Shown piece after piece: positions 1 through 11,509 of a DNA stretch of 11,509 nucleotides. The stretch is from the IMG/VR virus record IMGVR_UViG_648276665_000003, positions 1-11,509 of that record; one strand, written 5' to 3'. The translations under genes and the position numbers were made by a program. How positions within the stretch are numbered: the stretch's first letter is position 1; the number at the start of each line of letters is the position of its first letter. This stretch comes from a virus. Its lineage: Duplodnaviria; Heunggongvirae; Uroviricota; Caudoviricetes. The notes under the pieces were generated by a model, which was not told where the DNA came from, ran no database searches, and saw nothing but the letters and a program-made list of their open reading frames with translations.

Positions 1-24
1 GGGGGGGGGGGGGGTTTTTTTTAT
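1..24. other. Homopolymer run (G x15 then T x9) at the window edge; probable sequencing or assembly artefact
   Basis: Directly visible: 'GGGGGGGGGGGGGGGTTTTTTTTT' at the very start of the window, unlike any neighbouring sequence. Confidence 0.5.
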
Positions 25-107
25 CAATCACTTACATCAGTTTCCGTAAGAAAACAGTAACTTAAGAAAACCTATAAGGGACTGGAAGGGCTACAAAGTT
101 CTGAGAG

Positions 108-128
108 TGTGGACACTATGTGGACACT
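108..128 (+). repeat. Tandem direct repeat TGTGGACACT (108-117 and 119-128), putative Int arm-type binding sites of the att arm
   Basis: Two perfect 10-bp copies 11 bp apart centre to centre, lying just beyond the 3' end of int. As I recall, P2 Int arm sites are direct repeats resembling TGTGGACA. Confidence 0.4.
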
Positions 129-140
129 CAGAAGGGAAAT

Positions 141-1121
141 TTATAACGTCACTCCGCCTTTTAGAGGATTCAGCGCGACGGCATTTTGCAGGTAGTCAGG
201 CGCAAGGTGCGCATAGGCCATCGTCTGCTGAATGCTCGCATGTCCCAGAATCTGTTGCAGTGCGATTATATTGCCCCCATTCATCATGAAATGGCTTGCG
301 AATGTATGCCGCAGGATGTGGGTTGCCTGATTGGGTGGTATATCTGGCTTCACTCTGCGTAAAATCCCGCAAAACTTCTCATAATCAACTTTGAATAATT
401 TAGCGCTGGCCTCCTCTTTAACTTTTTTCTCCAGTTCCTCAGAAATCGGCACGGTTCGCTTTTTACCGTTTTTGGTTTTCAGGAAGGTAACCCTGCAATT
501 TGTAATCTGTGCTGGTTTTAGCGTGGCAACTTCCGTCCATCTTCCTCCAGTGCTCAGACATAAAAGTGCGACAAGTAAGTCATCACCATCCAAAACATTT
601 AACAGTTTTTCGATTTCTGCTTTTTCCAGGAACGTCATTTCAGGGTTGGCCTCCGCCAGTGGCGGCAGTCCGTGAATTGGGTGTTGCCCGGAAAATTCAT
701 CCAATTGAATTAATTTTGTGAACATGCCGGATAATCGGTACATGTCACGGTTTATCGTTGCGGCACTGATACCATTTCGTAGTCGCATGGAACGATAATC
801 CATCAAAGCTCTTTTGCTCATCCGGCTCACTGGTATATCACCTATGCCGCTGATGGTTTTGAGCAGATGATTAAACTCTTTTGTTCCATGCTCGTGGTTT
901 TGCCCGTGATATTTCCACCAGATGTCCAGCAACTCACTCAAAGTTCTGCGATCTGCTCGCTGACCTGCCCATTCTTTCTGGCTGGCGTAGGCGATTGTGT
1001 ATCGCTCAAATGCTACAGCCTCAGCTTTTCTTTCAAATTTCCTGCGGATGCGTTTTCCGTCGCGACCGCGAGGTCTAATGTCCACTTCATAGCGTCCATC
1101 ATCGAGCTTCTTAATTGACAT
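141..1121 (-). CDS. int: Tyrosine site-specific integrase, P2 Int family
   Basis: C-terminal catalytic region with 'HILRHTFASHF' (HxxR box) and 'TMAYAHL' (catalytic Tyr). The N-terminus 'MSIKKLDDGRYEVDIRP' is P2-Int-like. I take the ATG at 1121 as the start because GAGGG sits 7 nt upstream; the longest ORF begins at 1151 with no Shine-Dalgarno. Confidence 0.9.
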   Translation of the reverse strand: MSIKKLDDGRYEVDIRPRGRDGKRIRRKFERKAEAVAFERYTIAYASQKEWAGQRADRRTLSELLDIWWKYHGQNHEHGTKEFNHLLKTISGIGDIPVSRMSKRALMDYRSMRLRNGISAATINRDMYRLSGMFTKLIQLDEFSGQHPIHGLPPLAEANPEMTFLEKAEIEKLLNVLDGDDLLVALLCLSTGGRWTEVATLKPAQITNCRVTFLKTKNGKKRTVPISEELEKKVKEEASAKLFKVDYEKFCGILRRVKPDIPPNQATHILRHTFASHFMMNGGNIIALQQILGHASIQQTMAYAHLAPDYLQNAVALNPLKGGVTL

Positions 1122-1190
1122 AAGAAAGCCCTCTGACGCTGTATTCACCATCTTGGTAACAAATGGTGAAAATGTAATGTTTATAGAGTG

Positions 1191-1484
1191 TTAACCAGTC
1201 TGTTTTTCGGAGCGGTCTGATTCTGTTGGTTTTTGCCCAATGTGTGCGAGAGCCGGCGCGATCTGACCAGCTTGTGGTGACGTATCACCAGTCATTAACC
1301 AGAGCGTATATTTTTTAAATAAAGGCGTATTTGTGACTCGCATAACGATGCTGAGACCAGGGTCTTTATGCCCACTTTCGTAATTTTTGACTGTTCCTAG
1401 AGCTATCCCGCTAATTTCGCTGAATTTCGCCTGTGTTAAGCCTTCTGCTTTCCTAATCGCTTTCAGTTTTTCGAATGTCTGCAT
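1191..1484 (-). CDS. C: Immunity repressor, P2 C-like (HTH)
   Basis: 97 aa with an N-terminal helix-turn-helix ('LTQAKFSEISGIALGTVKNYESG') and a C-terminal 'YTLWLMTG...QIAPALAH' resembling P2 C. It lies immediately upstream of int on the same strand and is divergent from cox. Confidence 0.8.
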   Translation of the reverse strand: MQTFEKLKAIRKAEGLTQAKFSEISGIALGTVKNYESGHKDPGLSIVMRVTNTPLFKKYTLWLMTGDTSPQAGQIAPALAHIGQKPTESDRSEKQTG

Positions 1485-1513
1485 TTGACAGTAACCTATT
1501 GGTGACTTATATT
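1485..1513 (+). promoter_or_regulatory. Putative early promoter Pe (sigma70-like): -35 TTGACA (1485-1490), 17-bp spacer, -10 TATATT (1508-1513)
   Basis: Consensus -35 and near-consensus -10 with 17-bp spacing, oriented toward cox and abutting the C start codon, as in the P2 immunity switch. Confidence 0.55.
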
Positions 1514-1540
1514 CCCGTCAAAAGGTTGTGTATTGGTGAC
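1497..1540 (+). promoter_or_regulatory. Direct repeat TATTGGTGAC (1497-1506 and 1531-1540); putative C-repressor operator half-sites
   Basis: Two perfect 10-bp direct repeats 34 bp apart. The first lies in the Pe spacer and the second just downstream of the -10. P2 C binds direct repeats flanking Pe, though the spacing here differs from what I recall for P2. Confidence 0.4.
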
Positions 1541-1636
1541 CTTTTGAGTGTGTTAGCCAGTCCCTAGAAAGGACAGGGGCGACCTAGAAGGGGCTGGATC
1601 TAATAAGGGTAACACGAAAGCAAAAAGGGCTAATCA

Positions 1637-1909
1637 ATGGAAGTCAATGACTATGTGATTCAGTACCCGATTGATGCGGTACATACGGTTAAGTTTGCAG
1701 AGTTACTTGGTAAGCCAGAAACGGCTGTAGTCAAGATGGTAAAAGAGAATAAATTGCCAGTTATTGAGCTTCGTGATCCAAGTAAGCCGAACGCTCGTGT
1801 CGGTGAGAAGTGGGTTTTCATTCCAGAGTTTAATCGCGCTGTACGAGAGGCGTTTTATAACCGACCAGTTGAACAGCGTGATGCATGGCTTTTGTGGATG
1901 GGGTTGTGA
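1637..1909 (+). CDS. cox: Cox-like excisionase / early-operon regulator
   Basis: 90 aa, first gene after Pe and divergent from C, the same size class and position as P2 Cox. ATG preceded by AAGGG. Confidence 0.7.
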   Translation: MEVNDYVIQYPIDAVHTVKFAELLGKPETAVVKMVKENKLPVIELRDPSKPNARVGEKWVFIPEFNRAVREAFYNRPVEQRDAWLLWMGL

Positions 1910-1911
1910 TT

Positions 1912-2082
1912 ATGAGTGAACCGCGTTGTATTGCTCAGTTACTGCGTAACGAAAGCCCCAGGGCGATTGACTTCACCATCACCCACGGTAAGGGGCGTAA
2001 GGGAATCATTATCCGCACCAAAAAACAGAGTCCGTTAAAAAAGGCTCTGACCTTTCTGAAAAGCCGGAGGGTCTGGAAATGA
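1912..2082 (+). CDS. Small early-operon protein of unknown function (position of P2 orf78)
   Basis: ATG at 1912 is 3 nt after the cox stop, and its stop overlaps the start of the next gene (ATGA at 2079-2082). The ORF track extends it to 1885, overlapping cox. Confidence 0.5.
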   Translation: MSEPRCIAQLLRNESPRAIDFTITHGKGRKGIIIRTKKQSPLKKALTFLKSRRVWK

Positions 2083-2579
2083 CAGTGATGACGCTCAATC
2101 TCGTCGAAAAACAGCCAGCAGCTATGCGCCGGATAATTGGTAAGCATCTTGCCGTCCCTCGCTGGCAGGATACATGTGATTATTATAATCAGATGATGGA
2201 GCGCGAACGGCTAACAGTTTGCTTTCATGCGCAGTTAAAACAACGTCACGCAACGATGCGTTTTGAAGAAATGAACGACGTCGAACGTGAACGGCTGGTT
2301 TGTGCAATTGATGAATTGCGTGGGGCATTCTCAAAACGCCGTCAGGTTGGCGCAAGTGAGTATGCATATATTAGTTTTTTAACAGTCAGTCAGCGTCGTA
2401 CTTTATTTATGCATGCCGGATTGACTGAAAAAGAATTCAATCAGCCATACTGGCGAATTAATGAAGAGTCATGTTACTGGCGTGATGCTTTATTCCGTGC
2501 ATTACGTGAACTATTCAGTCTGTTTGAGTATGCACCGACAATTCTGACGTCGGTAAAACCAGAGCAATATTTGCATTAA
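2079..2579 (+). CDS. B: Replication protein B-like
   Basis: 166 aa, the same length as P2 gpB as I recall, at the expected position between cox/orf78 and A. Translationally coupled to the upstream ORF. Confidence 0.6.
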   Translation: MTVMTLNLVEKQPAAMRRIIGKHLAVPRWQDTCDYYNQMMERERLTVCFHAQLKQRHATMRFEEMNDVERERLVCAIDELRGAFSKRRQVGASEYAYISFLTVSQRRTLFMHAGLTEKEFNQPYWRINEESCYWRDALFRALRELFSLFEYAPTILTSVKPEQYLH

Positions 2580-2600
2580 ATAATTAACCAGAGTTTTTAA

Positions 2601-2629
2601 CGCACTTAATCGTGCGGGGCTTCTTTTTG
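2601..2629 (+). terminator. Weak hairpin plus T-tract after B (possible attenuator)
   Basis: Stem CGCAC / GTGCG (2601-2605 and 2612-2616) with a 6-nt loop, followed by 'CTTCTTTTT'. The stem is short, so this is weak. Confidence 0.2.
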
Positions 2630-2642
2630 CCTGGAGAAAGTC

Positions 2643-2867
2643 ATGCATACAGTTTCTGAAAATCAGTGCGGTAAATACGCATTACTGCTGCAACAGGCCA
2701 GAACCGAAGCACAGGCCGACGCTGCGACGCGCTTTTCTTCTCATCTTGACGCCATGATTCGCCATATCACAAAGGCGGAGTTATCCCGCGTGGAGATAGT
2801 CGAGCTGCTCAGTCAGGAGTCGGAAAAATTTCACAATATCGGATTGTCTCGCGGGGAGGTGCTTTGA
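2643..2867 (+). CDS. Small early protein of unknown function (position of P2 orf80)
   Basis: 74 aa; ATG preceded by GGAGAAAG. Its stop overlaps the next start. Confidence 0.55.
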
Positions 2868-3166
2868 TGTCCTGTTCTCATTCAGTTGTATTACTGAATA
2901 ACGCCTTAAAAATCGCCGTTATGGAAAATGGTGATTTGTCTCTTATTCAACTTTGTCTTAATAAAGAAAAACGCGACATAACTGAATCTGTTATCGCGAT
3001 TTATCAGAATGAATTAAACCTCCTGTCTGATGTGGTCAATTTACTTGTTAAACGCGCTGTGTTCCACAAGCAAATTTCCTCAGTGGATGAACTGACAAAA
3101 TTAACGACAGAACTCGCCAGTTATTGCGCTGATGTATCCAGGAAACTTAACGATAAAAGGAGCTGA
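2867..3166 (+). CDS. Small early protein of unknown function (position of P2 orf81)
   Basis: ATG at 2867 overlaps the upstream stop (TGATG) and has GGAGG 7 nt upstream. The ORF-track start at 2864 is a TTG. Confidence 0.55.
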   Translation: MSCSHSVVLLNNALKIAVMENGDLSLIQLCLNKEKRDITESVIAIYQNELNLLSDVVNLLVKRAVFHKQISSVDELTKLTTELASYCADVSRKLNDKRS

Positions 3167-3168
3167 TA

Positions 3169-3393
3169 ATGCCGGACAACGTAGATTTTATTCAGGAACA
3201 ACAGGCTGAATTACTGGAGCGCCAGATTAACGCGGCAAGGGTAAAACATTGCGGTGTTTCTTCGCTGGTTTGCGAAGAGTGTGATGCGCCAATACCTGCT
3301 GCCCGTCGTGCGGCTTATCCGTCAGCCACGCGTTGTGTTTCCTGTCAGTCAGTCTTTGAAGCAAAAAACAAACATTACCGGAGAACGGCATGA
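3169..3393 (+). CDS. TraR/DksA-type C4 zinc-finger protein (position of P2 orf82)
   Basis: 74 aa with 'CEECDAPIP...' and 'CVSCQ' (CxxC...CxxC). Strong Shine-Dalgarno AAAGGAG. Confidence 0.65.
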   Translation: MPDNVDFIQEQQAELLERQINAARVKHCGVSSLVCEECDAPIPAARRAAYPSATRCVSCQSVFEAKNKHYRRTA

Positions 3394-3665
3394 GTATTCG
3401 TATTGAAATTGGCGAACGTTATGTCGTTACCAGTGACAGCTTTCAGTTTATTCTCCACGAGAAAAAGAGAGCGGAAAGCGGTAAAAACGCCGGTCAGGAA
3501 TGGCTGTCGGTGGTTGGTTATTACCCGAAATTAAGCCAGCTCGTTTCCGGCCTGATGCATCACGATATTCTGACCGGAAGCGCAAAATCTTTTGCCGATT
3601 TAAACGCGCAGGTTGAGCAACTCAGCAAGCGTTGTTCAGAGGCTTTTGGCTCATATGGACGTTAA
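3390..3665 (+). CDS. Small early protein of unknown function (position of P2 orf83)
   Basis: 91 aa; its ATG overlaps the upstream stop (ATGA), and its 3' end overlaps the start of gene A. Confidence 0.55.
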   Translation: MSIRIEIGERYVVTSDSFQFILHEKKRAESGKNAGQEWLSVVGYYPKLSQLVSGLMHHDILTGSAKSFADLNAQVEQLSKRCSEAFGSYGR

Positions 3666-5952
3666 AGCCTCCGGGCGTTTTGTCCCTCCGTCAGCATTTG
3701 CCGCAGGTACCGGTAAGACGTTTACCGGTGCTTATGCATGGAACGCGCCACGCGAGGCTGTCGGGCGCGAAAGACCCCTTACACGTGACGAGATGCGTCA
3801 GGTGCAAGGTGTTTTATCCACGATTAACCGTCTGCCTTACTTTTTGCGCTCGCTGTTTACTTCACGTTATGACTACATCCGGCGCAATAAAAGCCCGGTG
3901 CACGGGTTTTATTTCCTCACATCCACTTTTCAGCGTCGCTTATGGCCGCGCATTGAGCGCGTGAATCAGCGCCATGAAATGAACACCGACGCGTCGTTGC
4001 TGTTTCTGGCAGAGCGTGACCATTATGCGCGCCTGCCTGGAATGAATGACAAGGAGCTGAAAAAGTTTGCCGCCCGTATCTCATCGCAGCTTTTCATGAT
4101 GTATGAGGAACTCTGCGATGCATGGGTGGATGCGCATGGCGAAAAAGAATCGCTGTTTACGGATGAGGCGCAGGCTCACCTCTATGGTCATGTTGCTGGC
4201 GCTGCACGTGCTTTCAATATTTCCCCTCTCTACTGGAAAAAATACCGTAAAGGACAGATGACCACGAGGCAGGCATATTCTGCCATTGCCCGTCTGTTTA
4301 ACGATGAGTGGTGGACTCATCAGCTTAAAGGCCAGCGTATGCGCTGGCATGAGGCGTTACTGATTGCTGTCGGGGAGGTCAATAAAGACCGTTCTCCTTA
4401 TGCCAGTAAACATGCCATTCGTGATGTGCGTGCACGCCGCCAGGCAAATCTGGAATTTCTTAAATCGTGTGATCTCGAAAACAGGGAAACAGGCGAGCGC
4501 ATCGACCTTATCAGTAAGGTGATGGGCAGTATTTCTAATCCTGAAATTCGCCGGATGGAGCTGATGAACACCATTGCCGGTATTGAGCGTTACGCCGCCG
4601 CAGAGGGTGATGTGGGGATGTTTATCACGCTGACCGCGCCGTCAAAGTATCACCCGACACGTCAGGTTGGAAAAGGCGAAAGTAAAACCGTCCAGCTAAA
4701 TCACGGCTGGAACGATGAGGCATTTAATCCAAAGGATGCGCAGCGTTATCTCTGCCGTATCTGGAGCCTGATGCGCACGGCATTCAAGGATAATGATTTA
4801 CAGGTCTACGGTTTGCGAGTCGTCGAGCCACACCACGACGGAACGCCGCACTGGCATATGATGTTTTTTTGTAATCCACGCCAGCGTAACCAGATTATCG
4901 AAATCATGCGTCGCTATGCGCTCAAAGAGGATGGCGACGAAAGAGGAGCCGCGCGAAACCGTTTTCAGGCAAAACATCTTAATCGGGGCGGTGCTGCGGG
5001 GTATATCGCGAAATACATCTCAAAAAATATCGACGGCTATGCACTGGATGGGCAGCTCGATAACGATACCGGCAGACCGCTGAAAGATACTGCCGCGGCT
5101 GTTACCGCATGGGCGTCAACGTGGCGCATTCCGCAATTTAAAACGGTTGGCCTGCCGACAATGGGGGCTTACCGTGAACTACGCAAATTGCCTCGCGGCG
5201 TCAGCATTGCTGATGAGTTTGACGAGCGCGTCGAGGCTGCACGCGCCGCCGCAGACAGTGGTGATTTTGCGCTGTATATCAGCGCGCAGGGTGGGGCAAA
5301 TGTCCCGCGCGATTGTCAGACTGTCAGGGTCGCCCGTAGTCCGTCGGATGAAGTTAACGAGTACGAGGAAGAAGTCGAGAGAGTGGTCGGCATTTACGCG
5401 CCGCATCTCGGCGCGCGTCATATTCATATCACCAGAACGACGGACTGGCGCATTGTTCCGAAAGTGCCGGTCGTTGAGCCTTTGACTTTAAAAAGCGGCA
5501 TCGCCGCGCCTCGGAGTCCTGTCAATAACTGTGGAAAGCTCACCAGCGGTGATACTTCGTTACCGGCTCCCACGCCTTCTGAGCACGCCGCAGCAGTGCT
5601 TAATCTGGTTGATGACGGTGTTATCGAATGGAATGACCCGGAGGTCGTGAGGGCGCTCAGGGGCGCATTAAAACACGGGCTGAGAACACCAAATCGTCAG
5701 CAGAGAAACGGAAGCCCGTTAAAACAGTATGAAATGGCACCATCGGCCAGACTGACCCGGTCGGAACGAATGCAAATTACCCGTATCCGCGTTGACCTCG
5801 CTCAGAACGGTATCAGGCCGCAGCGATGGGAGCTTGAGGCGCTGGCGCGTGGGGCGACCGTAAATTATGACGGGAAACATTTTACTTATCAGGTCGCTGA
5901 TGAGTGGCCGGGATTCTCAACAGTATTAGAGTCAAACTCAGTGAAGCGTTAA
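3655..5952 (+). CDS. A: Rolling-circle replication initiator (HUH endonuclease), P2 gpA family
   Basis: HUH motif 'TPHWHMMFF' and tandem-tyrosine motif 'YIAKYISK'. I take the ATG at 3655 ('MDVKASGRF...'), giving 765 aa against about 761 for P2 gpA; the ORF-track start at 3613 is a TTG. Confidence 0.9.
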   Translation: MDVKASGRFVPPSAFAAGTGKTFTGAYAWNAPREAVGRERPLTRDEMRQVQGVLSTINRLPYFLRSLFTSRYDYIRRNKSPVHGFYFLTSTFQRRLWPRIERVNQRHEMNTDASLLFLAERDHYARLPGMNDKELKKFAARISSQLFMMYEELCDAWVDAHGEKESLFTDEAQAHLYGHVAGAARAFNISPLYWKKYRKGQMTTRQAYSAIARLFNDEWWTHQLKGQRMRWHEALLIAVGEVNKDRSPYASKHAIRDVRARRQANLEFLKSCDLENRETGERIDLISKVMGSISNPEIRRMELMNTIAGIERYAAAEGDVGMFITLTAPSKYHPTRQVGKGESKTVQLNHGWNDEAFNPKDAQRYLCRIWSLMRTAFKDNDLQVYGLRVVEPHHDGTPHWHMMFFCNPRQRNQIIEIMRRYALKEDGDERGAARNRFQAKHLNRGGAAGYIAKYISKNIDGYALDGQLDNDTGRPLKDTAAAVTAWASTWRIPQFKTVGLPTMGAYRELRKLPRGVSIADEFDERVEAARAAADSGDFALYISAQGGANVPRDCQTVRVARSPSDEVNEYEEEVERVVGIYAPHLGARHIHITRTTDWRIVPKVPVVEPLTLKSGIAAPRSPVNNCGKLTSGDTSLPAPTPSEHAAAVLNLVDDGVIEWNDPEVVRALRGALKHGLRTPNRQQRNGSPLKQYEMAPSARLTRSERMQITRIRVDLAQNGIRPQRWELEALARGATVNYDGKHFTYQVADEWPGFSTVLESNSVKR

Positions 5953-6035
5953 CTCAATCAATAGGAGTTTATAAGTTAGGCCTCGAGATTTTGTAGAAAG
6001 GGATGTATACTGAGCATCGTATAGATTTGGAGTGA

Positions 6036-7061
6036 ATGATGACTGTAAAGGTGATAGACCTTTTTTGTGGTGCTGGCGGATTAACTCATGGTTTACAGCT
6101 TGCGGGGCTTGATGTCGTTGCAGGCATAGACCTTGAGGGGGAATGTCGGTTTCCCTATGAAAGAAACAATAAATCTAAGTTTATTGAGCAAGATATCGCT
6201 AAAGTAACAAAAGAGGAACTGCTGAGGCTTTATGGTGATGCGTCTGTAAAAGTATTGGCAGGATGCGCACCTTGCCAACCTTTTTCAAAATATACTCAAG
6301 GAAAAGATAAGGCTGATGATAAAAAATGGCCTCTTCTTTATGAGTTCGAACGTTTAATTCGCGAAGTATCTCCAGAAATCGTAACAATGGAGAACGTTCC
6401 TGATGTAACTAAACATAAAGTTTATAATGATTTTTATAATTCATTGTTAAAGTTGGGCTATTATGTTTGGGCGTCGAAGGTTGATTGTGTCGAATATGGA
6501 ATCCCACAAAACCGTTCCCGTCATGTATTGTTGGCTTCAAAATTGGGGGCGATTGAGTTAGTAAAACGTGACGATGTTATTTTGAAAACAGTTAGAGATG
6601 CAATAGGAAATCTTCCTCCGTTAGAAGATGGCCAAACAGATCCAAATGATATATTACATAGAGCCAGTAAATTAAATCCGATTAATAAAAAAAGAATTAT
6701 ACACTCTGTTCCTGGTGGTACATGGAAGGACTGGCCGAAGGAGCTGATTGCTGCTTGTCATATGAAATCTAGCGGTAAAGGATATGCTAGTGTATATGGG
6801 CGCATGTCTTGGGATAAGCCAAGTCCAACAATTACAACTCTTTGTTATGGTTTCGGAAATGGACGTTTTGGACATCCAGAACAGCATAGAGCGATTTCTC
6901 TTAGAGAGGCTGCTTTATTGCAAACTTTTCCGATGGATTATATCTTTGTAGAAGACAAAGACAAGTTTGTTATAAGAAGTATTGGGAAAATGATAGGTAA
7001 TGCTGTTCCTGTGGAACTAGGAAAAGCAATTGGGCAATCAATCAAGAACCATTTAGAATGA
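6036..7061 (+). CDS. DNA (cytosine-5)-methyltransferase
   Basis: Canonical C5-MTase motifs in order: I 'DLFCGAGG', IV 'GCAPCQPFS' (catalytic PC), VI 'TMENVPD', VIII 'QNRSRHVL', X-like 'GNAVPV'. Shine-Dalgarno GGAG 6 nt upstream. The gene is AT-rich (about 35% GC in sampled stretches) against roughly 50% in the flanking phage genes. Confidence 0.9.
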   Translation: MMTVKVIDLFCGAGGLTHGLQLAGLDVVAGIDLEGECRFPYERNNKSKFIEQDIAKVTKEELLRLYGDASVKVLAGCAPCQPFSKYTQGKDKADDKKWPLLYEFERLIREVSPEIVTMENVPDVTKHKVYNDFYNSLLKLGYYVWASKVDCVEYGIPQNRSRHVLLASKLGAIELVKRDDVILKTVRDAIGNLPPLEDGQTDPNDILHRASKLNPINKKRIIHSVPGGTWKDWPKELIAACHMKSSGKGYASVYGRMSWDKPSPTITTLCYGFGNGRFGHPEQHRAISLREAALLQTFPMDYIFVEDKDKFVIRSIGKMIGNAVPVELGKAIGQSIKNHLE

Positions 7062-7067
7062 TAAAAT

Positions 7068-7084
7068 GGCCTGCTTTGCAGGCC
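7068..7084. terminator. Bidirectional rho-independent terminator between the convergent MTase gene and DUF262 operon
   Basis: Perfect 7-bp stem GGCCTGC / GCAGGCC with a TTT loop, flanked by A/T-rich runs on both sides, between the stops at 7061 (+) and 7091 (-). Confidence 0.6.
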
Positions 7085-7090
7085 TTATTA

Positions 7091-7771
7091 CTATTGTTCT
7101 AAATATTCATTATTATTTATATAGTGCTCTATATTATTCGCGATTGCATCAAGATAGGCGATTACTTCTAATGAAATATTCTCTAAGTCCTGATATGAAA
7201 CATTTTTTCCAATCTCAGCAAATGATACATTGCCATGAGATAAATCATTACGATGTTGTTTGACAGTGGCTAATTTTTCACCATGTTTAGTGTGAGTGTA
7301 ATCAGAATATGTTGAAAAACCATATATTTTCGATTTTTCTTTGATTTCCTCTCTATCAATATTTCCTGAGAATATTTTCTTTTTGTTGAAAGTGCCATAA
7401 GATATACCGCAAGATATACCTTTAGTAAGACGGTTAACTAAACTTTCAATATTTACAGATTCATTTTTTAATCTTTTTAATATTTCTGACCTGATATTTT
7501 TCCTGAGTTTGTCAAATTCTACGTTTCTATCATAAATAGTCTCATGAATAAGGCAGATAGCTTCTCTCATTGTTGATTCAATGAGGTTATATAATAGAAT
7601 ATATACTGCCCCCTTTAGAGTTTTTCGTGATTGAGCAGTAATGGAGAACTTATGTTCTTTATCATCAGATGATATCAGTTCTGCACCGGCATACTCAATA
7701 AATTTCAAAAGATCTAAATAGGCCAAGATCTCTCCTGACCTTTCGTCAAAATCCTCACGAAAACGATCCAT
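7091..7771 (-). CDS. Hypothetical protein with C-terminal Rx4H motif (HEPN-like, putative RNase effector); second gene of the DUF262 operon
   Basis: 226 aa with 'QHRNDLSHG' (R-x4-H) about 45 residues from the C-terminus, where HEPN catalytic motifs sit. The start codon is 1 nt after the DUF262 stop, with Shine-Dalgarno GAGGAT. Very AT-rich. The HEPN assignment is from the motif only. Confidence 0.6.
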   Translation of the reverse strand: MDRFREDFDERSGEILAYLDLLKFIEYAGAELISSDDKEHKFSITAQSRKTLKGAVYILLYNLIESTMREAICLIHETIYDRNVEFDKLRKNIRSEILKRLKNESVNIESLVNRLTKGISCGISYGTFNKKKIFSGNIDREEIKEKSKIYGFSTYSDYTHTKHGEKLATVKQHRNDLSHGNVSFAEIGKNVSYQDLENISLEVIAYLDAIANNIEHYINNNEYLEQ

Positions 7772-7772
7772 G

Positions 7773-8915
7773 TTAATCCTCTAATAATTTATCCCGAACA
7801 TATTCAATTCGTTCAATTACCTTCACGCGACTATTAGCTCCGTCTGAAGTGGTCAATCGTTTGAATTCTTCTGAGCTTAGCCAATCCAAGTTCTTGGGAA
7901 CAAGGTCAGGGATTTCACGTAATGCAAGTGCTGCGCCAACAGCGAGAGATTCGAATCTAACTCGAGGTGTAGATTTTGCAGTAATAGTTTTCTTGAATCC
8001 TGCTGGGAAATAGTTATCAACAAAAGATAGAACATTAGCAAACTCTTGTTTCATTGAGTTTTGTTTAGTTTCGTCTATATCTCGATTTTCTAACATATAG
8101 TCATTTAGAAAATCCCGTACGGAATGATCAAAGTTCTTGTACTTATCTAAGTAGGCAAAAAATCTTAATGTAAATTCTAACCGTTCATCTCGTTTTTCTT
8201 TAGTCTGAGATAAAGGTGCTAATTCTTTAAATTTAGGTATTGTTGAGCATGGCTTAATAACCTGTGTATATAAATTTGTTGAACCAAGTTCTGATCCTTT
8301 ACGGACTTCCATATCTTTCAATATATCGCTGCCAGAGTTAATACGTTCAAAAAGATCTCTACGGGTTTCTTCATTGCATTTAGAACTCAATTCTATAACG
8401 CGGACAGGAATTCTCATGAAACGACGTTGACGTGATAATGGTAAATCTTGGAATTTGAAACCATTAAGGGCGTCTAAAGATTTCAGATCTTGTAAAACTA
8501 ATTCATTTTGGATAAAAGCGTGTATAGTCCTAACTCGCTGTGAGCCATCAACAATCTCAATTCGCCCATCTAAATCGGGATCTTCGGAGAGAACATCTGC
8601 TGTAAATATATATGGTATAGGAAAACCCAAAATCAAAGACTCTATCAATCTTGATTGTCTTTTTTCACTCCAAACAAAATCCCTTTGATAATCAGGAACA
8701 AAGAGTTCGTTAGTATCATCCTCTAATCCGCTATGATACTTATTAACTAATAACTCAACGGTAAATTCTTTGGTCTCAAAATCCACATCCTTTTGCTCAG
8801 CACGAATTTGCTCTTCAGCGTTTTGCTTTATCACCTCTAGCTGAGCAAGCAACTCTGCTCTTTTCTTGGCATTATCTTCATTTTCTAGTTGAGATTTTAA
8901 ATCAATAATGTCCAT
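7773..8915 (-). CDS. DUF262 (ParB/GmrS-like NTP-binding) domain protein; first gene of a two-gene operon
   Basis: DUF262 signature blocks 'VPDYQRDFVW', 'LIESLILGFPIP' and 'DGSQRVRTI' (DGQQR-type). The likely start is the ATG at 8915 with AGGGAG 6 nt upstream; the ORF track extends to a TTG at 8933. There is no recognisable fused His-Me/HNH (DUF1524) domain. Confidence 0.8.
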   Translation of the reverse strand: MDIIDLKSQLENEDNAKKRAELLAQLEVIKQNAEEQIRAEQKDVDFETKEFTVELLVNKYHSGLEDDTNELFVPDYQRDFVWSEKRQSRLIESLILGFPIPYIFTADVLSEDPDLDGRIEIVDGSQRVRTIHAFIQNELVLQDLKSLDALNGFKFQDLPLSRQRRFMRIPVRVIELSSKCNEETRRDLFERINSGSDILKDMEVRKGSELGSTNLYTQVIKPCSTIPKFKELAPLSQTKEKRDERLEFTLRFFAYLDKYKNFDHSVRDFLNDYMLENRDIDETKQNSMKQEFANVLSFVDNYFPAGFKKTITAKSTPRVRFESLAVGAALALREIPDLVPKNLDWLSSEEFKRLTTSDGANSRVKVIERIEYVRDKLLED

Positions 8916-9100
8916 GTCTAGCTCCCTTAACAAGTGTTAAAAATTGAAGCGGATAGCATACCGCATAGATCATGAAAAATGCCATCATGTGCATGGATTT
9001 GCATGCGTCAGAAGTCGCTTTTATTGTTAGTTATCACTAGCGATGGTGTGCTCTTGGAGTGTTCATGCAACTGCATTAAAAATGCCCCATGAAGCGGGCG

Positions 9101-9119
9101 GGCGAGGCGGGGAAAGCAC
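9101..9119. other. cos site: 19-nt cohesive-end sequence of P2/186/P4-type phages
   Basis: Exact match to 'GGCGAGGCGGGGAAAGCAC', which I recall as the P2/P4 cohesive end. It lies between the end of the early region and gene Q, as in P2. Confidence 0.75.
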
Positions 9120-9261
9120 TGCGCGCTGGCGGTGGTGCTGATTTTATTTTTTCAGCGTCTGAGCGCGTCTTGATGGCGTTTAGATTGTGCGCCGGGGCGT
9201 TGGTGTGTCTGCGGGGTGTTTTGTGCGGTGGTGAGCGTGTGAGGGCGTGATGACGGGGTGT

Positions 9262-9283
9262 AAAAAAGCCGCCCGCAGGCGGC
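9262..9283 (-). terminator. Rho-independent terminator downstream of Q
   Basis: On the minus strand: stem GCCGCC / GGCGGC with a 4-nt loop followed by TTTTTT (plus strand 'AAAAAAGCCGCCCGCAGGCGGC'), immediately 3' of the Q stop. Confidence 0.6.
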
Positions 9284-9288
9284 GATGT

Positions 9289-10323
9289 TCAGCCGTTGTC
9301 AGTGTCCAGTGAGTAGTTTTTAAAGCGGATGACCTCCTGGCCGAGCCAGCCGTTTATTTCCCGAATCCTGTCCTGTAACGGGATAAGCTCATTGCGGACA
9401 AAGACCTTTGCCACTTTCTCAATATCACCCAGCGACCCGACGTTCTCCGGCTTGCCCCCCATCAACTGAAAGGGGATGCGGTGCGCGTCCAGCAGGTCAG
9501 CGGCGCTGGCTTTTTTGATATTAAAAAAATCGTCCTTCGTTGCCACTTCACTGAGCGGGATAATTTTAATGCCGTCGGCTTTCCCCTGCGGGGCATAGAG
9601 AAACAGATTTTTAAAGTTATTGCGGCCTTTTGACTTAACCATGTTTTCGCGAAGCATTTCGATATCGTTGCGGTCCTGCACGGCATCGGTGACGTACATG
9701 ATGTATCCGGCATGTGCGCCGTTTTCGTAATACTTGCGGCGGAACAGCGTGGCCGACTCATTCAGCCAGGCAGAGTTAAGGGCGCTGAGATATTCCGGCA
9801 GGCCGTACAGCTCCTGATTAATATCAGGCTCCAGCAGGTGAAACACGGAGCCGGGCGCGAAGGCTGTCGGCTCGTTGAAGGACGGCACCCACCAGTAAAC
9901 ATCCTCCTCCACGCCACGACGGGTATATTTGGCCGGTGAGGTTTCCAGTCTGATGACCTTACCGGTGGTGCTGTAACGCTTTTCCAGAAACGCATTACCG
10001 AACACCAGAAAATCCAGCACAAAGCGGCTGAAATCCTGCTGGGAAAGCCACGGATGCGGGATAAATGTCGAGGCCAGAATATTGCGTTTGACGTAAATCG
10101 GGGAGCTGTGATGCACGGCAGCACGCAGGCTTTTTGCCAGACCGGTAAAGCTGACCGGTGGCTCATACCATCTGCCGTTACTGATGCACTCAACGTAATC
10201 CAGAATGTCACGGCGGTCGAGTACCGGCACCGGCTCACCAAAGGTGAATGCCTCCATTTTCGGGGCGCTGGCGGTCATTTTTTTTGCCGCAGGTTGCGGT
10301 GTTTTCCCTTTTTTCTTGCTCAT
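9289..10323 (-). CDS. Q: Portal protein, P2 gpQ-like
   Basis: 344 aa, the same as P2 gpQ as I recall. It is the first gene after cos on the complementary strand, and its ATG overlaps the stop of the upstream terminase fragment (TGATG). Confidence 0.8.
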   Translation of the reverse strand: MSKKKGKTPQPAAKKMTASAPKMEAFTFGEPVPVLDRRDILDYVECISNGRWYEPPVSFTGLAKSLRAAVHHSSPIYVKRNILASTFIPHPWLSQQDFSRFVLDFLVFGNAFLEKRYSTTGKVIRLETSPAKYTRRGVEEDVYWWVPSFNEPTAFAPGSVFHLLEPDINQELYGLPEYLSALNSAWLNESATLFRRKYYENGAHAGYIMYVTDAVQDRNDIEMLRENMVKSKGRNNFKNLFLYAPQGKADGIKIIPLSEVATKDDFFNIKKASAADLLDAHRIPFQLMGGKPENVGSLGDIEKVAKVFVRNELIPLQDRIREINGWLGQEVIRFKNYSLDTDNG

Positions 10324-10592
10324 CAGTAAAACTCCAGAATGGTGGATGTCAGCGGGGTGCTGATACCGGCGGTGAGTGGCTCATTTAACAGGGCGTGCAT
10401 GGTCGCCCAGGCGAGGTCGGCGTGGCTGGCTTCCTCGCTGCGGCTGGCCTCATAGGTGGCGCTGCGTCCGCTGCTGGTCATGGTCTTGCGGATAGCCATA
10501 AACGAGCTGGTGATGTCGGTGGCGCTGACGTCATATTCCAGACAGCCACGGCGGATGACGTCTTTTGCCTTGAGCACCATTGCGGTTTTCAT
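10323..10592 (-). pseudogene. P: C-terminal fragment of the terminase ATPase subunit (P2 gpP-like); the 5' portion is missing
   Basis: The reading frame directly upstream of Q with stop/start overlap extends only about 90 codons before running into antisense FI sequence and a stop at 10716-10718; gpP should be about 590 aa. Identity rests on position. Confidence 0.55.
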
Positions 10593-10621
10593 TTCCGGCG
10601 TGTAACCGTACCTGCTCCGAT

Positions 10622-10969
10622 GACCCGCTGTTCCTCTTTGAAAACTACACCCGCACCGCGCAGGTGCTGGCCGACACGATGGCTGAGGCGCACATGTGGG
10701 CGGTGGACAAGCCCATCACCGCAACGCTGATTCGCGACATCGTTGACGGCATCAATGCCAAATTCCGTGAGCTGAAAACAAACGGCTATATCGTGGATGC
10801 GACCTGCTGGTTCAGCGAAGAATCCAACGATGCGGAAACCCTCAAGGCCGGAAAACTGTATATCGACTACGACTATACCCCGGTGCCTCCTCTTGAAAAC
10901 CTGACCCTGCGCCAGCGTATTACCGATAAATACCTGGCAAATCTGGTCACCTCGGTTAACAGCAATTAA
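10622..10969 (+). pseudogene. FI: C-terminal fragment of the tail sheath protein (P2 gpFI-like); the 5' portion is missing
   Basis: Open frame ending '[11 protein letters not shown]' immediately upstream of FII, with no plausible start or Shine-Dalgarno; about 115 codons against about 396 for intact gpFI. The fragment start is approximate. Confidence 0.55.
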
Positions 10970-10981
10970 GGAGCCTGACCG

Positions 10982-11500
10982 ATGGCAATGCCGCGCAAAC
11001 TCAAGTTAATGAACGTCTTTCTGAACGGCTACAGCTATCAGGGCGTCGCGAAGTCCGTCACGCTGCCAAAACTGACCCGTAAGCTCGAAAACTATCGCGG
11101 TGCGGGGATGAACGGCAGCGCACCGGTAGACCTCGGCCTTGATGACGATGCGCTGTCAATGGAGTGGTCGCTCGGGGGCTTCCCGGATTCGGTTATCTGG
11201 GAGCTTTACGCCGCAACCGGTGTGGATGCTGTGCCGATTCGTTTTGCAGGCTCTTACCAGCGTGACGATACCGGCGAAACGGTGGCCGTCGAAGTGGTCA
11301 TGCGTGGACGTCAGAAAGAAATCGACACCGGCGAGGGTAAACAGGGAGAAGACACTGAGTCGAAAATCTCCGTGGTCTGCACCTATTTCCGGCTGACGAT
11401 GGACGGTAAGGAGCTGGTCGAAATCGACACCATCAACATGATTGAGAAGGTGAACGGCGTCGACCGGCTGGAGCAACACCGCCGCAATATCGGCCTGTGA
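10982..11500 (+). CDS. FII: Tail tube protein, P2 gpFII-like
   Basis: 172 aa, the same as P2 gpFII as I recall, with strong Shine-Dalgarno TAAGGAG. It follows the FI fragment in the FI-FII order. Confidence 0.75.
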   Translation: MAMPRKLKLMNVFLNGYSYQGVAKSVTLPKLTRKLENYRGAGMNGSAPVDLGLDDDALSMEWSLGGFPDSVIWELYAATGVDAVPIRFAGSYQRDDTGETVAVEVVMRGRQKEIDTGEGKQGEDTESKISVVCTYFRLTMDGKELVEIDTINMIEKVNGVDRLEQHRRNIGL

Positions 11501-11509
11501 TTTTCATCC

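Follow-up and report, generated by a model that had tools for sequence, protein, structure and literature searches.

Between replication gene A and the cos site of a P2-like genome, the window (the whole stretch of 11,509 nucleotides analysed here) carries an island of three cargo genes: one for a C5 DNA cytosine methyltransferase and, convergent with it, one for a DUF262 protein and then one for a HEPN nuclease (Table 1). The open reading frames are those listed in a preliminary description of this DNA, which had also placed them in the hotspot between gene A and cos, as the landmarks in Table 1 confirm.

Table 1. Coordinates of the cargo island, its genes and signals, and the flanking P2 landmarks in the window.
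Feature	Position	Strand	Basis
Replication gene A, left landmark	3613..5952	+	P2 homology ends at 5932, 20 nt short of the stop codon
Cargo island, replaces orf91-tin-old	5933..9071	.	blastn against NC_001895; composition
Sigma-70-like promoter candidate upstream of the methylase gene, weak, 9/12 positions	5983..6011	+	promoter scan
C5 DNA cytosine methyltransferase, 340 aa (or from an ATG at 6036)	6039..7061	+	PF00145, TIGR00675, M.HaeIII alignment
Hairpin terminator GGCCTGC-TTT-GCAGGCC, bidirectional, separating the stop codons of the convergent genes	7068..7084	.	scored on both strands
HEPN nuclease, MAE_28990 family, 226 aa, catalytic R174x4H179	7091..7771	-	PF18737 profile
DUF262/ParB-like NTPase, NsnA-like, 380 aa, C-terminal helical DNA-binding-type domain	7773..8915	-	PF03235; PADLOC; structure model
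Leader/promoter region of the DUF262-HEPN operon, specific to the island	8916..9071	-	sequence; promoter putative
P2 cos cohesive-end sequence GGCGAGGCGGGGAAAGCAC, right landmark	9101..9119	+	exact sequence match; chance expectation 0
Portal gene Q, right landmark	9289..10323	-	ORF call

The island and its setting

Alignment to the P2 reference (NC_001895) matched P2 26290-30311 to window positions 1911-5932 at 96.6% identity, and on the right the P2 cosR end resumes at 9072-9119, with a flank identity of 93.8%. The 3,139 bp in between are without P2 homology in blastn and take the place of 3,234 bp that carry orf91, tin and old in P2. These alignments bear out the earlier proposals that the cargo replaces tin/old and that the rest of the early region is conserved and syntenic. 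The span of 6036-8915 first given for the cargo is correct for its coding part, while the true island is slightly wider. Foreign origin had been proposed from low GC content, and the composition agrees: GC is 36.1% in the island, 48.5% in the left flank and 55.5% in the right flank, and GC3 is 0.24-0.28 across the three cargo genes versus 0.55 for gene A and 0.66 for gene Q. The ranges originally sampled in 60-nt stretches (about 18-37% in the island, 45-60% in gene A) were roughly right, the complete ranges being 18-58% (median 35%) and 40-70% (median 53%), respectively.

Cargo between gene A and cos/Q of P2-like genomes occupies a slot that is established by experiment as an anti-phage hotspot (PMC9122126, PMC9519451) and whose content varies: P2 itself has orf91/tin/old, and related phages hold ParaMORC3 with Dcm, VbhT, CDT, DUF4209 or ParB-N proteins. 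The present island shares with P2 old/tin the slot, the leftward reading from the cos-proximal side and the lysogenic-conversion type of cargo, but its genes are related to old and tin neither in sequence nor in domains. The cargo was found in 9 of 5,426 complete E. coli genomes, and the island in none of the phage records of INPHARED. Carrier strains include CFSAN064036 and NH-21. Rfam assigned no RNA family within the island, its single sub-threshold miRNA match being due to chance. The prophage copy in the window is defective. There is good support for horizontal acquisition of this 3.1-kb cassette, which sits in the diversity hotspot between gene A and cos/Q in a P2-like prophage of E. coli.

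The three gene products

All three products matched Pfam profiles (PF00145, PF18737 and PF03235) far above the curated cut-offs, in agreement with the initial reading of a C5 methyltransferase convergent with an operon of DUF262 and Rx4H-motif genes. The methylase (PF00145, 4e-58, 197.7 bits; TIGR00675 also above its cut-off) retains motifs I (FCGAGG), IV (PCQPFS, with the PCQ cysteine), VI (ENV), VIII (QNRSR) and X (GNAVP) intact, and the start at 6039 is the RefSeq start of WP_001697730. Its target-recognition region is as conserved among 38 orthologues as are the catalytic motifs. Homology gave no specificity: the solved homologues M.HaeIII, M.HhaI and DNMT1 align in the catalytic parts only, and database names are generic. 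Sigma-70-like matches in the region were no commoner in the promoter scan than in shuffled sequence.

The HEPN protein (PF18737, 3e-29, 103 bits against a curated cut-off of 26.8) carries the Rx4H motif as R174-N-D-L-S-H179, invariant across 35 homologues, and has the helical-bundle fold of the HEPN superfamily; its family predicts it to be a ribonuclease. The DUF262 protein matches PF03235 over residues 69-212 (6e-26), and the motifs QRxxxW, DGSQR (with Q126 and R127) and FxxxN are invariant among its homologues. Its structure model has two domains, the C-terminal half being all-helical, and Foldseek matched the model to ParB, Noc, BrxU and SspE. Pfam gave nothing past residue 212, and a nuclease domain was not found in the protein. 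The TAA stop of the DUF262 gene ends 1 nt ahead of the HEPN ATG, and the two genes form a translationally coupled operon that converges with the methylase gene. The Shine-Dalgarno sequence of this operon, AAGGGAG, lies at 8922-8928, and its leader matches in position and orientation the P2 old-tin promoter region, where the old-tin transcript of P2 starts.

Conservation of the triad and kinship with known systems

Searching with the HEPN profile in one genome per species gave 213 genome matches, of which 80 loci were listed. DUF262 lies directly upstream of HEPN in almost all of these 80. An orthologous methylase (E 1e-118 to 1e-132), convergent with the HEPN gene and abutting or overlapping its 3' end, was present in 37 of the 76 informative loci among the matches listed. 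The methylase-positive loci span Gammaproteobacteria, Betaproteobacteria, Desulfobacterium and Cyanobacteria, and most are not prophages. Presence of the methylase tracks the DUF262 tree; pairwise distances of the methylase correlate with those of DUF262 (r=0.93) and of HEPN (r=0.80), which co-inheritance alone could produce. When homologues from E. coli, Klebsiella, Pseudomonas, Shewanella and Stenotrophomonas were picked by their methylase only, all five (60-72% identity) stood in the same triad. The three-gene block moves as a whole, occurring in P2-like and 186-like prophage hotspots and in islets flanked by integrase or resolvase genes. These observations give good support to the view that the cassette is one conserved, mobile module and not a random assortment of genes, and that it belongs to a methylase-linked branch of the DUF262-HEPN family; that the three genes make up a single defence-type module in the hotspot is considered highly likely.

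A cyanobacterial sister clade has the two-gene DUF262-HEPN form with no linked DNA methylase. Neighbours in methylase-less loci are mostly housekeeping genes (BrkB, ABC transporter, CHAD, GlyS), and with one N6/N4 methylase among 10 loci sampled a consistent replacement methylase was dismissed. Within the methylase-positive clade, an Aphanizomenon locus has lost the methylase and kept DUF262 and HEPN intact, which argues against strict addiction of the restriction-modification (R-M) kind. Truncated DUF262 genes were more frequent in methylase-less (10/38) than in methylase-positive loci (1/37) among those listed (Fisher p=0.007), but this excess was rejected as a sign of methylase dependence, nearly all the copies of ~177 aa coming from related Oscillatoriales (Microcoleus, Tychonema) and probably reflecting a single inherited event.

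It is well supported that the sole validated member of the DUF262-HEPN family is PD-T4-2 from E. coli ECOR65, an anti-T4 defence that protects in E. coli and also in its native strain (Vassallo et al. 2022). It is likewise a two-gene operon of DUF262 and then HEPN, and its PD-T4-2_A profile (PDLC04027) matches the DUF262 protein of the window at 5.3e-35 (residues 79-377 against 55-355 of the 363 model positions). The best HHpred families of PD-T4-2B, HEPN_RiboL-PSP and HEPN_MAE_28990, are Pfam families that both match the HEPN protein of the window as well, but kinship here is at the level of Pfam families only, as the PADLOC PD-T4-2_B model does not match it. In fact the HEPN protein matched no PADLOC profile with the threshold relaxed to E<=10. 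PD-T4-2 comprises 1,540 bp only, was cloned without a methylase and has a HEPN protein of ~165 aa, versus 226 aa here. Compared by profiles and families, the DUF262-HEPN core of the window is a remote relative of PD-T4-2.

The NsnA profile (PDLC03877) of Menshen (NsnABC) scored above PD-T4-2_A (2.1e-54) and matched over the full length, residues 17-380 against 25-376 of the 385 model positions. NsnA and the DUF262 protein of the window have in common the ParB-DUF262 plus ParBDB layout and the motifs QRxxxW, DGxQR and FxxxN. Membership in Menshen was nevertheless rejected, since the NsnB ATPase and the NsnC inPIN-nuclease are absent and HEPN is the only downstream gene. In SspABCD-SspE, GmrSD and BrxU, a nucleotide-dependent DUF262 sensor is coupled to a nuclease effector, as here, but in SspE, GmrSD and BrxU the DUF262 domain is fused with a His-Me DNase domain, DUF1524, whereas the effector of the window is a separate HEPN protein; missing this HNH-like domain, the cassette was not placed with GmrSD and Type IV. 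Ssp, which couples a module for modifying host DNA with a DUF262 protein, offers the nearest functional parallel to a methylase-linked DUF262, although its modification is phosphorothioate and that of the window cassette would be 5mC.

The gene association itself is not new. Anantharaman et al. (2013) noted operons of MAE_28990 HEPN, ParB and DNA methylase genes with the same HEPN family, the same Rx4-6H motif and an architecture identical to that of the window, as a one-line table entry under a generic, predicted hypothesis of R-M plus backup RNase. Rousset et al. (2022) catalogued exactly this P2 hotspot cargo in their Table S5 under identical protein accessions, which are those that RefSeq assigns to a 100%-identical copy; the triad is absent from their cloned-and-tested set, and Table S2 is without a DUF262 entry. 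As hotspot cargo the cassette is real but ordinary, and it adds an uncharacterised member to a kind of system already known. With no PADLOC model for the HEPN component, no known system would be called at the locus, and censuses of defence systems probably count too few such triads.

Proposed mode of action and its alternatives

Judged from its gene content and context, the cassette is very probably an anti-phage system. The mechanism proposed as the most likely is that the methylase puts a fixed 5-methylcytosine mark on the resident DNA, chromosome and prophage alike, that the DUF262 protein, by binding or hydrolysing a nucleotide and by binding DNA, senses incoming DNA, unmarked or otherwise foreign, and that it then switches on its HEPN partner. 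Since carrier strains would bear methylation from the enzyme of the system itself, that mark cannot be what triggers the sensor. HEPN would most likely cut RNA and thereby halt translation and phage growth, giving immunity by abortive infection or growth arrest. Since the operon runs leftward from the side of cos, as old and tin do, the prophage probably expresses it as a lysogenic-conversion function. Among the enterobacterial triads the methylases are 72% identical, the DUF262 partners 44% and the HEPN partners only 31%, a discordance that fits a fixed mark and rapidly diversifying sensor-effector pairs. We regard this explanation as moderately probable when taken whole, as module identity plus way of working. 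Methylation as the self-mark falls a little short of an even chance, and the specific reading of epigenetic self/non-self immunity, in which a ParB-type NTPase reads the C5 mark and unmarked DNA unleashes the HEPN RNase, is tentative and rather doubtful.

A classical R-M system with a backup is unlikely. Here DUF262 would be a DNase acting on unmethylated DNA, the methylase would protect self, and HEPN would be a PrrC-like second-line suicide RNase, set free once the R-M arm has been blocked or overwhelmed. The 2013 proposal points this way in listing the MAE_28990 family with a 'ParB nuclease' and a methylase, and a convergent layout of R and M genes is typical of Type II systems. A weak match of the DUF262 region to the PADLOC Type II model 'REase_II' (PDLC03418, 3e-5) also points this way; no known restriction enzyme family was detected at the locus. 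Yet the protein has no recognisable nuclease domain and no DUF1524/His-Me finger, the modelled helical half resembles the DNA-binding middle domains of SspE, GmrSD and NsnA, and DUF262 acts in characterised relatives as an NTPase sensor, not as a cutter; coupling over 1 nt also suits a sensor and its effector better than a first line and its backup. Somewhat less likely still, the locus might hold unrelated cargoes, a PD-T4-2-like pair that needs no modification and an orphan Dcm-like methylase that shields phage DNA from the restriction enzymes of the host. PD-T4-2 does protect as a two-gene clone, an intact two-gene clade exists, the Aphanizomenon pair outlived its methylase, and the methylase gene forms a transcription unit apart from the pair, convergent with it and provided with a terminator. 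Dcm-type enzymes are found in other P2 hotspots too (e.g. ParaMORC3 and Dcm in PhiR44_1). Against such an assortment stand the abutting, convergent orthologue in nearly half of the informative loci listed, across phyla and mostly outside prophages, the methylase clade that was never seen alone in the five methylase-first look-ups, and the DUF262 phylogeny that methylase presence follows.

Modification-dependent restriction of a Type IV-like kind, with DUF262 recognising hmC or glucosyl-hmC and triggering HEPN and with the methylase as an accessory that e.g. tunes or masks self sites, is improbable. GmrSD and BrxU detect modified cytosines via DUF262-containing proteins, PD-T4-2 was selected on T4, and 'Type-IV restriction' is the label that Rousset et al. 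gave to a DUF262 + HEPN_MAE_28990 locus of Vibrio; however, this leaves a dedicated, strictly linked C5 methylase without a reason, and the hallmark nuclease of GmrSD-type enzymes, DUF1524, is missing. A 5mC-reactive sensor would moreover be self-toxic, both beside the methylase linked to it and in E. coli strains that are Dcm-positive. Very improbable is an alarm derived from the methylome, in which phage degradation of the marked chromosome would yield 5-methyl-dCMP or derived nucleotides that enter the DUF262 pocket and turn HEPN on. A 2026 preprint describes a defence module set off by Dam-derived m6-dAMP upon phage-induced chromosome degradation, and the nucleotide-binding DGxQR pocket is conserved in DUF262, but the argument is by analogy only, and the conserved C-terminal domain of DNA-binding type suggests that DNA is read, not a free nucleotide.

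The locus itself adds little, the P2 A-Q hotspot being a textbook reservoir of defence genes and its cargo standing in a published catalogue. What gives the cassette its value is that, at 3.1 kb, it is a compact representative of methylase-linked DUF262-HEPN systems, mobile in nature and easy to clone. It makes testable what DUF262 sensors read without a DNase fusion, whether an RNase effector may be gated by a DNA methylation mark, and why some branches of the family have a dedicated methylase while others, and PD-T4-2, have none. If the proposed reading of a C5 self-mark by the DUF262 protein is true, the triad would be an R-M-like system whose output is abortive and directed at RNA, and whose sensor comes from the family used by GmrSD, SspE and Menshen.

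The slot between A and cos and its cargo

The window is the early region of a P2-like prophage. In alignments to reference P2 (NC_001895), window 1911-5932 was 96.6% identical to P2 26290-30311, and window 9072-9119 matched the cosR end of P2. Since P2 homology lies on both sides of 5933-9071, 3,139 bp stand in for the 3,234 bp that encode orf91, tin and old in P2. The preliminary description had placed an AT-rich cargo between A and cos, in the position of tin/old and within an otherwise conserved early region, and the analysis bears out both what was observed and how the genomic context was read. The GC profile is not uniform, with 36.1% in the island against 48.5% and 55.5% in the left and right flanks. 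GC at third codon positions was 0.24-0.28 in the island genes, 0.55 in A and 0.66 in Q, and 60-base windows ranged from 18 to 58% (median 35%) in the island and from 40 to 70% (median 53%) in A.

Features of the early region in window coordinates
Feature	Position	Strand	Remark
Integrase	141-1151	-
C repressor	1191-1484	-
cox	1637-1909
B	2079-2579
Replication gene A	3613-5952	+
Methylase ORF	6036/6039-7061	+	PF00145
Hairpin	7068-7084		GC-rich
HEPN ORF	7091-7771	-	PF18737
DUF262 ORF	7773-8915	-	PF03235
53-aa ORF	9089-9250		almost certainly not a gene
P2 cos sequence	9101-9119		exact match, none expected by chance
Portal gene Q	9289-10323	-
Terminase P remnant	10323-10592	-	final 89 codons
Tail sheath FI, C-terminal part	10580-10969
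FII	10982-11500

Homology to P2 and to other alleles of the hotspot stops at 5932, 20 nt 5′ of the A stop codon, which places the left recombination boundary inside the 3′ end of A, so that the final gpA residues vary from phage to phage. The right boundary lies at 9065-9072, about 30 nt short of cos. The 53-aa ORF overlaps the cos site and the GC-rich cos-Q spacer and is unannotated in the RefSeq copies.

The A-Q interval of P2, in which the cargo resides, is a validated hotspot of anti-phage systems (Rousset et al. 2022, PMC9122126). Their table contains this cargo at least six times, under the accessions that RefSeq gives to the 100%-identical CFSAN064036 copy, and the systems they tested do not include it. 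The cargo is ordinary and previously catalogued, in a well-known hotspot. Other P2-like phages (records H28, H29, H33, H35 and H23) with flanks about 98% identical hold quite different genes in the slot, namely a VbhT Fic-type AMP-transferase (STYP1), cytolethal distending toxin (P2 from O157:H43 T22), a DUF4209 protein, a ParB-N-domain protein (vB_EcoM-12474III) and ParaMORC3 + Dcm (PhiR44_1), the last being another methylase-linked cargo.

Among 5,426 complete E. coli genomes, nine carry the island; the identity is at least 99.6% in eight of them and 89.6% in the ninth. No deposited phage genome has it, and the context was a P2-like prophage in all six copies examined or annotated. Four more genomes have, in the same slot, a second and much more diverged allele of the triad; in three others the match to this allele covers half its length, at only about 76% identity. 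The prophage in the window is defective: after Q, the remnant of P is fused straight to the C-terminal part of FI (junction at about 10583-10616, within 10323-11509), where complete prophages with an identical island carry about 14 kb of late genes. The same contiguous junction was absent from complete E. coli genomes, five of which have similar P/FI-joined remnants.

The three proteins

Profile searches with Pfam and PADLOC, together with the strands, agree with the earlier assignment of a C5 methyltransferase convergent with a DUF262 + Rx4H-motif operon. All Pfam matches were far over the curated thresholds: C-5 cytosine DNA methylase (4e-58, also assigned by NCBIfam), MAE_28990-type HEPN (3e-29, with RiboL-PSP-HEPN in addition) and GmrSD_N/DUF262 (6e-26). 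The methylase has the full catalytic motif set of active C5 enzymes (FCGAGG, PCQPFS, ENV, QNRSR, GNAVP), and the DUF262 motifs QRxxxW, DG(S)QR and FxxxN, as defined in PMC12065111, are each invariant across 31 homologues. The AlphaFold model of the DUF262 protein (pLDDT 83) has two domains and a disordered linker at 193-207, and Foldseek matched it with weak E-values (0.012-0.15) to ParB, Noc and BrxU (probabilities 0.85-0.99) and SspE (0.33-0.47). In PADLOC, the profile of NsnA, the DUF262 component of Menshen (NsnABC), spans the protein end to end (2e-54), and that of PD-T4-2_A matches at 5e-35. In PHROGs the HEPN and DUF262 proteins fall in phage families of unknown function.

The HEPN gene starts 1 nt from the DUF262 stop (GAGGA-TTAA-C-ATG), which indicates translational coupling within the operon. 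The hairpin lies exactly between the convergent methylase and HEPN stops and has a terminator score on both strands. The DUF262-HEPN operon runs leftward from the cos-proximal side, like old-tin in P2.

PD-T4-2, a 1.54-kb DUF262 + HEPN pair from ECOR65, was validated against T4, native-strain deletion included, and the top HHpred families of its HEPN component are RiboL-PSP and MAE_28990 (Vassallo et al. 2022, PMC9519451). Full-text literature searches returned no experimental work on the MAE_28990-type HEPN family or the triad.

The triad in other genomes

An HEPN profile search of one genome per species was evaluated for the best 80 loci of 213 species with a relative, and DUF262 was immediately upstream of HEPN in nearly all of these 80. 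Methylase linkage was counted in the 76 with sufficient downstream sequence; in 37 an orthologous methylase (E 1e-118 to 1e-132, 51-57% identity to that of the window) is convergent to HEPN and touches or overlaps its 3′ end. These 37 belong to Gammaproteobacteria, one Betaproteobacterium, a Desulfobacterium and many Cyanobacteria. The presence of the methylase tracks the DUF262 tree: every proteobacterial copy but one outlier and one cyanobacterial clade have the three-gene form. In a sister cyanobacterial clade (loci L016, L019, L021, L026-L031 and others) DUF262 and HEPN are intact, a DNA methylase is absent from the surrounding 8 kb and the downstream genes are mostly housekeeping ones. 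Within the methylase-positive clade, an Aphanizomenon locus (L010) has glycyl-tRNA synthetase beta in the place of the methylase.

Starting from the methylase, five of five homologues at 60-72% identity were in the same triad (E. coli, Klebsiella, Pseudomonas aeruginosa, Shewanella and Stenotrophomonas), all beside integrases or within prophages. Nearer relatives sit in prophages of Klebsiella (186-like) and Gibbsiella (P2-like), in both cases in the A-Q slot, and in Vibrio jasicida in a chromosomal islet flanked by a resolvase. Pairwise protein distances correlate (methylase-DUF262, r=0.93; methylase-HEPN, r=0.80), a correlation that alone could be explained by co-inheritance. The target-recognition region of the methylase is conserved across phyla as strongly as the catalytic core, which suggests a single fixed target sequence. 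We therefore take the three genes to be one conserved and mobile module, of which the methylase is a dedicated part.

Variant loci were also seen. In nine Oscillatoriales loci (Microcoleus, Tychonema; L032, L037, L045, L048, L053, L057, L058, L062, L076) DUF262 has only about 177-187 aa beside full-length HEPN; either the gene is split, or these related loci inherited a truncation that arose once. In Shewanella frigidimarina (L095, 1095-7861) the triad adjoins, next to an integrase, a classical Type II R-M unit of an MvaI/BcnI-family endonuclease, a second C5 methylase and a small HTH controller-like gene, and this cluster is a small defence island. Protein matches P0044, P0151 and P0238 from Pantoea ananatis, apparently one genome, seem to combine a truncated HEPN (159 aa) with full-length DUF262 and methylase; as read from hit tables, only the effector may have decayed.

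The second allele (L090, 6001-8987, and L092, 6001-8895, against window 6039-8915) lies in the same P2/186-like hotspot and is 72% identical to the window in the methylase, 44-45% in DUF262 and 29-32% in HEPN. Its DUF262-HEPN pair is further from that of the window than are the pairs of Vibrio or Cyanobacteria, in which methylase identity is only about 54%. The two enterobacterial DUF262-HEPN lineages are deep, with 44% (DUF262) and 31% (HEPN) identity to each other, as distant from each other as from cyanobacterial copies; their methylases, at 72% identity, cluster together. Either the methylase, which lies next to the conserved A flank, was swapped between alleles, or the sensor-effector pair evolves much faster than the methylase. 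A methylation mark that stays fixed while sensor-effector pairs diversify would agree with either reading.

Proposed mechanism and alternatives

The triad would defend against phages. The methylase mark would tell self from non-self, DUF262 would act as sensor, by analogy to GmrSD, BrxU and SspE and as proposed for NsnA, and HEPN would be the effector, probably an RNase. In function the closest analogue is SspABCD-SspE, a DUF262 protein with a partner module that modifies host DNA.

Against strict R-M logic speak the two-gene clade and PD-T4-2, both without a linked methylase, and the Aphanizomenon locus, which dropped the methylase and kept DUF262 and HEPN intact. DUF262 could alternatively be a DNase with HEPN as backup; for R-M-linked HEPN families generally, Anantharaman et al. 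(2013), who had already noted this gene association, proposed the R-M arm as first line and HEPN as a PrrC-like backup RNase, and Foldseek with the AlphaFold model found no nuclease domain in the DUF262 protein. Another rival regards the methylase and the DUF262-HEPN pair as independent cargoes. The sensing step could also be Type IV-like, or respond to a nucleotide alarm derived from the methylome. Under any of these models, carrier DNA bears the methylation of the system's own enzyme (plus that of host Dcm, if active), which excludes a sensor activated by that mark.

We class the cargo as an uncharacterised member of the DUF262-HEPN (PD-T4-2-like) family, in the branch linked to a methylase, and its interest is confined to its putative mechanism.

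Follow-up and report, generated by a model that had tools for sequence, protein, structure and literature searches.

A C5 cytosine methyltransferase gene linked to a DUF262/HEPN gene pair in a defense hotspot of P2-like prophages

The closest described counterpart of the locus analyzed here is an entry in Table 1 of Anantharaman et al. (2013, Biol Direct 8:15; PMC3710099), which tabulates the linkage of a MAE_28990 HEPN gene with genes for a ParB (DUF262) protein and a DNA methylase. A literature search on this trio retrieved nothing past that table entry, and no paper testing the trio; a paper on WonAB/GrwAB and a preprint on Hma-embedded systems, which we considered and discarded, concern other DUF262 or non-DUF262 systems. 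A two-gene layout, with DUF262 followed by HEPN, is known from PD-T4-2 of Escherichia coli ECOR65 (Vassallo et al., 2022), which protects against T4 and was cloned, and is active, without a methylase (PMC9519451). Menshen (NsnABC) also includes a DUF262 protein, NsnA; its operons are sometimes found with adjoining methylases, and its authors speculate on the sensing of non-modified DNA. SspABCD-SspE and DndBCDE-DndI each join, at the genetic level, a DUF262 reader and a modification of DNA that the host encodes; the DUF262 domain of SspE reads self modification (PMC10952713), and SspE is stimulated by phosphorothioate. PrrC, an HEPN anticodon nuclease, is embedded in EcoprrI, a type Ic restriction-modification (R-M) system, and class 1 DISARM is switched off by methylation, deletion of its methylases not being autoimmune.

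The methylase gene and its neighbors

The window, that is, the whole stretch of 11,509 nt analyzed (IMG/VR record IMGVR_UViG_648276665_000003), contains a methylase, a DUF262 and an HEPN gene within 2.9 kb, in the following context:

3613–5952, plus strand: P2 replication gene A protein (PF05840, E = 3e-124), left flank, outside the cassette
5953–8990, no strand: low-GC cargo island in a variable hotspot of P2-like prophages (composition profile; E. coli genome comparison)
6036–7061, plus strand: C5 cytosine DNA methyltransferase, 341 aa (PF00145, TIGR00675, PADLOC DrmMII/MTase_II)
7068–7084, no strand: hairpin GGCCTGC-TTT-GCAGGCC, with a terminator-like score on both strands
7091–7771, minus strand: MAE_28990-family HEPN protein, predicted RNase effector, 226 aa (PF18737, E = 2.8e-29; PF18735, E = 8.5e-9)
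7773–8915, minus strand: DUF262/GmrSD_N protein (ParB-like NTPase) with an all-helical C-terminal domain (PF03235, E = 6.4e-26)
9289–10323, minus strand: P2-type portal protein (PF04860), right flank, outside the cassette

This P2 defense hotspot, hotspot #1, reportedly also features in work by Rousset from 2022. In the composition profile the island has 30–39% GC, versus 50–56% in the flanks, and the counterpart of the right-flank gene in a homologous prophage (L001) is annotated as a portal protein. The whole island occurs as a single block in 9 of 5,426 complete E. coli genomes; 2,156 genomes gave any match, those beyond the nine cargo carriers matching the cos-proximal end of the query only. 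The three-gene island occupies a known P2 defense hotspot, the slot between the replication endonuclease gene A (gpA) and the portal gene (PMC9519451).

Matches to Pfam PF00145 (E = 4.4e-58; 197.7 bits against a cut-off of 22; profile positions 2–323 of 324), to TIGR00675 (128.7 bits; cut-off 100.65) and to the PADLOC models DrmMII (4e-91, the best) and MTase_II (1e-88) confirm, at the sequence level, that the window methylase is a full-length member of the C5 cytosine DNA methyltransferase family with its catalytic motifs entire. Motifs I (DLFCGAGG, aa 8–15), IV (GCAPCQPFS, with the catalytic Cys80), VI (ENV, aa 119–121), VIII (QNRSR, aa 158–162), IX (LREAALLQTFP) and X (GNAVPV) were all invariant in an alignment of 16 sequences. 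The start codon may be the second ATG, at 6039, since homologs open with MTVKV or MAVKV. The initial annotation of a complete Dcm-class enzyme with all the catalytic motifs was thus right as to completeness, but "Dcm-class" applies in the superfamily sense only, the target-recognition domain (TRD) being unlike that of Dcm. Identity to E. coli K-12 Dcm is 25% and is confined to aa 3–169, in the N-terminal half; an ortholog of Dcm (CCWGG methylase) was ruled out because the TRD has no significant alignment to E. coli Dcm. The TRD (aa 186–284) is the best-conserved part of the methylase lineage. In comparisons with solved structures, M.HaeIII and M.HhaI aligned at the catalytic core only and the C-terminal part aligned uninformatively with DNMT1, so that no target motif was assignable from structures; MTCGAK, the motif of the Serratia DISARM DrmMII, serves as a lead for the window methylase and nothing else.

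As first annotated, the methylase gene is convergent with the DUF262/HEPN operon. The hairpin between them is terminator-like on both strands and conserved in Enterobacterales. The stop codons of the methylase (7061) and HEPN (7091) genes are 29 nt apart and enclose the hairpin, which the end coordinate originally given for the methylase, 7084, takes in. The stem has seven pairs, six of them G-C, the T-runs are weak, and the hairpin is kept in the copies from E. coli, Klebsiella, Salmonella and Tatumella, with changes in the inner stem that appear by eye to be compensatory; cyanobacterial copies lack the hairpin, and there the convergent genes overlap at their 3' ends. It is likely a bidirectional terminator. 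An antisense ORF of 65 aa (7066–7263, plus strand) inside the HEPN gene was taken as a chance ORF.

The HEPN product, named in RefSeq as "MAE_28990/MAE_18760 family HEPN-like nuclease" and corresponding to PHROG 3846, contains the motif RNDLSHG (R174, H179), invariant in 21 homologs, and matched no PADLOC or NCBIfam model. Its start codon lies 1 nt from the DUF262 stop codon, which leaves both genes positioned for translational coupling. Counted from the ATG at 8915, the DUF262 protein has 380 aa, the mechanical ORF reaching a TTG at 8933. Its NTPase motifs and helical domain are as in BrxU, SspE and DndI, the top structural matches of its AF2 model, and a DUF1524 nuclease domain was found neither by Pfam nor by structure comparison; it is a predicted sensor of DNA or of its modification. 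The best PADLOC defense model for it was NsnA (2e-54), with PD-T4-2_A at 5.3e-35. The two genes had been described as a nuclease-like pair, a label that does not suit them: the HEPN RNase is the sole predicted nuclease, the DUF262 protein being without DUF1524.

The same three families found in the neighborhood of the MAE_28990 operon are present here, and the window HEPN protein, which matches PF18737, has its Rx4-6H motif intact. The 2013 entry is, however, one line in a comparative-genomics table; new with respect to it are the phage and P2-hotspot context, the methylase lineage and the methylase-less clades. With PD-T4-2 the locus shares the DUF262→HEPN layout, a DUF262 protein that matches PD-T4-2_A and an HEPN protein related, in both cases, to the RiboL-PSP/MAE_28990 HEPN group, whereas the two genes span 1.54 kb in PD-T4-2, the cloned fragment of which was 1.8 kb long and had no methylase, and 1.83 kb in the window. 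Assignment to PD-T4-2 was discarded, as the window HEPN protein had no match to PD-T4-2_B at E <= 0.01 and the DUF262 protein scores better on NsnA. NsnA has the same architecture of DUF262 plus a helical "ParBDB" part, but membership in Menshen was rejected because HEPN follows DUF262 directly and the NsnB ABC ATPase and NsnC are absent from the island. A type IV-like enzyme of the GmrSD/BrxU/SspE kind was likewise rejected, DUF262 not being fused here to DUF1524 (His-Me, HNH-like); unlike GmrSD and BrxU, the window protein lacks this His-Me nuclease and is coupled to a methylase instead of attacking modified DNA alone. The mark of the Ssp and Dnd systems is backbone sulfur (phosphorothioate) and not m5C, and they act on DNA through a fused DUF1524 nickase or nuclease, with no separate HEPN RNase. 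PrrC carries a fused ABC ATPase and is held by a full HsdMSR, whereas the window combines a single C5 methylase with a separate DUF262 NTPase. Finally, the window methylase scores best on DISARM DrmMII, and the harmlessness of methylase deletion in class 1 DISARM matches the tolerated losses described below, but DrmA, B, C, D and E are missing from the window and the partner is DUF262 plus HEPN.

The initial annotation saw no obvious cognate restriction endonuclease, and this was borne out: a Pfam, PADLOC and ORF survey of the island detected no classical restriction endonuclease and no recognizable REase fold. The locus could still be a true R-M system with a back-up if the DUF262 protein itself cleaved unmethylated DNA and HEPN were a second-line suicide RNase acting upon blocked restriction, after the PrrC-EcoprrI model of Anantharaman et al. 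These authors termed the partner "ParB nuclease" and proposed PrrC-like multi-pronged defense for R-M-linked HEPN genes (PMC3710099), and the DUF262 protein has a weak match (3e-5) to the REBASE-derived PADLOC model REase_II. Nevertheless, a review of the characterized relatives GmrSD, BrxU and SspE lists DUF262 as the NTPase and sensor domain and ascribes cleavage to DUF1524 (PMC10952713), which is absent here; moreover, the AF2 model of the DUF262 protein revealed no nuclease fold, and natural methylase loss is tolerated, as is seldom the case with an active endonuclease of type II-like kind. We regard this possibility as improbable.

Linkage of the three genes across genomes

Among complete E. 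coli genomes, all nine with any part of the cassette have the three genes, and one of the copies, in the same P2 slot, is just 89% identical. In an HEPN-centered scan of 185,579 species genomes, of which the best 80 loci were assessed, DUF262 was directly upstream of HEPN in every case and an orthologous C5 methylase (E from 1e-115 to 1e-132) adjoined the pair in 36; the methylase-bearing loci were from Gammaproteobacteria, Cyanobacteria, Bacteroidales and Acidobacteria. In viral contigs from IMG/VR the methylase was present in 35 of the 35 assessable loci among the best 80, even at 28% HEPN identity, and sequenced phages with this HEPN family had the trio in ten cases out of ten. Given that DUF262 and HEPN accompany the methylase in every one of these E. 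coli, viral and phage loci, the gene does not fit the definition of an orphan phage methyltransferase. It had been called solitary, but it forms, with the other two, a conserved three-gene cassette, an association that had been listed in 2013 (PMC3710099). Nor are homologs of methylase and operon never linked elsewhere, as the initial annotation had allowed for: our check of co-occurrence found them linked in E. coli, in IMG/VR, in phages and in four phyla.

Phylogenies were neighbor-joining trees, which carry no support values. In the tree of DUF262 plus HEPN, the methylase is present in all lineages with two exceptions: a monophyletic clade of cyanobacteria, and a recent loss that left a methylase remnant. 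Pairwise distances of the methylase correlate with those of DUF262 (r = 0.96) and of HEPN (r = 0.88) over 35 loci, both values being inflated by shared phylogeny. We observed three gene orders, namely convergent, methylase-DUF262-HEPN and DUF262-HEPN-methylase, and the same-strand operons are tight, with 3-nt gaps or overlaps. At one locus (L169) linkage persists despite an IS insertion, and the trio has been transferred between P2-like and lambdoid prophages. Compared with the window, phage P24B2 has a methylase 73% identical, a DUF262 protein 45% identical and an HEPN protein 29% identical, unequal values that indicate recombination of modules; at another locus (L205) the methylase slot is filled by a replacement, a C5 methylase only 29% identical. 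The methylases of the trio are all of the C5 cytosine type, N6 or N4 enzymes never being found. Klebsiella and Salmonella are widely populated by this cassette family: one DUF262 variant is indexed in 487 collection blocks for Klebsiella, and a second in 227 for Salmonella. The data show joint inheritance, transfer and rearrangement of the three genes, both across phyla and across unrelated mobile elements.

The competing idea of independent cargo holds that an orphan methylase keeps host restriction off the DNA of P2, or changes gene expression in the host, and only happens to adjoin a two-gene abortive-infection system with which it has nothing to do. Stacking of unrelated systems is indeed seen in P2 hotspots, as in a locus (L170) with the trio plus a reverse transcriptase, and P2-like Salmonella prophages have a genuine orphan methylase, of Dam type, elsewhere in the genome. 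Additionally, relatives of the pair persist or work without a methylase, and some 61 of the best 80 metagenomic relatives of the methylase are away from DUF262/HEPN. Yet the trio is conserved and co-diverging in chromosomal, non-phage contexts of four phyla, keeps its linkage through three gene orders that include tight same-strand operons, and moves as a unit among unrelated prophage types; the methylase is never missing from the assessable viral loci among the best 80, and methylases without the pair adjoin other restriction-like modules. We consequently give independent cargo little credence. An anti-restriction effect, initially offered as one option, might be a side benefit, but it fails to explain the trio in non-phage chromosomes of four phyla. 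Comparative genomics lends strong support to the other option, in which methylase and DUF262/HEPN pair are functionally linked, and the methylase is very probably an integral and functionally coupled part of the cassette.

Relatives of the methylase and of the pair found apart

Most of the close metagenomic relatives of the methylase, about 61 of the best 80, are not beside DUF262/HEPN. Those without the pair sit by other restriction-like modules and not alone. Some, 52–60% identical, adjoin SNF2 helicases resembling DrmD/DrmA of DISARM; others are paired with a GHKL ATPase (PADLOC model REase_II), often with Vsr in addition. Members linked to the pair and to GHKL ATPases are interleaved in the methylase tree. 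With DISARM helicases and GHKL "restriction" ATPases as its other partners, the lineage therefore acts like a portable self-marking module.

Conversely, about 40 cyanobacterial loci among the best 80 form one clade with intact catalytic motifs and no adjoining DNA methylase of any family. The large neighbors at these loci are housekeeping genes (acnB, clpB, secA, cobN, carB), and no DNA methylase recurred among 122 flanking ORFs searched with Pfam; at L077, unrelated C5 methylases lie 2–4 kb away. The pair is intact after methylase loss at L012 and L013, and in phage P24B2 the methylase is frameshifted, possibly through a sequencing error. The HEPN catalytic motif (Rx4H) is kept in clades with and without the methylase, and from their sequences the methylase-less relatives look functional; stable cloning of the operon in the absence of the methylase, the other condition named in the initial annotation, may well prove feasible. 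This clade, together with the validated PD-T4-2, which has no methylase, shows that the pair is not universally methylase-dependent; therefore, lack of a cognate methylase makes it neither intrinsically lethal nor useless. The role of methylation is probably a modulating one, not strictly required for viability, as in class 1 DISARM.

A possible read-out of the methylation state

A link between a methylase and a DUF262 system had been regarded as unusual, but SspE and DndI, which read self phosphorothioate marks, are precedents, and methylases also occur beside Menshen operons. We propose, with somewhat more confidence than doubt, that the methylase is the modification module of a mobile defense cassette (C5 methylase, DUF262 sensor and HEPN RNase), carried as cargo in a hotspot of P2-like prophages and operating through the following read-out. 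The methylase would write m5C at a single fixed motif on the DNA of the lysogen and on that of the prophage itself, and the DUF262 protein would read this methylation, the methylated motif most likely meaning "off" or self. Unmethylated motifs on incoming DNA would then lead to NTP-dependent activation, and the activated sensor would free the HEPN RNase, which would cut tRNA, rRNA or mRNA, so that infection is aborted. The specific logic by which the m5C state would act through DUF262 on HEPN falls a little short of an even chance in our assessment.

The signal might also have the opposite polarity, in a licensing scheme like that of Ssp. In such a scheme m5C on host DNA would be a positive cofactor, and the DUF262 protein, bound to methylated self sites, would become an active NTPase and arm HEPN, the methylase being needed for defense and not for self-protection. 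BrxU, SspE and DndI, the structures closest to the DUF262 protein, all read modified DNA; the exclusive use of C5 methylases in the trio fits a reader of C5-modified cytosine, and methylase loss is tolerated, as expected if the methylase is no antidote. On the other hand, PD-T4-2 and the cyanobacterial clade keep their catalytic motifs without a methylase, so that host or phage modification would have to stand in, and this methylase lineage is the off switch in class 1 DISARM. Licensing thus appears unlikely, and the off/self polarity most likely.

More broadly, the cassette would be an epigenetically gated form of abortive infection, in which R-M logic is run with m5C from a portable methylase as the self mark, a nuclease-less DUF262 NTPase as reader and an RNase as effector, the sensing being of non-self DNA and the destruction of RNA, and the methylase lineage, of one conserved specificity, would provide a "self-mark" interchangeable among DISARM, GHKL-ATPase and DUF262/HEPN modules; we put this wider reading forward only tentatively. 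One C5 methylase lineage has been re-used as the modification module in at least three defense architectures. If the logic that we infer is right, this 2.9-kb, three-gene E. coli cassette would be a tractable model for how DUF262/ParB-like proteins read DNA modification, and also for how a self/non-self signal at the DNA level passes to a suicide effector at the RNA level. Likewise, "orphan" methylases in prophage hotspots should be checked for conserved neighbors before being called anti-restriction genes, and models of PD-T4-2-like systems in defense-finding tools at present leave out the methylase. Prophages of this kind would alter both the m5C methylome of their hosts and their sensitivity to phages.

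Organization and location of the cassette

The window is a portion of a P2-like prophage, in which a composition profile delimits a low-GC island (approximately 5953–8990; 30–39% G+C vs. 50–56% outside), flanked by gene A on the left and the portal gene on the right. The island contains the genes for a C5 cytosine methylase, a HEPN protein and a DUF262 protein:

141–1151, minus strand: integrase
3613–5952, plus strand: replication gene A protein (PF05840, E = 3e-124)
6036–7061, plus strand: C5 cytosine methyltransferase (PF00145, E = 4.4e-58)
7068–7084: G+C-rich hairpin, 7 bp, with a terminator-like score on both strands
7091–7771, minus strand: MAE_28990-family HEPN protein (PF18737, E = 2.8e-29)
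7773–8915, minus strand: DUF262/GmrSD_N protein (PF03235, E = 6.4e-26)
9268–9283, minus strand: strong terminator-like hairpin, after the portal gene
9289–10323, minus strand: portal protein

Mechanical ORF calling places the start of the DUF262 gene at a TTG (8933; 386 aa), but the ATG at 8915 is more likely, given that nearly all the listed homologs have around 380 aa and begin at the equivalent ATG; a second ATG (6039) may be the start of the methylase gene. In the window sequence, 1 nt separates the DUF262 stop codon from the HEPN start codon, and these genes therefore constitute one operon, placed for translational coupling. A gap of 29 nt, with the hairpin in it, separates the convergent methylase and HEPN genes; the hairpin is kept in the copies from Enterobacterales, with changes in the inner stem that look compensatory by eye. 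The initial annotation had described this structure correctly in every detail.

The island lies in a known hotspot, reported by Rousset et al. (2022) and Vassallo et al. (2022; PMC9519451), which in P2 is flanked by the genes for the replication endonuclease and the portal protein and whose cargo comprises tin, old and many further defense systems. The cassette was found as cargo in only nine of 5,426 complete E. coli genomes, all nine with the three genes; one copy is 89% identical and occupies the same slot. The G+C-rich, non-coding sequence that separates the cassette from the portal gene (8976–9288), at the cos-proximal end of the query, is matched with 90–93% identity in 2,156 of the 5,426 genomes. 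It includes ...GGCGAGGCGGGGAAAGCAC..., a putative P2 cohesive-end (cos) sequence. The prophage of E. coli GN04592, which carries the 89% identical cassette, also contains a gene of the PAPS-reductase family directly upstream of gene A (L001:1950–2957) that is absent from the window's prophage. Several Salmonella P2-like prophages (among L167–L171) contain, upstream of gene A (11966–12827), a Dam-type methylase (MethyltransfD12) that is absent from the window and seems to be an independent phage methylase of the orphan type.

The methylase has the full set of C5-MTase motifs, with the catalytic Cys80 among them, and the HEPN protein retains the invariant RN(D)L(A/S)HG motif. The NTPase domain of the DUF262 protein shows the QR, DGSQR and FxxxN motifs, and the AF2 model of the protein (pLDDT 81.6) has a ParB-like domain preceded by a helix at the N-terminus and followed by an entirely helical C-terminal half. 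The best match of this protein among defense models is PADLOC NsnA, and it agrees with the "ParB-DUF262 + ParBDB" sensor architecture of Menshen NsnA (PMC12065111). A Pfam search did not reveal a DUF1524 domain in this protein, and the HEPN protein, a putative RNase, is the only nuclease predicted in the cassette. A less likely reading is a classical restriction-modification system in which the DNase would be the ParB-like domain.

Linkage of the methylase to the DUF262 and HEPN genes

The initial annotation considered the methylase as solitary, which does not hold: a C5 methylase neighbors the DUF262 and HEPN genes in the nine E. coli genomes, in the 35 IMG/VR viral loci, out of 37, not cut by a contig end, even at 28–36% HEPN identity, and in the ten sequenced phages containing this HEPN family (nine Moraxella phages and Peduovirus P24B2). 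The co-occurrence of methylase and operon homologs elsewhere, proposed as a check, was confirmed with a HEPN-centered scan of 185,579 species, each represented by one genome. In the best 80 loci, where, as in all loci retrieved for comparison, ORFs were called mechanically, DUF262 was always immediately upstream of the HEPN gene, and an orthologous C5 methylase was adjacent in 36 (phmmer E 1e-115 to 1e-132; 51–57% identity outside Enterobacterales), spanning Gammaproteobacteria, Cyanobacteria, Bacteroidales and Acidobacteria. Usually, the methylase gene converges with the HEPN gene, their coding ends abutting or overlapping. Pairwise divergence of the methylase correlated with that of DUF262 (r = 0.96) and HEPN (r = 0.88) across 35 loci, values that, although inflated by shared ancestry, show the three genes traveling together.

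The trio occupies the P2 hotspot in Salmonella, and in one of these P2-like prophages a reverse transcriptase gene (RVT_1, 585 aa; L170:3793–5550) is stacked beside it. In Klebsiella, lambdoid prophages carry the trio in their nin region, with an identical internal geometry. In five K. pneumoniae loci (L162–L166; cassette at 6001–8886), it has replication genes (O/P or DnaC-like) on one side and the NinG/RusA/Q antiterminator region on the other, with a DUF262 protein 85% identical to that of the window; 487 collection blocks are indexed for this variant. The cassette has therefore been exchanged between unrelated prophage families. Three gene orders were found, convergent, MT>DUF262>HEPN and DUF262>HEPN>MT, the same-strand ones with gaps of a few nt or overlaps, and one Salmonella locus retains the methylase despite an IS element inserted between it and the HEPN gene. 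In the isolated P2-like phage P24B2 (NC_049387.1), the same hotspot holds a diverged trio, with 73% identity to the window for the methylase, only 45% for DUF262 and 29% for HEPN. Likewise, an IMG/VR contig (L205:2795–5705) contains a same-strand operon MT>DUF262>HEPN with 2-nt gaps, whose methylase is only 29% identical to that of the window, vs. no less than 51% in each of the remaining trios, an apparent non-orthologous replacement in the same operon slot. As these two sequences indicate, the modules of the trio recombine. Pure hitch-hiking of the methylase beside the DUF262-HEPN pair is less likely, because the genes stay adjacent despite rearrangement, transfer between elements and methylase replacement, which is the classic signature of functional coupling.

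Pairs without methylase and methylases with other partners

The linkage is neither symmetrical nor absolute. A neighbor-joining tree of DUF262 plus HEPN (p-distance-derived distances, no bootstrap support) placed the methylase in all lineages except one monophyletic cyanobacterial clade and one recent loss (L012 and L013, the latter with a detectable methylase remnant); metagenome bins can be mis-assigned, as with L044, labeled Acetobacteraceae but nested among cyanobacteria. In around 40 cyanobacterial loci among the best 80 of the scan (within L023–L081; e.g., L040:5895–7660), the pair lies amid housekeeping genes (acnB, clpB, secA, cobN, carB), and no DNA methylase of any family was found nearby. 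The DYQR, DGxQR, FERIN and RNDLAHG motifs are intact in these pairs, and in mechanical ORF calls the DUF262 gene is shortened to around 180 aa in several Microcoleus loci beside clpB (L062, L067, L068, L071, L079). PD-T4-2, a smaller DUF262 plus HEPN system from E. coli, was cloned without a methylase and protects K-12 as well as its native strain, ECOR65, against T4 (PMC9519451). Together with the intact cyanobacterial pairs, this indicates that the pair family is able to function without a dedicated methylase. In P24B2, a frameshift at the PGGTW codons splits the methylase (L172:3558–4605; ORFs 3558–4262 and 4195–4605), with DUF262 and HEPN intact, which could be either a sequencing error or a tolerated natural knockout.

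Conversely, a metagenome scan with the methylase alignment showed that only around 19 of the best 80 relatives (52–88% identity) adjoin DUF262/HEPN. The others adjoin a SNF2 helicase of around 1,046 aa, matching end to end the PADLOC DISARM models DrmA and DrmD (E = 0), or a GHKL ATPase of 650–720 aa matching the REBASE-derived PADLOC model REase_II (2e-93), often with a gene for a Vsr mismatch endonuclease. The methylases from these loci (among L084–L161; e.g., L104:1041–5250 and L085:4498–8069) are 52–60% identical to that of the window. In a neighbor-joining tree without support values, the DISARM-linked enzymes formed one clade whereas pair-linked and GHKL-linked enzymes were interleaved, suggesting repeated partner swapping. 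The target-recognition domain (TRD; aa 186–284) is the most conserved methylase region in the three contexts (62–63% identity), which suggests a single common specificity. This lineage thus looks like a portable modification module joined to varied restriction-like effectors.

Novelty and putative mechanism

The association of these three gene families was tabulated by Anantharaman et al. (2013; PMC3710099). RefSeq names exist for the three genes, and both the P2 hotspot and the defense function of PD-T4-2 are published (PMC9519451); the cassette therefore belongs to a known but mechanistically unstudied group, and the searchable literature yielded no experimental work on the trio. Within this literature, the quantified linkage of the trio, the methylase lineage common to DISARM and GHKL modules with a conserved TRD, the cyanobacterial clade without methylase and the exchange of the trio among prophage types appear to be new.

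We propose that the methylase would write m5C at a fixed motif on the DNA of the lysogen and of the prophage itself, the DUF262 NTPase would sense the methylation state, and the HEPN RNase would act as the effector. A serious rival is that m5C would license the DUF262 sensor, as phosphorothioate does for SspE, which fits the recruitment of C5 cytosine methylases only. By analogy, we favor methylation as an "off/self" signal, because it is the off switch in class 1 DISARM, where the same methylase lineage occurs and deletion of the methylases is not autoimmune (bioRxiv 10.1101/2021.12.28.474362), and because the authors of the Menshen study raised the same possibility for methylases adjoining NsnA-type sensors. 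A non-autoimmune deletion would also explain the methylase losses tolerated in nature. In the proposed mechanism, the HEPN effector would cause translation arrest or transcript destruction, and thereby an aborted infection.

Follow-up and report, generated by a model that had tools for sequence, protein, structure and literature searches.

What kind of system is formed by a stand-alone DUF262 protein and the small HEPN-like protein encoded directly behind it? The question is raised by a two-gene operon on the minus strand of the window (the whole stretch of DNA analysed, 11,509 nucleotides), which is a defective E. coli P2-like prophage. An earlier note on this DNA read the operon as a sensor NTPase paired with a toxic RNase effector. 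Both open reading frames are present and the model is a reasonable one, but the note missed a third partner, a C5 cytosine methylase gene that converges on the pair. We consider it rather probable that these genes together make up a cargo module of the defence type, in which the methylase gene is convergent with a coupled DUF262–HEPN operon, and the unit is probably three genes rather than two.

The DUF262 protein and its HEPN partner

The upstream gene (7773–8915, minus strand) encodes a 380-residue, stand-alone ParB-like NTPase with a helical C-terminal domain of the ParBDB type. Its ATG start agrees with RefSeq; an in-frame TTG is found at 8933. The Pfam GmrSD_N/DUF262 profile matches residues 63–206 (E = 4.7e-26; 92.6 bits versus a cutoff of 33.2), and Pfam detects no DUF1524 or HNH domain in either the 380-residue or the 226-residue protein, in agreement with the claim of the earlier note that no such nuclease is fused to the DUF262 domain. 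DUF262 proteins are marked by motifs I (QRxxxW), II (DGxQR) and III (FxxxN), as defined in PMC12065111, which also describes the role of motif II as the nucleotide-binding centre. Translation places YQRDFVW (motif I) at 8670–8690 and DGSQR (motif II) at 8535–8549, both on the minus strand, and likewise contains GFPIP, the remaining block that had been read from this gene. Residues Y76, Q77, R78, F80 and W82 of motif I, D123–R127 of motif II and the whole of motif III (F-E-R-I-N) are invariant among homologues, so that both the profile and all three motifs identify the protein as a DUF262 family member. In a structure comparison it adopts a BrxU/SspE-like fold of DUF262 and middle domain, with BrxU as the top match and without the nuclease domain. 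The protein is predicted to serve as DNA sensor and switch.

The downstream gene (7091–7771, minus strand) encodes a 226-residue HEPN protein of the MAE_28990 family. Pfam HEPN_MAE_28990 (PF18737) matches nearly its full length (residues 5–223; E = 2.8e-29; 103.2 bits versus a cutoff of 26.8), and HEPN_RiboL-PSP matches as well (E = 8.5e-9). The R-x4-H motif on which the earlier note had based its assignment, R174-N-D-L-S-H179 (codons at 7235–7252, minus strand, from the translation), is the predicted catalytic motif; across 32 diverse homologues, R174, N175, L177, H179 and G180 do not vary (RNxLxH). The fold check that the note had proposed bears out the assignment, since the structural model is all-alpha, has the HEPN core fold with HEPN structural neighbours and gives no His-Me finger matches. 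Scans of the protein with PADLOC (at E ≤ 1) and NCBIfam profiles gave no match, and a search of PDB sequences with the HEPN profile returned only noise. We predict that this protein is the RNase effector. Since the defence-annotation profiles of PADLOC miss it, loci of this kind are probably under-counted in defence censuses.

The two genes are separated by a single nucleotide. Within the junction (7772–7781, minus strand), a Shine–Dalgarno sequence GAGGA (7781–7777) lies inside the 3′ end of the DUF262 gene, followed by the stop codon TAA (7775–7773), the spacer nucleotide 7772 and, at 7771–7769, the ATG of the HEPN gene. A spacing of −4 to +3 nt is kept in homologous loci L001, L003, L005 and L006. 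As was already supposed from the stop–start distance, this arrangement suggests that DUF262 and HEPN are translationally coupled.

A convergent cytosine methylase

The plus strand carries a 341-codon open reading frame (6036–7061), convergent with the HEPN gene, for a C5 DNA cytosine methyltransferase; RefSeq places the start 3 nt later, giving 340 residues. The protein has a full-length match to Pfam DNA_methylase (E = 4.4e-58), also matches TIGR00675 (dcm), and its motifs FCGAGG, PCQ (with Cys80), ENV, QNRSR and GNAVP are all intact. Its target-recognition region (residues ∼165–285) is as conserved as the catalytic core, across phyla. We regard the methylase as the probable third member of the module. 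Its gene and the HEPN gene are 29 nt apart, and in this gap a terminator scan found, on both strands, a perfect GC-rich hairpin, GGCCTGC-ttt-GCAGGCC (7068–7084), which is a candidate bidirectional terminator.

Position in the prophage

The triad occupies the P2 defence hotspot between the genes for replication endonuclease gpA (3613–5952) and the portal protein (gpQ, 9289–10323), a locus documented as such by Rousset et al. (2022; PMC9122126). These three genes are the entire hotspot content in the window. The GC content of the cargo region is 30–39% versus 51–56% in the flanks, and both this atypical composition and the gpA–portal location mark the triad as P2-like hotspot cargo. In Serratia symbiotica, the triad is found at the same gpA–portal position as in E. 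coli. RefSeq holds a locus of 100% identity, whose three proteins it names by family and which bears the same three protein accessions as Table S5A of Rousset et al.

Between the start of the DUF262 gene and the stop of the portal gene lies a non-coding region (8916–9288) without open reading frames of 60 or more codons. The operon promoter should lie within it; in a promoter scan, sites were no more numerous than in shuffled sequence and none was convincing. Sequence 8976–9300 has matches next to the portal gene in more than 2000 E. coli genomes, and from ∼8976 to 9288 the region consists of conserved P2-like phage sequence. The terminator scan also found a terminator-like hairpin (9268–9283) after the portal gene.

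Conservation of the pair and loss of the methylase

The gene-neighbourhood survey proposed in the earlier note was based on 83 unique loci from several phyla that encode a homologue of the 226-residue HEPN protein. In 82 of them, the gene immediately upstream, in the same orientation, encodes a DUF262 protein; the sole exception has just 272 nt of upstream sequence. The pairing is thus conserved far beyond chance.

An orthologous methylase (52–72% identity) adjoins the pair at 39 of the 83 loci, and is convergent in 35. These methylase-bearing loci span Gammaproteobacteria, Cyanobacteria, Planctomycetes, Acidobacteria, Bacteroidota and one Betaproteobacterium. The methylase position is fixed, convergent with the 3′ ends abutting or overlapping, and pairwise divergence of the methylase correlates with that of DUF262 (r = 0.94) and of HEPN (r = 0.85). 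In the tree, loci with a methylase take basal, paraphyletic positions, which suggests that the gene was present ancestrally and was lost later. The same methylase family also accompanies another, divergent subfamily of the pair, found in Peduovirus P24B2 and Moraxella Mcat phages.

At 36 of the 83 loci, no orthologous methylase lies within ∼5 kb. The majority of them fall into a single derived Nostocales clade, in which the pair adjoins a conserved aconitase-like gene. Two cases are particularly clear. In Aphanizomenon locus L016, the methylase is cleanly deleted and the pair intact, with 97% DNA identity to the methylase-bearing sister locus L029; in Peduovirus P24B2, the methylase is frameshifted and the DUF262–HEPN pair is intact. 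Versions of the pair without methylase are also found on IncF plasmids. The methylase-less clades keep intact catalytic motifs. Clustering of the open reading frames flanking methylase-less pairs revealed no substitute methylase, the sole recurrent neighbour being the ∼900-residue aconitase-like frame (read by eye), which we take for synteny and reject as a system component.

Proposed mechanism and alternatives

In GmrSD and SspE, the DUF262 domain senses modification and works as an NTPase switch, and HEPN domains linked to restriction–modification systems have been proposed to be RNases restrained by restriction–modification subunits. By analogy with the DUF262 domains of GmrSD, BrxU and SspE, the DUF262/ParBDB protein may bind DNA as an NTP-driven switch and would keep its HEPN partner inactive until phage DNA is encountered. 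The freed or activated HEPN dimer would then cut RNA (tRNA or mRNA) with its Rx4H site, which would halt translation and abort the infection. The methylase would mark resident DNA with m5C at a conserved target sequence, and the DUF262 sensor would read this mark, most probably as 'self', limiting autoimmunity. In its full form, this is a tentative reading: the triad would resemble a restriction–modification system without a DNase, in which DUF262 reads m5C at a conserved motif and unmarked or wrongly marked DNA turns on the HEPN RNase. Our literature search found no experiment on the triad, and we thus infer defence activity, RNA cleavage and the role of methylation alike.

Under strict restriction–modification logic, a cell that lost the methylase would die, unless another methylase in its genome took over. 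The 36 methylase-less loci, the deletion in L016, the frameshift in P24B2 and the methylase-free PD-T4-2 system (described below), which functions in K-12, argue against such logic. The persistence of natural pairs without a methylase suggests that this enzyme tunes the system and is not strictly essential. If the restriction–modification-like reading is true, the methylase-less clades would be derivatives with a changed trigger or with a methylase elsewhere in the genome.

These same observations are what a rather doubtful alternative builds on, namely that the DUF262–HEPN pair alone is the functional system, a PD-T4-2-like, type-IV-like sensor of modified or phage-specific DNA, and that the methylase is co-travelling cargo which might, for example, shield the mobile element from restriction by the host. 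The defence by PD-T4-2 involves no methylase, 36 of the 83 loci do without one, L016 and P24B2 have lost theirs with the pair intact, IncF plasmids carry the pair by itself, and Rousset et al. (PMC9122126) called a Vibrio DUF262 + HEPN_MAE_28990 locus 'Type-IV restriction'. However, the methylase comes from the same family and holds the same convergent, abutting position beside the pair in at least six phyla or classes, also outside prophages. The correlation of its divergence with that of DUF262, its apparently ancestral presence in the basal, paraphyletic loci and its retention by the second pair subfamily speak against this alternative as well, and a resident m5C methylase would clash with a sensor triggered by cytosine modification. 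The mark could instead license defence, with the DUF262 sensor depending on host m5C for its activation or positioning in the way that SspE depends on phosphorothioate, so that methylation enables the response; this is unlikely, since the methylase-less clades with their intact catalytic motifs appear functional and PD-T4-2 is active without a methylase.

We give little credence to a toxin–antitoxin or addiction module, in which DUF262 would neutralise a HEPN toxin and the locus would mainly stabilise the prophage without sensing phage DNA. Many HEPN toxins have a neutralising enzyme, for example MNT, encoded upstream of them, and for the related MAE_18760 family a ParA-like ATPase has been suggested; moreover, the DUF262 and HEPN genes are tightly coupled, and the prophage is defective yet has retained its cargo. 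Set against this are the invariant NTPase motifs and the DNA-binding-type ParBDB domain of the DUF262 protein, which are typical of sensors, the location within a documented defence hotspot and the protection against phage by the related pair PD-T4-2. Toxin–antitoxin and abortive-infection roles are compatible with each other. The earlier note had named a DUF1524 fold in the small protein as grounds for regarding the pair as an ordinary split GmrSD. Such a type IV enzyme, with the 226-residue protein as GmrD-like His-Me finger DNase, would account for the GmrS-type DUF262 domain and for BrxU as top structural match of the upstream protein. But the small protein is a full-length HEPN_MAE_28990 match without DUF1524 or HNH, and its all-alpha model has HEPN neighbours and no His-Me finger matches; we therefore reject this explanation as extremely improbable.

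If the restriction–modification-like reading holds, discrimination of self and non-self by an epigenetic mark would lead straight to RNA cleavage and abortive infection rather than to the cutting of DNA. Our literature search found no paper that explains the mechanism of PD-T4-2 or of the wider DUF262-plus-HEPN class. The triad is a compact, E. coli-native version with a dedicated methylase and thus a convenient entry point to two questions: how a stand-alone DUF262/ParBDB NTPase senses DNA and controls a separate effector, and whether DNA methylation can gate an abortive response that relies on an RNase. Testable handles are the residues that are invariant in each of the three proteins, the conserved target-recognition region and the natural methylase-less variants.

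Comparison with known systems

The earlier note held the DUF262–HEPN pairing to be undescribed. This does not stand, since PD-T4-2, a computational survey from 2013 and Table S5A of Rousset et al. all precede it. The module belongs to a known kind, and as both its architecture and this very locus had already been published and annotated in RefSeq, it is weak as a discovery claim. Table S5A (PMC9122126) catalogues the same three proteins as P2-hotspot cargo; the accessible parts of that paper show no sign of the triad arrangement being cloned or tested, with the triad present as a catalogue entry only, and the accessible part of the curated summary table S5B holds no match to the HEPN sequence.

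PD-T4-2 (Vassallo et al. 2022; PMC9519451) is a 'DUF262, HEPN' pair from E. coli ECOR65, validated against T4 both natively and in K-12. Its A protein is a DUF262 protein without DUF1524, and its B protein matches HEPN_RiboL-PSP and HEPN_MAE_28990 by HHpred, the two Pfam families also matched by the HEPN protein of the window. The DUF262 protein of the window matches the PADLOC profile PD-T4-2_A (E = 5e-35; profile positions 55–355 of 363), although NsnA scores higher. The PD-T4-2_B profile, in contrast, matches neither the HEPN protein of the window (E ≤ 1) nor three other family variants, and close kinship of the effectors is thus unsupported. PD-T4-2 also differs in that it lacks a methylase and that its B protein is shorter (the HHpred alignments of this protein stop at residue 163, and the two reading frames cover 1540 bp in total). 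As judged from profiles and the published HHpred tables, the triad is a divergent relative of this validated anti-T4 pair.

PD-lambda-5 from the same study is described as 'ParB/HEPN, methyltransferase' and by its authors as a compacted 'RM+Abi' system. Like the triad, it is prophage-borne and combines ParB-like and HEPN functions with a DNA methyltransferase. However, its ParB and HEPN parts are fused and its methylase is of the D12 class (PF02086, MethyltransfD12), whereas that of the window is a C5 enzyme; PD-lambda-5 profiles are absent among the listed PADLOC matches of the window proteins. The best PADLOC match of the DUF262 protein is NsnA (E = 2e-54, full length), the ParB-DUF262 + ParBDB protein of Menshen (NsnABC; Millman 2022; Li et al. 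2025, PMC12065111), which has the same architecture. Nevertheless, the three-gene hotspot contains no gene for the NsnB ATPase or the NsnC inPIN nuclease, and the effector here is a HEPN protein. GmrSD, BrxU and SspE, which are type IV or modification-sensing enzymes, carry a DUF1524 nuclease; the DUF262 protein of the window has none, fused or adjacent, and its partner is of the HEPN RNase type. The locus is not a classical type II restriction–modification system either, for no DNase can be recognised beside the methylase with its intact motifs, and natural deletion or frameshift of the methylase occurs with the pair intact. DARNA (PD-T7-3), HEC-05/06/08 and the DefensePredictor systems were also checked as matches and found to differ.

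A description that covers all three kinds of gene is that of Anantharaman, Makarova, Burroughs, Koonin and Aravind (2013; PMC3710099, Table 1), who listed ParB-superfamily and DNA methylase genes in the neighbourhood of MAE_28990 HEPN genes. The window belongs to this class, with HEPN, ParB-superfamily and methylase genes adjacent to each other, and both Pfam PF18737 and the RefSeq product name of its HEPN protein trace to the MAE_28990 family of that study. The 2013 work was purely computational and gave no arrangement, host range or function. To its description, the present analysis adds the convergent layout, the co-divergence of the methylase, the methylase-less clades and the location in the P2 hotspot.

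The prophage and its cargo

The window, 11.5 kb in length, is a P2-like prophage of E. coli and carries genes for an integrase (141–1151, minus strand), a repressor-like protein of the immunity region (1191–1484, minus), the replication endonuclease gpA (3613–5952, plus) and a portal protein (9289–10323, minus), and early genes are also present. Between gpA and the portal gene lie a C5 cytosine methylase gene (6036–7061, plus), a 226-aa ORF (HEPN; 7091–7771, minus) and a 380-aa ORF (DUF262; 7773–8915, minus), with a GC content of 30–39% as against 51–56% in the flanking sequence. The gpA–portal interval is a documented P2 defence hotspot, where P2 itself carries old and tin (Vassallo 2022, PMC9519451; Rousset 2022, PMC9122126). 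The same three genes are found at 89–100% identity in 9 of 5,426 complete Escherichia coli genomes, and RefSeq names their products ‘DNA cytosine methyltransferase’, ‘MAE_28990/MAE_18760 family HEPN-like nuclease’ and ‘DUF262 domain-containing protein’.

Beside the portal gene, window positions 8976–9300 match more than 2000 E. coli genomes at ∼ 91–93% identity regardless of cargo and form the conserved boundary of the hotspot on the phage side; we take this stretch to be, probably, the cos-proximal region of P2. The terminase gene that follows the portal gene retains only ∼ 90 C-terminal codons (10323–10969; breakpoint near 10583) and runs into the 3′ portion of the tail-sheath gene, followed by the tail-tube gene (10982–11500). 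Since the terminase remnant joins the tail-sheath gene directly, the prophage has lost its capsid genes and most of its tail genes and is defective. Both halves of the junction lie within ∼ 1.3–1.7 kb in four to five complete E. coli genomes, suggesting that these share the same deletion. H1, the genome with the 100%-identical triad, has a full-length terminase gene.

In a P2-like prophage of Serratia symbiotica (L006:7943–12687), the triad and a DinI-like gene fill the hotspot, and two more methylase genes (one C5, one D12-class) are situated on the opposite side of gpA. Many public contigs bearing the triad proteins are just 3.4–4.2 kb long, approximately the size of the triad, as expected from assembly breaks at the repeated P2 sequences that flank the hotspot; in short-read surveys the cargo will hence often appear detached from its surroundings.

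The HEPN and DUF262 proteins

The DUF262 stop codon (TAA, 7775–7773) is separated by one base from the HEPN start codon (ATG, 7771), and a Shine–Dalgarno sequence, GAGGA, lies inside the final codons of the DUF262 gene. This confirms the gene junction described in the earlier note, and the motifs listed there (YQRDFVW, DGSQR and RNDLSH) indeed translate from this region. The convergent methylase and HEPN genes are 29 nt apart, and exactly between them a perfect, GC-rich 7-bp hairpin (GGCCTGC ttt GCAGGCC, 7068–7084) is terminator-like on both strands; it resembles a bidirectional terminator serving both genes.

The 226-aa protein, earlier called HEPN-like, is a HEPN protein. It matches Pfam family HEPN_MAE_28990 over its full length (E = 2.8e-29) and also HEPN_RiboL-PSP (E = 8.5e-9), and the AlphaFold2 model built on an alignment of 32 homologues (identity down to 33%) is confident (pLDDT 90.9, pTM 0.87) and all-alpha save for one small hairpin. 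None of the structural matches of this model is a His-Me finger protein, and the split GmrSD that the earlier note had named as a refuting outcome is therefore rejected. In the alignment, Arg174, Asn175, Leu177, His179 and Gly180 are invariant, as are Tyr61 and Glu65 in the first long helix. Two further blocks, FSGNID (residues 134–139; Gly136 and Asn137 invariant, the remainder at least 90% conserved) and YGF (150–152; Tyr150 and Phe152 invariant, Gly151 at least 90% conserved), belong to a stretch inserted into the fold that minimal HEPN domains lack, and they may form a regulatory or partner-binding site.

The 380-aa protein has a GmrSD_N/DUF262 Pfam match (E = 4.7e-26) and no Pfam match to DUF1524, just as had been proposed. 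The DUF262 motifs QRxxxW, DGxQR and FxxxN, as defined by Li et al. 2025 (PMC12065111), are all invariant in 29 homologues. With PADLOC, the top match, over the whole length, is NsnA of Menshen (E = 2e-54), followed by PD-T4-2_A (E = 5e-35); these profile matches imply a predicted ParB-DUF262 plus ParBDB (DNA-binding) architecture. AlphaFold2 modelled the protein with middling confidence (pLDDT 78), and a Foldseek search with the model returned only insignificant ParB matches. Overall, the protein is similar to a GmrSD-family enzyme over the N-terminal two-thirds of the latter and lacks the nuclease domain.

Linkage of the methylase to the pair

We inspected contigs carrying four distantly related HEPN homologues. 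Peptide patterns derived from the HEPN alignment were then run against a GTDB collection with a single genome for each species; in it, 275 candidate stretches proved to encode a confirmed relative, and we retained 80 loci. Of the 83 unique HEPN loci, 82 have a DUF262 gene immediately upstream in the same orientation; the sole exception has no upstream sequence. An orthologue of the methylase (phmmer E ∼ 1e-110 to 1e-176; 50–72% identity) adjoins the pair in 39 of 83 loci; the two-gene boundary proposed earlier is probably one gene short. It is convergent with HEPN, abutting or overlapping its 3′ end, in 35 of the 39, and directly upstream of DUF262 in the other 4; in 36 loci it is absent from the flanks, and 8 are only partly assessable.

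Methylase-bearing loci are found in Vibrio, Aliivibrio, Pseudoalteromonas and Methylococcales on the gammaproteobacterial side, and in one Betaproteobacterium, many cyanobacteria, Pirellulaceae, Pyrinomonadaceae and one Cytophagia MAG. Since these genomic contexts are unrelated, the linkage is not peculiar to P2. The methylase has diverged in step with its neighbours, its pairwise distances being correlated at r = 0.94 with those of DUF262 and at r = 0.85 with those of HEPN; across phyla, HEPN diverges fastest (∼ 40% identity, compared with ∼ 50% for DUF262 and ∼ 54% for the methylase). The variable target-recognition region of the methylase (approximately residues 165–285) is conserved to the same degree as the catalytic core, suggesting a single specificity that has been kept.

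A neighbour-joining tree of the concatenated pair places the loci with a methylase at its base as a paraphyletic set and gathers most of those that lack it in a single derived clade of Nostocales. A second, far more divergent pair subfamily, found in Peduovirus P24B2 (same P2 hotspot) and nine Moraxella Mcat phages, carries the same methylase family (identity to the window: DUF262 43–45%, HEPN 30–32%, methylase 59–77%). The functional unit is thus probably the three genes.

Loci without the methylase

The main rival reading limits the system to the pair and treats the methylase as separable cargo. The linkage across phyla argues against it; in its favour, the methylase is dispensable. A derived cyanobacterial clade lacks it, and pair-only versions are found on IncF plasmids of E. 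coli and Salmonella. In Aphanizomenon flos-aquae FACHB-1287 (L016:5677–5708) the methylase gene is cleanly excised and the pair intact, 97% identical in DNA to that of its methylase-bearing sister, Dolichospermum circinale (L029:5677–6797), with flanking synteny kept; this deletion is recent. In P24B2 (L089:2021–3041, NC_049387.1) a frameshift near 2361–2365, possibly a sequencing error, splits the methylase, which at 72–77% identity to that of the window is far better conserved than its intact pair (DUF262, 381 aa, 45%; HEPN, 239 aa, 30%). In classical restriction–modification (R-M), a cell that loses the methylase but keeps the restriction function dies. Either, then, these loci are covered by a methylase encoded at another genomic site, or methylation adjusts the system and is not the only thing that keeps it in check. 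PD-T4-2 needs no methylase to work in K-12 (Vassallo 2022, PMC9519451).

The methylase-less cyanobacterial pairs (L023, L024, L027, L032, L033, L036, L044, L051, L066 and L077) lie just downstream of a conserved ∼ 900-aa ORF, which, read by eye, looks aconitase-like. This fixed chromosomal position suggests vertical inheritance of the Nostocales pair-only version. The IncF variant (L090:2325–4025, E. coli IncFIA plasmid pVE155; also H35–H40) encodes a 353-aa DUF262 protein and a 211-aa MAE_28990 HEPN protein near parM partition genes on conjugative plasmids; the PADLOC PD-T4-2_B profile does not match this HEPN variant.

Proposed mechanism

In GmrSD, BrxU and SspE, the DUF262 domain acts as an NTPase switch that senses DNA modification and controls the attached nuclease, and HEPN domains are almost always metal-independent RNases, active as dimers and held off by partners. 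From this behaviour we infer a four-step mechanism. The DUF262/ParBDB protein would be a DNA sensor and NTP-driven switch, and the HEPN protein its RNase effector, arresting translation with an abortive-infection-type outcome. The methylase would write an m5C self-mark for the sensor to read, and the reading may be protective, in the manner of R-M, which is the option we prefer. Alternatively, the mark may license the sensor, as phosphorothioate does for SspE. The earlier note had read the domains correctly as a sensor NTPase and an RNase effector, and its mechanistic sketch is reasonable. That the locus is an R-M-like system with an RNase output in place of a DNase is a tentative proposal, which we consider possible but rather unlikely.

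Comparison with known systems

The pairing is not new, contrary to the earlier note. In composition the triad is exactly the neighbourhood that Anantharaman et al. 2013 (PMC3710099, Table 1) give for MAE_28990, and Rousset et al. 2022 (PMC9122126) have the arrangement among their P2-hotspot loci, with identical WP_ accessions for all three proteins. The locus belongs to a known kind that has been described computationally and validated in part; in the literature searched, we found no paper that tests the triad or explains PD-T4-2. Identity with Menshen was rejected because NsnB and NsnC are absent, and with GmrSD because DUF1524 is absent.

PD-T4-2 is likewise a ‘DUF262, HEPN’ pair, and its B protein matches the same two Pfam HEPN families. 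However, the PD-T4-2_B profile misses the HEPN protein of the window and three other variants, and the pair is therefore a sister lineage of PD-T4-2, not PD-T4-2 itself. Of the questions that the locus raises, what the methylase does is the most interesting. The nearest validated functional analogue is PD-lambda-5 (‘ParB/HEPN, methyltransferase’), described by its authors as a compacted RM+Abi system (Vassallo 2022, PMC9519451), which differs in that its ParB and HEPN parts are fused and its methylase is of the D12 class (PF02086).

Follow-up and report, generated by a model that had tools for sequence, protein, structure and literature searches.

A sequence-intact P2/P4-type cos site in a defective P2-like prophage

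A cos site is the sole sequence required in cis for packaging by the machinery of phage P2. Deletion of cos from P2 abolishes the phage's own packaging, and an induced P2 lysogen packages a pUC-based plasmid with a cos from P4, yielding about 1e9 to 2e9 transducing units per mL. Packaging at cos constrains genome size; P4 cosmids of 4.7 and 8.7 kb enter 11.6-kb heads as monomers, one of 3 kb is not packaged, and a P2 head can hold three P4 genomes at low efficiency. The interval between genes A and Q is a known hotspot with rapid swapping of defence cassettes, and defective P2-like elements with homologues of defence genes have already been documented, their status being an open question in the literature. 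Defective prophages that have lost virion genes but not the signals for excision, replication, and packaging are termed proto-hitchers, and another phage may provide the structural proteins for their transfer (de Sousa et al. 2024). Both the proto-hitcher concept and the occurrence of defence genes in defective P2-like elements are thus part of the existing literature.

The element described here was analyzed in a stretch of 11,509 nt of viral DNA (referred to as the window) that contains the left arm of an integrated P2-like prophage. It has the gene order of P2 (NC_001895), int-C-cox-B-A-hotspot-cos-Q-P, with the same 19-nt cohesive end, a nearly equal distance between cos and Q, and conserved flanks, and its B, A, Q, and FII are 97 to 100% identical to their P2 counterparts. 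It differs from P2 in lacking the 5' part of P, all of O, N, M, L, X, Y, K, lysABC, R, S, V, W, J, I, H, and G, and the 5' part of FI, together with all four Ogr-dependent promoters. It also differs in its int/C/cox module, which is 45 to 52% identical to that of P2, in its att site, which is the cpxP terminator, and in its cargo, which is a Dcm/HEPN/DUF262 cassette compared with old/tin in P2.

With P4 and P4-like satellites, the element shares the 19-nt cos and a cos core of ~55 bp, the absence of capsid genes, an integrase and replication functions of its own, and a defence hotspot adjoining cos. In contrast to them, it arose recently by deletion from a phage of the helper type and does not form an independent lineage, and at 16.5 kb, compared with 11.6 kb for P4, it exceeds the small P4 capsid. 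No analogues of sid, psu, delta, epsilon, or the alpha-type primase were found in its ORF inventory or by a Pfam scan. Engineered P2/P4 cosmids (pACK57 and P4cos-5/-8) illustrate how such an element could work, being circles in which cos is the sole packaging determinant, with P2 terminase and capsids acting in trans and under-length monomers tolerated. Cosmids, however, are multicopy free circles, whereas the element is one integrated, repressed copy that would need to be excised first; it would at most function as a natural P2 cosmid that is present in one copy and brings an integration module of its own. What the element has lost and kept also matches the proto-hitchers of the E. coli O157 Sakai pool of defective prophages, although those cases are backed by induction and packaging experiments (de Sousa et al. 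2024) and the element is known here from sequence alone. We consider it probable that its cos is authentic and sequence-intact, has been kept passively in a recent defective P2-like (Peduovirus) prophage, and makes the element a potential proto-hitcher and not an evolved satellite.

The cos site and the genes that remain

The 19-nt cohesive-end sequence GGCGAGGCGGGGAAAGCAC is present in the window as a single copy with 0 mismatches. In a shuffle control, 0 of 200 shuffles matched this sequence even when up to 3 mismatches were allowed, giving a chance expectation of none. The 19-mer exactly matches the cosL/cosR annotated in P2 and nucleotides 1 to 19 of P4, and its first base in the window aligns with the first base of the linear GenBank records of P2, Wphi, L-413C, fiAA91-ss, 186, PSP3, and EtG. 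As in P2, it is flanked by the A-proximal hotspot on one side and by the 3' end of the portal gene Q on the other, with 188 nt from the start of cos to the Q stop codon (at 9289) compared with 186 nt in P2. We delimited a conserved cos core by a four-way alignment of the window with the circularised ends of P2, P4, and 186 (Table 1). From -60 to +100, the sequence does not differ from that of the intact sibling prophage of E. coli NH-21 and shows 98% identity to that of the plaque-forming phages vB_YpM_50 and 9W, while the interval from -15 to +41 shows 100% identity to the plaque-forming phage vB_EcoM-720R8. By every sequence criterion tested, the 19-mer belongs to the P2/P4 cos family, and a sequence-only reading of the window, which had reported an intact 19-nt cos of this type adjoining Q, was accurate in this respect.

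The exact 19-mer is also retained in 10 of 10 other degraded P2-like prophages that we examined, indicating that retention of cos is the default when Q is kept. In three degraded relatives (L007, 11396-13818; L008, 11460-13152; L014, 11366-12232), the exact 19-mer and Q are 0.9 to 2.5 kb apart and separated by one or two ORFs, one of which encodes a 753-aa protein without a Pfam match. Cargo can therefore also occupy the Q side of cos.

Table 1. Coordinates of features in the window (strand: +, -, or. where none applies)
Feature	Position	Strand	Description
attL core, right-hand part	1..25	.	Bases 15-25 (TTTTTTTTATC) genuine; bases 1-14 poly-G artefact
Two arm-type repeats TGTGGAC	108..125	+	At 108 and 119; presumed Int arm-binding sites of attL
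Tyrosine integrase (int)	141..1151	-	Full length, 336-aa ORF (326 aa as annotated in relatives); 52% identical to P2 Int
Immunity repressor C	1191..1484	-	97 aa, HTH_3; 45% identical to P2 C
Cox excisionase/repressor	1637..1909	+	90 aa; 45% identical to P2 Cox
Replication gene B	2079..2579	+	166 aa; 99.4% identical to P2 B
Replication initiator A, contains ori	3655..5952	+	765 aa, Phage_GPA; 97% identical to P2 A
ori nick-site 20-mer, inside A	5502..5521	+	Exact copy of P2 29881-29900; sequence match to NC_001895
Cargo gene 1, C-5 cytosine DNA methyltransferase (Dcm)	6036..7061	+	
Cargo gene 2, HEPN_MAE_28990-family protein	7091..7771	-	226 aa
Cargo gene 3, DUF262/GmrSD_N protein	7773..8915	-	PADLOC NsnA (2e-54), PD-T4-2_A (5e-35)
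Conserved cos core	9072..9145	+	About -29 to +26 around the 19-mer; common to P2, P4, 186
cos, 19-nt cohesive-end sequence	9101..9119	+	
Rho-independent terminator 3' of Q	9262..9283	-	P2 tQ homologue; P2 annotates tQ at 160-181
Portal gene Q, intact	9289..10323	-	344 aa; 99.4% identical to P2 Q
Terminase ATPase gene P remnant	10323..10604	-	Last 93 codons and stop codon (282 nt)
Deletion junction, GTA microhomology	10602..10604	.	P ...GGCGTGTA / ACCGTACC... FI
Tail-sheath gene FI remnant	10605..10969	+	3' 365 nt
Tail-tube gene FII, intact	10982..11500	+	100% identical to P2 FII

The window is a whole contig between scaffold gaps. Using the 96-aa FI' ORF, we located the corresponding scaffold, GG773309.1 of assembly GCA_000164455.1 (L027), which is 100% identical to the window over an overlap of 10,831 nt and has gaps at 10832-10961 and 15959-16035. 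Beyond the end of the window at 11509, the genes E, E', T, U, D, and ogr follow on this scaffold, and after them attR and the host gene fieF. After correction for the gaps, the element measures 16,515 bp (~16.5 kb), corresponding to 49% of P2 (33.6 kb) and 142% of P4 (11.6 kb). It is integrated at the cpxP terminator/fieF site and has kept both att sites, int, C, cox, B, A with ori, the Dcm/HEPN/DUF262 cargo, cos, and ogr.

No remaining whole gene has decayed, and Int, C, Cox, B, and A are all encoded by full-length ORFs. Given the low identity of C to its P2 counterpart and the operator repeats of the immunity region, which differ from those of P2, we expect that P2 would not be repressed and that the element is heteroimmune to it. 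Comparison with attL and attR of two further loci (L001 and L002) places the att core at 47 bp within the cpxP terminator hairpin (GACACCATCCCTGTCTTCCCCCACATGATGTGGGGGTTTTTTTTATC). The poly-G run that opens the window is an assembly artefact replacing this hairpin inside the att core; on the L027 scaffold, attR has the same 25-mer after a 77-N scaffold gap, and a poly-C/N/poly-G block there is likewise an artefact. The TGTGGAC pair recurs at attR (L027 15862 and 15873), so that both element ends carry it, and by analogy with the architecture of P2 attP these repeats are presumed to be binding sites for the arm-type contacts of Int.

The three cargo genes occupy the A-Q hotspot. The HEPN protein is without a PADLOC model, and the exact protein is recorded in 6,576 database blocks; all 10 of the contexts listed are intact P2-like prophages at cpxP.

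Extent, origin, and distribution of the deletion

Compared with the intact prophage of E. coli NH-21, to which it shows 99.8% identity over window positions 10 to 10604, the element lacks a segment of 14,541 bp. That segment runs from the 5' part of P through O, N, M, L, X, the lysis genes, R, S, V, W, J, I, and the fibre genes to the 5' part of FI. One microhomology-mediated deletion of ~14.5 kb fused the 3' ends of P and FI, and the sequence across this P-FI junction in the window is TTTCCGGCGTGTAACCGTACCTG. The baseplate genes are also within the lost segment. The earlier description of the structural genes as largely deleted therefore holds for the head, terminase, lysis, baseplate, and fibre functions, but not for Q, FII, E, E', T, U, and D, all of which remain. 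By P2 annotation, the four Ogr-dependent late promoters (PP, PO, PV, and PF) are all within the deleted segment, which leaves Q and the remaining tail genes, including FII, promoterless. A viable Peduovirus is marked by complete modules for the head, terminase, lysis, and tail and by Ogr-dependent late promoters, a combination that the element lacks.

An 89-aa C-terminal terminase ORF (Terminase_6C; 10323-10592, minus strand) lies next to Q and is recorded as a called gene in 794 blocks of the database. In phage 186, an additional terminase-like ORF naturally separates the portal and terminase genes. Such a P fragment might conceivably have a function, for example by interfering with incoming terminase. 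A P2-type terminase gene ~90% identical to that of E. coli P2 was seen on a contig labelled Vagococcus sp. (Firmicutes) (L033, 4846-4869), a label that is probably due to contamination or a mislabelled assembly.

The P-FI junction is known from its source assembly only. It was found in 0 of 5,426 complete E. coli genomes, a 23-mer spanning it gave 0 matches among the GTDB representative genomes (one genome per species), and the 129-aa junction-spanning ORF has no database record. Because the junction occurs in no other genome among these, there is no sign of spread, and the same element was not seen in unrelated genomes, as it would be in a lineage that spreads independently. Since its ORFs are intact and its cargo proteins match exactly those encoded by intact prophages that are very common, the element appears to be a recent derivative of a common phage.

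The same features could also be read as domestication, with the deletion selected, the lysis and virion genes removed, a useful defence cassette kept, and cos, Q, the P remnant, and the tail genes persisting as neutral leftovers. The lysis genes and all late promoters have indeed been lost while the cargo is intact, and the defective P2-like elements with defence homologues described by others provide precedents. However, no decay is seen in Int, Cox, A, B, or Ogr, the single known genome allows no test of conservation, and a difference of only 0.2% from the intact relative corresponds to too little time for purifying or relaxed selection to show. We regard domestication as unlikely and favor passive retention of cos in a newly defective prophage.

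A reused breakpoint in the terminase gene

The endpoint of the deletion within P follows ...TTCCGGYGTGTA (window 10593-10604; L001 29595), corresponding to P2 nt 1502. This endpoint is reused, exactly or within 1 nt, by at least 10 different deletions in E. coli genomes and metagenomes, and the loci with the P breakpoint comprise L007 to L011, L014 to L016, L058, L063, L068, L071, and L072. A look-up of the 89-aa P' ORF led to ten different degraded P2-like prophages. In eight of the ten, which include three att sites, C and T alleles, and varied cargo, P is broken at the same site as in the window. Seven of these eight breaks follow ...CATTTCCGG(C/T)GTGTA (P2 nt 1502), and the remaining one (L009) is one nucleotide earlier. 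The partners of the eight breaks all differ, being located in J, M, I, FI (two sites), the 3' part of FI, P itself, and fibre-gene variants, and a pattern search anchored at the site identified further partners in U, H, and P. Among complete E. coli genomes, 13 of 5,426 carry one of 14 junction types, with 1 to 4 genomes per type. A 120-nt probe centred on the site was partly covered in 16 of 1,593 genomes, compared with 4 of 1,514 for a control probe from the middle of P; a control probe from Q, a more divergent region, was partly covered in 10 of 1,638 genomes.

The nine partner sites that could be mapped have G at -4 (8 of 9), T at -2 (9 of 9), A at -1 (8 of 9), and C at +2 (8 of 9). The resulting consensus is G-N-T-A/N-C, where the slash marks the crossover, which always falls in or directly after TA. 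One of the breakpoint junctions is without any microhomology. Control junctions in the same loci have ordinary, varied microhomologies, and we therefore rejected GNTANC as a rule for all prophage deletions.

Several explanations for the fixed endpoint were considered and set aside. Any break within ~48 nt upstream of the site would give the same P' ORF, so a bias in ORF calling cannot account for one exact nucleotide, and the endpoints of all 8 of the 8 broken loci agree to within 1 nt. Slippage from one ancestral junction would account only for the window, L002, L003, and L011, with their TAAC(CG) repeats, and fails for the partners in J, M, I, H, U, and P itself. A hairpin is equally unconvincing as the cause: the 8-bp inverted repeat at the site has weak fold z-scores (-0.8 and -2.1) and a loop of 36 to 41 nt, and divergent P alleles do not conserve its right arm. 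Inspection by eye showed no convincing likeness to the A-protein nick site, cos, the P2 attP core, Chi, or known IS, transposase, or recombinase motifs. The sole resemblance is to the attP core of P2, which has a CGTGTA block in common with the site, and the integrases of the prophages concerned differ. Most of the matches to the site pattern in IMG/VR and metagenomes are not junctions but intact, divergent P alleles with a synonymous change. A search of IMG/VR for reciprocal junctions, using the leftward-deletion pattern, gave 0 matches.

Other endpoints recur as well. The FI endpoint of the window (10605; P2 nt 18477-18480) is found again in L002, L011, L015, L016, and L029, an endpoint at P2 nt 12127 in gene I is found in both L015 and L063, and one directly after GGATAAC in gene P (P2 nt 1457) is found in L002 and L003.

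The exact reuse of the P breakpoint elsewhere shows that the deletion in the window was not a purely random decay event. It could conceivably be one product of a site-specific breakage-joining reaction in P, in which case the palindromic hexamer G-N-T-A/N-C would suggest a dimeric enzyme that makes a 2-nt or precise cut. We consider such a reaction rather doubtful. The reused breakpoint is nevertheless the only part of this analysis that might be new, and it is one that a specialist would not expect.

Possible packaging by a helper and fate of the cargo

Every requirement for transfer that is visible in the sequence is intact, namely, Int, Cox, B, A, ori, Ogr, both att sites, and cos. The element has the general makeup of a satellite or hitcher, in that it lacks capsid genes, has integration and replication functions of its own, and carries a packaging signal of the helper type. 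The sequence-only reading had listed int, replication genes, and cos in the absence of capsid genes, and had proposed that excision and packaging in trans by a P2-like helper are possible in principle. The ORFs, att sites, ori, and cos confirm the first statement, and the second is consistent with the intact sites and genes, the heteroimmunity to P2, and the packaging of plasmids that carry nothing but cos. The comparison with capsid capacities that it had called for gave a divided answer, since 16.5 kb is too large for the small P4 capsid, whereas a dimer of 33.0 kb would come close to the 33.6-kb genome of P2. Considering that under-length P4 cosmids are packaged, a 16.5-kb circle would also be within the tolerated under-length range. 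Packaging of the element by a helper is therefore physically plausible.

We infer the following course of events. In the resident state, cos would be idle. The element would have to be derepressed, excised by its own Int and Cox, and circularised, and a heteroimmune P2-like phage in the same cell would have to supply terminase, proheads, tails, and lysis. P2-type terminase should then cut the element and package it as either a half-filled monomer or a full-length dimer.

P2-type prophages do not respond to SOS induction, the A protein of P2 is cis acting, and monomeric circles are the preferred substrate of P2 terminase. Taken together with repression of the early operon by C, these properties suggest that a packageable substrate would arise only after rare spontaneous derepression, and if all three hold, a helper may never meet one. 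In addition, the commonest relatives able to superinfect share the immunity type of the element and hence would be repressed.

These considerations bear on the suggestion of the sequence-only reading, offered there as speculation, that the element could spread its defence cargo like a satellite. In its full form, infection by a P2-like phage would lead to excision, packaging through cos into helper capsids, and spread at a biologically meaningful rate. In its favor, every cis and trans requirement is present, cos alone suffices for packaging by the P2 machinery, two copies of the element (33.0 kb) match the P2 genome, P4 multimers in P2 heads are documented, and P2 is heteroimmune. However, the element consists of ordinary P2 genes plus cargo, with no genes for sensing a helper, redirecting its capsid, or exploiting it in other ways. 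Its late promoters are gone, its excision would still require release from its own non-inducible C repressor, and its junction is found in one assembly only. Sibling deletions with the same left endpoint vary in size between 0.6 and 20.8 kb and show no clustering around sizes that could be packaged. A P2-type repressor such as C is not expected to be relieved by a helper. Immunity and exclusion have, moreover, been described as a bottleneck for proto-hitchers (2024 review, de Sousa et al.). We conclude that satellite-like spread is improbable, and this part of the sequence-only reading was not borne out.

The cargo could instead escape without the element being packaged at all. By recombining through the A and cos-Q flanks, a superinfecting or co-resident P2-like phage could take up the Dcm/HEPN/DUF262 cassette in a complete genome, and cos would then matter merely as part of the right-hand homology arm. 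The flanks are 96 to 99% identical to those of many P2-like phages, the A-to-Q interval is a hotspot for exchange of defence cassettes, temperate phages acquire DNA from defective prophages by recombination (PMC3945230), and the same cargo is present in thousands of intact prophages. This marker rescue concerns the fate of the cargo, however, and not the identity of the 19-mer, and it is compatible with passive retention of an authentic cos. Tentatively, we give it, along with the reduced role for cos that it entails, appreciable but less than even weight as an account of the element. Within the reading that we prefer, of a potential proto-hitcher with a passively kept cos, escape of the cargo by homologous recombination is at least as likely as packaging.

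The cos of this defective P2-like prophage was thus correctly recognised, while transfer by a helper is an already published idea for which the element bears no supporting signature. If a site-specific reaction underlies the breakpoint in P, P2-like phages would repeatedly shed terminase- and capsid-less derivatives that always keep cos, the early genes, and int, and such derivatives might arise during lytic growth and reach new hosts in the capsids of their siblings. Enzymatic reuse of the breakpoint would represent a new source of prophage decay. The element itself provides a concrete natural test case, at ~16.5 kb half the size of its helper, with all excision, replication, and packaging functions, no capsid, and heteroimmunity to P2. 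It could be used to gauge how often newly defective prophages are rescued by their relatives, a rate that bears on the origins of satellites and on the continued mobility of defence cassettes in the P2 hotspot.

Follow-up and report, generated by a model that had tools for sequence, protein, structure and literature searches.

A defective P2-like prophage of Escherichia coli with an internal deletion between P and FI at apparently recurrent breakpoints

The DNA analyzed here, a stretch of 11,509 nucleotides (the window), makes up the left two thirds of a ~16.6 kb defective P2-like (Peduovirus-type) prophage lying between cpxP and fieF of E. coli. In it, a 3' remnant of the terminase large subunit gene P directly adjoins a 3' remnant of the tail sheath gene FI. 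The best overall explanation, to which we give a probability of roughly 0.8, is that a single deletion joined the two genes illegitimately, at breakpoints that other P2-like prophages of E. coli have used as well. Remnants of this type are known; what is new is the hotspot pattern, which deserves follow-up and for which we found no prior description in the literature searched. An earlier note on the window had read it as a large internal deletion in a defective prophage, an interpretation that is supported. To that reading we add that all four Ogr-dependent late promoters are deleted as well and that both breakpoints appear to be recurrent deletion hotspots.

BLAST against phage P2 (NC_001895) matched window 9101-10604 to P2 1-1502 at 96.9% identity and window 10583-11509 to P2 18458-19382 at 98.0% identity. 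The first arm comprises cos, Q and the last 93 codons of P, with Q and P on the minus strand. The second, window 10602/10605-11509 (P2 18475/18478-19382), comprises the last 121 codons of FI and then FII. Chance is unrealistic for both matches because 97-98% nucleotide identity is maintained over 1.5 kb and 0.9 kb. Base-by-base comparison placed the crossover at GTA, window 10602-10604 (no strand assigned), which corresponds both to P2 1500-1502 and to P2 18475-18477: P-derived sequence ends at 10604 and FI-only sequence begins at 10605 (...CCGGCGTGTA|ACCGTACC...). The earlier note had put the junction within 10593-10625 and had proposed aligning to P2 to locate the breaks and any microhomology. 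That alignment gives breaks after P2 1502 and from P2 18478, with GTA alone common to both parents; besides this, BLAST detects an imperfect patch of ~22 nt between P and FI at the junction. The DNA absent relative to P2 (1503-18477) amounts to 16,975 bp, agreeing with the ~17 kb first estimated, but the deletion is 14,544 bp when measured in the E. coli NH-21 prophage, its closest intact relative. No IS element, long repeat or inserted DNA was found at the window junction. Given this and the sharing of GTA only, we infer that the join probably arose by illegitimate recombination, either homology-independent or microhomology-assisted, and not by homologous or classical site-specific recombination.

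Both remnants are what the earlier note took them to be. The P remnant (10323-10604, minus strand) spans 282 nt, 93 sense codons plus a stop where ~90 codons had been counted, and is without the promoter pP and without a start codon. An 89-aa ORF, P', opens within it at an internal ATG at 10592 and matches Pfam Terminase_6C (E 8.5e-17). The FI remnant (10605-10969, plus strand) runs from codon N276 to the stop, 121 codons plus stop against a close earlier figure of ~115, and is likewise without its promoter, pF, and a start codon. Its match to Pfam Phage_sheath_1C (E 4.1e-24) covers profile positions 1-104 of 104, that is, the whole sheath C-terminal domain. The two fragments had been described as back to back. 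They are indeed adjacent, but they do not lie literally tail to tail: their truncated 5' ends meet and the genes point apart. Beyond the remnants, the portal gene Q (9289-10323, minus strand; 344 aa) and the tail tube gene FII (10982-11500, plus strand; 172 aa; Pfam Phage_tube, E 2e-60) are full length. Upstream of FI' and FII, no sigma-70-like promoter site was found on the plus strand near the junction.

The rest of the left arm holds, in order, int, C, cox, B, orf80-83, A, a three-gene cargo island, cos and Q. Window 1-14 (no strand) is a contig-end artefact, a poly-G run at the cpxP-side prophage edge; the window begins GGGGGGGGGGGGGGTTTTTTTT where NH-21 has CCCCCACATGATGTGGGGGTTTTTTTT, and homology to related prophages runs from base 10 on. 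The integrase gene (141-1151, minus strand; Pfam Int_N and Phage_integrase) is of the cpxP-fieF site type and is annotated as a phage integrase in NH-21. It is not the P2 int allele, to which it shows 80% identity over just 138 nt. The immunity repressor gene, taken from the ORF list (1191-1484, minus strand), encodes a C-like HTH protein whose colinear NH-21 gene is annotated as a helix-turn-helix protein, and a gene for a Cox family excisionase/regulator follows (1637-1909, plus strand; ORF list and NH-21 annotation). Window 1911-5932 aligns to P2 26290-30311 at 96.6% identity and ungapped. This segment contains replication gene B (2079-2579, plus strand; P2 match and annotation), and the gene for replication endonuclease A, which contains ori, lies at 3655-5952 (plus strand; Pfam Phage_GPA, E 3e-124; coordinates converted from NH-21). 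At the P2 tin/old position lies the cargo island (6036-8933, no single strand; Pfam, PADLOC), whose genes encode a C5 cytosine methyltransferase (plus strand), a HEPN MAE_28990 protein (minus strand) and a DUF262/GmrSD_N protein (minus strand). PADLOC matched the methylase to DrmMII/MTase_II and the DUF262 protein to NsnA (2e-54) and PD-T4-2_A (5e-35). The 19-nt cohesive end sequence, cos (9101-9119, plus strand), was placed by comparison with P2: window 9072-9119 corresponds to P2 33546-33593, and from window 9101 onward the match continues from P2 position 1.

What did the element lose? In the P2 annotation, P and FI are separated by O, N, M, L, X, Y, K, lysABC, R, S, orf30, V, W, J, I, H, G and Z/fun, and none of the genes O through Z/fun is present in the window. 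This bears out the claim that capsid, lysis and most tail genes are gone, and the functions said to be kept (integration, immunity, replication, cargo, cos, Q and FII) are all there. All four late promoters (P2 positions 3016/3127, 10308 and 17626) lie within 1503-18477 on the P2 map. One deletion fusing P after P2 1502 to FI from P2 18478 would have taken the late promoters, the 5' portions of P and FI, and the genes for capsid, small terminase, lysis, baseplate and fibres. Judging from this loss of genes and promoters, the element should be able neither to make virions nor to lyse the cell, and the late genes that remain (Q, P', FI', FII, E, E', T, U and D) are probably silent.

The source scaffold, in draft assembly GCA_000164455.1, is 100% identical to the window, which is one of its contigs. 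Downstream of FII the scaffold carries E, E', T, U, D and ogr, followed by fieF. The element shows the P2-like (Peduoviridae) order int-C-cox-B-A...cos-Q-P and FI-FII-E-T-U-D-ogr, flanked by the host genes cpxP and fieF and colinear with an intact relative save for one internal block. Of the morphogenesis and lysis genes O, N, M, L, Y, K, V, W, J, I, H and G, none is found between Q/P' and FI', and P and FI are not full length; the element is therefore a derivative and not a functional phage. Retained are int, C, cox, B, A with ori, cos, ogr and the defense-type cargo island. The integration, immunity and replication genes look intact because the left arm is colinear with NH-21, ungapped, with 19 mismatches in 10,595 nt. 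As a prophage remnant it is a case of ordinary decay, and it likely persists because the cargo island, for which selection would act, is retained.

The nearest relatives place the element precisely. It resembles P2, the Peduovirus type member, in gene order and, at 96-98% nucleotide identity, in orf78-B-A, cos, Q, the 3' ends of P and FI, and FII. It differs from P2 in having no 1503-18477, in its integrase and attachment site (cpxP-fieF), and in carrying the methylase, HEPN and DUF262 proteins instead of tin and old. The prophages of NH-21 (NZ_CP148034, 1.984-2.015 Mb) and CFSAN064036 share its chromosomal site, integrase and cargo island, with 99.8% identity over window 10-10604 and no gaps. 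Unlike the window, the NH-21 prophage keeps 14,544 bp between P and FI and has an apparently complete late region; its tail arm is slightly more diverged (99.1%). In L002 (E. coli EH01-18-02 and SRY strains) and L003 (01G17CRGN001), two loci of our survey, Q-P' also adjoins FI'-FII-...-ogr, but the P endpoint is 45 nt off, at P2 1457, and the cargo differs. L002 shares the FI endpoint (|ACCGTACC) and the chromosomal locus of the window and has extra deletions in int and A, whereas L003, whose break lies at P2 18030, retains a further 447 nt of FI. The P2 remnant of E. coli K-12 (ogrK/yegZ) is likewise a defective P2 derivative. Defective P2-like prophages that keep defense genes, with cargo near-identical to that of intact phages, have been described (Nucleic Acids Res 2026, PMC13586616), and like the window they are non-mobile P2 derivatives with defense cargo. 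In that study core-gene loss was reported to follow no obvious pattern, and recurrent breakpoints were not described.

The breakpoints, however, recur. The P-side break falls after ...TTTCCGG(C/T)GTGTA in the window and in ten other survey loci (L005, L006, L008, L009, L012, L013, L014, L040, L046 and L087); L092 repeats the L005 junction, and the L007 break lies 1-3 nt earlier than the P2 1502 site. This one break is reused with 12 different partner sites, ten of them mapped (P2 2090, 2538, 5591, 11317, 12159, 12757, 18030, 18477, 18756 and 22305) and two unmapped, in a sample that is partly conditioned, since the loci were fetched through the 89-aa P' ORF, which needs a break within ~46 nt upstream of its ATG. 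That ORF is present in 794 collection blocks. Among complete E. coli genomes, the count of records matching at 95% identity or more steps at the break, from 1550 for P2 segment 1303-1502 to 1527 for each of segments 1503-1702 and 1703-1902. On the FI side, six different left partners are joined to |ACCGTACC at 18477|18478, in the window, L002, L013, L014, L052 and NCTC9041, and L009 uses the opposite side of the site. A copy-number step at the FI site was discarded as a measure; the counts are uninterpretable, with the site used from both sides and divergence differing between the two segments counted. PGAP annotates truncated P and FI pseudogenes in independently sequenced finished genomes that use these breakpoints. 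Truncated P genes found in other genera break elsewhere, at aa 376, 424 and 462. Pattern scans of IMG/VR mostly recovered intact P with natural synonymous variation, and 43 of 56 matches in metagenomes were an unrelated gut-bacterial gene sharing a 19-mer by chance.

Could all copies truncated at P2 1502 descend from one deleted ancestor? We rejected common descent because these prophages occupy three chromosomal loci (yegQ-yegR, pflB and cpxP), because they carry different integrases, and because the Q-P' arm of the window groups with the intact NH-21 phage, away from the other truncated copies. In the sequences compared, both breakpoints are deletion endpoints that recur, to the nucleotide, among P2-like prophages of E. 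coli. The two sites may have a local property that renders them fragile or recombination-prone.

None of the features examined, whether hairpins, motifs of type II topoisomerases, sites of invertases or resemblance to cos and ori, explained the hotspots. DNA folds of 60 nt at P2 1502, 18477, 18030 and 5591 and at the window junction fell within the shuffled range (z -1.1 to +0.9); the 11317 site alone stood out (z -2.4). The P2 A protein was set aside in view of a similarity to the ori nick region of at most CGGAGT or GCGGA, and ori is not itself a deletion end. A pseudo-cos fared no better: P2 1495-1513 matches cos at 13 of 19 positions, but the break falls in its middle, away from where the nicks are made. 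Nor is partner choice explained by homology between the flanks, which is too low.

A recombinase, transposase or topoisomerase with a preference for cutting and rejoining DNA at TA-centered, roughly palindromic sites (cGGnTAnCCg) is an unlikely possibility. It would account for endpoints reused to the nucleotide with many partners, for six or more such deletions in the single prophage L013, and for site choice where flank homology is too poor for annealing alone. Most crossovers, among them most mapped junctions of both hotspots, carry TA, G-rich on the 5' side and C-rich on the 3' side, a flank motif defined after the data were seen. Against the 965 TA sites of the P2 late region, there is an excess of G at -2/-3 and of C at +3/+4, with p 3e-5 for a score likewise set after seeing the data. 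Among the mapped P-site partners, only two do not have TA at the crossover. However, some same-anchor junctions have partners without it (P2 18756, P2 22305, L013 and L052), early-region deletions in the same prophages show neither TA nor recurrence, and an IS element is present at no junction. Nor do the candidate enzymes checked fit. For gyrase and Topo IV, the type IIA core determinants (-4G, -2A, -1T / +5A, +6T, +8C, 4-bp stagger), which alone were scored, do not match the aligned hotspot sites. Serine invertases of the Cin/Gin/Hin type use 26-bp sites with AAACC-NN-GGTTT-like halves and cross over at a shared central dinucleotide, whereas the hotspot core is TA and the breaks are off-center; the native site of the tail-fibre serine invertase in NH-21, TTCTCCCAAACCAACGTTTAAGAAAA, is built around AA and shows the reverse G/C arrangement. 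As a separate observation, the invertase gene of L052 is itself truncated at the FI hotspot. It is doubtful that E. coli P2-like prophages are dismantled by such semi-site-specific cut-and-rejoin events at a few TA-centered sites, including P2 1502 and 18477/8, instead of by random decay; the enzyme could then come from the host, from the phage or from a different mobile element, and the window would be two such sites joined.

The single internal deletion has also to be weighed against a join between two P2-like copies, in tandem at cpxP-fieF or as a newcomer and an older remnant, in which case the second copy would also have lost its attachment-site and early DNA. Identity to NH-21 is 99.82% in the left arm (19 differences in 10.6 kb) and only 99.06-99.12% in the right arm (55 in 5.9 kb); since the right arm is less like NH-21, two different prophage copies could have taken part, and many E. 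coli genomes hold 2-4 P2-like copies. Yet P2-like genomes are mosaics in which unequal arm divergence is common, NH-21 is still among the best matches of the right arm, and order and orientation are exactly those of a simple internal deletion. We consider a two-copy join improbable.

Less probable again is that the remnant has a function, either as a satellite-like element that depends on a helper, using its own int, cox and A for excision and replication and being packaged through cos by a co-resident P2-like phage, or through truncated structural proteins that hinder incoming P2-like phages. Consistent with a satellite, int, C, cox, B, A, ori, cos and ogr are all intact and differ little from their counterparts in a complete phage, two 16.6 kb copies equal one P2 genome length, and many E. 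coli genomes contain several P2-like prophages. Interference would suit an FI fragment that is exactly the whole sheath C-terminal domain. But the late genes are without a promoter, FI' is without its native start codon, and capsid-size or helper-exploiting genes are missing. The satellite phage P4, which depends on P2 late genes, shares the P2-type cos; unlike P4, the window has no sid, psu, delta or alpha primase. Only P2 genes and cargo accompany cos, which does not describe a P4-like satellite or a PICI. Nor is it an R-type tailocin, a phage-tail remnant with complete sheath, tube, baseplate, fibre and lysis genes and no head genes: here the sheath gene is cut short, and there are no genes for baseplate, fibres or lysis. 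What else is kept varies widely among remnants that share these endpoints, a picture closer to decay than to conserved design.

Lastly, an assembly artefact, a chimeric contig joining P and FI reads of one intact prophage or of two, is very improbable: although the window sits in a draft scaffold with N gaps and homopolymer artefacts at both ends, and its exact junction was found in that one draft assembly only and was absent from 5,426 complete E. coli genomes, GTDB species representatives and metagenome contigs, assemblers need long exact overlaps where these parents share 3 nt or an imperfect 22-nt patch, the junction lies ~900 nt inside the contig, and an artefact is not expected to fall on two breakpoints that are both used in independently sequenced finished genomes.

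Taken alone, the window is one more decayed prophage with defense cargo and fits current views of prophage domestication. If independent P2-like prophages break at the same nucleotides, their inactivation in E. coli would be partly predictable, and a specific molecular cause may exist. Such hotspots could serve as markers in the annotation of remnants, and they would caution against taking shared breakpoints as a sign of common descent.

The ORF list and a Pfam scan defined the gene content of the window. A minus-strand integrase gene (141-1151) is followed, in order, by a C-type repressor, cox and B, and then by four small ORFs and replication protein A. At the P2 tin/old hotspot, a three-gene cargo island (6036-8933) encodes a C5 methyltransferase, a HEPN MAE_28990 protein and a DUF262/GmrSD_N protein. 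PADLOC gives NsnA (2e-54) and PD-T4-2_A as matches to the DUF262/GmrSD_N protein, and the island is probably an anti-phage system; the intact prophages of E. coli NH-21 (NZ_CP148034) and CFSAN064036 carry it in identical form. Beyond the island lie the portal gene Q (minus strand, 9289-10323), an 89-aa ORF that matches the terminase nuclease domain in its C-terminal part (P'; minus strand, 10323-10592), an FI' ORF that ends at 10969 and includes the complete tail sheath C-terminal domain, and the tail tube gene FII (10982-11500). BLAST against P2 (NC_001895) returned four matches: window 1911-5932 to P2 26290-30311, 9072-9119 to the right cos end, 9101-10604 to P2 1-1502, and 10583-11509 to P2 18458-19382. 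The scan and the alignment agree with the earlier note that integration, immunity, replication, the cargo island, cos, Q and FII are kept.

That note had also proposed that a fragment of terminase gene P abuts a fragment of tail sheath gene FI, with the join within roughly 10593-10625. BLAST and a base-by-base comparison of the window and the two parental regions of P2 bore this out. The P-derived side, ...CATTTCCGGCGTGTA, ends at window 10604 (P2 1502), and the FI-derived side, GTAACCGTACC..., begins at 10602 (P2 18475; 18478 past the shared bases). GTA, at 10602-10604, is the only sequence exactly common to both parents at the join; the BLAST match to FI reaches back to 10583 because the parents are imperfectly alike, with gaps, over ~22 nt. 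What remains of P is 93 codons plus a stop (about 90 had been predicted), and of FI 121 codons plus a stop, beginning at N276 (close to the predicted number of about 115). Absent from the window is P2 1503-18477, or 16,975 bp, in line with the roughly 17 kb expected. The lost interval holds O, N, M, L, X, Y, K, lysA/B/C, R, S, orf30, V, W, J, I, H, G and Z/fun, and hence, as proposed, the capsid, lysis and most tail genes. On the P2 map, all four late operons (pP, pO, pV and pF) also have their start and activator sites inside it. On the plus strand, no promoter-like site was found ahead of FI'.

The closest intact relative is the NH-21 prophage, which has the same site, integrase and cargo and, unlike the window, a complete late region. 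Measured against it, the deletion is 14,544 bp. NH-21 differs from window 10-10604 by 19 mismatches and no gaps, and so few differences point to a deletion that is recent in evolutionary terms. In its tail arm the element is somewhat more diverged (99.1%). This could be ordinary mosaicism; as a minor rival to a deletion within one prophage, two prophage copies could instead have been joined to each other.

Could the junction be an assembly artefact? The 96-aa FI' product was traced to NCBI assembly GCA_000164455.1, scaffold GG773309.1, to which window 4679-11509 is matched at 100% identity; the window makes up a single contig of this draft scaffold. Its start (1-14) is a poly-G artefact in place of the hairpin CCCCCACATGATGTGGGGG found in relatives, and at its end (11509; 6832-6962 of locus L050) an N run stands in place of the hairpin GGTCAGCCAGGCTGACC that follows FII. 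Beyond this point the scaffold carries E, E', T, U, D and ogr, with the host gene fieF next, and the whole element spans ~16.6 kb between cpxP and fieF. The exact junction occurs in none of 5,426 complete E. coli genomes and was not found among GTDB species representatives or in metagenome contigs; the evidence for it is therefore one draft assembly. However, the parents have only 3 nt in common where they meet, the junction lies well inside the contig, and many finished genomes use both endpoints. These points argue against an artefact.

P and FI fragments adjoin in five complete genomes, with joins that differ from the window's. EH01-18-02 and the SRY strains (L002) join P2 1457 to the window's FI position, ...CGGCGGATA|ACCGTACC..., while 01G17CRGN001 (L003) joins P2 1457 to FI 18030. 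Judged by L002 12190-12240 and window 10545-10610, a window-type junction could have become the one in L002 (P 1457|FI 18478) by losing another 45 bp between CGGCGGATAAC and CGGCGTGTAAC, or an L003-type junction could have given rise to it via a TAACCG repeat; ~2% sequence divergence favours independent origin over either derivation.

The 89-aa P' ORF was found in 794 collection blocks. We surveyed the ten places returned for it, together with IMG/VR and metagenome matches. In these loci the P-side break falls at one nucleotide, after ...TTTCCGG(C/T)GTGTA (1-3 nt earlier in one locus), and is joined to 12 different sites: P2 2090, 2538, 5591, 11317, 12159, 12757, 18030, 18477, 18756 and 22305, and two unmapped tail-fibre positions. 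Conditioning on the ORF confines detectable breaks to ~46 nt, and within that stretch every break is at one position. The truncated remnants occupy three chromosomal loci (yegQ-yegR, pflB and cpxP) with different integrases, and the Q-P' arm of the window clusters with the intact NH-21 phage, apart from other truncated copies; the truncations are thus independent events. As an unconditioned check, we counted records in complete genomes matching at >=95% identity: 1550 for P2 1303-1502, 1527 for 1503-1702 and 1527 for 1703-1902, a drop that puts ~1.5% of copies as ending at P2 1502. An unrelated gene of gut bacteria contains the 19-mer TTTTCATTTCCGGTGTGTA as well (L060 and 42 further contigs from gut metagenomes); scanning very large collections for short exact patterns yields such chance matches.

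The FI break, |ACCGTACCTGCT..., likewise has six different partners on its left: P 1502 (window), P 1457 (L002), gene I at 12479 (NCTC9041), a tail-fibre invertase gene (L052) and two unmapped sites (L013 and L014). The pflB-locus remnant L009 keeps the opposite side of the site, joined to gene D; its 447-bp FI piece (9544-9991), the only part of FI kept, has P' on one side and the end of D on the other, and its limits are exactly the two FI hotspot sites, P2 18030 and 18477. Since the loci were not chosen through FI, 4 of 9 FI/FII breakpoints on one nucleotide is far beyond chance. The kept FI fragment (10605-10969) spans the whole Pfam sheath C-terminal domain (positions 1-104 of 104), so the hotspot coincides with a domain boundary; this match may be coincidence. 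In L052 (170-235) the truncated invertase gene (...LDRLGRS...EELRE) is fused directly to the FI hotspot. L013 (GCA_038757605.1, cpxP locus) has at least six separate internal deletions in one P2-like prophage, several with TA at the crossover; their breakpoints include P 1502 and FI 18478, the ends at the two hotspots. Gene D contains a third recurrent endpoint, at P2 23743/23744, GGGGCGTT|GCGGAGTTC, with two different partners (L009 and L014); the GCGGA that follows this break comes after the breaks at P 1502 and V 10670 too.

TA is common to both parents at most hotspot junctions; at some junctions of the same anchors the partner has no TA. Comparing 12 distinct breakpoint sites with the 965 TA dinucleotides of the P2 late region, we observed G enriched at -2/-3 and C at +3/+4, an overall pattern of approximately cGGnTAnCCg (p about 3e-5, for a score defined after the sites were seen). 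Early-region deletions in the same prophages showed neither TA nor recurrence. Partner-flank similarity is too weak for annealing to explain site choice. Single-strand folding is not unusual around the sites; the hotspots do not fit the published core cleavage determinants of gyrase or Topo IV; the phages' own invertase crossover site has no relation to them; and the A-protein ori nick region and cos bear only slight, wrongly placed resemblance. No junction carries an IS element. The three truncated P genes found in other genera break elsewhere, and the hotspot therefore seems tied to E. coli P2-type sequence. We found no published description of these hotspots; a 2026 survey of defective P2 elements reported core-gene inactivation without obvious pattern (PMC13586616).

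These data support the window as a recently formed defective P2-like prophage. Head, lysis and most tail functions are gone, together with all late promoters, through what is probably one illegitimate deletion; those for integration, immunity and replication are left, as are cos and a defence-type cargo island. None of the mechanisms examined accounts for the documented pattern of breakpoint reuse. A defective P2-like prophage is itself of a well-known kind; what this one adds is that both ends of its deletion are nucleotide-precise breakpoints that have been reused independently in E. coli P2-like prophages.
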